The notes under the pieces were generated by a model that had not been told where the DNA came from, made no database searches, and saw nothing but the letters and a program-made list of their open reading frames with translations. A stretch of DNA of 64,000 nucleotides from Malacoraja senta. Lineage: Eukaryota. Position 1 is the stretch's first letter. Each line of letters opens with the position of its first letter. Positions 1 to 64,000 of the stretch are shown here, in pieces. Position numbers and translations under genes: made by a program. Location: NCBI GenBank assembly GCA_038087875.1, contig CM075996.1, positions 1 to 64,000 of the forward strand. Reading direction: 5' to 3'.

Positions 1-1123
1 CAGCAAGTGATGGACAAAGGAGTGGATAAAGAGTGTCATCTTTGTGCTGATGCTGCAGAACTCCTCGAGCTGGCTAAGGGTAGTGATAATTAAAGACTGA
101 AGAGCTGATCATCAGCCACAATTGGTAAAGAAGGAAAACATAGAAAGTGGCAGGAGTAGGATATTCAGTCTTTTGAGGCTGCTTTGCCATTTAGTAAGAT
201 TATGACATACTTTCTGCCCAAACTGCAAATAAAAGCTTGGAGATTAGAAGAAATTGCTGGAAGTCTTTGAAAATGTCAGTTTGCAACAGGAGTAAAAGTG
301 GGAGGTAAATTGCTGTTTGAGATAGTTACTGATCTGTGTGTTTCCAGCTTTTTCCAATTTATTCCTTATCGCTGAGAGGTTCAATAGTTTCTCTGCATTA
401 ATGCTTGAGTGATATCAGCACTCCAGATTTAAATGAACATTCTGAAATCCCATTTGGCGGGGTGGTGGTAAGTGCAAGGAAATCAGTCGTAGATTTTCTG
501 TAAGTGAGTGCTGTTGATAACACGGCTTACACCTTTAGTCTCTGATAAATCCCATTTTCATCTTTCTGACTGCTAATCCATAAATTATTTGTGCAGATGG
601 CTCGTGTTAATATTTACTCGGTTGGCAGCTTTTGGAACTGTTTTGCTTGTGACTCTAAACTTGCACAATATTGTTAGCAGTTCTTATTCCTATTCTAAAT
701 GAATTTGATTGGCATTAATACGTACACCCCACAGATTAGGTGCATGTGGAATAATTGCCTAAAGTAGTAAAAACAGCAGCACAGTCTTGCAGAGGCTGAA
801 CAAAAATGTAGTATCTTTGGCCTACAGTTGCTTAATATAGTTCAATGAATTTGTCAAAAAAGCCTTGAGCATCTTGCCTATTTTACAGTTATACAAAGTT
901 AGTATAGCTTGAAAATGTACCATTTCACGCTCCTATTTGAGGTGGGTGACTGTTGTACAATTATTAGTTTCCAAGCCCAATGTTCCCAGGTAACTACATT
1001 TTAATAAATGATCAATTTAACTGATGTGTAGCTGGAAGAAAAATTGCATTCATATAGTATTTTTTTTAATTTCAAGAAACCCCCAAGACCTTTGTAGCTA
1101 ATGACTTAATATTTATGTGTAAA

Positions 1124-3027
1124 CTAGACCAAGTGCAGACCCGTTGGGTCCAGTTCTCCCAATGCAATATTCCACCAATCTAAAAATGCGCGGCTGATGG
1201 ACCCGCACTACGCAGGCGCGACTGCCGCGTTCAAAGTTGTGCCGTTGATGGCAGAAATTAAGTTAAAGTTAAAGTGAATGGAGGACCCGTGGAGACATTT
1301 GTAAAATAGAATGAAACTTACCCGTGGAGCTGTTGTGAGGCCAGGCAAGGAAAAAAAAAATGGCGATCTGAAAATCGTCAAAGGCGCCAACTGCGCAGGC
1401 GTGGATGCCGGGCCCACTACGCACGCGTGGAGCGACGATGTCATTTTGCATCACTGCCACGTCACCGGCGTGATTGTCAATTGTGACGTGGCTGACGGGC
1501 CCCTCCCAACTGCGCAGGCGCAGCCGGCAAGTGGGAGTGCTGTTTTAAGTTAATTTAAGTTTAAAATGTCAATAACTTGAAAAATATAACATCAATCTGA
1601 ACGAAACGTGGCTAATGCACATCACAGGACAATGATGAGTAAGGTGGGCCTAAAATTGTAGCGCTATCGTATACCGTTTTGGCGGAGTTTCGGGAACACA
1701 CATATATACAAACAAACAAGATGAGAGTTTTAGTAATAAAACAACCAAGATGAGAGATTTAGTAATAAAAAAAAAACGAAACCAAGTGGGACCCGATGGG
1801 TTCCTGTCATATCGGAGGGCTGGGCCCGAACGCAGTATTCCACCACTCACCCATAGCCCCCAACTGCGCAGGCGCGGCTCATTTACCCTCATCCCCAGCA
1901 CTCCCTCCCCCTCCTCTTTACCTTCCCTCTTCTTTCCCCTCTCCTCCTCCCCCACTCCCTCACCTCTCCTTCCCTCTCATTTCCCCTACCTTCAGTCACT
2001 CCCTCCCTTCCTCCATAACCCATTTCCCCTCCCTACCCCCCTCCTCTCCCTCTATCTACCTGCTCCCCCACTCCTCACCTCTCCCCTATCCCACTCCACC
2101 ACCAAACATAATGTTTAAATAACATTAAACATACAATAGACAATAACAGACAATACTAAGGACTTTTGATGTATACAGTGTCTTGTCTATGGTCTTTGTC
2201 TGTTCTTTTGCACTATGTATTGTTGGTGAGATTTGTGATTTGTGATGTGGTATGGATGCACTTTATTACTATGATCTGTGTTGTTATCAGTGTTAATGTG
2301 ACTAAAGCAGTGTACCATCATGTACCGAACCCAAATACCAACAACCCTGGTCGTGTGGCAAATAAAGATTCTATCCTATCCTATCCTAAACAACAATCCT
2401 CCCCTCCCCCAATTTCTCCCTCTCCTTACAACAGTGTAACACATCTCATTGCACTGGGAGTCCTGTCTCCCCTCCCCACTCCCTCTCCTTACAACAGTGC
2501 AACAAAACCCTCATTGGGTGTACTGTCATTTGGTAACATTGTAACAGGCAGGGCAAGTTTTAAAGTGAAAAGTTTGATTTTTAAAGTGAAAGGTTAATTT
2601 TTTTAAGTTTAAAATATAACATCAATCTAAATGGAATGCTGCTGTGTTTTTTAAAACTGACTTTTTAAAAATGTAAATGAGATCCCATTGTGACATCATT
2701 GTGGGGTGGGACATTGCTGACGGGCAGTTTATGTAAATGAGATCCCATTGTGACATCATAGCTGCTAACTGCCAGTGCAAGTTCAAGTGATTTTTCTCAA
2801 ACTGGATTTTGTAAAGTTTAAAATGCGAATAACTTGTAAAATATACCATCAATCTGAAAGAAACCTGATACACCACACACCAGGACAATGGTGAGTAAAG
2901 TGGACCAAAAATTGTTGTGCTATCATGTACCGTTTTGCATGGCTCCGGGAGCACACACACACAGACATAGAAACAAACAAGATGAGAGTTTTTGGAATAT
3001 AATAATAGATAGATATATAGATATAGA
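1124..3027 (-). mobile_element. Two non-autonomous Helitrons in head-to-tail tandem (about 1124-1770 and 1777-3027)
   Basis: Minus strand begins A|TCTATAT (3027) and ends with hairpin GACCC-AAC-GGGTC (1138-1150), 10 nt, then CTAG|T (1124-1127); no TSD. Both units share terminal sequences. Confidence 0.78.
2120..2387 (+). mobile_element. Retroposon 3' end inside Helitron unit 2
   Basis: TG-rich segment ending in AATAAA and a (CTATC)n tail; absent from unit 1. Confidence 0.45.
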
Positions 3028-3452
3028 TTATTGTTGTAATACTGGTTGAGATACTGCTCATGAGGTAAAATTGCATCTAGAATGTAGTGCTTGTGGTAGT
3101 TCATCATTCCTTCAAAGCTTGGTTGAGATGTTAGCCTATGTTGTGTGCTAAGGTTCTGGAGCAGGCTATGAGCCCACATTTCTTTGAGACAGAATTACAC
3201 TTAAGCTGCTTTTCTTCATGGCCAGTGCACTCAGCAGAGTTGGATCTTGTCTGTACTTGTTTTGGCTGATCCTTGTCAATCCTTCATTACTTTGAAAATA
3301 TTTAGTTAGACGAGCCTTTAATCTTTAATTAAATCTGGTAAAATATTAGTTTTTTTTTCCTTTCTAATCCTGAGGAAATTAAAGGTCCTTTCTATATTTG
3401 CATATATATCTGAATTTCCAATGGCTAATTGTTGTAAACATTTTTTCCCCAG

Positions 3453-3791
3453 TGCCCGAAGCGACGAAGCCAAGCTTAAGCCAGCCTCCAACTGCCACCT
3501 CAGTTGGCAGTGTTTCAACACCAGCCGGCAACGGTGGTAACAATGCCAAAAGGGCGGTGGCCACCAACGGCCAGCCACAGAACGCCGCCCGCTATCTGCC
3601 CCGTGAGGTGCCTCCTCGATTTCGCCAGCAAGAGCACAAAGTGTTACTAAAACGTGGTCAGCCCCCTCCGCCTTCCTGTGGACTTCTTGGAGGTGGGGCG
3701 GGGCCTCCTGGGTTGCCGGGATCAAACCCCGGCACTGCACAACCATTGACGCAACCCAACGGTCCACTGCAGCACGGCAGTACACCAGTGG
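3453..3791 (+). CDS. TNRC6B: TNRC6B exon ([12 protein letters not shown]...[26 protein letters not shown]...)
   Basis: Acceptor ttttttccccag at 3452, donor g|gtaagt at 3792; phase 1-1; TNRC6B N-terminal motif. Confidence 0.93.
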
Positions 3792-6700
3792 GTAAGTAGG
3801 TGGTATTCATTCTCAGCTTCTGATGGTTTTATTGGAAAAGTCAATATCAAAGGTGAAACTCGAAAGAATGGTGAATATTAGATCACTTTTCAAGGTTCTT
3901 AAACTGAGTTTGCAGTAGCAGTACTGTAAGACCTTGTTCAATTCTAGTGAACAAGCTCTGTTCAAGACCGCAAGAAATTACAGACAGTTGTAGATGAAAT
4001 CCAGCAATTGCACAGACCAGACACTCTACCCCTGACACCATCTACCCTTCATACTGCCTTTGCTCTCTATTGTACTCCAGTTTCACTTGATTGTATTTAT
4101 GTATAGTAGTATCTGATCTGATTGGATAGCAAGCATAATAAAGTTGTTCACTGTACTTAGTTACACATGACCATAATAAACCTAAACTTGGTGATACTTT
4201 CTTGAGACAAGGTCATGCATCAAAGGAGATAAAAAAAGAGTGAAATCCTTGTGTGCACAATGCACAGATTCTGTTTCCTGACCCAGTGGAATTACCGATT
4301 TTTGGTACTCATTTATAGAAATACTGGATAGAAACTCACCAACTGAGGACAAACCATAAATGTGAGCATATCTTGACACATAATACCTCTAGAAGAAAAG
4401 CATTAAAGAGACAGTTATTGTTGCCAATCTCATGACGGTGGTTGCAGCAAGCTGTACTGTCTGGGATTTTTCTCCTTTCCAGGATGGCTCTCGAGGTATT
4501 CAATTACACAGAGGCAGATAATCATAATTATTTCCCCCGATGGCGATTCGTTTTTCAAGTAATTATTTATTATGGACAATAGTTGGCCACTTGATTTAGT
4601 GCAAGATTAACAAAAAACACCAAATCAACATTTGGAGAGGGAAATTAGACTGGGTGGCATATTGGCATAACGGTAGAACTGCTGCCTCACAGAGCCAGAG
4701 ACTGCTTCAATCCTGAGTAAGAGTGCGCTCTGTGCGGAGTTTGTACAGTGCCCTCCATAATGTTTGGGACAAAGACCCATCATTTATTTATTTGCCTCTG
4801 TACTCCCCAACTTGAGATTTGTAATAGAGAAAATCACAAGTGGTTAAAGTGCACATTGTCAGATTTTAATAAAGACCATTTTATACATTTTGATTTCACC
4901 ATGTAGAAATTTATACAAAGTCCCCCATTTCAGGGCACCATAATGTTTGGGATACAGCAATGTCAAGTAAATGAAAGTAGTCATGTTTAGTATTTTGTTG
5001 CATATCCTTTGCATGCAATGACTGCTTGAAATCTGCGATCCATGGATATCACCAGTTGCTGGGTGTCTTCTCTGATGATGCTCTGCCAGGCCTGTATTGC
5101 GGCCATCTTTAGCTTATGCTGGGCTAGTCCCCTTCAGTTTTCTCTTCAGCATATAAAAGGCATGTTCAATTGGGTTCAGATCACGTGGTTGACTTGGCCA
5201 TTAAAGAATTGACCATTTTTTAGCTTTGAAAAACTCCTTTGTTGCTTTAGCAGTATGTTTGGGATCATTGTCTTGCTGTAGAATGAACTGCCGGCCAATG
5301 AGTTTTGAGGCATTTGTTTGAACTTGAGCAGACCGACAATAGGTGCAGGAGTAGGCCATTTGGCCCTTCGAGCCAGCACCGCCATTCACTGTGATCATGG
5401 CTGTTCATCCACAATCAGTACCCCGTTCCTGCCTTTTCCCCATATCCCCTGACTCCGCCATCTTTAAGAGCTCTATCCAACTCTCTCTTGAAAACATACA
5501 TAGAATTGACCTCCACTGCCTTCTGAGGCAGAGAATTCCATAGATTCACAGCCCTCTGTGTGAAAACGTTTTTCCTTATCTCTGTTCTAAATGGCCTGCC
5601 CCTTATTCTTAAACTGTGTCCCCTGGACTCCCCCAACATCGGGAACATGTTTCCTGCGTCTAGATAGGATGTCTATACACTTCAGAAATCATTATGCTAC
5701 TACCATCAGCAGTTGTATCATCAATGAAGATAAGTGAGCCAGCACCTTCAGCAGCCATACATGCCCAGACCATAACACCCCCACCACCGTGTTTCACAGA
5801 TGAGGTGGTATGCTTTGGATATTGGGCAGTCCTTCTCTCCTCCATACTTTGCTCTTGCCATCACTCTGATATAAGTTATTTTTCGTCTCATCTATTCACT
5901 AAACCTTTTTCCAGAACTGTGGTTGCTCTTTTAAGTACTTTTTGGCAAACTGTAACCTGGCCATTCTATTTTGCATCTTGCAGTGTAGCCTCTGTATTTC
6001 TGTTCATGAAGTCTTCAGTGGTCATTGACAAATTCACACCTGACTCCTGAAGAGTGTTTCTGATCTGCCGGACAGGTGTTTTGGGATTTTCTTTATTATA
6101 GAGAAAATTCTTCTGTCATTAGCTGTGGAGGTCTTCCTTGGCTTGCCAGTCCCTTTGCGATTAGTAAGCTCACCAGTGCTTTCTCTCTTCTTAACAATGT
6201 TCCAAACAGTTGATTTTGGTAAGCCTAAGGTTTGGCTGATGCCTCTAACAGTTTTATTCTTGTTTCTCAGTCTCATAATAGTTTCTTTGACTTTCATTGG
6301 CACAACTTTGGCCCTCATGTTAATAAACAGCAATAAAAGTTTCCAAAGGTGATGGAAAGACTGGAGGAAAGACTAGATGCTGAGAGCTCTCTTATACCTG
6401 CATTAAGGAGGCAATTAAACACACCTGAGCAATTACAAACACCTGTGAAGCTATGTGTCCCAAACATTATGATGCCCTGAAATGGGGGGACTATGTATAA
6501 ACACAGCTGCACTGTATGTTGTCCCTGTGACCGCGTGGGTTTCCTTCGGGTGCTTTTATATCCTCCCACATACTAATGACGTGTGGGTTTGTAGGTTAAC
6601 TGGTCTCTGTAAATTGTCCCTGGTGTGTAGGACATAGAGCTGGTATATAGGTGATTGATGGTCGGTGTAGACCTGAATCCACCTTGATAGAAACGTAGAA

Positions 6701-9700
6701 CACATCATTCTACATCGATTATTTTCACTTAACTAACCTAACCAGATCCAGTCTAGGGTTTTTGAGAGCCTAATTGGACAAATTCATTATAACTTGAAGT
6801 TCAAATGTTCAAATCCTGGCTACCGATGAAATGACAGGAATCAATCAAATTTTGCATTGTTGTGGCCACATTTCCTCTTTGTTTTATCACGCCAACAATG
6901 ATTTGTTCATGGGATTATTATTCTGCATGTTCACGGTTGGCTCAAAGTTCAATCAGTCAGCCCCCCGGAGATGCCAGCTGCTGAAATATAATGGGTAACA
7001 GTCTCAAGATGGTGGCAATTAATTAATGCTGTTTGCTGAGTAACCAAGATTTAGTTAGGATTACAAGCTTTCTTCATTAACGACCATTGTTTACTTCATA
7101 CTACCATACTTCAAGATGGTTTCAGGTTTCTTGAATCTATAATCATAGAGTCACAGTCATTCAGCTCGGAAACAGACCTTTCAGCCCAACGTCCATGCCA
7201 CCAAACGCTGTTTCGAAGCTGTCCTATTTCATCATGTTTGGCCCATATCCCTCTAAACCTTTCCTATCTCTGTAGCTGTCCACGCATTTTTTAAATGTTG
7301 TTATTGTACCTGGCTCAACTGCTTTCTTTGGCAGCTCTATTCCCCTGCTTATGTTCCTCTCATGATATATACCTCTATAAGATCATCCCTGAGCCTCCTG
7401 TGCTCCAAGAAATAAAGTGCTAGCAATAGTATTTAACTTGCATGTAAACATTTCTCATGGTTAACAGTGTTCAAGATTAATTTTCCTCTCTCTGATTTTT
7501 ATTTTCAAAAATTAAATGATTAATTTTATCAGGTTGTGTGTTGGTAGATTTTACTTTTCCTTCTCTTCTGAATGTCATACCCAGAAGTATATATTATCAA
7601 AGTGTCAATTGTGTTGAAAATTGGTTTTAAAAAGCCATTCAAATATAAATGTACATTTTTCTTGGAGATCTTTAAGATGTTTTTTTTTTTTTTTTCTAGA
7701 CACAAACCCTGGGGCTGCTGGTTCAAATTATGCAAATTCTGCTTGGGGTTCTGGATCATCCAGCACTGACCTCAACCACGGCTGGGATAAGTTAATCGTA
7801 GACGGGTCTGATATGGAGGCTTGGCCTTGCATCACAGGCAGAGACTCTGAGTCGGCTTCGGAACACGTAGATAACGAAGGTGCCTCAAACCTTAGCTCTG
7901 AGAAGAGCCTGCCACCTGGAAGTGGCGCTGCCAGGAATTGCAAAGGAGCTGCAAACCAGTTTGCTGCTGGGAGCGGAAAGAATGAATGTAAATTGGGGGC
8001 CTGGAACATGGGCCTTGTGCCTAAACCCAGTCACGCATCTTCCATCTCTTCGGAGAGCAAAGACGGACTTAACAATTGGAAAAACTTGAGCAGCCCTGAT
8101 GGAACTGGCCTTGGGTTGACCTTGAACCCAAATATCAACCCATCGGCCTGGCCAGTATTGGGCCAGGAGGGCACTTCTGGAAAAGGTACTTTGGAGACGG
8201 ACATTTCGAGCTCCAGTGCACAACTTAGTGCAGTAGGTCAAAGCCCTAGGGATCAGGATGGTACTTCTACAAGCGCCTGGGCAAAACAGTCTAAAACGGA
8301 AAATGCGGGTGTTACATGGAATGCTTCTGTTGGAGAACAGCCTCAAGCTCTTAACACTGATGGACCAAATAATGGCGACACTAACTCTTTGAATGCAAGC
8401 TCACAGAGCACCGGGAACCCTTTGCAAAATAAGGGAGTGTCTGAAACAACAGGGAATGGGACCTGGAGCATGCCCTTAGGAATGAGTTTGGGAAACCCCT
8501 TGGTATTGAATCAATCTGTGAGCACTGAAGCCTCATCCGAAGGCAGTATTAGAGGAACAATGGAGGGACGGGCAACTGGGGGTTCTTGGAATACAGTTTG
8601 GGGATCTTCTGGAACCGATTCCATTTCTGGACAAAATGGTACAGGAGCTGATGGCAATAATGGACGCAGTGGCGATGATGCAGCAAAAAATGGCTCTGGT
8701 ATGAAACAGTTACTGGTGAATAGATCAAGAACTGAATCATGGGACAATAATGGTGGATCCTGGGACTCTGAGACACAAGACCCCAACAAAGCAAAAAATT
8801 GGGGTAAAGGGAACAGAACAGCATCTGGTAGTGCTCAGGGTTTATGGGGTCAACAGCCAGGGACTGATAACCGGTCAGAAGGAGATTGGGTTGCCTCTAC
8901 TAATGAACAGAATTGTGGCACAGGCGGATGGGACAATCACAGGGTAAATCCCCCCCCAGAAAACCAAGGAGAGAATGCCCAAAATTCCAGCTGGGTAAAG
9001 GCCTCTAGTTCCACTGGGAGTGACTCTGGTAGTCGAAACAACAACAAAAAAGGAGGCTCTGACAACCACCCAGGAGGACGGCGCTTAAACAAGGCTGATC
9101 ATCCTGACCAAGAGGAAGTATTGCAAACTGTAATAAACAGGGCTGATCTAGACCCAAGGGTGCTGTCAAACACTGGGTGGGGCCAAACTCAGATAAAGCA
9201 GAACACAACTTGGGAAGTCCAGGAGTCACCCAGGAATGAGAGGCGCACTGACAAAGGAACAGAAGGGTGGGAGAACACTGCCACTCAGAGCACTAACTCA
9301 GGGGGCTGGGGCGAAGGGCCCAGTCAAACCAGTCGCTGCACCTCTGGGTGGGGAGATGCTCCCCAGTCTTCAAACATGGAGTGGAAGGATTCAAAGACTC
9401 CAAGTGGATGGGTGGACCCAAAGAACAGTCAAGGTTGGGGAGGTGGAACACCAGAAGAGAAAGCACCATCTTGGAATGATGGGCCTAGAACCAAGGAACC
9501 GGGTTGGGGTGCAAGGCAGCAACAAACGCAAGGATGGCCTGCCAATAATGGCTGGGGTGATGGAAGTGGACAGCCAGCTGAGCAACCAAAAGCAGGTGGC
9601 TGGGACAGTTCAAACTCGAGATGGGGTGAAAGTGGCCGTGGTGATGTAGGATCTTGGAGTGGTGGCAGTAGTTCTAATACTAATCAAAGAGGTGGGTGGG

Positions 9701-12700
9701 AGGACCCCACAAGACACCAGGGATGGGGTGAGCCATCCAAAGCAACCACTTCTAATTGGAACAAGCAGCAAGAGGTATCTGGTTCCTGGGGCACCGCTTC
9801 TGCTAATAGCCGACAGTCTGGGCCAGGTTGGGGCTCAGCACCTGTGCCACCGATGCCCTCTTCAGCTGTCCCACCTGCAACCATCCCAACTTTGCCAAAG
9901 GAAGAAGAATCTACTGGATGGGAAGAGCCTTCGCCGCAATCTATCTCCCGAAAGATGGAGATTGATGATGGCACCTCAGCCTGGGGTGATCCCACTAGCT
10001 ACAATTATAAGAATGTGAATCTGTGGGACAAAAACTCTCAAAATGATAGCTCTGGAAGTGGGCCGATACAACGGGAGCAGAATGCATCAAGTGCGGTTAC
10101 AGGACGAGGATCCACATCAAGTTCTGGTAAGCAGTTACTTGCAAATTCTTCCCCTTTTAATTATTATTTGATGATCGTTGTGTTCCATATTGCACTGATG
10201 TTGAAAGGAAGCTGAGAGTGAAGTGAGATTCTCTGTAGATGTTTTTTTACATGGCAGCTTTTTTACTACAGTGAAGTATTGTAGGATCTGTCTTTCTCGA
10301 TTTTCTTGTGGTAAAATATCTTGTTTTCGCATGGGATGGAATTGCTAACTACAAATGCCCTGACAATATTGGGGATGGTTTATTCTCAATTGTAAAGCCA
10401 CATTGCATTCCCATCTCATTCAGTTCTTTATGCATGGTAAAGTACTTTTGGCCATTGTTGAAAGTAATTTTGTTGAGTCATCATTTGTTTAAAAGGACGA
10501 CTTTTAAACAATTCCCTTTGAGAGGCCATGCTGTGTATGCAGTGTGTTAAATTTGAATGAAGAAGACCCTTCTTTAATTTTGTCTACCTGACATGTCAAA
10601 TTTGCTAAAGAGTTTAACTTTTTTTAATCATGTCTAGTATGGTGATCTGAACTATCCTTCCCTGCAGCATTTTCAGCAGTTGATTTGCCCTAATGTGCAG
10701 CTTATATTCAACAGATGGAGGCAAACAATCATAGATTAAGACTGTGGCATTTCTCTGCACTCCTGATGCATAATTCTAAAATGTTTTTTCCATCTTTACA
10801 TCCCCATAAGTTATTCTCTGACCAGACACATTTTCCAAGAAATTATAATGTAACAACAAGGAACTACAGATGCTGGTTTACCAGATGACCCGCTGAGTTA
10901 CTCCAGCATTTTGTCTTTGAAGGAAATTATTCCAGGACTAATTTCAGCAACACCCAAGTAGGCAATGCTCAGTTCTGAAACAGATGAATGTGGTTTCCAA
11001 TTTTTCTCAGAGACAGGAGCACTAACATCTAGGCCAACGTTCCTTTACAGCACTGTGGGGGTTCTCTCTTTATTAAAAGGCATATAACTGAGGTCTCATC
11101 TGCTTTCTCACGTAAAAGATCTCATGGCAAGTTTTTAATGAAACGATGAGGTGATGTCCCCAGTGATAATCATCCCAGTCAATATCAGCAACACAATTCA
11201 TCCAATGATGACTTTGCTGTTTGTGGGAGGTTTCCATGTATAAATTGCATATTTGCTGTAATTTCCTGGATTATAACAGCGGTGACACTTCAAAAGTAGT
11301 CATTGCCCCAAAATACTGCACATTCTGAAAGGAACGTGGAAGACTTTGTAGACGTTTTGGTTGCCCTCTCACAATATTAGCTGACAAATTATTTAATTTG
11401 TTATGACTACCTTAATTTGCATTGATCACCTTGTAACGTAGATATTTTTCCAGTTTTTAGTACAAAATGAATTGTAATAAATTTGATAGCTGTTCACCCC
11501 AAGGGGTCTCCCCTATTTTCTTGACAATGGATTGCATTAATTTTGTTTGTGATCTGTGCTTCAATCTAAGAAACTTTAAATACGATTGTTGCCCTTGTAT
11601 GAATAACTACTTTATGCCAGCTCTCCCATCTTCCAAATTACAATTGAGTTACTGCCCTACACGGAAACTTGGCAGCGGGTGCAGTCTGATGCCAGGAAGT
11701 CCAGATTGCAGTTTATGCATACACAGACTTCTTTGTATTGTACAAGTTGTACCTCCCCTTGCTGGGAAAAGAATCTCTGGATTTCATAAGAATGTTACAA
11801 GTTTCTATCTGATCATAATAACCAACAGAAGAAATCCTTGTTTTTGGAATCTTGAGTTGGTGTGCATTTTGATTAAACAAAGTGAACCTAATTGGAAGTG
11901 TGCTTAAATCTGAGTCAGCATTCTACTTTGGGATATTAACAAAACACTGTGGAAAGTATAACTGATTCCTTCTGGTCAATGGAAGATCCTTTAAAATGAT
12001 TTTTCAAAAATGTTATTAACATGGCTTGCTTCCAGTTGTTAGCTGACAGCAGTGCTCACAACTTTGACCTTAAAATACAAACAGCACCCTTGGATTTGGC
12101 TGTGTTAGCTAAATGGAAAGATCCTATCTTTCATGTAACGTGCTTGTCTAAAGTATTTCCTTTAACAATGGTGACCATTGCAAGCTGACTTTATTTTTCT
12201 GGTGCATTGTCTGCAGTTCCATAGGGATACCCAACGTTGGTTTCCTAAATATCAGCACTCTGCAGTGCAGTTGCAAAGCAGCAAGCGAAACTTAATGCCC
12301 CGTTATAAAGGTGAATGGGAAATGAGTGTTTCATTTGAGCCACTGCCATACCACTTTTTAAATTTTTTATGGGGTTTAAAATAGTTGCTAATAAGAGCAA
12401 AAGTAGTGAATTAAACCTACATCTGTACGTCTGCAGGACATTCAGGTACTTTTTTTCCAATCTATATTTGTGCCTATTCAAATAGAGATTTGATCTCATA
12501 TTTTGATATGCCTCTGACTGACCGATTCAACATGCATCAGGTAAATAAAACGTATTTCAGTTTCACTTATCGGGTCACTTCAGAGTGAATGTAACTGAGC
12601 CGAGCAGTACTGTCTGAAGGGAGCTGGGATGGGAGGGTAAATGCAGGCTGGTGGAAGGGAATTGGTTGTTGGAGTTTAGGGCAGGTCATGCTACAGGGAA

Positions 12701-15700
12701 TGAAGGACGTGTTGGGTGCTAATTGCTAGCTGAGAGTACTGGGGAAGGGCATTGCTGACTAATGTCGTGGAGAAAGCAGGATCTGAGCATTGAATCCATG
12801 CCAGAACGGCAACAAATAGTACGACGGGTTTAGCAAATTTTGCAGAAGGTATTAAGGATTTGCCCCTGGTCTAAATGTTAAAATTCCAGCTATTTCAGTT
12901 GTCGACATTCAAACGTTTTTTTCCATTGGCTGAATGATTTGAAAACCTAATTATCGACAATGAGAAACAAGCCGATTTATTTGTGGCTGCCATTCATTGG
13001 TTTGCCCCACAGCTTTAATCCCAAACTGCTCACCTGAAAGACCATTGGATAAGGGCTTGTTTGTAAGGCCAAACATATATAAAGCTGTTATTTTCCATCA
13101 CCAAAACCACATTCAAAAATAGCCACTTGAGCAATCTGCTTACTGGAAGGCTTCCGGGATACTCAATCGTACTGTGTTCCTTTAAGGAAAATATATTTCC
13201 TGCAATTGCTGCATTTTGTCCTCTGCTGGTAAATAAATTACAGCAACTTAGCGTTTGGCGTGTAATACGTGAATTAGATGAATATTGTACGACACTGACT
13301 ATCCTACGACCGAATGAGTGACAGATTGGAACTGAGCTCGGTGTACTCCATGTGCAGGAAGCCACGTGAGTAGAGCAATGACTGTTTATGTAAAAGGAGC
13401 TGTAAGCTTTAAAATCCAATAAAACTTGGAATTTTAATCTCAAGTTCCAGTGAAGATAATTTTGCCTGTTTTCGATTAGACACTTTCAAACGCAGCTCGA
13501 CAACAGACTACCACTTTTAATTTGGAAATTTCTGGAATCCATGGATTTGAACTTCATATCGTGACACTATTTTCCTGTCCATTGCTTAATCTTTTAACAA
13601 GGCTCCTGGATTCAATATTGTACTGGTGTTTACCTTCAGTGAGCTTGAATAATGTAGTTGCATCAGTGAGGTTGGGGATCCCTGATAACATGCTGTTTCT
13701 ATTTACTTGATCTACAGAAATACTAAACAGGAAATGTTTTAATTGTACTGCTTAAAAGCCAATTCAGGATTTAGGACAGATGCCAATGTTTTGTGCACCG
13801 AGAAATATGTTTGTTTATAGCTGTGTGTAACTTTCCCTTTTAACTTTGATTTTGTTATCATGCTTTCAAACAGCTGATTAATTGTTGCGGGGATTTTTTT
13901 CCTTTTCTCAGTTGTCCGCACTTGATACTCACTGATATAGGGCCTTTCTGTTCTGTCTCAGTTATTAAAAGGTTGACTAACCATGAAGCTGTCTTCAGTG
14001 ATTTTATTTTTTGCTTGAAAGCTTATTTATAAAAAATTGTTTTAAATCCTTACTTTCTGAGTCATTCCCTAGTTAGTTCTAGGAATCTTTGATTTACTTG
14101 CCAGTTTGAGGCAGTAAACAAGCAGTCATGTTTGTGTTATTTAACATTTATTTTATAGTGCCTTCAAATTGCTAAGGAAAAAGAAAACGTAACAATTATG
14201 TAAAATACTGAATATAAATTTTTCAGGTTCAAAATCAATGCAGGATGGATGGGCAGGTGGTGATCGACCTACTGTGGCAAATACTCGTCCCCCAAGCTGG
14301 GAAGAAGATGATGATAATTCAATGGGCCTGTGGAACAGTACTGGAACTCAGGAGAGTAGTTCACCCTACAACTCAGCTAACTGGTCCTCAGGCGGGAAGA
14401 AAAATCACAAGGTAAGAAAGGAAAAGTTCTGTGAAAATAAGCAGTTCGCAAAGTGCCTTCTCATTTTTGGGAACTTGGTGCCAGAACGGTGTTCAGACAG
14501 AAGTCAAGGCAGCGTATTGCTCTGTGTGGCATTCCCTATGATGATAGTCAGTTCTTGGAAACTTTGATTTACTTGCAGGTTTGAAGAAGTGAACAAGCTG
14601 TAATATCTGTGCGATTTAACCTCGATATTTGATAGTGCCATTGAATGACATGCATTGTCAGTCAAAAAAAAACTTTTTGCCGGCCCTGATTGGATCTGGC
14701 CTTTTCTCGCCTCCAGTTTATTTTTCCTCCTTCCCTACACCTCTACTTCCAGTCTGAAGAAAGGTTCCAACTCGAAACATCACTTATTCTTTTTCTCCAG
14801 AGATGCTGCCTGACCCATTGAGTTACTCCAGCATTTTGTGTCTATCCTCGAAGAAAACCTGGCAATAGTGAGAGGGGTGGGAAGCTTTGGGAATACATCC
14901 AATTTACTGTAATCTGAAGGGAAAAAAAACACCTCGCGATCTGAGGTAATGTTAACATTGTAACAATCTAACTTGTTTGCTAGCCAACTTCCTGGGCACC
15001 TTCCGGTCTTTCAATTTTCCAACATAACGGTTTCATAAATCCATTTATAGTTACGATAGCTCAAAACCCCGATCTAACAAGTTTTGTAGGGTGCAGTGGG
15101 GGTGGGTGGGGGGTTGACAAGAGAGAGTTCTGTCTTGAACAAATCCAAATTATTTTTAGATTCACAACATGTGGTTGTGCAATTTCCTCAGTGCAAATTT
15201 ATAGTTCAAGGTCAAGGGTCAGTTTATTGTCCCATATACCAATTAAGGTACAGTGAAACTTGATTACCATACCGCCATACTAAAAAAAGCAACAAGACAC
15301 ACAACTACATAAATGTTAACATAAACATCCACAACAGCGGATTCCACATTCCTCGCTGGGAATAAAGTCTAATCTTCTTCCCTCTTTGTTCTCCCGTGGT
15401 CGGGGGAATCGAACCATCCGCAGTCGATGAAATAGTAATGAAGTTTTAAAGAAAATGATTTAAAATGCTAAGTTCATGTTATTTTTTGAAATTGTGCGAC
15501 ATTGTTATTCTGTCTCCATGTCTGATTTGAATCATTAGTACTGCTAAAAATTATATACTTTTGGTCATAGTAGTCACTATGTAGAGTTTGTTCTAGTTTA
15601 GCAGTAAGCAGATTGCGGCGACTTGCTGTGAGATAATCTATCATCCGTATCCCAGCACTGTATAAGTGCAAACTAGAACTAAGCAGTTGCTACCTAATAG

Positions 15701-18700
15701 CAGTGAGAATATTCCTCCAGTACTTTTTTCCTTTGAATTTTTCTGAGCTGTAACACCCAACAGTCTGCATCTATTTCACACTTGTTGCCATTAAATTGAT
15801 GGCTTGTTTCAATTTCAATTAGAAAGGGCTGACTTCTGGCAGCCCCCTCTGTTACAGGCAAGTTGCATTTCTAGTAATCGGCCTGCACTGTGATTTTCTG
15901 TGACACAAAATTGCATTAGCTGCCCATATGTTAGGAAATGCAAATTTAACAATAATAAAATGTTGTGTTTAGTTAAAAGCTACCTTTTTCCTTCAGCACA
16001 AACTCTGAGAGAGAAAATTTTATTCTGCTCCTCAAACTTTTGGGTGGTGATTTGTGAAGGGCAAATTTCTGTAGCGCAAATGGCTATAACGCAAGATTTG
16101 CCTGCATTGTGAAGAAATGGGAATTCTGTAGTTATATCTTTATGACAGAGGAAATAAGAGCAGATAGGGTCATATGGGCCATCAAGTTTGCTGCACCATT
16201 CAATGCCCAAAGGTCTATCCCACTCGGTGCTCTAAAGCATGTTACATGTTCCAAAAAGATTATCTTGCATGCAAGTAAATCCCAGTAATGAGACCTTTAC
16301 TGCAATTGAGGGAGCTTATTTCCATAAGGTGTTTGACAGTGCCACATCAAAGGCTGTTGCACAAATAAGAGCTTGTGATGCTGAGAAATGTGTGTTAATG
16401 GGTTTTAAAAACTGATTATCATTCATTGGTATAAATGTCTTTTTCATGCTGGAAGTGTGTAAATAGTGGAAGGCTCTTGTCGCTTGATCATTTTGTATCT
16501 ACATTGATGATTTGGAGGAGGGGGGAGTACAAGGCATTAGAATTTTCTGATGACGTGAAAAATGGTTGGAGGGCATGCTGTTATGAGGATATTTATTACT
16601 CTGCTGTAGGACATATCTTGAGTGAGTGGTAGAAACTTGGCAAATGGAGTTTAACAGGGGGAAGTGTGAGGTCTATACTTTGGAAAGAAGAAATTAAGGA
16701 AATCTATTATCTAATTGCAAATGAGTGAAGTAGAAAGAGGTCTGGGTATTATTGTGCATGAATTGCAAAAGGTTAGTAGGCAGCTGCACCAAGTAGATAG
16801 GATGGCCTTTATTGCAAGTGATTTGGAGTTTAGAAATAGAGTAATATCATTATAATTGTACAGGATAATGGTGAGGTTTCATTTGAAATACTGCATTCAA
16901 TTTTTGTTTCCTTATGTAAGAACAGTTTACCAGCATTAAAGCTGTCCAAAAATATGTTCATTTTTAATCATGGGGTCTGCGGATTGTCCTATCACAAACG
17001 TTCTTTTGTTAGAAGAATAAGAGTGATCTTATTGAAAGATATGATCTTCAGAGTGCAGGGTCAGATGTTAAACTGTTTCCATTATTCAGAGATGTTGAAG
17101 CTTGGGGATATTGTTACAGGATAAGGGGATGCCAATTTAAAACTGAGGTGCAAGGAATTGTTCTTGTTGAACTTCATGGAATTATCTACCACTGGGAATT
17201 GTGGGCTTGATTCACTGGAGGTTTTTAAAGAGTATTTAAAGGGAACTGAGGGCAATGTGGATCAGGCACAGAAGAGGAGAAACAGCTTGGGACAGATTAG
17301 GTGGAGTTTGTCTTGAATGGTGGAGTTTGAGTTGATCCATTCTGCTCCTGTTTTCTGGGAGGGGGCCCCCTTCCCAGTTCTCCCACCAGTCTTACTGTCT
17401 ATCTCTGTCCCCCCACTCCCCTGACATCAGTCTGAAGAAGGGTCTCGACCTGAAACGCCATCCATTCCTTCTCTCCAGAGATGCTGCCTGTCCCACTGAG
17501 TTACTCCAGCATTTTGTGTCTACCTTCGATTTAAACCAGCATCTGCAGTTCTTTCCTACACATAGTGGCCTGTGGTACCTGTTTGGTTCATTGGGTAAAA
17601 TACTCTTGCTGCATGATTATTAATTTTGTATCAAAATTGATGATAAACCATGAGGAAGCATTAGTTTAAATGTATACGTATCACCCATGATAATGTGTGT
17701 CCTGTAATTTCAGAAAATGGGCTTTCATTTTGGATTATTCTGCTCCTCAAACTTTTGGGTAGTGATTTGTGAAGGGCAAATTTCTGTAACGCAAATGGCT
17801 ATAACGCAAGATTTGCCTGGGTTGTGAAGAAATAGGAATTCTGTTTTTTCATTTAGGAAGATTTAGGTTACTTTTTTGCAAAAAAGCATTGAGGATTAAA
17901 AATATATAAATGGTGAAGTGATCCTTTATGTGACCCATTCCATGAAATTTGACAAAATGGTAAATACTTGGGGTACTTGCACGATCTTGAGGAAGAAATA
18001 GCAGACACATTTAACTCAGCTGAATGATCTGATTGGATTAATGAGAGACTATTACCATCAGAAATCTGAAGAAGATTAGAAAATCCACAGCAATAGTGTC
18101 TGAAATAAGAAGACAGCTCAATATTTCAACTCTGACGATTACTCTTGTTTCACTGCCTCTTTCCTCCAGGGCTCCATGAAAGGTGGGAACAATGAGGCAT
18201 GGATAAACCCCCTCTCTTCGCAATTTTCCAAAATGGGATTACTGGTAAGATCAGTTTTACTGAACATGCTGAAGCCTTGATGTACTGCTTTGCCAGTTAA
18301 GTTTATCACATTAAGCCAATTACTGATTAGCCTTATCACCGTAAACGTCATGAAAAAATAGTTTTGTGACAAAAAATAGACTGAAATGATCTGCAATACA
18401 AGTTAAACAGAAAGTCACTGCAAACTTATTTCCTATTACAAAAAATGTGTTGTTTATTTGTTGCAATGCAAACTGCACAGCAGAAGACAACCACAAGCTT
18501 TAATGTGCAATTTACTTCCTTTGCATTGTCCTCAATTTGTTACCTCAAATTGCACCGACACTATTGCCACCACTAGTATTATGTCTTTACGCTGTAGAAC
18601 TTTAACCTGGTGTTATATAGCACAAAATGTAACATACTCGATCTTGCTGCAGCATAAATTTAGATGGAAAGGATCGATAATTATGCCACTGGGTGCTTTT

Positions 18701-21700
18701 AACCGTCCAAATGGACTACATATAAGAATACAGTGATCCAGGACGATTTATACAGCTCATTTTGGTATGTTTTCTACTGCAGCCAACGCAACCTCTATGT
18801 CACAAGAGGCTTAGAGTAATGAGCCTTGGTCAGCAGAGGCTTAATGTTGTAAATTACACACACTAATCCTAGTGACGACATTGGGATGACATGATCTGCA
18901 GTTCTGTTATGATTATGGCATCAAGTTCAGAAACTGTAAAATGTTGCATTGGGTCATATTTGTTTATTGATTCCTCAAGTCCCTTACATGACAGATAATT
19001 TGTAATCTTTACCATTAAACTTTACTACCATAATCTGTCTTAATACCTCGCAAGCCAGCTGCGCTCCGGCAATATATAACATAAAGTGCCAATGTTGGGT
19101 TACAGCCAACATTTATATATTTTTAAAACAGTCTTTAAAATGATTGGTGTTATTTTATATGTTTTGTGGTTATCCCTAGGGATTACAGCTACTAGTTTTC
19201 AGCCCTGAGGTTTGATGGGAGACACCAATATTAATTGTTGCTAGGAAAAAGAGCTAAATACACAGAGAAATTTGAGTTTCTTGGGAGGGTAGGATTTGTT
19301 ATATATTGCATAAAAGGAGAAGAAGCAAATCTGTAAGGTTTTTGTTATGTTTACCAATATGTTTTTTAACCTGCTTACCATTTAATTCAGCTATGTCCAG
19401 AATGCAATTTTTCAATAAAGATTGCAAATTAGTACACAGATGCTTATTAGTGTATTTTACACTACAGTATTTTTTTACTAATCTGTGCTTTAAATAAGCT
19501 AAGGAGTTAAATTAGAAATGTCTGGAGTTTTAAAAAAAAACTGGAAATCTATTCCATTTTAGAACACTTAAAAGTGAATGGTACATAGGTTTGTTGCTTA
19601 ATGATCACCTTTTCAACTGGAGGTCAAATTCAACTCTAACAATTGGATAAAACTTTTTCCTCTTTTGCTGAATTCTGAGCAGACAGAAATGTGGAGCCTA
19701 AACTGCAGAACTAGATATGTCAAACATTTATACTTCCTACAGTTTCTGAGGATAGCTGTGGGTAAAATAAATCTAGCAATGAGTGGGCTCCAGGAAACTG
19801 ATTTTTAAGTTGCCTATTATCTGCATTCATTGTGTCATTGTTCTATTTGCAGAGGGAGTCTTCCGAAGACAGCGTTGGTAACAAAATGGACTTAACTGTT
19901 GGTGAGTATTAAACGGGATATAGATGATTTATTTCAAGCAGATAAATGATTGTAGCTCTGGTACCTGTGATAAATTGCAGTCTTATCGAGTGAAACGCTG
20001 AGTTTGAAAATTGATGCGATTACAATCTTAGTACTGATTGCTGATTTTTATCAGGATACAGTTCAGACTTCAATCAAAGCAGAAAAAGAAACATCTGATG
20101 CATCCATGTTTTCTGTTTTTATTTCAGATTTCAGCATCTGCAGTTTTTGTTTTGATTTTCTGGCTTTAATCACTTTCCCTTTTCTTCAATTGAAATCATA
20201 AAGTAAGATGGGTCAATCTTTAAGAATAAGCAAGCCGCCTGCAGCCTATTAATAATAATGGTATCAATACATAGGACAATGCACTCCAATTTTTCAGAAA
20301 TTTGCTTACTTGTGTAGGAAGGATAGATTGCAGATTACTGTGAGCATTGGGGTACATCAGGTTTGTTGGTAGTTATTGCAAGAGTTTTGAGCAAAGGTTT
20401 TGTGGAGAGTGTACAGGATTTTGAGGCTGCAGCAGGAGTTCTGTGGGCAATTTTGGTATCTGTACCTAATGAGAGAGTATATTTCATAAGATAGGCACAA
20501 AATGCTGGAGAGGTTATCTTTGCCTTGAAGTCCGTGCACTGGATTGATTCTCGGGATTAAGAGAACCTGGCTTGTATCTGGGTTTAGGGAGAATGAGAGG
20601 TGATCTGATTTAGATGTACCAGATTCCAAGAGTGACGAACAGTATCAATGCTTGGAAGCTGTTTCCACAGTCTAACAAATGTAGAATTTGGGGAACAGTC
20701 TCAGAATAAGTGCTAATTTTGGGCAAAAAGTAAAATCTTTATATGCTATAAGTCCTAGAAATAAAAGGACACAAAAATTTGGTGCAACTCAACGTGTCGG
20801 GCAGCATCTATGGAAAACTTGGATCCATGTTCCCCAGAGATGCTGCCCGACCTGCTGAATTACTCCAGCACTGTGGGTCCTTTTGTGTAAACCAACATGT
20901 GCAGTTCTGATTTTACTTCTTTGAAATCTTCAACTCCCTAGGGCTATGGATGTTGAAATGTTAAGTACATTTAGGCTGAGATTAATATATTTTTAAGAAT
21001 AGAGGTATGTGGAGATCCCATAGGACAGTGAGCATGGATATTGAATGATGAAGCAGACTTGAGGACATGTCTGGCCTACCACTGTGTCATTCTCTGCCAC
21101 AGAAGGTAGTTGAGGCCAGTTCATTGGCTATATTTAAGACGGTTAGATGTGGCCCTTGTGGCTAAAGGGATCAGGGGGTATGGAGAGAAGGCAGGTACAG
21201 GATACTGAGTTGGATGATCAGCCATGATCATATTGAATGGCGGTGCAGCCTCGAAGGGCCGAATGGCCTACTCCTGCACCTATTTTCTATGTTTCTAAAT
21301 ACCATTTGTTTATTAAGCTCAGAATATGAATTAAAGCTGAGGTTTTCTGGTCATAATTACATTTTCTTCTAACAACTATATCCTGTTGGACAGTTATCTA
21401 TAGTTGTATCACTTTAAGTGATGCATTTTAACTAGGTTCGTAGCTATGGTTAAATTATTCTGTTTCTTTCAGGTGGTCTACCAGACAAAAAGCTGGAATC
21501 TGATAAACGTGGCATGAACATGGATTACAATGGAATGATGAGAAAGGAACGTTCTGGATTCCGGCCATCAAATTCCAAAGATTCGCCCACCACAGACAGT
21601 GGACCCTACTTTGAGAAGGTGAGGTCTCCACTGATAGAGAATACTTACATTTATATTACTTACCATTCTTCCATAAACATCCTAAAATCTTTTTCTGGAG

Positions 21701-24700
21701 CAGAACATGGCGACCCAGATCTGATGGGATATGATTGTGCCTTGGTTTAGGCCTGGTGTATGTTTTAATAAAATACTAGGGATTAGGCCATGCTGCACTG
21801 GGCCAGCTCATCTTGGTTCAGAGATATAGCAAGGAAGCGGGCCCTACAGCCCACCGAGTCCACACCGACCATTGATCACCTGTGTCACACTAGTTATGTA
21901 GAAACAAACAATTGCAGGTGCTGGTTAATACCAAAGATAGACACAAAATGCTGGAGAAGGTGGTGGTGGCAGGGACGGGAGGCGCATGATGTACTTCCTT
22001 AGATTGTCTTTAATTGGGTGTGACTTTGTATCATTTATGGCGGTCCAATATTCTTATAATATCTCTGGGTTGGGCACAGAAGAAAATAAATGCTCGGGTG
22101 GGATTTGGATTGGGGGTGGTTGGATCAGGTTTAATTTACTATCTGAACAGACTTCTTCTCAAGTTAATTGACTTCATATCAGAGTGATGAGCAATCATGT
22201 TAACATTATGTTTAGAGATAGAGGTACAGTATGGAAACAGGCCCTTCGGCCTATCAAATCCACACTGACCATTGATCATTCGCACACTCATTCCATGTCA
22301 TCCCACTTTCGCAACCTACATACTTGGGGCAATTTAAAGAGGCTAATTTATGTACTAACCTTGCACGTCTTTGCAGTGTGGGAGGAAACCCACAGGGAGA
22401 ACGTACAAACTCCGTATACACATCACCCTTAGTCAGAATCGAACCCGAGTCTCTGGTGCTGTAAGGCAGCAAATCTACCGCTACGCCACTGTAGCTCAAC
22501 ATTCACTCACTGAAAGGTCAGATAGACAGCAAATGATGGAAATCTCTAAAGATCATGTGGCATCATTAGAGGGAGAGAGAGAGATTTAATATTTTGGAAT
22601 GAAAACCTGTCAGAACTGGAAAAGGTTACAAATGTAAAGGGTTTTAATCTTGTGGAAAGACAGGGATTGGGAGGGAAAAGAAAACTCTCGGTCTTTTGTG
22701 GCAGGCAAAATAAATTAAATTATAAAAACAAAAGGGACAAGTATCTGAAATATAAACTTTTCCAGATATACTTGCCTCATCAGACTTTATAATGGATTGT
22801 AATTATAGGAAGGGGAATATCCAGAGGGAGTGGAAATATGTCCTTGCTACTATTTGGATCATTCGGTGGGAGCCTCAACATCCGGAACCCCCTCAGAAAA
22901 GGCAGAAACCCATGAGCATTCAAGACAGGGCAGCGCAGTGATGGAGTTGCTGCCTCATAGCGCCAGAGACCCGGGTTTGATCCTGGCTACGGGTGCTTGT
23001 CCGTACGGAGTTTGAACGTTCTCGTGACCTGCCTAGGTTTTCTTCGAGAACTTCGGTTTCCTCCCACACCCCAAGGTTTGTAGGTTAATAGGCTTGGTAT
23101 ACAGAGCTGCCAAGTAGTACGGATTTTCCGTATTTTATACGGAAATGCGATAAGAATACGGATGTACGGATTTGCTTTGTAAAATACGGATTTTTTAAAA
23201 ATCGGCCCAACTTCCTATTTCATCTTGCTGTTTAAAAATTATAGCAGATTAAATCTATTAGTATTTTAAATTTAAAGATCTAGATGATTATTTTTGTACG
23301 CTTTGCTCTGTCCCTCCCACTACAGGTTTAAACAGCGCTGTCAATTTAGCACTATGGGTTCTAATTGTAGTGCTACCAGCTGGAGCGCTATTGCCTTTAC
23401 ACATAGCGCTATGGATCACAGACTGTTCGGGAAGGGAGACGGAGGGCGGGAATAAGAGGGAGGGAGGAAAAAAAGGAAGGAGAGAGGGAGGAAAGTGGGA
23501 GGGAGAGGGAGGGAGGGAAAGAGAGGAAGGAGGGAGAGCGGGGGCTTCCAAAATGGCTTCTACATCATCATCTGGTGCTAAAAGCAGGAAGCAGCCGTTC
23601 AAACAGAAGTATACAAAGAGATGGCAATGAATGCACTGTCAAGTAAGGTGCGTAGAAGACATCAATTGGTAGCAAAGTTATGCATTCTTGTACTCTTACA
23701 TGGGTATGACCGCACATAAAAAAACATTTTTTTCAGCAAAATGGCACCGTGTAAAAATTGTCCCTAGTGTAGAATAGTGTTAATGTGCGGGGATCGTTGG
23801 TCGGTGTGGACTCGGCGGGCCGAAGGACCTGTTTCCGCGCTGTGTATCTAAACTAAACTAAACATTATTGGTACTTAACGCAAACACTCAAAGATTCAAA
23901 GCAGGATTTAAGCCCGCCCGCACGAATCAGAGGTGAGAATGTTGCAGATAACATTTTCTCCTCCATCTGCATTTTTGATATTGGCTTATAGAAAATAGAA
24001 ACCCACCATTTAATTTGGTAGTACGAAACTTTCTGTAAACTTAATTCCTGACTGCCTAAAAATGAGATTTTTGTAGAATGTTTTCTGAGTGGTCAACTCC
24101 TCCTCCCCCCCCACCCAACTCCTCACAAAAATAAAAAATCTGATCTGTTGTGTTCTAAACAAGATTTTGTTTTCTACTTCCAATTCTGTGTACGTGCAAG
24201 CACAGTGCACTAATTGCCCCGCATATCGATATATTTATCAACAACTTACTCTGGCAAAATATGACTAGTCCAGCCACAGCAGAATTCTGTTGGTGTAAAT
24301 GGCTAGAACCTCCTGTGCAGAGAATGATTTTCAACTACTTCCAGTTTGCGTACAAACATTGGTACGTCTTTTTGAGCAGAGATTTCAGGTCGCCATAGAA
24401 TGCACCATTGCAATTCTAAGTTGACAGATTAGTTTTTCCTTTGTGTGTTTTAGATTGGTACAGTGGTAAGAAAATAAAGATCTTGCCATGCAAGGCTTGC
24501 TTTATCACTGCACAAAGCTTAGATGTTACCTGTGTCTGATAAGGGGTTTAATGTGCAAGTTTGATTATGGCACTAATTTTATCTAACTGTCTGTGTGAGG
24601 CCTAACTGCTCTCATTTTTTTTTTCTTCTTCCCGCTCTACCCACAACTTGTTTTTGTGCTGTTTCCTTGTCTGTTTCATACCCCCACCCTCTGCCCCTTT

Positions 24701-27700
24701 CTTCCCCCCCCAATCCCCACCCCCAATCGCATGCTGGTTGGCTAACCCTCCTTCAGCTGACTTTGCCTTTCTCCAATCAAGATGGGTGCCTGTCTGACGA
24801 GGCACCTAACTCGCCCTTCTCCCCTCCTCCAAGCTGCAAGCTGTCTCCCTCAGGCACTGCTCTACCCACCGCCAGCCTCGGCTGCATCGGCTCTGGTCTT
24901 AACATGCAAAACCTAAACGCTAGACACGTAAGGGCTGCTTTCTGAATGTGTCTTGTGACTGGGATGTCATGATACTGTGCAATCTATGTGAGCAAATCTT
25001 AGTGTCTGTTTCTGCCTGCACTTTTCTAGATGTCGCAGGGTCCATGACCTAGTAAGGTGATCAATAAATTTCACATCAGTACTAAATTTAAGTCTTGCCC
25101 CATTATTATCTTCCTCCTTTTAGACAAGCCTATTCATACACTTCCTATGTTTCTCTTTTTTTTCCATTTGCCCTCCACTCAACCAGTGATATTTCTGTAC
25201 CACTGCAGCAATAAAAATACACTGAAAAGAGTATCCAATGATTTCAAAATCAGCATTATTAGGGGAAAGGAGGTGATGGGGGCAAAGCATATTTATTCAT
25301 TAAAAGGAACACTTGATGTGCTTGATCATGTTGTGCAATGAAATGTTTTCTGGGGTTTTTTGTAAGTGTACCTTACTTTTGTACAATTGTACTTTTCCAA
25401 GCTCTACCAAGAAATTTTCAAACTCATTCATTATTTTCAGGGCTCATGTTTTTCTTGGGTCTTTCTGTATTAAACTGTCAGGATGGTTTGGTGGTAGGTT
25501 AGGAAATTTCATAACTCATCACCGAATGTGCCCATCATTCTTTTTCCAGGACTCAGCTGGGTTGCCTGAGCAGGTCAGAGAGGGGTTATAATCTCAAGTG
25601 GTTGCGAACTTGTGATCTGTTCACTCCGGTCAGAGTGCGGTTTTGAAACCTAAATTTTCTTCCTCAATCCGTCGCTAAAGTCACTTCTCTTATTGATATA
25701 CCAGGCAGCTTCAGTAACATGCAGAATTTCCATAACTACTGTAGCATAGTGGTGTAATCCCAATTCTGATCACATGAAGATTTTATCCTGCCATCTTAAA
25801 ACTGTGAAAAACTATTGTTTGCAGTCCCTGAAAATAACGAGCTGAAGGTATGGGGATTAGAACGAGTTAGGGAGGGGTGGAGGGGTGGACAGGGGGTGAA
25901 GGAGTTAAGTGTAGGCGATGATGTTAATAGTTGTGGGAACAACTTGGTATGAAGGTTGAAGAGTACTGAACATTTCAGTTTCGTTTATTATCACATGTGA
26001 AAAGCTTGTGTTGCATGCTAACCAGTTAGCAGAAAGACATAACATGATTACAATTGAGCCATTTACAGTGTATAGATACATGATAAGGGAATAATGTTTA
26101 GTGCAAGATAAAGCCAGCAACGTTCGATCAAGGGTGGTCCAAGGGTCGCCAATGAGGTAGATAGTAATGTCTAAGAAGGAACTGCAGATGCTGGAAAATC
26201 GAAGGTTGACAAAAGTGCTGGAGAAACTCAGCAGGTGAGGCACCATCTATGGAGCGAAGGAAATAGGCAACATTGCCTATTTCCTTTGCTCCATAGATGC
26301 AGCTGCACCCGCTGAGTTTCTCCAGCACTTTTGTCTACCAAGGTAGATAGTAGTTCTGCACTGCTCTCTGGTTGTGGTAGGATGATTCAGTTGTCTGTTA
26401 ACAGCTGGGAAGAAACTGTCCCTGAATCTGGAGGTGTGTGTTTACACACTTCCATACATTTTGCCTGATGGGAGAGGGGAAAAGAGGGAGTGGCCAGGGT
26501 GCAAATCATCTTTGATTATGCTGCTGGCCTTGCCGAGGCAGTGTGAGGTATAAATGGATGGCGTTTTCAACGCATCAGTTTTGAATGAAGCTGAGATTTC
26601 AAGGTGGCCTCTTTAACAAACATTCCTGAAGGGGAAAGAGTGACATTATGTCAGAGTCCAACTGGGATTTGAACCTGATTCACTGGTGACATGTGGGAGG
26701 AAATTCAGTAAACATACAAAGGAGAAATATTAAAGCCCCGAGGGAAGGTAGATAATCCATTTAGAGAGCTGTAACAGTTACAATAGACCCCTTTTGCTGA
26801 TACTTCTGAGATGTCAGTTCTCCATAGTGGAATGTTGCATTACTTTGGGGATGGTGGTGAGGTGGAATAGCTAATCTTTGCCTTGGACATGTGTTTCTGT
26901 TGTTCTGTGGGGGTATATATGATTCTAAGGTGTTCTCCCTATCTGGTTGCATTCGACCAAGTTATGCTGTATAAAAAATATGTAATACAAGGAAATCTAA
27001 TTTCTATAACGTTTCCTATCTGTCTCTCTTTCTCGTACGCATACAGAATGGCAATCATGGTTTATTTGGCAGCAGCACAGCACAATCCAGAGGTGTGCAC
27101 ACGCCTCAGGTGCAGTCCATGAATTCATCCCAGCCTAACCTTCGGCCTCAAGTGCCTCCGCAGTTCCTGCCCCCCCCTCAGGTACGTAAAGTTGAGTTGT
27201 CACGTCTCTTTATGATCCCTGCACCTTTTTTTGGGACGGGGGAGGAAATGTGATTAGGGAGACTGCACTTTGTCCGCAATCATTCAGTTCTTGGTCTTGG
27301 ATTCATGTGCAAGACCTAGGCTAAACATTGGATGTTTGGCAGCTGAGATAAAAAAGAACATGCTGGAAATAATCAGCAGGGTAAACAGTATCTGTGGGAA
27401 GAGAGATGGTTAAGGTTTCAGATTAATTTTAAAAATATTGATTTGAAATATTGGCTCTGTTGCTTTCCAGTTTTTTTTTGAAGATTGGTGTCAATGGATG
27501 CCTGTAGTGTTTCATTCCCGAGCACTTGTATTATTATAAATATTCTAGTCAAGGCACAAGAACACTTAATCCCATGTTGTCATCCCTGCTGCTGTACATG
27601 ATGAACCTAATGAACAGACGATATATATTATCGGGACTTTTGAGTTCAATTGGCAATTTTTTTATGTTGGATAACTTTGTCAAATTTATAGTTTCATTCA

Positions 27701-30700
27701 TTTGCGCTCAATTAATTCCTTTTAAAAACAAAAGACACAAAGTGCTATGGCGACTCGGTGGGTCAGGCAGCAACCCTGGAGAATGTTTTGGGTCGGGACC
27801 CTTCTTCAGACAGTAACACAGCAAATGAATGATTTTGATTAATTGCAGGTTCCTGCCCCCATGTTAAAGCATACCACTCCGAATGGTGCCCTGAACCCAG
27901 CCTTGTTTAGCCTTGGTCCTCAACTAACCCCTCAACAAATAGCTATGCTCAGCCAACTCCCTCAGCTCCCACAGCTACAGTTGGTGAGTATCACATGTAT
28001 ATCATAGCAATTACATATTTTCTAATAGCTGTATCATCTCCGTCAACCTCGACTAATATCTATCGATTATCGACACAGAAAACGAATATGCAGAAGGACC
28101 ATGGTGCCACACCTTTGAGAGTGGCTTTACATTTCTGTTTGTTGTTAAGTATTAATTTGATTTTTTTTTTCCCCTTTGGTAATTTCATTTTTGCTTCATT
28201 AAAACTTCAAAGCCTTGCACATATTTACAGTGCTCTCCACAATGTTTGGGACAAAGACCCATCATTTATTTATTTACTCTACGCCACAATTTGAGATTTG
28301 AGAAAAAAATCACGTGGTTAAAGTGCACATTGTCAGATTCAATTAAAGCGTATTTTTTAATACATTTTGGTTTCACCATGTAAAAATTACAGCAGTGTTT
28401 ATACATAATCCCCCCATTTCAGGGCACCATAAAGTTTGGGACACAGCAGTGTCATGTAAATGAAAGTAGTCATGTTTAGTATTTTGTTGCATATACTTTG
28501 CATGCAATGACTGCTTGAAGTCTGCGATTCATGGACATCACCAGTTGCTGGGTGTCTTCTCTGGTGATGCTCTGCCAGGCCTGTATTGCAGCCATCTTTA
28601 GCTTATGCTTGTTTTGGGGGATAGTCCTCTTCAGTTTGCTGTTCAGCATATAAAAGGCATGCTCAATTGGGTTCAGATCGGATGATTGACTTGGCCATAC
28701 AAGAATTGACCATTTTTTAGCTTTGAAAAACTCCTTTGTTGCTTTAGCAGTATGTTTGGGATCATTGTCTTGCTGTAGAATGAACCGCTGGTCAATGTGT
28801 TTTGAGGCATTTGTTGGAACTTGAGCAGATAGGATGTGTCTATACACTTCAGAATTCATTATGCTACTACCATCATCAGTTGTATCATCAATGAAGATAA
28901 GTGAACCAGCACCTGCAGCAGCCATACATGCCCAGGCCATTACACCCCCACCACCGTGTTTCACAGATGAGGTGGTACGCTCTGGATCTTGGGCAGTTCC
29001 TTCTCTCCTCCATACTTTGCTCTTGCCATCACTCTGATATAAGTTATTATTCGTCTCATCTATTCACTAAACCTTTTTCCAGAACTGTGGTTGCTCTTTT
29101 AAGTACTTCTTGGCAAACTGTAACCAGGCCATCCTATTTTTGTGCTAACCAGTGGTTTGCATCTTGCAGTGTAGCCTCTGTATTTCTGTTCATGAAGTCT
29201 TCTGACAGGTGTTTGGGGATTTTTCTTTATAATAGAGAGAATCCTTCTGTCATCAGCTGTGGAGGTGTTCCTTGGCCTGCCAGTCCCTTTGTGATTAGTA
29301 AGCTCACCAGTGCTCTCTTTCTTCCTAATGATGTTCCAAACAGTTGATTTTGGGAAGCCTAATGTTTGGCTGATGTCTCTAACAGTTTTATTCTTGTTTT
29401 TCAGTCTCCTAATGGTTTCTTTGACTTTCATTGGCACAACTTTGGTCCTCATGTTGATAAACAGCAATAAAAGTTTCCAAAGGTGATGGAAAGACTGGAG
29501 GAAAGACTAGGTGCTGAGAGCTCTCTTATACCTGCATTAAGGAGGCAATTAAACACACCTGAGCAATTACAAACACCTGTGAAGCCATGTGTCCCAAACA
29601 TTATGGTGCCCTGAAATGGGGGGACTATGTATAAACACAGCTGTAATTTCCACATGGTGAAACCACAATGTGTAACAATTGCCTTTAATAAAATCTGACA
29701 ATGTGCACTTTAACCACATGATTTTTTTTTCTATTACAAATCTCAAATTATGGAGTACAGAGGCAAATAACTAATGATGGGTCTGTCCCAAATATTATGG
29801 AGGGCACTGTATTGGGTGGTATGTTACAAGGCTAGCACAATGCACTGTGAGTGTACAGTCTTTCGGGAGGAATGGCAATTATAATGAACAATTAAATTCC
29901 TGTCCCTTTGCTCTGCTGCTCTTTTATATAACCAAGTAAGCAGGAGCAAGAATCTGGTCTCCCCTTTCATTGTGATTTCGTGTCTCTAGTTCACTCTGAA
30001 CTCTCTTCACACAGGCTTACCAGCTGTTGCTTCAACAACAACAACAGCAGCAAGTGCTGCAAAACCAACGGAAGCTGTCTGCCGCAGTCCGACAACAACA
30101 AGAACAGCAAGTATGTGATTATAAAGATAGTGAATCTCTTGCAAACCCCCTGAACATTTTTTGTCAGTGTGGTGAATGTTTTTCAGTTTGGGTGCTTTGC
30201 AGGATAGATGTGGAAATAACATTTCTCCTGATTGGAGTGTCTAGAACCAGAGGTCATGGTCTCAGTATAAGGGGTCAGCCATTCAGGGTAGAAATAGGTA
30301 GTTTCTCCACTCAGCGCCACGGTAGTGCAGTGGTAGAGTTGCTGCCATAGAGCTCCAGAGACCCTGGGTCGATCCGAACTAAGGGTGTCTGTAAGGAGTT
30401 TGCACGTTCTCCCTGTGACCGTGTGGGATTTCTGTACAAATCCAAAAGACGTGCAGGTTTGTTGGTTAATTGGCTTCTGTAAATTGTCCCTTGTGTGTGT
30501 GATAGAACTGATGTACCGTTGGTCGGCGTGGACTCAGTGGGCCGAAGGGGCCTGTTTCCACATTGTATCTCTAAACTTAAAAACGAAACTGAACATCCAG
30601 GTGGAAGCAGATTGTTGGTATTCTTCATCCAAGAAGCTTGTGGAAACTTAATTGCCGAGTATATTCAAGACAGATGCAAAAATGTCAGATATTAGGGAAA

Positions 30701-33700
30701 TAAAAGGCTCTGAGGTTAGTTCAGGAAAGTTGTGCTGAGGTAAAAGATAAACCATGCTATTGAATGGCAGAGCAGGTGTGGGGAGAGAATGTCCTACTCC
30801 AGCTTTGCTTTCACCTTCTCAAATTTGAGATTCCTACTTTGCTGCTACATGCCGGCATTCTTTGCTGGTGCTTGTGCCAGGAGTGCTGAACATTAAAAAT
30901 AGAAACATCACTCATTGTGGTGAAACTCTGCGGTGCCACATAGAGTTTTAAATATCACAGTTTGCAATTGGGGCGGTTGAAAATGTTTGGACTTTGTATG
31001 CCTTCTTGGGACCAGCGTGTGATGTCGGCAAATGCCCCTCGGTTCCATTTAATACTATTTACCAAGCCAAATATTAACTAAATATTAAGGGAAATTGGCT
31101 GGATTGGTTGTCAGTTCTTAAGTTAAAATTACACTATTTCAGGTTTCTATTAAATAATGTCCTCCCCACTCGAGAGTAGTATCAAATGGCTGCATTGTCA
31201 TTTAATCTGGAAAGTGATTTGATACGGCAATGACTAAATAGCAAAATTAATTGTTTGATTCAGCACAGTGAAAGACAAATGTTGCGCCTGCTGCATCGTT
31301 CGTACGTGAATCATTGCATTGTTGTGACTCGGGTAAAAGTTCATGTCAGCTAGCATCAACGCAAAACCTTGTAGACGTTGAAAACATGCAAACTGATTTC
31401 CCATTGTTCGGCAGGTTATCACAGCATTTAGCAGTGCACAGTTATGTGGCGAACCTTTAACACTTCAAATTCTCTTAGTTATGTACTCTGAAGCAAATGA
31501 GAAACAAATGTGCTGCATTTCGATGGCAAGACTCCCGTGAGACCAGAGTAAGGAAGTTGGAATGTGATGGGTGGCAGGATGTGTTCAGCTTTGGGCAGAG
31601 GATTTAATTTCATATGCCCTTTAACTGCAAGGTGGTGGAATTACCCAGCATGTTCATCAGTTGAGCCTGTTCACATTGTAAACGAATTGGCAGGTTCAAA
31701 TATTCTGCTCCTTCCTGATTAATCCCAAGAGGTTTTAAAGTCCTATGTTTTACCGTACATGTTGCTGCTAGGTTTTCCATGCTCATTTAGAATTGTTAAT
31801 GGTGAAACTGCGTGTTCTGTTCTGGTAATGCGTACTCTATGAAAGGATTATATTTCCCTTCTATAAACCTAGGAGCAGTAAGGGCAGTTATGACATATCC
31901 TGCCCATTGACATTTTAATGGGCTTTATCCACTAACATTTTGTTGAAGTATTGTCCAATTTTCCAAAATGTGGTTCTTTAAGGGTAATAGATTTACTTGT
32001 ATATTGGTGGGAGTGAATGTGTGAAGATGTGCGCAGTTTTAACGTGCTTGTGCTTTTCCATAGCTTGCACGCATTGTTAATGCCCTGCAGCAGCAACAAC
32101 AGCAACAACAGCAGCATCGACACAACAACACCCCTGGGATGAAGCATTCTCCGTCACATCCCGGCATGCCCAAGCAACACCTGGATAATGTTGTGCCTAG
32201 TTCTCTTCCCACTGGCCTTCCAGACTTCCAGACCAAAGGACAGATTCAGCCAGGCTACCCAATGGGTGAGTTCCCTCGTCAGGTAGTTTTGTAATCCTGC
32301 TACCATTTTAAACGGTTTTAAACTTTTACTAAGCTTATGGACTTGAGATTCTCGGCACTTAAAGCATAATTCACATTTCAGGCATGGGCTCAAACATGAA
32401 CGTAAACCAGTTAGACGTCAACAGTATTGTTGGAATGAAAGAACCTCAATCGCAGCAATCACGGCTCAAGCAGTGGACAACCATGGATGGTCTCTCTCCT
32501 GCCACTCCACCACCAGATCACAACCCCCTGAAAAATGGTAACTATGCAGACATTACATGGGGCTCGGGATGTATTGGACATATTTACTGATTTCATTCTC
32601 CATGCTTTTTCTCCTGAAACCAAAATCCTTTATAAGTCCCTATCTGAAATCACTTAATCGTGGCCTCTCTCCTTTTCAACCATAGACGTTGTGTACTCCT
32701 TTACATTAATCCCACCTGCTGATTGCAGACAATTTGAGCGTGTTTAAACAAAAAACGCAATGAAATGCCCACGTCACATAGCATTGTGTATGAGCCCAAA
32801 TTAAATTGCTGATAAGTTTGAAATCATCAGATTGAACTAGTGTTCTCTACCTGCTGAAAGGCATAATGTTGAATCTGTGGAGGTTAAACCTGAACATGAA
32901 TTCAAATTGGTGTTTAATTGGAGAGTCAAAATGGATTGGCAGGTTTCACCTGAACCATCTCAGGATACAAAGAAAAAAAGAAACACCATTCACTTATGTC
33001 ACTGCTTCTAGAATAATGAGGAAATGTCCTTGATGACATACACAATGTAAAGAAGCATCTAGCAGTAAGAGTCATAGTCATACAGCTCAGAAGCAGGCCC
33101 TTCTGCCCAACTTGCCAAACTAACTAAACTAGTCCCACTTGCTTGTACTTGGCCTGTAACCTTCAATACCTTTCTTATCCATCTACCTGCCCAGGTATCT
33201 TGTAAATGTTTTAATATTATCTGTCTCTGGCACCTTGGTCCCCATATGCATTACTCCCTGCGTGGAGAAAATGCTCCTCAGGTCCCCTTTTAAAACTTTT
33301 CCCTCTCATCTTAAACTTATATTTTCTCTTTGTAACTGAAACCCTCGAATCCTTGTAACGTCCTCTGAAATCCTCCTTCCTGATTTAACATATTGGGTTG
33401 ACCCCAATATAGTTCTGAACATGGTACTCCAAATGTGGGCGTACATACATTTTGCACAGCTGTAACATGATGTTTCAAGTCCTGCACGGTACCATGGTCG
33501 ATGAGGGCAAGCATGCCGAACGCCACCTTCAGCACCTGTGCTGCCACTTTCAAACCCTGGGTTTCTCCGTTCTCCATCACTTCCTTCGGCCATGCTATTC
33601 ACTGTGCAAGTCCTACCTTGGTTTGTCTTACCAAAATGCATTCACCTCGCATTTATCTGAATTATAATCCATTCCTTGGCACATTGAATTGTAATTCAAT

Positions 33701-36700
33701 TGTAATCTTGGATAACTGTTAACTATACCACCAAGTTTAAAGTCATCAACAAACTTACCATTCCACTTGCATGTTCATCCTAAATGTTAATGTAGATAAC
33801 AAACAACAGTGGACATTTAGGCTTCAAGTTATATGAAGTGCTTTCAGCACATTCGGTTGATAAGTTCTTCAGCTGATGTTTCTTGCACATTAAAAGAGAG
33901 AGCACCTTAGAGCTAAAGCTAGGTACACGCCTGAATGATACTATTCCCAAGTACTGCTTCATCACCAATCAGTAGTGTGGCCTCCACTTTGTATATTTAA
34001 TTATTCCGTGCTTTATTATTGCAGGGATTTGTTCAGTTGTTAATTTGTGTAAGCATTCCCCTGACTGGTTTGAGTATAAGGTATTCGATATTAATTTGTT
34101 GGGAGTTTTGTAGCTGATCACCCAGAAGAACTGTGTGTTATTAGTCTTGTAATTTTATGTTGTTATACAGGTGCTATTTCGAGCAGCATGGCACCACCGG
34201 TGAAGCCTCGAGATAGTTTGCCCTATTATGAAATGATAGCAGGTGATTCCTTGGCCAGCCATTCTGGCCCTACGAGTGATAACTGGTCCACCCCTAAGCT
34301 CTCAAATGGTTCCAGCGGCTCCAGTTGGCCTCCAGGTCAGAAATAACATCAAAATGTTTTAAAATAATACGACCGAGTAAAATGTGGTCACTCTGGTAAA
34401 ATAGCTTCAGTTTGAGCCAGTGGGATTGGCTAATCTATAAAGCAGGAATTCAAGCCCTTGATACAGATCTGTGACTCTTCGCAAAGGTTGAACCTTAATC
34501 TGAAGAGTGAGTAGTGGTGGACCATGACCTGGGTTCAGTCCTTCCCAAGTGAATCCAAATCTGCAAAATATTATATTTATGTCTAAGTTACACTGAACTA
34601 ATTGTGAACACCTAATGAGTGTTAGTGTTCATGGAGAAATACCGGGAATACCCATGGGAACCTCAGGGTAATGCATCTTCACTGGAAAACTGAATCATAC
34701 TTTACCAAGGGGTCACAGTGCAGCCCATTTTCCGCTAATCAAATTACTCTATTAGTTCTACTGTAATATTAATTGATTCTGGAACCAAAGATCTGATTTC
34801 TGAAATCAAATACACAAGTATTGCAATTTTCAAGAATGTTCTTTACATGCAGTTAAAGTCCTCTGCTTGGAAGTATAGTAACTGTTTATGCTGATTCCAG
34901 GAATGTGGCTATCGTGGGCAGCTTTTATTATCTCTCATAAAGTGATTTGCAAGATTAGTTTCAGAGGGTGTACTCATTGCTTTGATCGTGTACAAACCAG
35001 ATTAGGTGTATATGTTTCCTTCCCTGAAGGCTATTATGGAACCACGTGGATTTTTGTGACATTGCATTAGTTTCACGGTCCAGATTAATTTAAACAACTG
35101 AATTTATATCTCACAAAACAATCCTGTGGTGAAATTTGAACTGAGCTTCTTGGTAGAGGTTTCGGATTACTAATCCAGCATTGTAGCAACAGCCATTTAC
35201 CTTCTGGAAATTCCACAAATTGTAATGAAATTAATGACTACATCAGTCCATGTGTGGCTTGTGTAAAGTGCAAACAAATTATTTGGCTAACATTTGAAGT
35301 GCTCTGTGTTCTGCAATGAGATCTTTAACATGAACCTAGATAACCAGAAAATTAAGCACCTTGGCCAGTGAGGCGGCTCAGTGGCGCAGCAGTAGAGCTG
35401 CCGGTTTACATCGCCAGAGACCAGGGTTCGATCCTGATTATGGCCGCTGTCTGTGGAATTTGTATTCTCTCCCTGTGACAGCCTGGGTTCCTCCGGGTGC
35501 TCCGGTTTCCTCCCGCACTCCAAAGACATGCAGGTTTGTAGATTGTAGACAAAAATGCTGGAGAAACTCAGCGGGTAAGGCAGCATCTATGGAGCGAAGG
35601 AAATAGGCAACGTTTTGGGTCGAAACCCTTCTTCAGACGCTAGGCAACATTTCGACCCGAAACGTTGCCTATTTCCTTCGCTCCATAGATGCTGCCTCAT
35701 CCGCTGAGTTTCTCCAGCATTTTTGTCTACCTTTGATTTTCCAGCATCTGCAGTTCCTTCTTAAACAGGTTTGTAGATTAATTGGCTTTTGTAACATTGT
35801 CCTTGTGTGTTAAGGATAGAACTAGTGTGAACAGGTAATCGCTGGTCAGCACGGATAAAGGGCCTGTTTCCATGCTGAATCTCTAAACTTAAAAAATAAC
35901 TAATGTGTTACTTCCTCAGTCCTACTCTGGATTATCACCTAAAGTGACAGTCATTATGTGTTGTTCTTTGTTGTCACTTTGTTCCTCAAGTGCAAGGCAG
36001 TAAAATCAATTGATAATGCATTTTCTTCCTCCATCTTAATTTACAGAGTTCCGCCCTGGGGAGCCATGGAAGGGTTTCCAAAACATTGACCCCGAATCGG
36101 ATCCGTATGCGACCCCAGCGAGTATGATAAACAACTCTGCAGCACCCCCATCCCCAGATTCGGAACACCAACTTCTCAGGGACAGGAGCACAGGTATGAG
36201 GGCATTCGTTATTTCCAATTTTTTGTTGCAATAGTTCTGAGAGACTAATGTCTGCTTTACTGAAACACTGCTCACCATCCCCAAGGAATGGAGTGGAAAC
36301 TTTTCCCATTGCTGATCTGCATGTTTACCCCATGCAGGGATCATAATAGTGGAATTGTGAAAGTATTTTAATGCGGAATATTTAAACACAAACTGCATTC
36401 TTGATGAGAATATTCCCTGATCTTTGATTGTGCCTTTTTTGTTGGTCCACAGGGTCCAGTTCCTCCCTGAACACCTCGCTGCCTTCACCCGGTGCCTGGT
36501 CCTATAGTGCCTCAAACAGCTCCTACAGCACCGTACAGAGCACTTCAGGTTAGGAGTACTGCATTGAACCAACCATTGTCGAAACTTTATTTTCATTGTC
36601 ATAAAGCGCAGAAACGGGTCCTTTGGCCCAACCTGTGCCGACTAAGATGCCCCATCCATGATAGTCCCACCTGCTTGCGTTTGATCCATATCTCTCTAAA

Positions 36701-39700
36701 CATTTCCCACGCATGTACCAGTCCAAATGTCTTTTACATGGTGTCATAGTACCTACCTCAACTGCATCCTCTGGCACCTCGTTCCATTTACCCACCATTC
36801 TCTGTGGAAAAAGTTGCCCCTCAGGCTCCTATTAAATCTTTCCCCCCTCACCTTAAACCTATGTCCTGTTCTTGCTTTTCCCCTACTCTGGGTGAATGAC
36901 TTAGTGCATTGATCCTATTTATTACCCTCAAGATTTTATAACCTCCTTAAGATCACCCGTGTACGCTTCAAGGAAAATAGTCCTAGCCAGTCCAGCCTCT
37001 CTGTATAGTTCAGGCCCTCAAGCGCTGGCAACAGCCTTGTAAATCTGCACTCTTTTCAGTTTAACAACATCCTTCCTATAGCATGATGACCAAAACTGAA
37101 CACAATAGACAATAGGTGCAGGAGTAGGCCATTCGGCCCTTCGAGCCAACACAGCCATTCAATGTGATCATGGCTGATCATCCCCAATCAGTACCCCGTT
37201 CCTGCCTTCTCCCCATATCCCCTGACTCCGCTTGTTTTAAGAGCCCTATCTAGCTCTCTCTTGAAAGCATCCAGAGAACCGGCCTCCACCACCCTCTGAG
37301 GCAGAGAATTCCACAGACTCACCACTCTCTGTGAGAAAAGGTGTTTCCTCTTCTCCGTTCTAAATGGCTTACTCCTTATCTCCTAACTCCAAATGAATAC
37401 TCCAAATGTGACCTCCCCAATGCCATGTACAACTGTGCTTTATAGGACAATATATATTGCTCTTTATAATTCATGTGATATATAATATGAAATTTGCTGT
37501 GCATTGTTTTAAATTAAAATGTAATTAAGCAGATTATGTTGTACATAAACTACATTGTTTTCTGCAATAAAGTTGAAGAGGCAACACATGGGTTAAGTTA
37601 GACAAAACTATAATTTCAATTCTATGTGTTCCTTCTAAACACTGCAATTCCTTCCTTGTTTTATTATATTCCGCCCTTAGATCCTCTACCTTCTCAGTTT
37701 CCTTGGTCCAAACAGTATTCTTTCCCTTTCTACTATGCATAATATCGCGATTCACTGTTATGGGGGTTCTACTAATACACAATTTTGTTTCTCTGACTTT
37801 GTTGGTAAGATTGACTTTAGGAATGCAAGATGAAACTGATTAACTGTTAATTTGATAATATTTGCACTTTCCTACAAATGTAGAGTAGGGATTATTAGAG
37901 ATGTGTGCTAAAATCAATTTTCCTTTTTGTTTTATACTTGTACGTGAATCTTTAGAATGATTTTAGTATATTATGGTGTTGTTTGGCCCCCTTAGTTTGG
38001 GGATTTTGATTCAGTCTCGCTGGTTCTTTTGTTATATTAACCGGCTTATGATCATGTTGTTCCAGCCAAGTTCAGTGACTTCAAGTCGACGTGGTCTCCA
38101 GATCCAATTGGACATCCCAGGATGTGGAAAAATCAGATGTCATCTAAAAACACTAACCCGCCAACACGGCCGCCACCAGGACTGACTAATCAGAAACCTC
38201 CGTCATTTCCGTGGGGCAGTGGAACGCCCCGGTTCAGCAGAGGATGGGGCATGCAAGAGTCACGATATGCCCTTAGTGCGTACCTTACTACCTGTTTTTT
38301 CGCTCATCCGTATTCTGTCTCTCTATATCTCTTTACCCAATTCAAAGTTATTCTATCAGATTAATTCCGTGGGTTCACATCCTTGTTTTGGGTATGCATA
38401 CATAATTAGTGAAAGGACATCCTAAGGCTCGCGTCAAGCCCTGACTCGGTCCAGCTGAACTCTGTGGCTGAAAAATTGTCCTGGGAGAATGAAGATCTAT
38501 ATACATGTTTAGGCTGATCTCTTCTCCAGTAAGGAAAACATATTGATCAGATGGTAAATTGGATGGTGCAATGTATGGGTTTAATCCTGACAAGTACAAG
38601 GTGACATATTTTGGGATGGCTTGTAACGATAGGGCTACACCATAAATGGTGGTGTTCTTAGGCAGTATTGATCAGAGGGAGCATGTCCCTCAAGGTGGCA
38701 GTACAAGTAGGTAAGGTGGTGAAGAATACACTTGAGGTGAGGTCTGCATTGGAATATAAGAATGGGAAGAGCATGGTGCAACTTTAGCAAACCTGGTTTA
38801 AGCCACACTTTCTTCTTCTTCTTGCATATGGCGTGCACAGCCTAAAGTTGTAGGACAACTTGTTCTATTTGATCTTATTTGATTGTGCACACCAGGTTGA
38901 TTGCATTTGTCGAAACAGGGCGGACCACATGAAGGTTGCAATCTCCCACCCCAAGCCACAGCTGGAGTATTGTGTGTAGTTCTGGTTGTCGATGTACAGG
39001 AAGATCACACGAGGGTGCTGGAGATTTACCAAGATGTTGCCTTGGATTGAATGCCTCAGTTATGAGGAGAGGCTGGACAGGTTGGGTTATATTTCAAGGG
39101 GGGGGGGGGGGGGGGGCTGAAGGGGAACCTGATAGATGAGTACAAAATTATGGGAGGCATGGATAGGGTGGATGCTGCAATTAAGAATGTTGTTATTCTG
39201 TTTTGGGACCTATGACAATAAAACCCTCTTGCTTTCACTCTTGATGTCTAAAACTAGGGGACATGGGTTTAAAATGAGGGGTAAAAGGGTTAAAGGGGGT
39301 TCAAGGTAAAAATAAATGGATGATTGGAAACTGCCTGAGAAGATGGTGAAGGCAGGTTTACTCACAACATTTAAAAAGATAAAGTACTTGAATTGCCAAG
39401 GCATATAAGGTTATGGACTAAGTGGTGGTAAATGGGATTGGTATAGATGTGTATTTGATGCTCAGAATGGACACTTTGGGTCAAAGAACCTGTTACTGTT
39501 GTATGACTCAAAATGCTGTATACCAGATGCGGCATCCTCTGGAGTGGCATTAAATCAAGGCATTGAATCCTCGAGCAGAAGTAAAAGAAGCCACTATTGG
39601 CTTTTACAAACAGATTTTGCAGTCAGCCAGATTGTGTTTCTGTTCACGGAATTTTGCTGCGCTTGTATTTCCTTGCAATACTCACAGCAATTGCATATCA

Positions 39701-42700
39701 GACTTCAATCTTATTGAATGGTGGAGCAAGCTTGAAGTAGTGTGTGGTCTCCTGTATCTGATATTCTGCAATCTTAGAAATGTAAATGTTCTGAGCCTGC
39801 ATTAAAAGATAATATTGGCTGTAAAGTATTTTATTGACTCTTGTGGATGCATGAGTTTCTTCCTCCAAACTTATCAGTAATTAATAACAGTGCCCCATAA
39901 AATTTCAATTTTGCTCTGTTTCCTAGAGTTAATGAAGTTTAGAGTTTCTTATCTGTCACATCACATCTATTAAACTGGCTGCTTGCCATTTGCAGGAATA
40001 AAGCCTTAACGAGAACTGTACCTCATCTCCTCCTCTTTCTCTAGGTTCCAACTGGAGTGATGGCAATTCGGGTGGATCTGGCCGAGTCAGCTCCTGGCTT
40101 GTTCTTCATAATCTCACTCCACAGGTAACGGCGTTAAGCTTATCATTGACAAGAGGCATGTGACAGCGTTGGTTGTGATTCCAGATGGGTTTATAATGTT
40201 TCCTCTGGACGTTCATTCAGCATCATGGTCACATCGTGTCAGCTGGCATTGCATACAAGTCTCGGCATCCACCAGCCTTCAAGTATAAGCAAGTAGATTT
40301 TCCCAAAGACAAGGCACGGTGGCGTAGAGGTAGAGTGTCTGCCTTCCAGTGCCAGAGACCCGGGTTCGATCCTGATTACGGGTGATTTCTATACTTTCTC
40401 TCTTTGACCGTGCGGGTTTTCTCCGGGTGCTCCGGTTTCCTCCTACATTCAAAAGACACAGGTTTATAGGTTAATTTGGTTTTGGTAATGATTGTAAATT
40501 GATCCTAGTGTGTGTTGGTATATGGGGGGTCAATGATCGGCGCAGACTCGATGTTGAACTGTAGCTAATATCCTATACAGATTATAAGGAAAGATTAAAT
40601 TACAGAGCAGCAAGGAACGAAAAACTAATTGAGACAGGGTGGGAGATCTACTGATGCAAAGGAGCCAGAAACAGTCTGCCAAGGAAGGGGAACGTAGAAT
40701 TTCCTGAAAGCTTTGTATTATGAGGGCAGTAAATTGCAGAGCACCGTGGTGTAAGCCTGACAATTTGAAACTGCCGTTGTTAATTGAACTACCTATTATT
40801 TTCCAGCAAGTGTAGTGGCACTTGGTTTAATGTTTAAAAGCAAAGACGTGGATATCGCTGTCAAAAAACAAACTCAAATATAATCTGTGGGGAAAAGACT
40901 TAGAAATTATGACACCTGATCTGATGAATAGTTTTTAAGCTGAAAAGTGACGTTTCTTTTTCCATGGATATTACTTGATCAATAGGGTAGTTTAGTTTAG
41001 CATGGAAACAGGCCCTTTGATCCACCCAGTCCATGCTGTCCAACGATCACTCTCAGCAATTTCATCTCTCACAATGTCCTAGGATACACTTTGTCGAGTC
41101 GCTGGGATTTGAACAGTTTGACACATCTCAAAACCACCAACTTTGTACTCTTACTACTCTTTTGTAATGTCTGTGTTTCAGGGCATCATTATTCTTATCT
41201 ATGAATTTCCTAGCCTCCATGACCTTCTCAACAGTAAATATAGTTGAGAAGTATTCATTCAAGACTCTTGTGACTCTACACTGATACTTGATCTGCCAAG
41301 GATGTCTTGCATCTCCTTTTTGCTCTCCTGATATCCTTTGTAGCACAGTCCTACATCCTTTGTTCCTTAGACCCAGCTACCTAACCTGACATGCTTCAAT
41401 ATTCCTCGTCAACCAGGTTTCCCAATTCTGCCAACCTAGCCCTTGACTCTAGTAGGGACTTGATGTTCCTGAACCCCACCCATTTTGCTTTTATCAGCCT
41501 CCCACTTGCCAGACGCCCTTTAGCTGCAAATTGCCTCTCCCAATCAACCTTTGCAAGTTCCAGTTTAATGGCATCAAAATTAGTTGTGCCCCAATTTAGA
41601 AATTGAAGGCAGTGGGGAAGAAAAGTTAGCAGGTGTTGCTCCAGGGCATTTGGAAGCTTTGCTCTTTGGTTGATATAATTGATCTGTGCTGTGTTTGGGT
41701 TTTTTGGATGCATTTCCAGGTCAGGACTTGGCAGGGCAGATAACAAGATCACAGCTTGTGTGAAAATTGATGCATACCAAATGACTACTGGCCTTTGGCT
41801 GGGAAAAGTAGAGTGAGAGGTGTTGGGATTGCACTCCAGCATTATACTCCTTCATTGGAAAAGTCCTAAACACTTGCTGTATACCCAATTATGAAATCAT
41901 TTGGATGGGTGACAAACAGTTATAATTGAGGAAGGTGCTAGACCCTCATCAAAGCTTTGAGGAACAATTTTTAAAAAAAGGCAATTTAATTGAAAGAGTT
42001 TAATATTGCGTCCTCTCAGATTGATGGCTCCACTCTCCGAACAATCTGCATGCAGCATGGGCCGCTGATAACATTCCACCTGAACCTGACGCACGGCACC
42101 GCATTGGTCCGGTACAGCACCAAACAAGAGGCTGCCAAGGCCCAGACTGCGCTGCACATGTAAGTATCTGTTGTGCTGTTATCATGTTGTGTTTTGAAAA
42201 TTCTTCTCCTCAAGGTCAGAACAGTGGCGTAGCGGTAGAGTTGCTGTCTTACAGTGCCAGAGACCCAGGTTCGATCCTGACTACGGGTTCTGCCTGCAGA
42301 GTTTGTATGTTTTCCCCGTCTCTGGGTGCTCTGGTTTCATCCCACACTCCACAAAGACATACAGGTTTGTAGACTAATCGGCTTCTGTTAAATTATCCCT
42401 AGTATATGTAGGATAGTGTTAGTGTGTGGAGATCACTGGCTGGCATGGACTCGGTGGACCTAAGGCCCTGTGGCCCGCTGTATCTCTAAACTGGCTTTGA
42501 GATAAGATGATTTCTCAGGCTGCTTCCTCCCTACCTAACTGAATTGCTCCATAGTCAGGAAGGTGACAGCAATCTATTCACAAACTGTTGACACCAGATC
42601 TCCTTTCAGTATTGCATTCTGTTTTGAATTTTGATGACTGAGGAGAATGCATACAGAAACACACAATTAAAACAGCAAGTGAACCTTCACTTGCAATGAG

Positions 42701-43656
42701 AAGAGTTATTTCTGCTGGAGCTTTAAAGCTGCCAATATTGGGAAGCACAAATGAAAAAAGAAAATGCTGGAAATCCCCAACAGAGAGCTAGTATCTGAAA
42801 GGGAAACGGCAGGTTAGAACCATGATTGGGTGCGTTTCATCAAAGTTCATAGCATTAGAGCGGTGCTGAAAACTCCACTACACATTTACAGCATTTTTCT
42901 CTCTTTGTTTTCAATGGTTTGTAACACCACTGCAACAGAATGGTTGCTTTTCTGTTTTGGGTGGCGTTAATCAATCGGGGTTGAGGAAATAAAGCAGTAG
43001 TTGACCAAGTAGTGTTGAGTTTCTGGCAAACAGTGAATTGTCACAGGATGAGATTGCCAAATCTCAGTTCTCTCAGATCACTTGGCTCGTGAATTTATGT
43101 ATCCAATGCTTTACCAGGTTGATGCAGATGAATTAATAATCCCACTTTTGGGGAAGTAAATTAAAAATTTAGTATGGAGAAAGAAAAATAAAACAATATG
43201 CTGCTTCTTCACCATTAACATTTTTGAGCACTTTTCAGTGTCTCAGTGTCTTCCTTGAAACAATTCCCTGTTATTTTATTTTGCAGGTGTGTGTTGGGGA
43301 ACACTACCATCCTTGCTGAGTTTGTCAGTGAAGAGGAAGTCAACCGCTATTTTGCACAAGGTCAGTTATCGACACCTTCCCCAGGCTGGCAGACGCTGGA
43401 GACAGGACAGAGTCAGATGGATCCAGTGGGGAGCAGCCTGCATTCGTTCGGAGGCCGGGCCAGCCTGGGACAGTGGAACAGTGCCGGAGGAGTGGGCAGG
43501 GGTAGTGGGAACTTGGCGGGAGCTTCGCTCTGGGCGACCCCGAGCTACACGGCAAGCTTGTGGGGTGCCCCGAATTCTGACGATTCGCACCGAATGGGCA
43601 GTCCAGCGCCCCTACTACCTGGTGACCTCCTGGGTGGAGGGGCTGATTCAATTTGA
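3453..43656 (+). CDS. TNRC6B: TNRC6B (GW182 family), multi-exon CDS, 5'-partial; 19 coding exons in window
   Basis: GT-AG exons join in frame (5324 nt, starting in phase 1). Translation shows the GW/WG-rich Ago-binding region, Q-rich region, PAM2 ([14 protein letters not shown]), RRM and C-terminal [20 protein letters not shown], matching recalled vertebrate TNRC6B. Confidence 0.95.
3950..4166 (+). mobile_element. Rex1/Babar-type LINE 3' fragment
   Basis: KKLQTVV-like coding remnant plus a ttcactgtac...acatgac...aataaac tail. Confidence 0.5.
4746..6514 (-). mobile_element. Tc1 (DD34E, IR/DR type) transposon copy 1, defective
   Basis: TA|CAGTG...CACTG|TA ends; transposase fragments ([20 protein letters not shown]); right TIR mostly deleted; interrupted by CR1. 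Confidence 0.9.
5333..5661 (-). mobile_element. Young CR1 (HER1-like) LINE 3' fragment inside Tc1
   Basis: ORF 5415-5648 [33 protein letters not shown] is a CR1 ORF2 C-terminus; absent from Tc1 copy 2. Confidence 0.85.
7143..7420 (-). mobile_element. CR1 3' fragment
   Basis: ggaaacagacctttcagccc...ggcccatatccctctaaacc 3' end motif. Confidence 0.7.
7700..10126 (+). CDS. TNRC6B: TNRC6B large GW-repeat exon (Argonaute-binding domain)
   Basis: PolyT-ctag acceptor at 7699, donor g|gtaagc at 10127. Contains [19 protein letters not shown] and [24 protein letters not shown]; lies within ORF 7621-10215. Confidence 0.96.
10850..10918. mobile_element. Short inverted Penelope-derived repeat
   Basis: aaggaactacagatgctgg joined to acccgctgagttactccagcattttg; flanked by duplicated gaaattat. 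Confidence 0.55.
11075..11330 (+). mobile_element. Ancient DeuSINE (AmnSINE1/SacSINE1-like) relic
   Basis: cgtaaaagatctcatggca...ttgctgtttgtgggag...acacttcaaaagta resemble the recalled Deu-domain consensus. Confidence 0.55.
14227..14411 (+). CDS. TNRC6B: TNRC6B exon (GSKSMQDGW...GGKKNHK)
   Basis: tttcag acceptor, aag|gtaaga donor; phase 1-0. Confidence 0.92.
14680..14850 (+). mobile_element. Penelope-derived repeat with degenerate hammerhead core
   Basis: cagtCTGAAGAaaggttccaactcGAAAcatc...gatgctgcctgaccc...gagttactccagcattttgtg. Confidence 0.65.
15205..15428 (-). mobile_element. SINE-like element with B-box and Rex1-type tail
   Basis: Minus strand GGTTCGATTCCC B-box and a 3' end ttcactgtacc...gacaataaactgacccttgacc. 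Confidence 0.4.
16020..16129 (+). repeat. 110-bp direct repeat, copy 1
   Basis: Matches 17735-17844 with 5 mismatches. Confidence 0.9.
16290..17350 (+). mobile_element. Old degraded CR1 LINE (RT region to 3' end)
   Basis: Remnants of KAFD, WQMEFN.GKCEV and YCIQF motifs, plus a 3' tail. Confidence 0.6.
17370..17562 (+). mobile_element. Penelope-derived repeat with hammerhead core
   Basis: CTGAAGA-A-GGGTC-TC-GACCT-GAAAC-GCC at 17432-17459, followed by the family 3' sequence. Confidence 0.7.
17735..17844 (+). repeat. 110-bp direct repeat, copy 2
   Basis: Matches 16020-16129. Confidence 0.9.
18170..18244 (+). CDS. TNRC6B: TNRC6B exon ([25 protein letters not shown])
   Basis: ttcctccag acceptor, ctg|gtaaga donor; 75 nt. 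Confidence 0.92.
19853..19901 (+). CDS. TNRC6B: TNRC6B exon ([16 protein letters not shown])
   Basis: tttgcag acceptor, g|gtgagt donor; 49 nt; matches the KMDLSVG segment. Confidence 0.88.
20762..20908. mobile_element. Palindromic Penelope-derived insertion within a CR1 relic
   Basis: Inverted arms gtcgggcagcatct / agatgctgcccgac. Confidence 0.6.
21088..21296 (+). mobile_element. Young CR1 3' fragment
   Basis: ctgccacagaaggtagttgaggcc...gggccgaatggcctactcctgcacctat; same subfamily as 5333 and 37108. Confidence 0.8.
21473..21618 (+). CDS. TNRC6B: TNRC6B exon ([12 protein letters not shown]...DSGPYFEK)
   Basis: tttctttcag acceptor, aag|gtgagg donor. Confidence 0.93.
22211..22493 (-). mobile_element. 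V-SINE
   Basis: tRNA-like head, V-domain and CR1-like tail on the minus strand. Confidence 0.75.
22926..23863 (+). mobile_element. V-SINE interrupted by a hAT-like element
   Basis: Head and V-domain 22926-23101; tail 23750-23863 ending (ctaaa)n. Confidence 0.75.
23102..23751 (+). mobile_element. Internally deleted hAT-like DNA transposon
   Basis: Starts CAGAGCTGCCA; subterminal TACGG repeats; remnant [24 protein letters not shown] and YAF-C-T-L zinc-finger-like N-terminus; right end degenerate. Confidence 0.5.
24757..24927 (+). CDS. TNRC6B: TNRC6B symmetric, likely alternative, exon ([17 protein letters not shown]...NLNARH)
   Basis: cttcag acceptor, cac|gtaagg donor; 171 nt, phase 0-0. Confidence 0.9.
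25980..26560 (-). mobile_element. Rex1/Babar-type LINE 3' fragment
   Basis: Minus translation LPSGKMY...[17 protein letters not shown]. Confidence 0.7.
26167..26340. mobile_element. Palindromic Penelope-derived insertion with 12-bp TSD
   Basis: 67-nt inverted arms 26204-26270 / 26273-26339; TSD AGGTAGATAGTA 26155-26166 and 26341-26352. Confidence 0.8.
27047..27181 (+). CDS. TNRC6B: TNRC6B exon ([16 protein letters not shown]...QFLPPPQ)
   Basis: atacag acceptor, cag|gtacgt donor; 135 nt. Confidence 0.9.
27849..27983 (+). CDS. TNRC6B: TNRC6B exon (VPAPMLK...[17 protein letters not shown])
   Basis: ttgcag acceptor, ttg|gtgagt donor; 135 nt. Confidence 0.92.
28228..29809 (-). mobile_element. 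Tc1 (DD34E, IR/DR type) transposon copy 2, near full length
   Basis: TA|CAGTG...CACTG|TA; ~220-bp TIRs with inner and outer direct repeats (cca..atgtttgggaca). Confidence 0.93.
28476..29452 (-). pseudogene. Tc1 transposase pseudogene
   Basis: HTH N-terminus (GRPR), TAG-TGA before [11 protein letters not shown]...DLNPIE with D-34-E spacing, internal deletion and frameshift. Confidence 0.9.
30015..30110 (+). CDS. TNRC6B: TNRC6B Q-rich exon ([32 protein letters not shown])
   Basis: cacacag acceptor, caa|gtatgt donor; 96 nt. Confidence 0.93.
30312..30592 (+). mobile_element. V-SINE inserted in a CR1 relic (about 30225-30800)
   Basis: Full head, V-domain and tail; flanks translate as [12 protein letters not shown] (CR1). 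Confidence 0.78.
32064..32265 (+). CDS. TNRC6B: TNRC6B exon ([11 protein letters not shown]...[16 protein letters not shown])
   Basis: ttccatag acceptor, g|gtgagt donor. Confidence 0.92.
32382..32537 (+). CDS. TNRC6B: TNRC6B exon (GMGSNMNV...[11 protein letters not shown]...LKN)
   Basis: atttcag acceptor after a 116-nt intron, g|gtaact donor; contains the CCR4-NOT-interacting SRLxxW-type motif. Confidence 0.9.
33070..33815 (-). mobile_element. CR1 LINE fragment
   Basis: Minus [18 protein letters not shown] and a CR1 3' tail. Confidence 0.7.
34171..34335 (+). CDS. TNRC6B: TNRC6B exon (AISSSMAPP...SSWPP)
   Basis: tatacag acceptor, cag|gtcaga donor; 5' half of PAM2. Confidence 0.9.
35372..35890 (+). 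mobile_element. V-SINE interrupted by a palindromic insertion
   Basis: Well-preserved A/B boxes (tggcgcagcagtag, gggttcgatcc) and V-domain. Confidence 0.82.
35545..35765. mobile_element. Palindromic Penelope-derived insertion with 14-bp TSD
   Basis: ~81-nt inverted arms 35545-35625 / 35650-35730; TSD CAGGTTTGTAGATT 35531-35544 and 35766-35779. Confidence 0.82.
36047..36193 (+). CDS. TNRC6B: TNRC6B exon ([21 protein letters not shown]...LLRDRST)
   Basis: ttacag acceptor, cag|gtatga donor; 3' half of PAM2. Confidence 0.94.
36453..36548 (+). CDS. TNRC6B: TNRC6B exon ([20 protein letters not shown]...)
   Basis: ccacag acceptor, cag|gttagg donor; 96 nt. Confidence 0.93.
36595..37435 (-). mobile_element. 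CR1 fragment with a nested younger CR1 (37108-37380)
   Basis: Minus [19 protein letters not shown]...KRHLD; second CR1 tail caataggtgcaggagtaggcc at 37110. Confidence 0.75.
38066..38275 (+). CDS. TNRC6B: TNRC6B exon ([16 protein letters not shown]...[11 protein letters not shown]...RYAL)
   Basis: ttccag acceptor; weaker donor tta|gtgcgt gives the phase 1 needed for the next exon. Confidence 0.88.
38808..38952 (-). mobile_element. 145-bp non-autonomous retroposon with an HDV-like ribozyme head and (AAG)n tail
   Basis: Flanked by the 8-bp duplication AAGCCACA (38800-38807, 38953-38960) inside a CR1 relic; the minus strand ends ...GCCATATGCAAGAAGAAGAAGAAAG. Confidence 0.85.
38899..38952 (-). 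ncRNA. Minimal HDV/CPEB3-like self-cleaving ribozyme (predicted)
   Basis: GGGGUGG GA GAUUGCA ACC UUCAUGU GGU CCGCCCU GU UUCGA CAAA UGCAAUC = P1, J1/2, P2, P3, L3, P3', P1', P1.1, residual P4, J4/2 with catalytic C, P2'. Confidence 0.8.
40045..40124 (+). CDS. TNRC6B: TNRC6B exon (SNWSDG...[10 protein letters not shown]), start of RRM
   Basis: ttctctag acceptor, cag|gtaacg donor. Confidence 0.93.
40312..40555 (+). mobile_element. V-SINE
   Basis: tRNA head (ccgggttcgatcc) and V-domain gggttttctccgggtgctccggtttcctcc. Confidence 0.78.
41100..41600 (-). mobile_element. CR1 ORF2 internal fragment
   Basis: Minus ORFs [21 protein letters not shown] and [13 protein letters not shown]. Confidence 0.6.
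42020..42159 (+). CDS. TNRC6B: TNRC6B RRM exon ([23 protein letters not shown]...AQTALH)
   Basis: ctctcag acceptor, at|gtaagt donor. Confidence 0.95.
42221..42492 (+). mobile_element. V-SINE
   Basis: Head, V-domain and tail ending tatctctaaac. Confidence 0.78.
43287..43656 (+). CDS. TNRC6B: TNRC6B last coding exon ([12 protein letters not shown]...[10 protein letters not shown])
   Basis: ttttgcag acceptor; TGA stop at 43654-43656. Confidence 0.95.
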
Positions 43657-46600
43657 ACTTTTAAGCTTTCAACCTTTGACCTGTGACCTCGTGAACTTTT
43701 TTGAACAGCAGCACTAATGTGTTTTTTTTCAAACTGCAATAAGTTTCAAGACAAGTTTAAAGAAAAAAAAGGAGAGAAAAAAGAAAAAAGTGAAACAAAT
43801 TAAGGGGGTCATCCACAGTCTCTTTTGTGCACATAGACACCTCCCTCCTAATTTTCGGCTACTTTTTTTTAATCAAAAAAAAATACAAAACAAAAAACAA
43901 AAAAAACATATCACACTTCAAAATACTTGAATCATGAACGCCAACATTAAAAATGTGAAGTACACTTTACCATCACACAATAAATAAGTTTTTTAAAAAG
44001 GTAGTATAGTTTTTTTCCTTACATGATTTCCCCCCCCCCTCCGTATTGAGAAGTTGTTGCAACAGGATATTTACTGAAAACACAAAGCAGGCTTTTTAAA
44101 ATCTCTTTTTTTTTTTTTGCACTGGGCACGTTTCTGTCCTCTGACATGCAATAGCGGAGACGCAGCAGAACCTCACGTATTAAAGCTAGTGATTGACCAG
44201 GACAGATATCGGGCCTCGCAGTCACTTATTAGATGTACAATTTACAGGCTATTACTATGCACCCGTACCAGTGCTGTGTGTGCCAGCCTTCAGGGCTGGG
44301 CTGCAGCAGTTACCAATGTCAGACCTGCATTGTGGGATGGTGTGGGGTTGGAATTTAGAACAGATTCTTAAACTGTTCCCCTGATAACTAAATAAACCAC
44401 CAGGACCACTACTAAATCACACTGACCAGAGAAGTTCCACTTGATTTCTGGTCAGTGCTGAATTAGCTTATTTTTTTCAGCCACAGAGGCTGTTATCCTA
44501 GGGCTTAAATTGGCCCCTCCGCCACTGTATACAAGCTGGTCGGAGGGTCAGAAAGAAATCATTCGTAGTTTCCATTTGTACGTGTGGCTTTCCGGTGGGG
44601 TCAGGGTCGAAGGGAACGAAGCGGCAATGGCCTCTGCGGTTGAATACCCTGCCCACATTCGTTGTCTAGGGTCAGCAATGAATAATAGTTGCTTGGGCAA
44701 GGTTGCAAAGGGCTGTTAAATTGTTGGCCCAGCATGACTGATAATCTTAAGGAGGGGGGGGGGGGGAAATGGCATCGCAAGAGCATTAACCTCCATCTGC
44801 TTCTAGAAGTATGGAGAGTGGTATTTGCGTCATAGGTGCCTCTGGTTGATTAAGGCTCTGGGTATAACTTGGGTTATTGCTTCCCAGAGTTAGTCTTTTA
44901 ATCCAAGGAGATGCTGTTCCACTCCAATTTTGCCCATTGCCTCCTTTGTCCAAAGGTTGTCTTAACTCATTTCAGTTGTTAATTAAGATGTTCCCAGCCC
45001 TTTGCTACAATGCTGCTTCTTTTGCGCTCTATTCAGTTTGGTTACCTTATTTTTCTGCAGAAGATTTGTAACACATCCAGTGATAGATAGCAAGGCACAA
45101 TCTTGCGCTGATGAAGATAGTACCACACTGATTATTGTGTCATTTCATCACCTATAGCTGGTGCTGTTTACCATGCGCCACAGTTTAGCGTTGCAGTAGT
45201 GTCTTTATTTCCTTTTCTCTCTCTCTCTCTCTTACAACCCCCCCCCCCTCTCTCTCCCTCTCTCCTCCCCCCCTCTCTTCCCCCCCCCCTTCTCTCTGGG
45301 CTATGCTGCCCTCTGAATGCTACACTCTAATGACATAAGCACTTAAAAACAATGTAGGTTAGAAAACTTAGTGTAGAGGTTTTCAAGGTAAATGTACATG
45401 TTGCACTCAGTTTCAAAGTGTAGGGGGGGACTTGCATTGTGTACTGTAACAAGCTTTATCATTTTGTAAACTGGGGGGATTCCTGGCGGGTCAGTCATTT
45501 CCCTGCCCCCTCCCCCTTGAGGTATTTCAAAACACTTAGCTAATCCAATGAAGGTGTTGCCGTAATTTAATAAAAATAACTCCTTTGAAAATAGTCCTCC
45601 CTCCTTTTGTATATGTTTTGTGTTTTTTTAATCTTTGAGCAGAAATGTAGCTTTCCAATTGGCTTGGCTGGCTTGAGCCTTCCTCCGTTCACCTGGACTG
45701 CCTGTAAATTGACACTTTCACAAAATGCTTGTAGCCACCCACAAAGCCTCATTGGCACAAGCCTGCAAAATTGGTTTACAGCCAGCTGTTTACATCCCAC
45801 AGTCCCCGGCATCTCCACTCTTAACAAAACCTTCTCTGTAACTGCACAGGGATTTGGGAATAGGACCGAGCTCTGGGGACAACCTTGCTTATGGCTACAA
45901 TAACGCTTGCTGTGTGCAACTCACTTTCCTTTCCTTAAACCACGCAGGTTATTTCTTTGAAATTACGGTCCATCTGTGACAGCAAGACATTCTGTGGCCA
46001 TTCTGTGTACTTGCTGACCTGAAGTATGCAAACAAATGTTGCTGCAAACCTAGGTTTAAGGTTACATCAGACTGTGTAGGAATAGCTTTAGCATATTATT
46101 TTGTTTACACCAAACATTGAGCATGTCTGCATGCGTATGCAGAACAATGATGCACGTGCATTAAGGGATCACAGCTGGGACTCTTAAGCAGACCTGGTGT
46201 GACCACAGCATCGAACAAAATGTCCAATATAAACTTTAAAGATACTGAAAGTGTATTTCTTTAAAATGTTACATCAGGCGCATTTAATGAGTGGGTGTGT
46301 GTCTGTCTCCTGTCCAATTTCAATTTGTGACATTATTGCTGATTTCACCCACTCTTGAAATCAAATAATTCAATCAATTGTATTGAGTATACAACAGTTG
46401 CGCTGGAAACTGGCACACATCCTTAATAATATATCTAAAAACACACACACACACACCTCAATAGGTAGCAGACTATTTCAGTCGTGCTGCTGTACAGGCT
46501 GGTACTGGGTCTCAATTAATGGTAGATAAATGCCAAACGCAGAGAGGAGTATCAGTACCTTTGTTCACTGGTCGATCACTATATAAAATTTATAAACGTT

Positions 46601-47135
46601 TACGTATGAATGTTCTTTAGTAGTTTAAAAGCAGTTTGTGCTTTCCTTTATTTCCTCCCATTCATGTTTTAAGCCCACTTGGGTGAATCTAGTGAGAAAA
46701 GCATTTACTTGTTTAGGAAACTATATATAAAAATGTTGTTAATGTTGTTTAAAGTATTGCACCTTTTTTTCTGTTTTTTAATTGTCCTCATTGTGTTTTG
46801 CTGTAGTGTTAATTATTTTTCTTTATAAACAAAGTAAAGCATTGTAGAATGGGTATGAGGGAGAAGGGGCAGCATGGTAATGGACAATGAGCAGTGACAA
46901 ACAGTGAAGGGGAAAGGGAAGGACATTAGTCATTCTTTGAATGTCTTCACCTTCAGCTTGAAGGCACGCCGCTGTCGCATCAGTTCAGTGATTAAAAGTA
47001 GCTGTCATTAAAAGTTACTATTTTAATCTAGCTTCTGATCCAACCAGCCAACCTGTAGAAAACCTTTGCCTTTCCCCCACTCATACATATTGTCACTTTT
47101 GCATTTACCATGCTTATCCCACCCCTGCCCTCCTC

Positions 47136-47265
47136 NNNNNNNNNNNNNNNNNNNNNNNNNNNNNNNNNNNNNNNNNNNNNNNNNNNNNNNNNNNNNNNNN
47201 NNNNNNNNNNNNNNNNNNNNNNNNNNNNNNNNNNNNNNNNNNNNNNNNNNNNNNNNNNNNNNNNN
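47136..47265. other. Assembly gap (130 N)
   Basis: Run of N. Confidence 1.
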
Positions 47266-50200
47266 CTCACTCCTGCGTGTGCTTGCTCATCTTCCAGCAC
47301 TTTGTGGAGTGATAAAATTCAGAATATTAGGGAGGTGTCCAAGTGTTTGGCCTTGTCCTGTTTACATAATCTCTAGGGCTGTGTCGAATTGAAATATTTT
47401 GAAGAATCTTGCATTTTTAAAACAAAAAATTGTCTAGTTTGATTGAATAGTCTAATGACCTTTAGGCCTGGAAGAACGGGGATATGACTAAATTGCTGGG
47501 CACTGTATCTGATCCAGCCACCCTCGCTCTGTTCATTAGTGGAGACTGGTTATTGTACCAGTACCTAAGGCTCCTCTGACTAAGGTAACGTTTATATCGA
47601 CTAATCCAAGGTGAGGTGGATTAGGGAGTGATGCGACCCGTCCTCCATCGCACTTAATCCACATTTCTGTTTTGAGAGTGTGGACTCTGAGAATAATTTA
47701 TATGAACTGTTCTTATACATGATTTTAAATACTTAAGTTCAAATATTGCCGGCACAGTCCTATAAACTCTATTTCCAATGCATTGAGAAATCAGAAATCA
47801 GAAAAAAAAAACTTTGAACCGTTCTTCCATCAAAACAGGATAACAAAAGACCAAAAATATATGTTTCGTATTTTTAGATGAAAAACTCTGGGAGCATTTG
47901 ACAGTGTTGTTTTTATTTTAGTTTGCATTTTCTTTTTGTTTTGCTTCTATTATTTTACTTCCTCCTAAAATTTAAAGAAAGTTCTCAGGAATTTTTAGGG
48001 GAAAAGCCAGTTCCCAAAATGTTGTTTATTTTTAAGAGGGAATAAATAAAACCTGATGTTTGACTTTGAGATTTAGATTTTTAAGTCTATTTGTTGCACC
48101 AGTTCCAAACCCGTCTAATGACAAGAAGTCACTTAAATAGTAATACCTCATAGCGTTCCTTTTGGAATATTTGGGTTAGAAGTAATACGTACACACAATT
48201 GTAATCATATTCGCTTTGACTGGCAAGAACAACTCTTCTCATCCTGGAGAAGATAAAAGTGGAGAAAGGAAAGGGTGGGAGGGTTGTGGTGTACCCAGTG
48301 TGATATTAAATCTCTGATCAATCCTTTTTCAATGTGCAAAGATCCATTGTAAAATGCCCTCGCCCCTCAACCTAGTAATGGAATCCTCCACTCAACTACG
48401 CATGGCAACTGAAAATGTCCTGTCCAAATCTATAAGCAAGCCATTTGTGAATCCACAGTGAGTGTGGGAACAGTTAGTCTGGATCGGGGTGTTTAATGTG
48501 CTGTATTTTCACTGTACTTCCATATCCTGACTGATCCATGCTATGACAGGGGGAAGAAAAGTGGCCAAAAATATTTCAAACAGGAAAAAGTATTGTTTCA
48601 TGAAATTAAGGGAAATGATTCCAAAATAAGCATAATTTGTTTTGTACTCTCCCTAGTTCTGTGTACCATCCTGGCTTATTCCAGCTTGGTGAAGGCATTT
48701 CTTGTGCTGGTCAGCAGCCCTGGCAATTGTTTAAACTCTTTAGGATCCCTGTACTATATTGCTTCAGAGAGGTGGCAATGAGGGGAGCTCAGCGACGGGG
48801 CCCTTTTATATTGGTGTTACTGCTTTAGTGTGGTGCTGTTTAATGCTGAGGAGCAGCATTTAATACCGTTTGGCAGCTGAGCACTGGCACTTCACACTAA
48901 TGTAGTTAGCAGCTTGAGATGATCAGCAAGTGCCACAGCAGAAACCAGCCTGGCCCGAGTCTCTAGCATTGCATGCGTCGTGCCTCCCCTCCCCCCATCT
49001 CATCCCCCATTTTATGTGTGGAACATTTGAAACATAAATATATCATGCTGCAATTTTATTGCTTAGTTGCACATGTCAGAATAACAATTATTGTAAAATA
49101 TCGCCTTGCTTAGAATAATTTGGTTGGTTTCTGTTGTAAAAGTATTCCTTGTTTTCATTTCTTCCCAACTGACACAAATTCCATTTTAGATGTCATTGTT
49201 GATGGCATTGTGGGGCAGTTTCCAAACGAATGTTAAAAGTCCCTGACAATTGCTAAGCTGGTATTTATTCAGTAAGTGGATGACCACCCTTCTCATGTTG
49301 GGCAGCAGGACTTGAATATTATTAACCCCCGACCCACTGAACCGCTGCAGATTTCAATATACCAACTTTGTAGATGCATTTAGACTGTGACGAACCATAG
49401 ACACAAGAGAAGCGAGATTTGCAGATAAACAGAACATTTAAACACTGCTTTAAAACAAGATAAAACACTGCTTAAAATAATACACATGCTAGAACCCCAC
49501 TGTACATGGCCTATGGAGCCACGCAAATGTGTGTTTAAAATGATCACAATGAAGGGTAGCCTGTAAGGCTAAGTGGAGGGTAGAAATTGTAGCTTACACA
49601 CAGCCCCTGCACCTTAAATAATGTTTCAGATGGTGCCTATCATTTATCATCTGAACCTCTTCTTCAGATGATGACTGAATAGTAAATCTGTTGTCAATTT
49701 GCAGCATTTTCTGGTTTATCATAGGTTCTTATCATTCCTTGTTAGCTATCCTGCTGGTTTCTCCTACAACACAGCCCCTGTTTCCGTGTGTAATTGAGTC
49801 CTGCATAGCTTTGTAATTGTGGTGCTTTAGGTGAGGGAAGCAGAGGTTTCACTTCCATGTCTGCATACAATTGTACCTTGACCTGAAAATATCAGTTACT
49901 GGCAAATTTCTGTAAAGTAAAGGGGTAGGTGTTTACAATTCTAGATCCCATTCATCAGCCTGTGAACAGTGACCATATCCTTAGTTATCTTAACTATATT
50001 AGAAAATGTGAATCGATTTGAGTTTCCAGTCAGTTGCTTTTCCCAGATCATAATCAATGTGGAGAAACTCCCCTCACATTGACCTTTGTAGAGGGGTTGG
50101 GAAAAAGATGCAAAATCTGCCGTGTGTTAGAGTGACGTGTGTTAGAATAATTAAGAGGGAATCGATTTTGGCAGCACCCGATGGCACTTTAAACACTTAG

Positions 50201-53200
50201 CTATCTCATTTACATCTCTTCAGCAAACGGTATCATTTTTTTTCACCTGGTTTTAACTTTTACGGTTGTTGTCACATAAACCGCACCGCCATTCCCTGAC
50301 TTTAGGTAGGTTGGAGTGGGTGGGGGGAAGAAGGGAGAAAGACGGTGCCCTTTCTGACCTGTCGGTCTCCTGCCAGTGCCGAATAGCATTGTCATTAAAA
50401 GCAAACCGCAGTGCTAATCGTTCTTCCTGAAGGAGTGCCTGAAACCGTGAGATTACTGAGCAGTCTCTTGTAGATCCACTGCATTCCCTGAGTATTTTAA
50501 AAAATATGCTCAAATCCCAATGCAAACGTACCAATTGATCACTCTCGAAGTGATCCCAGCACACGCCATTGACTGAGAGAATTGATTCCCATGTCACCAG
50601 CCATATCTGAACTTAGCACACTTTAAACTGGATCTGTCATGATCGAGTCCTTTCATGGGGCATTCAGTACCTTGATTCCTTGTCTTTGTTCCATCCGCAG
50701 CCAAGATTGTAGTCTCCCAGCTACGTGTTTTTAATGTTAAAATGTAATTTTAATGTTTTTATTACCTGTGCTATTTATTGGCTGTAAATGTTTGGGCCAC
50801 AGCTTGAGTATCAGGAAGAACCCGTTTATCTCATTTGTTGGTGGAAAAGTTCTTTCAAACTTCCCATCAGATTTGGTGATGATTCATGCATTGTCTTTGG
50901 TTACTTTGCTTGGGTTTGGTTGACTGGGATATGGAACAACTGGCAAGCTTGCCCCTTGTCTGTGTATGGATTGTATTGCTAACATCCTGCTTTTCCCTTT
51001 TCCTAAAACCTGAGTTGTGAATGCATTGGTGCTGCTATTAGTTTGATTGCACAGTTCATCTGTATGCACAGCTGTATTAGGGCAGTAGTGTTAATCGTAT
51101 CTATAATCTTTATATTTTTGTGTGAAGGATGAGGGAGAGATTCGACTCCTTGCCACATTGGGGTGAATGGGGTTTTGCTGGGGATTGGATGCCACATCTT
51201 TCTCATGAAACAGTGCAGCTGTGCTGCTTAAGTTGGCCGTTTAAATTTGTAAAGGATATCGCACTTTGAAAGGAAAATTTAGTGTTGAGAATTTCTGCCT
51301 TTTTGAAAGTATGTCTTATTTTAAAAAGAAATCCATAGCTGTGACTAAGATGTTGCTATATTGAATTATTGCTGTTTAGTTAATATTGTATGATCCAGGG
51401 CATAGCTCTCCCATTATTTCTTCCAACGATATTGCAGGGTGTGTTCATAGTTTGCTTTCTCCTGTTTTGTGGGGATGGGAGAATAAGATTGATTGCATAC
51501 GTAATATTTTTTGTGCATGGAAAATTGTTACGTTACAAAAACAATTCTGACAATTGCCTTTCGGGTCCTCCATCTGCCCTCCCTGATAACAGGCAGTTGC
51601 AGTAATCAGTGTCTTAGGATCTGCCGAAATAAAACTCCCATTTTTCAAGGAGAAACAATCAGCATTGCTTTGGAATTTTCCTTTAAGAAAACTATCAAAA
51701 AGCTTTGGATTTGATCAATCCAACAGTGTGTGTATATTGCACAGTGAATTTAGTCTATAATAGAGTTTTTTTGGTATTAATGACTTTGATGGGGGAGAGA
51801 AGTGGCTCCTCATAAAAAGATATTTCTAGAATTGCACGTAGCATGCAACTTGCTTCTTGTAATTTCTCATTCTTCTACACCACTGCGGCTGTTTAAACGC
51901 GTAGAGCAGCTGCGCTGGTCAGCTGCTGGTGCTTGCCTTTCTCTCCTGGCGAGTTGACTCACAGTCCAGGGAAGAAGTCCAACTGCCAGTAATTCTGTAA
52001 AGAACTTGTCCTGTGCGTTTACGTTCATCATCACAACACCAAATAAAGAAAATGAGACTCATGGATTGTTTTGAGGGCCTTGGGAGGAGGGGGTAGCTTC
52101 AATCCTTATTCAGCAGTTTTAATTTAGGGAATAAATTTGTTAGAATAATTTGACCCAAGCTGTGTGCATGGCACGGGCCTTCATCCTCTCCATCCGTTGC
52201 ACTGTTCCCGGGATGTGGTGATGCATTCCCGACACATCCTCTGGTTTATTTTTCTCCTCCCTTTTTGTTCCCACGACAGATTGCATTCATGCAACCCTCC
52301 ACCCATCTCCTTTCCCTCCTGCCTCCATTACTCACCTTGCCCATAAAATGGGGTGCGCCTTGGATGACCTATTGCATTGTCCCGTGTTAATCAAAGAGGC
52401 ATTACAAAAATCCATCATGAAGTGGGGTGGGAAAGAGATTGAATTACACTGTTTACACTTGCCTGATTCAATTGCTGTGACTCAGAGTGATGTCTATTAC
52501 TTTGCTGCACCATGTCAAAATATTAATGAAAATAAACATTTTTGTTCTGTTTTAGTTGGAGTTTACAGGGTATCATTGGAAAATTTGGTGCCATGTAAAC
52601 TGGGATAATTAATCCCCAACAGTGTGATGCAGAGAGTGTTAGTTAGGCATCCTCCCCTTTCAGTGGAAATAGCAGAGTGGTCTTGCCAAGGATTCCTGCG
52701 TAGTTGGTTATTGGTGCAGCAGACAGTTACACAGAGTGCAGTAAGGAGGCAGCATATCAGAACTGCTCAGGAGAAGTTGAAACTATATTTCAGTTGCAGA
52801 CAAGTAACCTGTATATAAACCTTTACAATTATCACTCAACTAATGTAGAATTCGGCAACCAAGAAGGAAGAGATTTTAAAAAAACTTATTCTAATAGTAC
52901 TGTGAATTATATATATATATATATAAATATATAAAAATCTTAAATTGCGTGGTTCCAAGGATTTCTCAATTTTTAAAATAAAATAATCCTAATGTTATAT
53001 AATGAACAATTTAGAACATTTGCAGAAGAATTTGCTGATATGTCATACATTAAGCATGTGTGTATTTTGATAGGTTTTGCAGGAAAAAAAATGTATGGAG
53101 CTAGGTGGTCGGGATAATTGGTCTGTTTGGTATTCGGATGTCTGATTTCCTACCGTGCCTGCCCCCGGTACCAGTTCAGTATTGGTGCTATCGGACTGTC

Positions 53201-54508
53201 GCTTCTTATATTGATAAATATTGGTAAGGCAACCCTGTAGCACCTACAGTGGGATGCCTGGCTCCCCAGATTGGGCAGCAGAGGGTTTAACACTTGTAGA
53301 CTTGGCTCACCTGCCAGTGTTTGGCAAAAAGCTTTTTTTTTTTTTAGGCAGACCACTCAATGGGTTGCCATAGGTAACTGGATAATCCATCTATTTTATT
53401 TTTTGAGATTGGGGAGGGGTTGTTGGGAGGGAAAGAGAAGTCTAACGCCATTTTCTCTTCTGTGAACACACCATTCTTGTTTAACAGAGTGGTTGGTTGG
53501 CCTTGTCCAAAAACAAAATCATCATCCAAACCATCTTTACTGTGGATTGAAGGTGGGTTCAGTAGCAGAGTGATTTCTGTAGGGATACGGCGTGTCTGTG
53601 TAGAAAATGCAGTGTTGTCACTAGAATTACTTGGCGTAATGGTGCCAATACACTATAGGAAAAATAATAGTACTTCAAGCCAATACATTCTGTGATGTTG
53701 TGTTCATTCACCACTTAAAACTGTACCTGTCTCTATCAGCACTGATTAGTAACTGGCAGTAATGCACTTCACCCAGTATTATACAGCTTGGGTTGCAACC
53801 AGGGAGAGTGTTATGTTTGAGAAGGCAGAACTTAGAATTTCGCAATGGTTTAAGTGGCCAAGAGTACATTACGGTTTACTGCAATGCTGGTGACAACACT
53901 GTAATGTATAAATTACCTTTGACAGAAGTGAGAGGCAGGACTGACACACACAAAAAATGAATGTATTTCATTATTTAAACAAAATGGCCTGCAAAATTTG
54001 TTTAAAGGGATACTGACTTTTTACCATATTGGGAGAGGGATGGGTGATGGGGTTTGGGGGGGGGGGGGGGTGGGGGGTGGAGAAATCATCCCATTAGTGG
54101 GTGCCATTGCCTTTTAATTAGAAAATGAAAATTCTGAACTATGCATTCTGTAACCAGGATAGGTACTTATTAAGAGAGGAAAAATAAAATCACTGGTTCA
54201 TTAACAAATTGTGTTGCTTTATGTAGTTTGTACAAATAAGCTGGAGAGTTTCCATTTCTTGATCTGGCCATAGCTGGTACTGTAACCCCATCGCTGGAAT
54301 AATAAGGGTGAATTTTTTTATATATCAGAGCAAAATATTAAAAAAAAGTCATTTCATTGAAACTGAAACAAAATGTTGTTCTAATAGGTATATATATAAA
54401 TAATTTTGAATTTTGCTTTTATCCGTGGTTTGTTTTGAGGATGTGATTGTGATTGTGCAACACAGTTGCTTCAGTGGACTACATAATTTTTCTTGAGAAA
54501 AAAAAGAG

Positions 54509-54514
54509 AATAAA
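54509..54514 (+). terminator. Candidate distal polyadenylation signal of TNRC6B
   Basis: AATAAA followed by U/GU-rich tttcgtgttcgacttttattctttc; young repeats resume at ~54890. Confidence 0.45.
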
Positions 54515-54886
54515 CATGTGTTTGGCTGCTAAGCATTACATTTCGTGTTCGACTTTTATTCTTTCATCTACATTACACTGTACAGTTAATGTTGCTGACC
54601 CCTCCCTCCTGGGGAATCCTGGAGACTCCAGTTGAAGGTTCATCTCCGGGACCCTGCTGCCAGAAATGAGAAGATTCTCTTCAAGTCTTTTATGTATTGG
54701 CTGTAAAAATGTTGGAACTGGGAAAGGATTTGCTGTTTGGTTTGAAGCTAAGGATACTTTTCTTGGAGAGCTGCTATGGTTTCTAATTTGCCTTAGCAAA
54801 GTCAGAAGTCCTCAAGTCAAATCTTGGGTGACCAGAGGTGGGAGGTGGGAATGGTGCTGTTTGAATAGGAGAGGTCTATTACTAAA

Positions 54887-55140
54887 GTCAGAGTCTTACA
54901 GTGTGGGAACAGGCCAACAGTCCCAGCTACACTAGCCCCACCTGCCTGCGTTTAGCCCATATCCCTCTAAACCTATCCTATCCATGTACCTGTCCAAATG
55001 TCTCTAAAATGTTATGATCGTTCCTGCCCCAACTACCTCCTCTGGCAGCTTGTTCCGTACACCCACTACCCTATGCGTAAAAGTTACCTCTCACTATTCC
55101 TATTAAATATTTTCCCCTTCACCTTAAACCTGTCCTCTTG
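54887..55140 (-). mobile_element. CR1 3' fragment
   Basis: gcccatatccctctaaacc...ctattaaat...accttaaacc pattern. Confidence 0.7.
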
Positions 55141-56329
55141 GTTTAGATAGATTGGGATCCCTAATGTTTGGGTGGCCTGGGTGAATCTTTCTTTCCTGCC
55201 TCCCCAACATTTCCACAGTTGGCAGCATTGGGCAATTTTCCATGAAAGTGAAGCAGGTTCAAAGTTATATCCAGAGCAATCAACTTCAATAGATTGGGGT
55301 AGAAATTGGGTCGAATGTATCTCTTGGTGACTTATTTTGGATAAAAGATGAGTGCGAGGAGAGGGTTGTCCTAGGTGAAGATCAGATTGGTTTGAAGTAT
55401 AATGTTGGCCATGAGCATCCTGAGTGGTAATAGGCCTCTGAACTAGTGCAAAGATAGACACAAAATGCTGGAGTAACTGAGCAAGACAGAGAGCATCTCT
55501 GGAGAGAAGGAATGGGTAACATTCAAGACGCTTCTTCAGACAGAGCGGTTTGAGTGTTGACATTGTCCTTTAGTATTGACCAGTCTCTGAAATGATCGGT
55601 GCCATGTGCCTGAGATTTCCCAGATAAACCTCACAACTAATGACCAACAAACTTTCAGAATTGAGATGCAACACTCATGTTAGTTGAGGTTTCATTGTCA
55701 GTTTAGTTTTTATAAATGGGAAGGTTAGGAAAAATAATTGTTTGAAGTTTAATTTTGAGTATGCACCATCTTTAAATACAATTTCTTAGTTTCCCCAGAC
55801 CTCCTCTTACATGGTCCTGTTCTAGATGTTAGGAAAAATCTGGCAGTAATTGTAAAATATCTCTGTAATGCAGAGAAGTAAAGTACAGTACAAGAGGCCT
55901 TCTACATTTGAATTAGACATACATGACGTAGCAGTTGCAAGGATCTTGTGTGAGAGAAAGCTGCAATTCTACGTGTCAGCGTCAAATGGTTTCCAAAAGA
56001 TGAGTTAGGAACATACCGAATACATCAGGGACCAACTGTGGAAAGTGTGAGTTGATGTTTCAGTTGCATGACCTTTTATTTGAACTATGAAAAGTTGGAA
56101 TCAAATATGTTTTAAATAGTGGAGAGAATAATGGGAATGGTTGTGGTGGTGCTAGGTTTGAGGATGGTAATGGCTTATTAATCGCAACTTAGAAGAGGAG
56201 AAAGGGATGTTGTGCAATATTAAACACAGGTTCAGCCTGTGTGGAGTTTGAACTGTTTCTGTGTTGTATATCAGTGACTTTAATGTCCAACAATTTTGAA
56301 CACCAAATGCAGTACACTTAATTGGGAAA

Positions 56330-56560
56330 GTGCTGTAGAAATATTGTAGTCACAAGCAAGTGGGAAGAAGAGGTCAGAGGCATCTGCTGCATCGCATGGA
56401 AAGATGCAGTGAGCTGGGGAGTAGGCGGTTGTTGCAGATGGAAAGGTGAACCAGGAGAAAAGAGGAAGATATGACATTGCAATGAAAGTGGCAGAAATTA
56501 GATCTGGTGACTGTGGAGGATGGTGGGGTGAAAGATGAAGACAAGGGGAACCCTATCCCT
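56330..56560 (-). mobile_element. Penelope-like ORF relic
   Basis: Minus translation RDRVPLVFIFHPT..., typical of the PLE RT-endonuclease linker. Confidence 0.5.
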
Positions 56561-57408
56561 TGGGGAGTAACAGTAGACCAGGCAGCATCTCTGGAGAAAA
56601 TGGATGGGTAACGTTTTGGGTTAAGACCTTTCGGAGGACATGGTGAACAGACCTGTGGACAATGGTGGGATGGGAGCCGAACTGCTGTCAGGCATCCCTA
56701 GTATGGAATGGGGGATGTAGATGATTTGGACACCAGTTTGAACCGAGAACTGTAAGTGTTGGAGGACATCACAAATGTCGCAGCTGTAGATGGAAGGAAA
56801 TTGCATTGGGGTAAATTCAGGTTCTTTATTATCACATGTAGCAAGGTGCATTGAAATTCTTCTCATCAGACAAGACCGGGCTAAAAGATGCGGTTAGTGG
56901 GGAGCAAAATGTTGTAGAGGGTCAGGCGGTCTCTGTGATGAGAGAGGATGAATCTTTCACGTTGATGGTGTTTTAGCAAAATGAGGGTCAGTTTGTGGAC
57001 AGGACGGGAGGGTGTTGGGGAGGGGGGAGGAGGGAGGAATGAGGAATGCCGCCAGCTGCGGGGATCCAGCGGGTCGAGACCCCGAGGTAGCACCTGGCGA
57101 AGCGACCCACCCATCCTCCGGGCCGGAGGTAGCGGGCAGCCAGAGCTTTGAGGGGGAGTCGCGCCCCGGGTGTACTCTGACGCCCGGTTATTGACCGAGA
57201 ATAACAAACACGGAATGTGCATGACCGGACGCCCCTGGTTACCTGGTCCCGGCGCAAGATGGCGGACAGCGCCCCTGGCAACGCGGCGCAGGCAGTGACG
57301 TCAGCAGAGGAGCCGGCAACCTCTGACCCGGAAGCTGTGGCGCAGTCCTTCGGCGCCCGTTGCTGAGGAAGGAGTTGGTGTGAGGACGCTGCCGCTGCCG
57401 CCGTCATC

Positions 57409-62764
<5,356 letters not shown>

Positions 62765-62845
62765 CCATTGCCTTCCCATCAATCACTTTGCACACGTTTT
62801 CACTATTTAAATGTAGTTATATTTTTAATTCTACACATTTTATAA

Positions 62846-62851
62846 AATAAA
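62846..62851 (+). terminator. POLR2F polyadenylation signal (second AATAAA at 62883-62888)
   Basis: AATAAA ~80 nt after the stop codon. Confidence 0.7.
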
Positions 62852-63154
62852 CTATGATTTCTGTTGACTCTTCTGCAAAGCAAATAAATCAGCAGATGCT
62901 GGAATCTCACCAAAACAGAAATGTTGGGAGAACTCAGCTGGGACAGTGAGATGGAGGCTCCATGATCTCTATCTGAATAATCTGGGCGAACAGTCTTGGA
63001 CCTTTATCAACAGAAGTGTAGAATAAAAAGGAAGTGAAATCATACTGAACCTTTTTAAAGCATTGGGCCAGTCTCAGTTATTCTGGGAGAGTTTGATGGG
63101 ACAGCTCTTCCTATCGGAGAGAGCTTTAGTCTGTCTCCTGTCTCCAATCTGACA

Positions 63155-63298
63155 GTCATAGCCGTACAGTATGGAAACAGGCCCTTTGGCCCAACTTGCC
63201 CATGCCGACCAAGGTGCCCCATCTACACTAGTCCCACCTGCCTGCTTTTGGCCCATATATCTATAAACCTTTCCTATTGAGGTACCTGTCCAATGCCT
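63155..63298 (-). mobile_element. CR1 3' fragment
   Basis: atggaaacaggccctttggccc...ggcccatat tail. Confidence 0.7.
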
Positions 63299-63601
63299 TT
63301 TGATGCCTTGAGACGATGGATGCTTGTAGCATGTGTCTTCTGCCTGGGTGTCTATATTGCAGCAGTCTATTTACAGGGTGCAATGGAGCTCAAAACAAGC
63401 CTTGTCCTCTGTTCAATAGCTCACACAATCTGTGCCGATGGGATTTTCTATAAACGTTAAGGCAGCCCCCAGCAAAATTTGTAGGAGCCTTGATCAACAA
63501 CTATTTTTCACAACCGATGGTGTTGAGATAAATGCCGGTGAGACACGTTTTGCCATTGGCCCTGGTTTGGATCTAGTTGTCAAATTCCAAATTGCTCTTC
63601 T

Positions 63602-63633
63602 TGGCGCCCTCCAGTGGCCACCGGGTGGTACTG
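63602..63633. promoter_or_regulatory. Divergent overlapping CTCF-like motifs
   Basis: Minus TGGCCACTGGAGGGCGCCA (63602-63620) and plus TGGCCACCGGGTGGTACTG (63615-63633). Confidence 0.5.
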
Positions 63634-64000
63634 TCCTGGCTGCCTCTGGCCAGCAACACACAATAGAACTTGGGAGCAAAATTAGGCCATTCGGCCCATC
63701 GAGTCTGCTCCGCACCTTGTTCCCAATCACAGCAGCAACCTCCGTGGATGACCAGGCGTGAAATAGGACCAGCTGCCCAAATATCGCAGCGGTATCGGCG
63801 CTTATCCTGGGTTCTCGAGCAACATATTCCCTTCTAAGTGTCCTTTCAAATAGCACTAGATACACGAGTATGACATTCTAGGCCAATAGTTCCCTTTGCC
63901 AAATTATAATCACGCCTCACCTTGTAACCTGCCTGCCAATGTGGAGCATCTGTAACAAAAACACAAATCCAGTCAGTTTTACATTTTATAAGGAGTATGA

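What the first reader, a model, noticed from the sequence alone, without database searches (positions are those of the whole stretch)
38808..38952. Ribozyme-headed mini-retroposon: a minimal CPEB3/HDV-like self-cleaving ribozyme forms the exact 5' end of a 145-bp mobile element
Seen: an 8-bp TSD (AAGCCACA) brackets 145 bp. On the minus strand the first 54 nt read GGGGUGG-GA-GAUUGCA-ACC-UUCAUGU-GGU-CCGCCCU-GU-UUCGA-CAAA-UGCAAUC. This gives a 7-bp P1 opened by a G1.U wobble, a perfect 7-bp P2, a 3-bp P3, a 7-nt L3, a one-pair P1.1 and a J4/2 C at 38909. Established: this is the HDV nested double pseudoknot. The CPEB3 ribozyme has L3 UUCACGU, GU after P1 and J4/2 CGAA; both differences here are CpG-type transitions, and the catalytic C and L3 G are kept. 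HDV-like ribozymes cap R2, RTE and L1Tc/ingi-type retrotransposons. Inference: P4 is almost deleted and there are no Pol III A/B boxes, so the element would be cut out of host read-through transcripts by self-cleavage at G1 and copied by a partner LINE (RTE or Ingi/Vingi type, given the AAG tail). That would be a promoterless, ribozyme-launched SINE-like system in a vertebrate. It lies antisense to TNRC6B, so it would not cut that pre-mRNA.
Basis: partly seen in the sequence, partly recalled or inferred. Interest (0 to 1): 0.93.

Follow-up and report, generated by a model that had tools for sequence, protein, structure and literature searches.

The report
Ribozyme-headed mini-retroposon in a skate
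A 145-base jumping element, present in tens of thousands of copies in skates and their relatives, starts exactly at a very small HDV-type self-cutting RNA fold whose core matches ribozymes so far known almost only from gut phages; this suggests that it frees itself from host transcripts by cutting, although cutting was not tested here.

Summary
Window 38808-38952 is a 145-bp insertion with an 8-bp target duplication. Contigs from two other species show the same locus without it, with exactly 153 bases missing.

Its minus-strand first 54 nt (38952-38899) form a P4-less HDV-like double pseudoknot. A generic descriptor finds only this site in the window and none in 40 randomised windows. Rfam's HDV/CPEB3 models do not match.

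The family is very abundant, with summed depth 10^4-10^5 times that of the flanks. All sampled words occur in at least seven organisms. Copy boundaries pile up at G1 (38952/38953).

Most copies carry C at L3 position 5 and G at J4/2 position 2.

The core equals that of phage theta ribozymes, which cleave in vitro (PMC10879173). A model built from 11 of them finds only this site (E=7e-5). Two metagenome relatives show two compensatory P2 pairs.

Best reading: a non-autonomous non-LTR retroposon made of a ribozyme head, a stem-loop and an (AAG)n tail. Catalysis, mode of transcription and the partner LINE are untested.

The kind is known (NARTc, R2 SIDEs). A vertebrate, P4-less, high-copy version appears unreported. 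The scan noted the same family on other pieces of this genome (55 notes).

The parts
38800..38807 (.). Target-site duplication, copy next to the element's tail (AAGCCACA)
   Evidence: Read directly. Empty-site contigs of organisms B and E carry this octamer once.
38808..38823 (-). 3' microsatellite tail, (AAG)n ending in AAAG in the RNA sense
   Evidence: Family boundaries on this side are ragged (loose ends at 38810-38817). The loose letters continue with CTTC, so tail length varies between copies.
38824..38898 (-). 3' module: a 4-nt linker, then an 11-bp outer stem enclosing a 7-bp hairpin. It is the presumed recognition site for the partner reverse transcriptase.
   Evidence: Minimum free energy -22 kcal/mol, z = -3.2 against 200 shuffles. 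Family variation clusters in the hairpin loop and closing pair (38851-38855) and at CpG sites of the outer stem (38890, 38891).
38899..38952 (-). Minimal (P4-less) HDV-like ribozyme head, 54 nt. P1 38946-38952 pairs with 38917-38923. P2 38937-38943 pairs with 38899-38905. P3 38934-38936 pairs with 38924-38926. L3 is 38927-38933. The linker that replaces P4 is 38910-38914. J4/2 is 38906-38909.
   Evidence: A covariance model built only from phage theta ribozymes hits 38897-38952(-) at 31.6 bits, E = 6.9e-5, as the only significant match in the window.
38909..38909 (-). Presumed catalytic cytosine, the first base of J4/2
   Evidence: Its position matches the invariant C of the aligned theta ribozymes. 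No variant of 5% or more at this place in any of four runs.
38952..38952 (-). G1: predicted cleavage site (5' of this base) and 5' end of the family
   Evidence: Loose ends pile up at 38952/38953. Counts are 80 + 105 contigs in X1, 53 in X3 and 139 in X25. The flanks beyond are unrelated and AT-rich.
38953..38960 (.). Target-site duplication, copy next to the element's head

Best explanation
This is one recent copy of a very abundant non-autonomous non-LTR retroposon of skates and related species. Earlier notes of this scan call the genome a skate.

The RNA is the minus strand and has three parts:
- a 54-nt minimal HDV-like ribozyme that lacks P4
- a 75-nt stem-loop module
- an (AAG)n tail

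Proposed mechanism:
1. The element has no recognisable promoter of its own. Source copies are transcribed as part of longer transcripts (inferred).
2. The head folds into the nested double pseudoknot and cleaves 5' of G1. This frees an RNA whose first base is G1 and whose 5' end is buried in a compact fold (inferred from family features, not assayed).
3. A partner LINE's endonuclease and reverse transcriptase recognise the 3' stem-loop and tail. They copy the RNA to its very 5' end by target-primed reverse transcription, leaving an 8-bp duplication. The insertion and the duplication are shown. The partner is not identified here.

This copy has decayed at three CpG sites. L3 C24 has become U and J4/2 G45 has become A, so it may be a weaker ribozyme than the majority sequence.
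For: Mobility:
- Orthologous empty sites in organisms B and E lack exactly 145 + 8 bp. Both junctions are filled in organism A.

Family size and spread:
- Summed word depth over the element is 1.4e5-4.7e6, against 4-30 on the single-copy flanks.
- All 12 sampled words are held by runs of organisms B, C, D, E, F, G and J. Runs labelled RNA hold most of them.

Uniform 5' end:
- Loose ends fall at 38952/38953 in three DNA runs, with random flanks beyond.

Ribozyme fold:
- It is the unique descriptor hit in the window, with 0 of 40 random controls.
- P1 plus P3 is the minimum-free-energy fold of the majority head.

Core identity with proven ribozymes:
- The pattern ACC-UUCAYRU-GGU-N7-GUUU pulled out 17 phage sites and one in a prokaryote genome bin that have the full P4-less fold. 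Their segment lengths match the skate head.
- Twelve of these sites were checked against tRNA predictions. Each starts within a base of a tRNA or tmRNA 3' end.
- They are therefore theta ribozymes. Four tested examples of that class self-cleave with Mg2+ and die with the C-to-U change (PMC10879173).
- A covariance model built from 11 of them finds only this site in the window, starting at G1.

Covariation:
- Two metagenome contigs were retrieved with a pattern that covered only P3, L3, P3' and P1'. They have P2 GAUGACA/UGUCAUC against GAUUGCA/UGCAAUC here, which is two double compensatory changes. One contig adds a G.U pair.
- The family variant at 38921 turns U5.G32 into U5-A32, so the pair is kept.

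Family majority restores conserved letters:
- C24 gives L3 UUCACGU, the same as in all 19 related ribozymes and in mouse CPEB3 (primer GTTCACGTCGCGGCC, PMC10274809).
- G45 gives J4/2 CGAA.

No promoter-type head:
- No tRNA and no Rfam family match.

Precedent:
- Promoterless RTE and baggins elements use HDV-like ribozymes in this way, and clades with such ribozymes tend to produce bipartite non-autonomous derivatives (PMC6765202; PMC5786205).
Against: - No cleavage assay and no mapping of RNA 5' ends was possible. The runs labelled RNA are assembled contigs that only show presence.
- A sharp 5' boundary would also arise from a fixed transcription start.
- Rfam's HDV, CPEB3 and other drz models give no hit even at E <= 10. 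This is probably because P4 is missing and pseudoknots are not modelled.
- The head is no more conserved than the 3' module: 5 variable sites in 54 nt against 9 in 91 nt at the 5% level. Selection on the head specifically is therefore not shown.
- The phage comparison set was found with a pattern taken from this element. The shared core is partly by construction; only the fold around it is independent.
- In the two metagenome relatives, homology between the copies runs about 280 nt upstream of G1. There the ribozyme is not at the end of the repeat.
- The partner LINE is absent from this window. It is known only from unchecked notes of this scan.
Confidence: 0.75

Rival explanations
1. The head is a real HDV-type fold inherited from a LINE 5' end, but it no longer cuts. 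It serves as a compact 5' structure that protects the RNA, binds the partner's protein, or acts as an internal promoter. The first 77 nt of L1Tc are both a promoter (Pr77) and a ribozyme.
For: Known HDV-like ribozymes in R2 and L1Tc have such extra roles (PMC6765202; PMC3383444). The sharp 5' end fits a fixed transcription start as well as cleavage.
Against: Every position conserved in the proven minimal ribozymes is kept in the family majority. This includes the J4/2 C, L3 C22 and G25, G1.U36 and the G after P1'. A purely structural role would not need the catalytic C.
Confidence: 0.13
2. It is an ordinary Pol III-transcribed SINE with an unrecognised internal promoter, and the ribozyme-like fold is incidental.
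For: Its length (about 140 nt), copy number and uniform 5' end are typical of SINEs. The motif UUCGA at 38910-38914 faintly resembles a B box.
Against: ARAGORN finds no tRNA-like structure. Rfam gives no 5S, 7SL, tRNA or snRNA match even at E <= 10. There is no A box. The full double pseudoknot, with a core identical to theta ribozymes, cannot be incidental.
Confidence: 0.05
3. It is a chance resemblance, or a single-locus regulatory ribozyme acting on the host TNRC6 gene.
For: Rfam gives no hit.
Against: There is 1 descriptor hit against 0 in 40 random windows. Many thousands of copies exist in several species. The insertion is absent from the orthologous site in two species. It lies antisense to the + strand GW-rich gene.
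Confidence: 0.01

Closest known systems
Theta ribozymes and minimal HDV-like ribozymes (drz-Mtgn type) of Caudoviricetes gut phages (Kienbeck et al. 2024, PMC10879173; Riccitelli et al. 2014, as cited there)
   Same: The architecture is the same: a P4-less nested double pseudoknot of about 54-58 nt. P1 is 7 bp with a G1.U closing pair. P3 is ACC/GGU and L3 is UUCACGU (family majority). GU follows P1', then a 5-6-nt U-rich linker in place of P4. J4/2 is C-N-A-A and P2 is 6-9 bp.
   Different: Theta ribozymes sit directly after phage tRNA genes and trim their 3' trailers. This one heads a eukaryotic retroposon with no tRNA nearby. The paper reports nearly 99% of such ribozymes in phages. Its eukaryote search covered only complete RefSeq genomes plus human and mouse.
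Mammalian CPEB3 intronic ribozyme
   Same: It is an HDV-like fold with the same L3, UUCACGU. This is seen in the family majority and in the mouse primer GTTCACGTCGCGGCC (PMC10274809).
   Different: CPEB3 has a full P4, a GCG/CGC P3 and a single conserved intronic locus in mammals. Rfam's CPEB3 model does not match here.
NARTc and RIME, the non-autonomous partners of L1Tc and ingi in trypanosomatids (PMC3185411, PMC4035085, PMC3383444)
   Same: They are bipartite non-autonomous non-LTR elements that keep the LINE's 5' HDV-like ribozyme and its 3' end. The ribozyme frees the element from longer transcripts.
   Different: They occur in protozoa. Their 77-nt head doubles as a promoter and has a P4. 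The elements are longer, with far fewer copies.
R2 SIDEs (short internally deleted elements) of Drosophila (PMC3414825)
   Same: They consist of a 5' self-cleaving HDV-like ribozyme plus the 3' end needed for reverse-transcriptase binding, with no ORF.
   Different: They are site-specific for 28S rDNA, co-transcribed by Pol I, low in copy number, and carry large ribozymes.
Bipartite non-autonomous derivatives of Vingi and RTE LINEs (Kojima 2018, PMC5786205)
   Same: They have a 5'-end plus 3'-end architecture. The paper notes that clades with 5' ribozymes tend to produce such derivatives.
   Different: A ribozyme was not listed for Vingi in that paper. Whether this family's partner is Vingi-like rests only on unchecked notes of this scan.

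Membership tests
HDV-like (delta-like) self-cleaving ribozymes | Nested double pseudoknot in the order P1-P2-P3-L3-P3'-P1'-(P4)-J4/2-P2' | tested here: met
   Read directly. Unique descriptor hit with 0 of 40 random controls. Parsed with the same segment order as 19 related ribozymes.
HDV-like (delta-like) self-cleaving ribozymes | Cleavage-site G1 closing P1 with a G.U wobble | tested here: met
   G at 38952 pairs with U at 38917. The last base of P1' is T in all 20 aligned sequences.
HDV-like (delta-like) self-cleaving ribozymes | Catalytic C at the first position of J4/2 | tested here: met
   C at 38909 (minus strand). No variant of 5% or more in four runs. The descriptor parse places a C at the first position of J4/2 in all 19 relatives; MAFFT aligns it in 18 of them.
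HDV-like (delta-like) self-cleaving ribozymes | Base pairs supported by covariation | tested here: met
   P2 shows two double compensatory changes and one G.U pair between this element and L001/L002, and P2 was not part of the search pattern. The P1 pair 5-32 occurs as U.G or U-A. Sample size is small.
HDV-like (delta-like) self-cleaving ribozymes | Mg2+-dependent self-scission | not testable with these tools
   Needs an in vitro transcription and cleavage assay.
HDV-like (delta-like) self-cleaving ribozymes | Match to Rfam's HDV, CPEB3 or drz covariance models | tested here: not met
   No such family is listed even at E <= 10, and none at gathering score. Those models include P4 and cannot score pseudoknots.
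Theta ribozymes (sensu Kienbeck 2024) | Minimal P4-less core with the conserved sequence constraints | tested here: met
   The core and segment lengths are identical to the phage examples. A phage-only covariance model scores 31.6 bits, E = 6.9e-5.
Theta ribozymes (sensu Kienbeck 2024) | Location directly 3' of a tRNA gene in a Caudoviricetes genome | tested here: not met
   No tRNA within 38700-39060. The context is a vertebrate intron and a retroposon. It therefore works like a theta ribozyme but is not one by context.
Non-autonomous non-LTR retroposon (bipartite mini-LINE or SINE-like) | Target-site duplication and an orthologous empty site | tested here: met
   8-bp duplication. Empty sites in organisms B and E lack 153 bp.
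Non-autonomous non-LTR retroposon (bipartite mini-LINE or SINE-like) | Many dispersed copies with fixed ends and a variable 3' repeat tail | tested here: met
   Depth is 10^4-10^5 times the flanks. Loose ends fall at 38952/38953 and at 38810-38817, with unrelated flanks.
Non-autonomous non-LTR retroposon (bipartite mini-LINE or SINE-like) | 5' and/or 3' end shared with an autonomous LINE of the same genome | not tested
   No similar sequence elsewhere in this window. Only unchecked notes s1-140056, s1-140334 and s1-141407 point to a Vingi-like LINE.
Pol III SINE (tRNA, 5S, 7SL or snRNA head) | Head derived from a small RNA gene with an internal promoter | tested here: not met
   ARAGORN finds nothing. 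Rfam shows no small-RNA match at E <= 10.
CPEB3 ribozyme | Conserved single locus in a CPEB3 intron of mammals, with a full P4 | tested here: not met
   Multi-copy retroposon in a TNRC6-type gene of a skate. P4 is reduced to a 5-nt linker. No Rfam CPEB3 hit.

The most novel reading that the evidence does not exclude
Minimal P4-less HDV-like ribozymes are not a phage speciality. A vertebrate retroposon family, together with its LINE partner, has carried a CPEB3-like core (L3 UUCACGU, J4/2 CGAA) in tens of thousands of copies. Retroposon heads of this kind would then be the pool from which the mammalian CPEB3 intronic ribozyme was recruited. The family would spread without any promoter of its own, purely by cutting itself out of host transcripts.
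Probability: 0.12. Interest if true: 0.9.

Novelty: new variant of a known kind. Interest (0 to 1): 0.72.

Why it matters
If the head cleaves, skates and their relatives carry tens of thousands of copies of a natural minimal HDV-type ribozyme.

- This would move minimal HDV-like ribozymes out of the phage-only box in which the 2024 survey left them.
- It would give vertebrates a clear case of a retroposon that gets its 5' end by RNA self-cleavage rather than from a promoter.
- It would provide a large natural mutational data set, in the form of thousands of decayed copies, for a 54-nt ribozyme.
- It would offer a concrete candidate source for the unexplained origin of the CPEB3 ribozyme.
- Each sense-oriented copy in an intron or UTR would be a potential transcript-cutting site. 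Orientation bias of the family in genes becomes a testable signature of selection.

Tried and rejected
- Rfam cmscan on the region at E <= 10 and on the whole window at gathering score gave no ribozyme family, only two chance-level hits (Phage_DGR, ZEB2_AS1_3).
- BLAST of the element against the window found no second copy and no LINE sharing its 3' module. BLAST of the reconstructed empty site found no other copy of the host repeat in the window.
- Tandem Repeats Finder found nothing around the site.
- The MAFFT alignment of 20 ribozymes (A1) puts the P1 5' strands out of register, because J1/2 plus P2 vary in length. I therefore did not run the count of structure pairs on it. I relied on the explicit parse and on a covariance model built from an equal-length subset.
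- Most hits of the loose pattern are chance matches: 119 of 120 in prokaryote genomes and 73 of 90 in viral contigs. The paired hits 117 nt apart in L125 and similar loci are a coding tandem repeat, not ribozymes.
- L001 and L002 carry no LINE ORF, and only their head resembles the skate element.
- Pfam finds nothing in the GW-rich ORF.
- Kojima et al. 2011 (Vingi) and Ruminski et al. 2011 are not held in the library. What I say about them comes from papers that cite them.
- Literature searches linking HDV-like ribozymes with sharks, skates or Vingi gave nothing relevant.
Full report
**What is in the sequence**

Window 38808-38952 is flanked by AAGCCACA on both sides, at 38800-07 and 38953-60. 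Read on the minus strand from 38952, the first 54 nt are:
- GGGGUGG / GA / GAUUGCA / ACC / UUCAUGU / GGU / CCGCCCU / GU / UUCGA / CAAA / UGCAAUC.

This gives a 7-bp P1 (with G1.U36 and U5.G32), a perfect 7-bp P2, a 3-bp P3 and a 7-nt L3. A G follows P1' for a one-pair P1.1. A 5-nt linker stands where P4 would be, and J4/2 opens with C (38909).

After the head come a 4-nt linker and a 71-nt structure: an 11-bp outer stem enclosing a 7-bp hairpin. Its minimum free energy is -22 kcal/mol, z = -3.2. The element ends in a 16-nt (AAG)n tail.

**Is it more than chance?**

I wrote a descriptor with no sequence constraints beyond these: G1, C at L3 position 3, G at L3 position 6, G after P1', and a C opening J4/2.
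- It finds one site on the two strands of the window, with G1 at 38952.
- It finds none in 40 Markov-randomised windows.

Rfam's covariance models give nothing for HDV, CPEB3 or other drz families, even at E <= 10. I attribute this to the missing P4 and to pseudoknots not being modelled, but it is a failed test and is recorded as such. ARAGORN finds no tRNA-like head.

**It is a mobile element, and a recent insertion**

I laid Logan contigs of four runs on 38650-39110.
- Organism A, which carries this locus, has contigs across both junctions with no differences.
- Organism E has a contig at single-copy depth (27.5) that joins 38802 to 38956. It skips 153 = 145 + 8 bases, with 5 ambiguous letters that are part of the duplication.
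- Organism B has a contig at single-copy depth (11.7) that runs to 38807 and then continues with the letters found after the second duplication copy.

Both are clean pre-insertion sites with one copy of the octamer.

**It is a huge family with a fixed 5' end**

- Summed word depth over the element is 1.4e5-5e5 in X1, up to 1.1e6 in X3 and up to 4.7e6 in X25. The single-copy flanks give 3.7, 11.7 and 27.5.
- The tool warns that this is not a copy number. As an order of magnitude it means 10^4-10^5 copies.
- All 12 sampled 31-mers of the element occur in runs of organisms B, C, D, E, F, G and J. Most occur in H and in runs labelled RNA.
- The best-supported loose ends lie at 38952/38953 on the head side, with 80 + 105, 53 and 139 contigs. 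On the tail side they lie at 38810-38817. Beyond them the consensus is unrelated and AT-rich (agreement about 0.35).
- The family's 5' end is therefore G1, and the tail length varies.
- This scan's notes list 55 entries with the words ribozyme, HDV and CPEB3 on other pieces of this genome. At least nine titles describe the same 134-162-nt element. These are unchecked notes, but they agree with the depth data.

**What the family majority looks like**

This copy differs from the majority of family depth at three places:

| Place (+ strand) | Change to majority | Share of depth in X1 | Effect on the RNA |
|---|---|---|---|
| 38929 | A>G | 95% | U24 to C, so L3 is UUCACGU |
| 38908 | T>C | 77% | A45 to G, so J4/2 is CGAA |
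| 38891 | A>G | 86% | Restores a C-G pair in the outer 3' stem |

- At 38908 a further 14% of depth has A, which gives CUAA.
- All five places in the head with variants of 5% or more (38908, 38911, 38921, 38928, 38929) are CpG positions.
- The variant at 38921 turns U5.G32 into U5-A32 and keeps the pair.
- No variant of 5% or more is seen at the J4/2 C, at G1, or at the P1.1 partners.
- The head is not visibly more conserved than the 3' module (5 sites in 54 nt against 9 in 91 nt). This fits a young family in which both parts matter, but it does not prove selection on the head.

**Relatives elsewhere**

A metagenome scan used a pattern that covered only P3, L3, P3' and P1'. It found two AT-rich contigs that look eukaryotic (L001, L002).
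- They share the same P1.
- Their P2 is GAUGACA/UGUCAUC. Against GAUUGCA/UGCAAUC here, that is two double compensatory changes in the pseudoknot helix. L001 adds a G.U pair. P2 was not in the search pattern.
- In those contigs, homology runs about 280 nt upstream of G1. The ribozyme there is internal to a longer repeat.

A looser pattern (ACCTTCAYRTGGT-N7-GTTT) run on viral and prokaryote genome collections gave mostly chance hits.
- 17 viral sites and 1 site in a prokaryote genome bin have the complete P4-less fold, with the same segment lengths.
- Twelve of these were checked against tRNA predictions. Each begins within a base of a tRNA or tmRNA 3' end.
- These are the theta ribozymes of Kienbeck et al. 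2024. The four examples tested in that paper cleaved in vitro with Mg2+ and were dead with the catalytic C-to-U change. The paper states that nearly 99% of theta and minimal HDV-like ribozymes were confined to Caudoviricetes. Its eukaryote search covered complete RefSeq genomes plus human and mouse.
- A covariance model built only from 11 of these phage sequences (P1 and P3 paired) finds 38897-38952(-) at 31.6 bits, E = 6.9e-5. It is the only significant hit in the window and starts at G1. L001 and L002 score 49.6 and 49.7 bits.
- Caveat: the phage set was retrieved with a core taken from this element. The shared 15 letters are by construction. The independent content is the surrounding fold and spacing.

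**Comparison with CPEB3**

The mouse CPEB3 ribozyme contains GTTCACGTCGCGGCC, quoted as a primer in PMC10274809. L3 UUCACGU is thus the same as the family majority here. CPEB3 has a full P4 and a different P3.

**Context**

- A GW-rich 864-codon ORF on the + strand (7621-10215) has as its best named look-alike a TNRC6B cluster, with a score of 0.82, which is only a lead. Pfam is silent.
- The element is therefore antisense to a TNRC6-type gene. The paralogue is not settled.
- Earlier follow-up notes call the genome a skate.

**How it most likely works**

- Shown: it is a retroposed insertion of a very abundant family. Copies begin at G1. The head has every sequence and pairing feature of proven minimal HDV-like ribozymes. 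There is no promoter-type head.
- Inferred: source copies are transcribed within longer transcripts. The head cleaves 5' of G1. The 3' stem-loop and tail are recognised by a partner LINE, which copies the RNA to its end.
- Precedent: this is how promoterless RTE and baggins elements and L1Tc/NARTc are thought to work (PMC6765202). It also matches Kojima's remark that LINE clades with 5' ribozymes tend to spawn bipartite non-autonomous derivatives (PMC5786205).
- The partner is not in this window. Notes s1-140056, s1-140334 and s1-141407 point to a Vingi-like LINE with the same head and tail, but I could not check them.
- This copy, with U24 and A45, may be impaired. A45 occurs in one phage ribozyme (L158), but U24 occurs in none.

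**Novelty**

The kind is known: an HDV-like ribozyme at the 5' end of non-LTR elements and their non-autonomous derivatives. What I could not find in the searchable literature is:
- a vertebrate family of this sort,
- one with a P4-less theta-type ribozyme, or
- one of this abundance.

I rate it a new variant of a known kind, with interest 0.72.

Noticed in passing
L001:854-908(-) and L002:598-652(+) (metagenome contigs JACSEG010032002.1 and JACSEG010039345.1): Two AT-rich contigs that look eukaryotic carry a close relative of the skate ribozyme head. Homology between the two contigs extends about 280 nt upstream and about 165 nt downstream of G1. There the ribozyme is internal to a repeat of about 450 nt, and neither contig has a LINE ORF. 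The source organism is unknown.
   Followed up: partly
L164:5516-6018 (viral contig IMGVR_UViG_3300028734_000021): A theta-type ribozyme (5962-6018) starts directly after an ARAGORN-predicted tmRNA gene (5516-5961), rather than after a tRNA.
   Followed up: no
window 38954-38990: The right flank of the insertion is itself part of another very abundant repeat. Its summed depth is 1e5-7e5, about 1/3 to 1/7 of the element's. The element landed inside an older repeat.
   Followed up: no
window 39098-39120: A run of 23 G inside the host repeat. It produced the only other weak Rfam row for the region (ZEB2_AS1_3, chance level).
   Followed up: no
window 7621-10215 (+): An 864-codon GW-rich open frame, apparently the large Argonaute-binding exon of a TNRC6/GW182-family gene. 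The best Atlas look-alike is a TNRC6B cluster (0.82, weak). Pfam finds nothing.
   Followed up: partly
window 28476-28964 (-): The ORF carries a DDE_3 transposase domain (Pfam E = 3.8e-9). It is a Tc1/mariner-type DNA transposon remnant.
   Followed up: no
window 59405-59432: Another first-reader note places a hammerhead core in a Penelope-derived repeat here. The whole-window Rfam scan at gathering scores listed no hammerhead family.
   Followed up: partly
window 38908, in run X17 (organism D, labelled RNA?): In this run the J4/2 second position is U in 46% of depth and G in 34%. In the DNA runs of organisms A, B and E, G accounts for 54-77%. This suggests a CUAA subfamily that dominates in organism D or in its RNA.
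   Followed up: no
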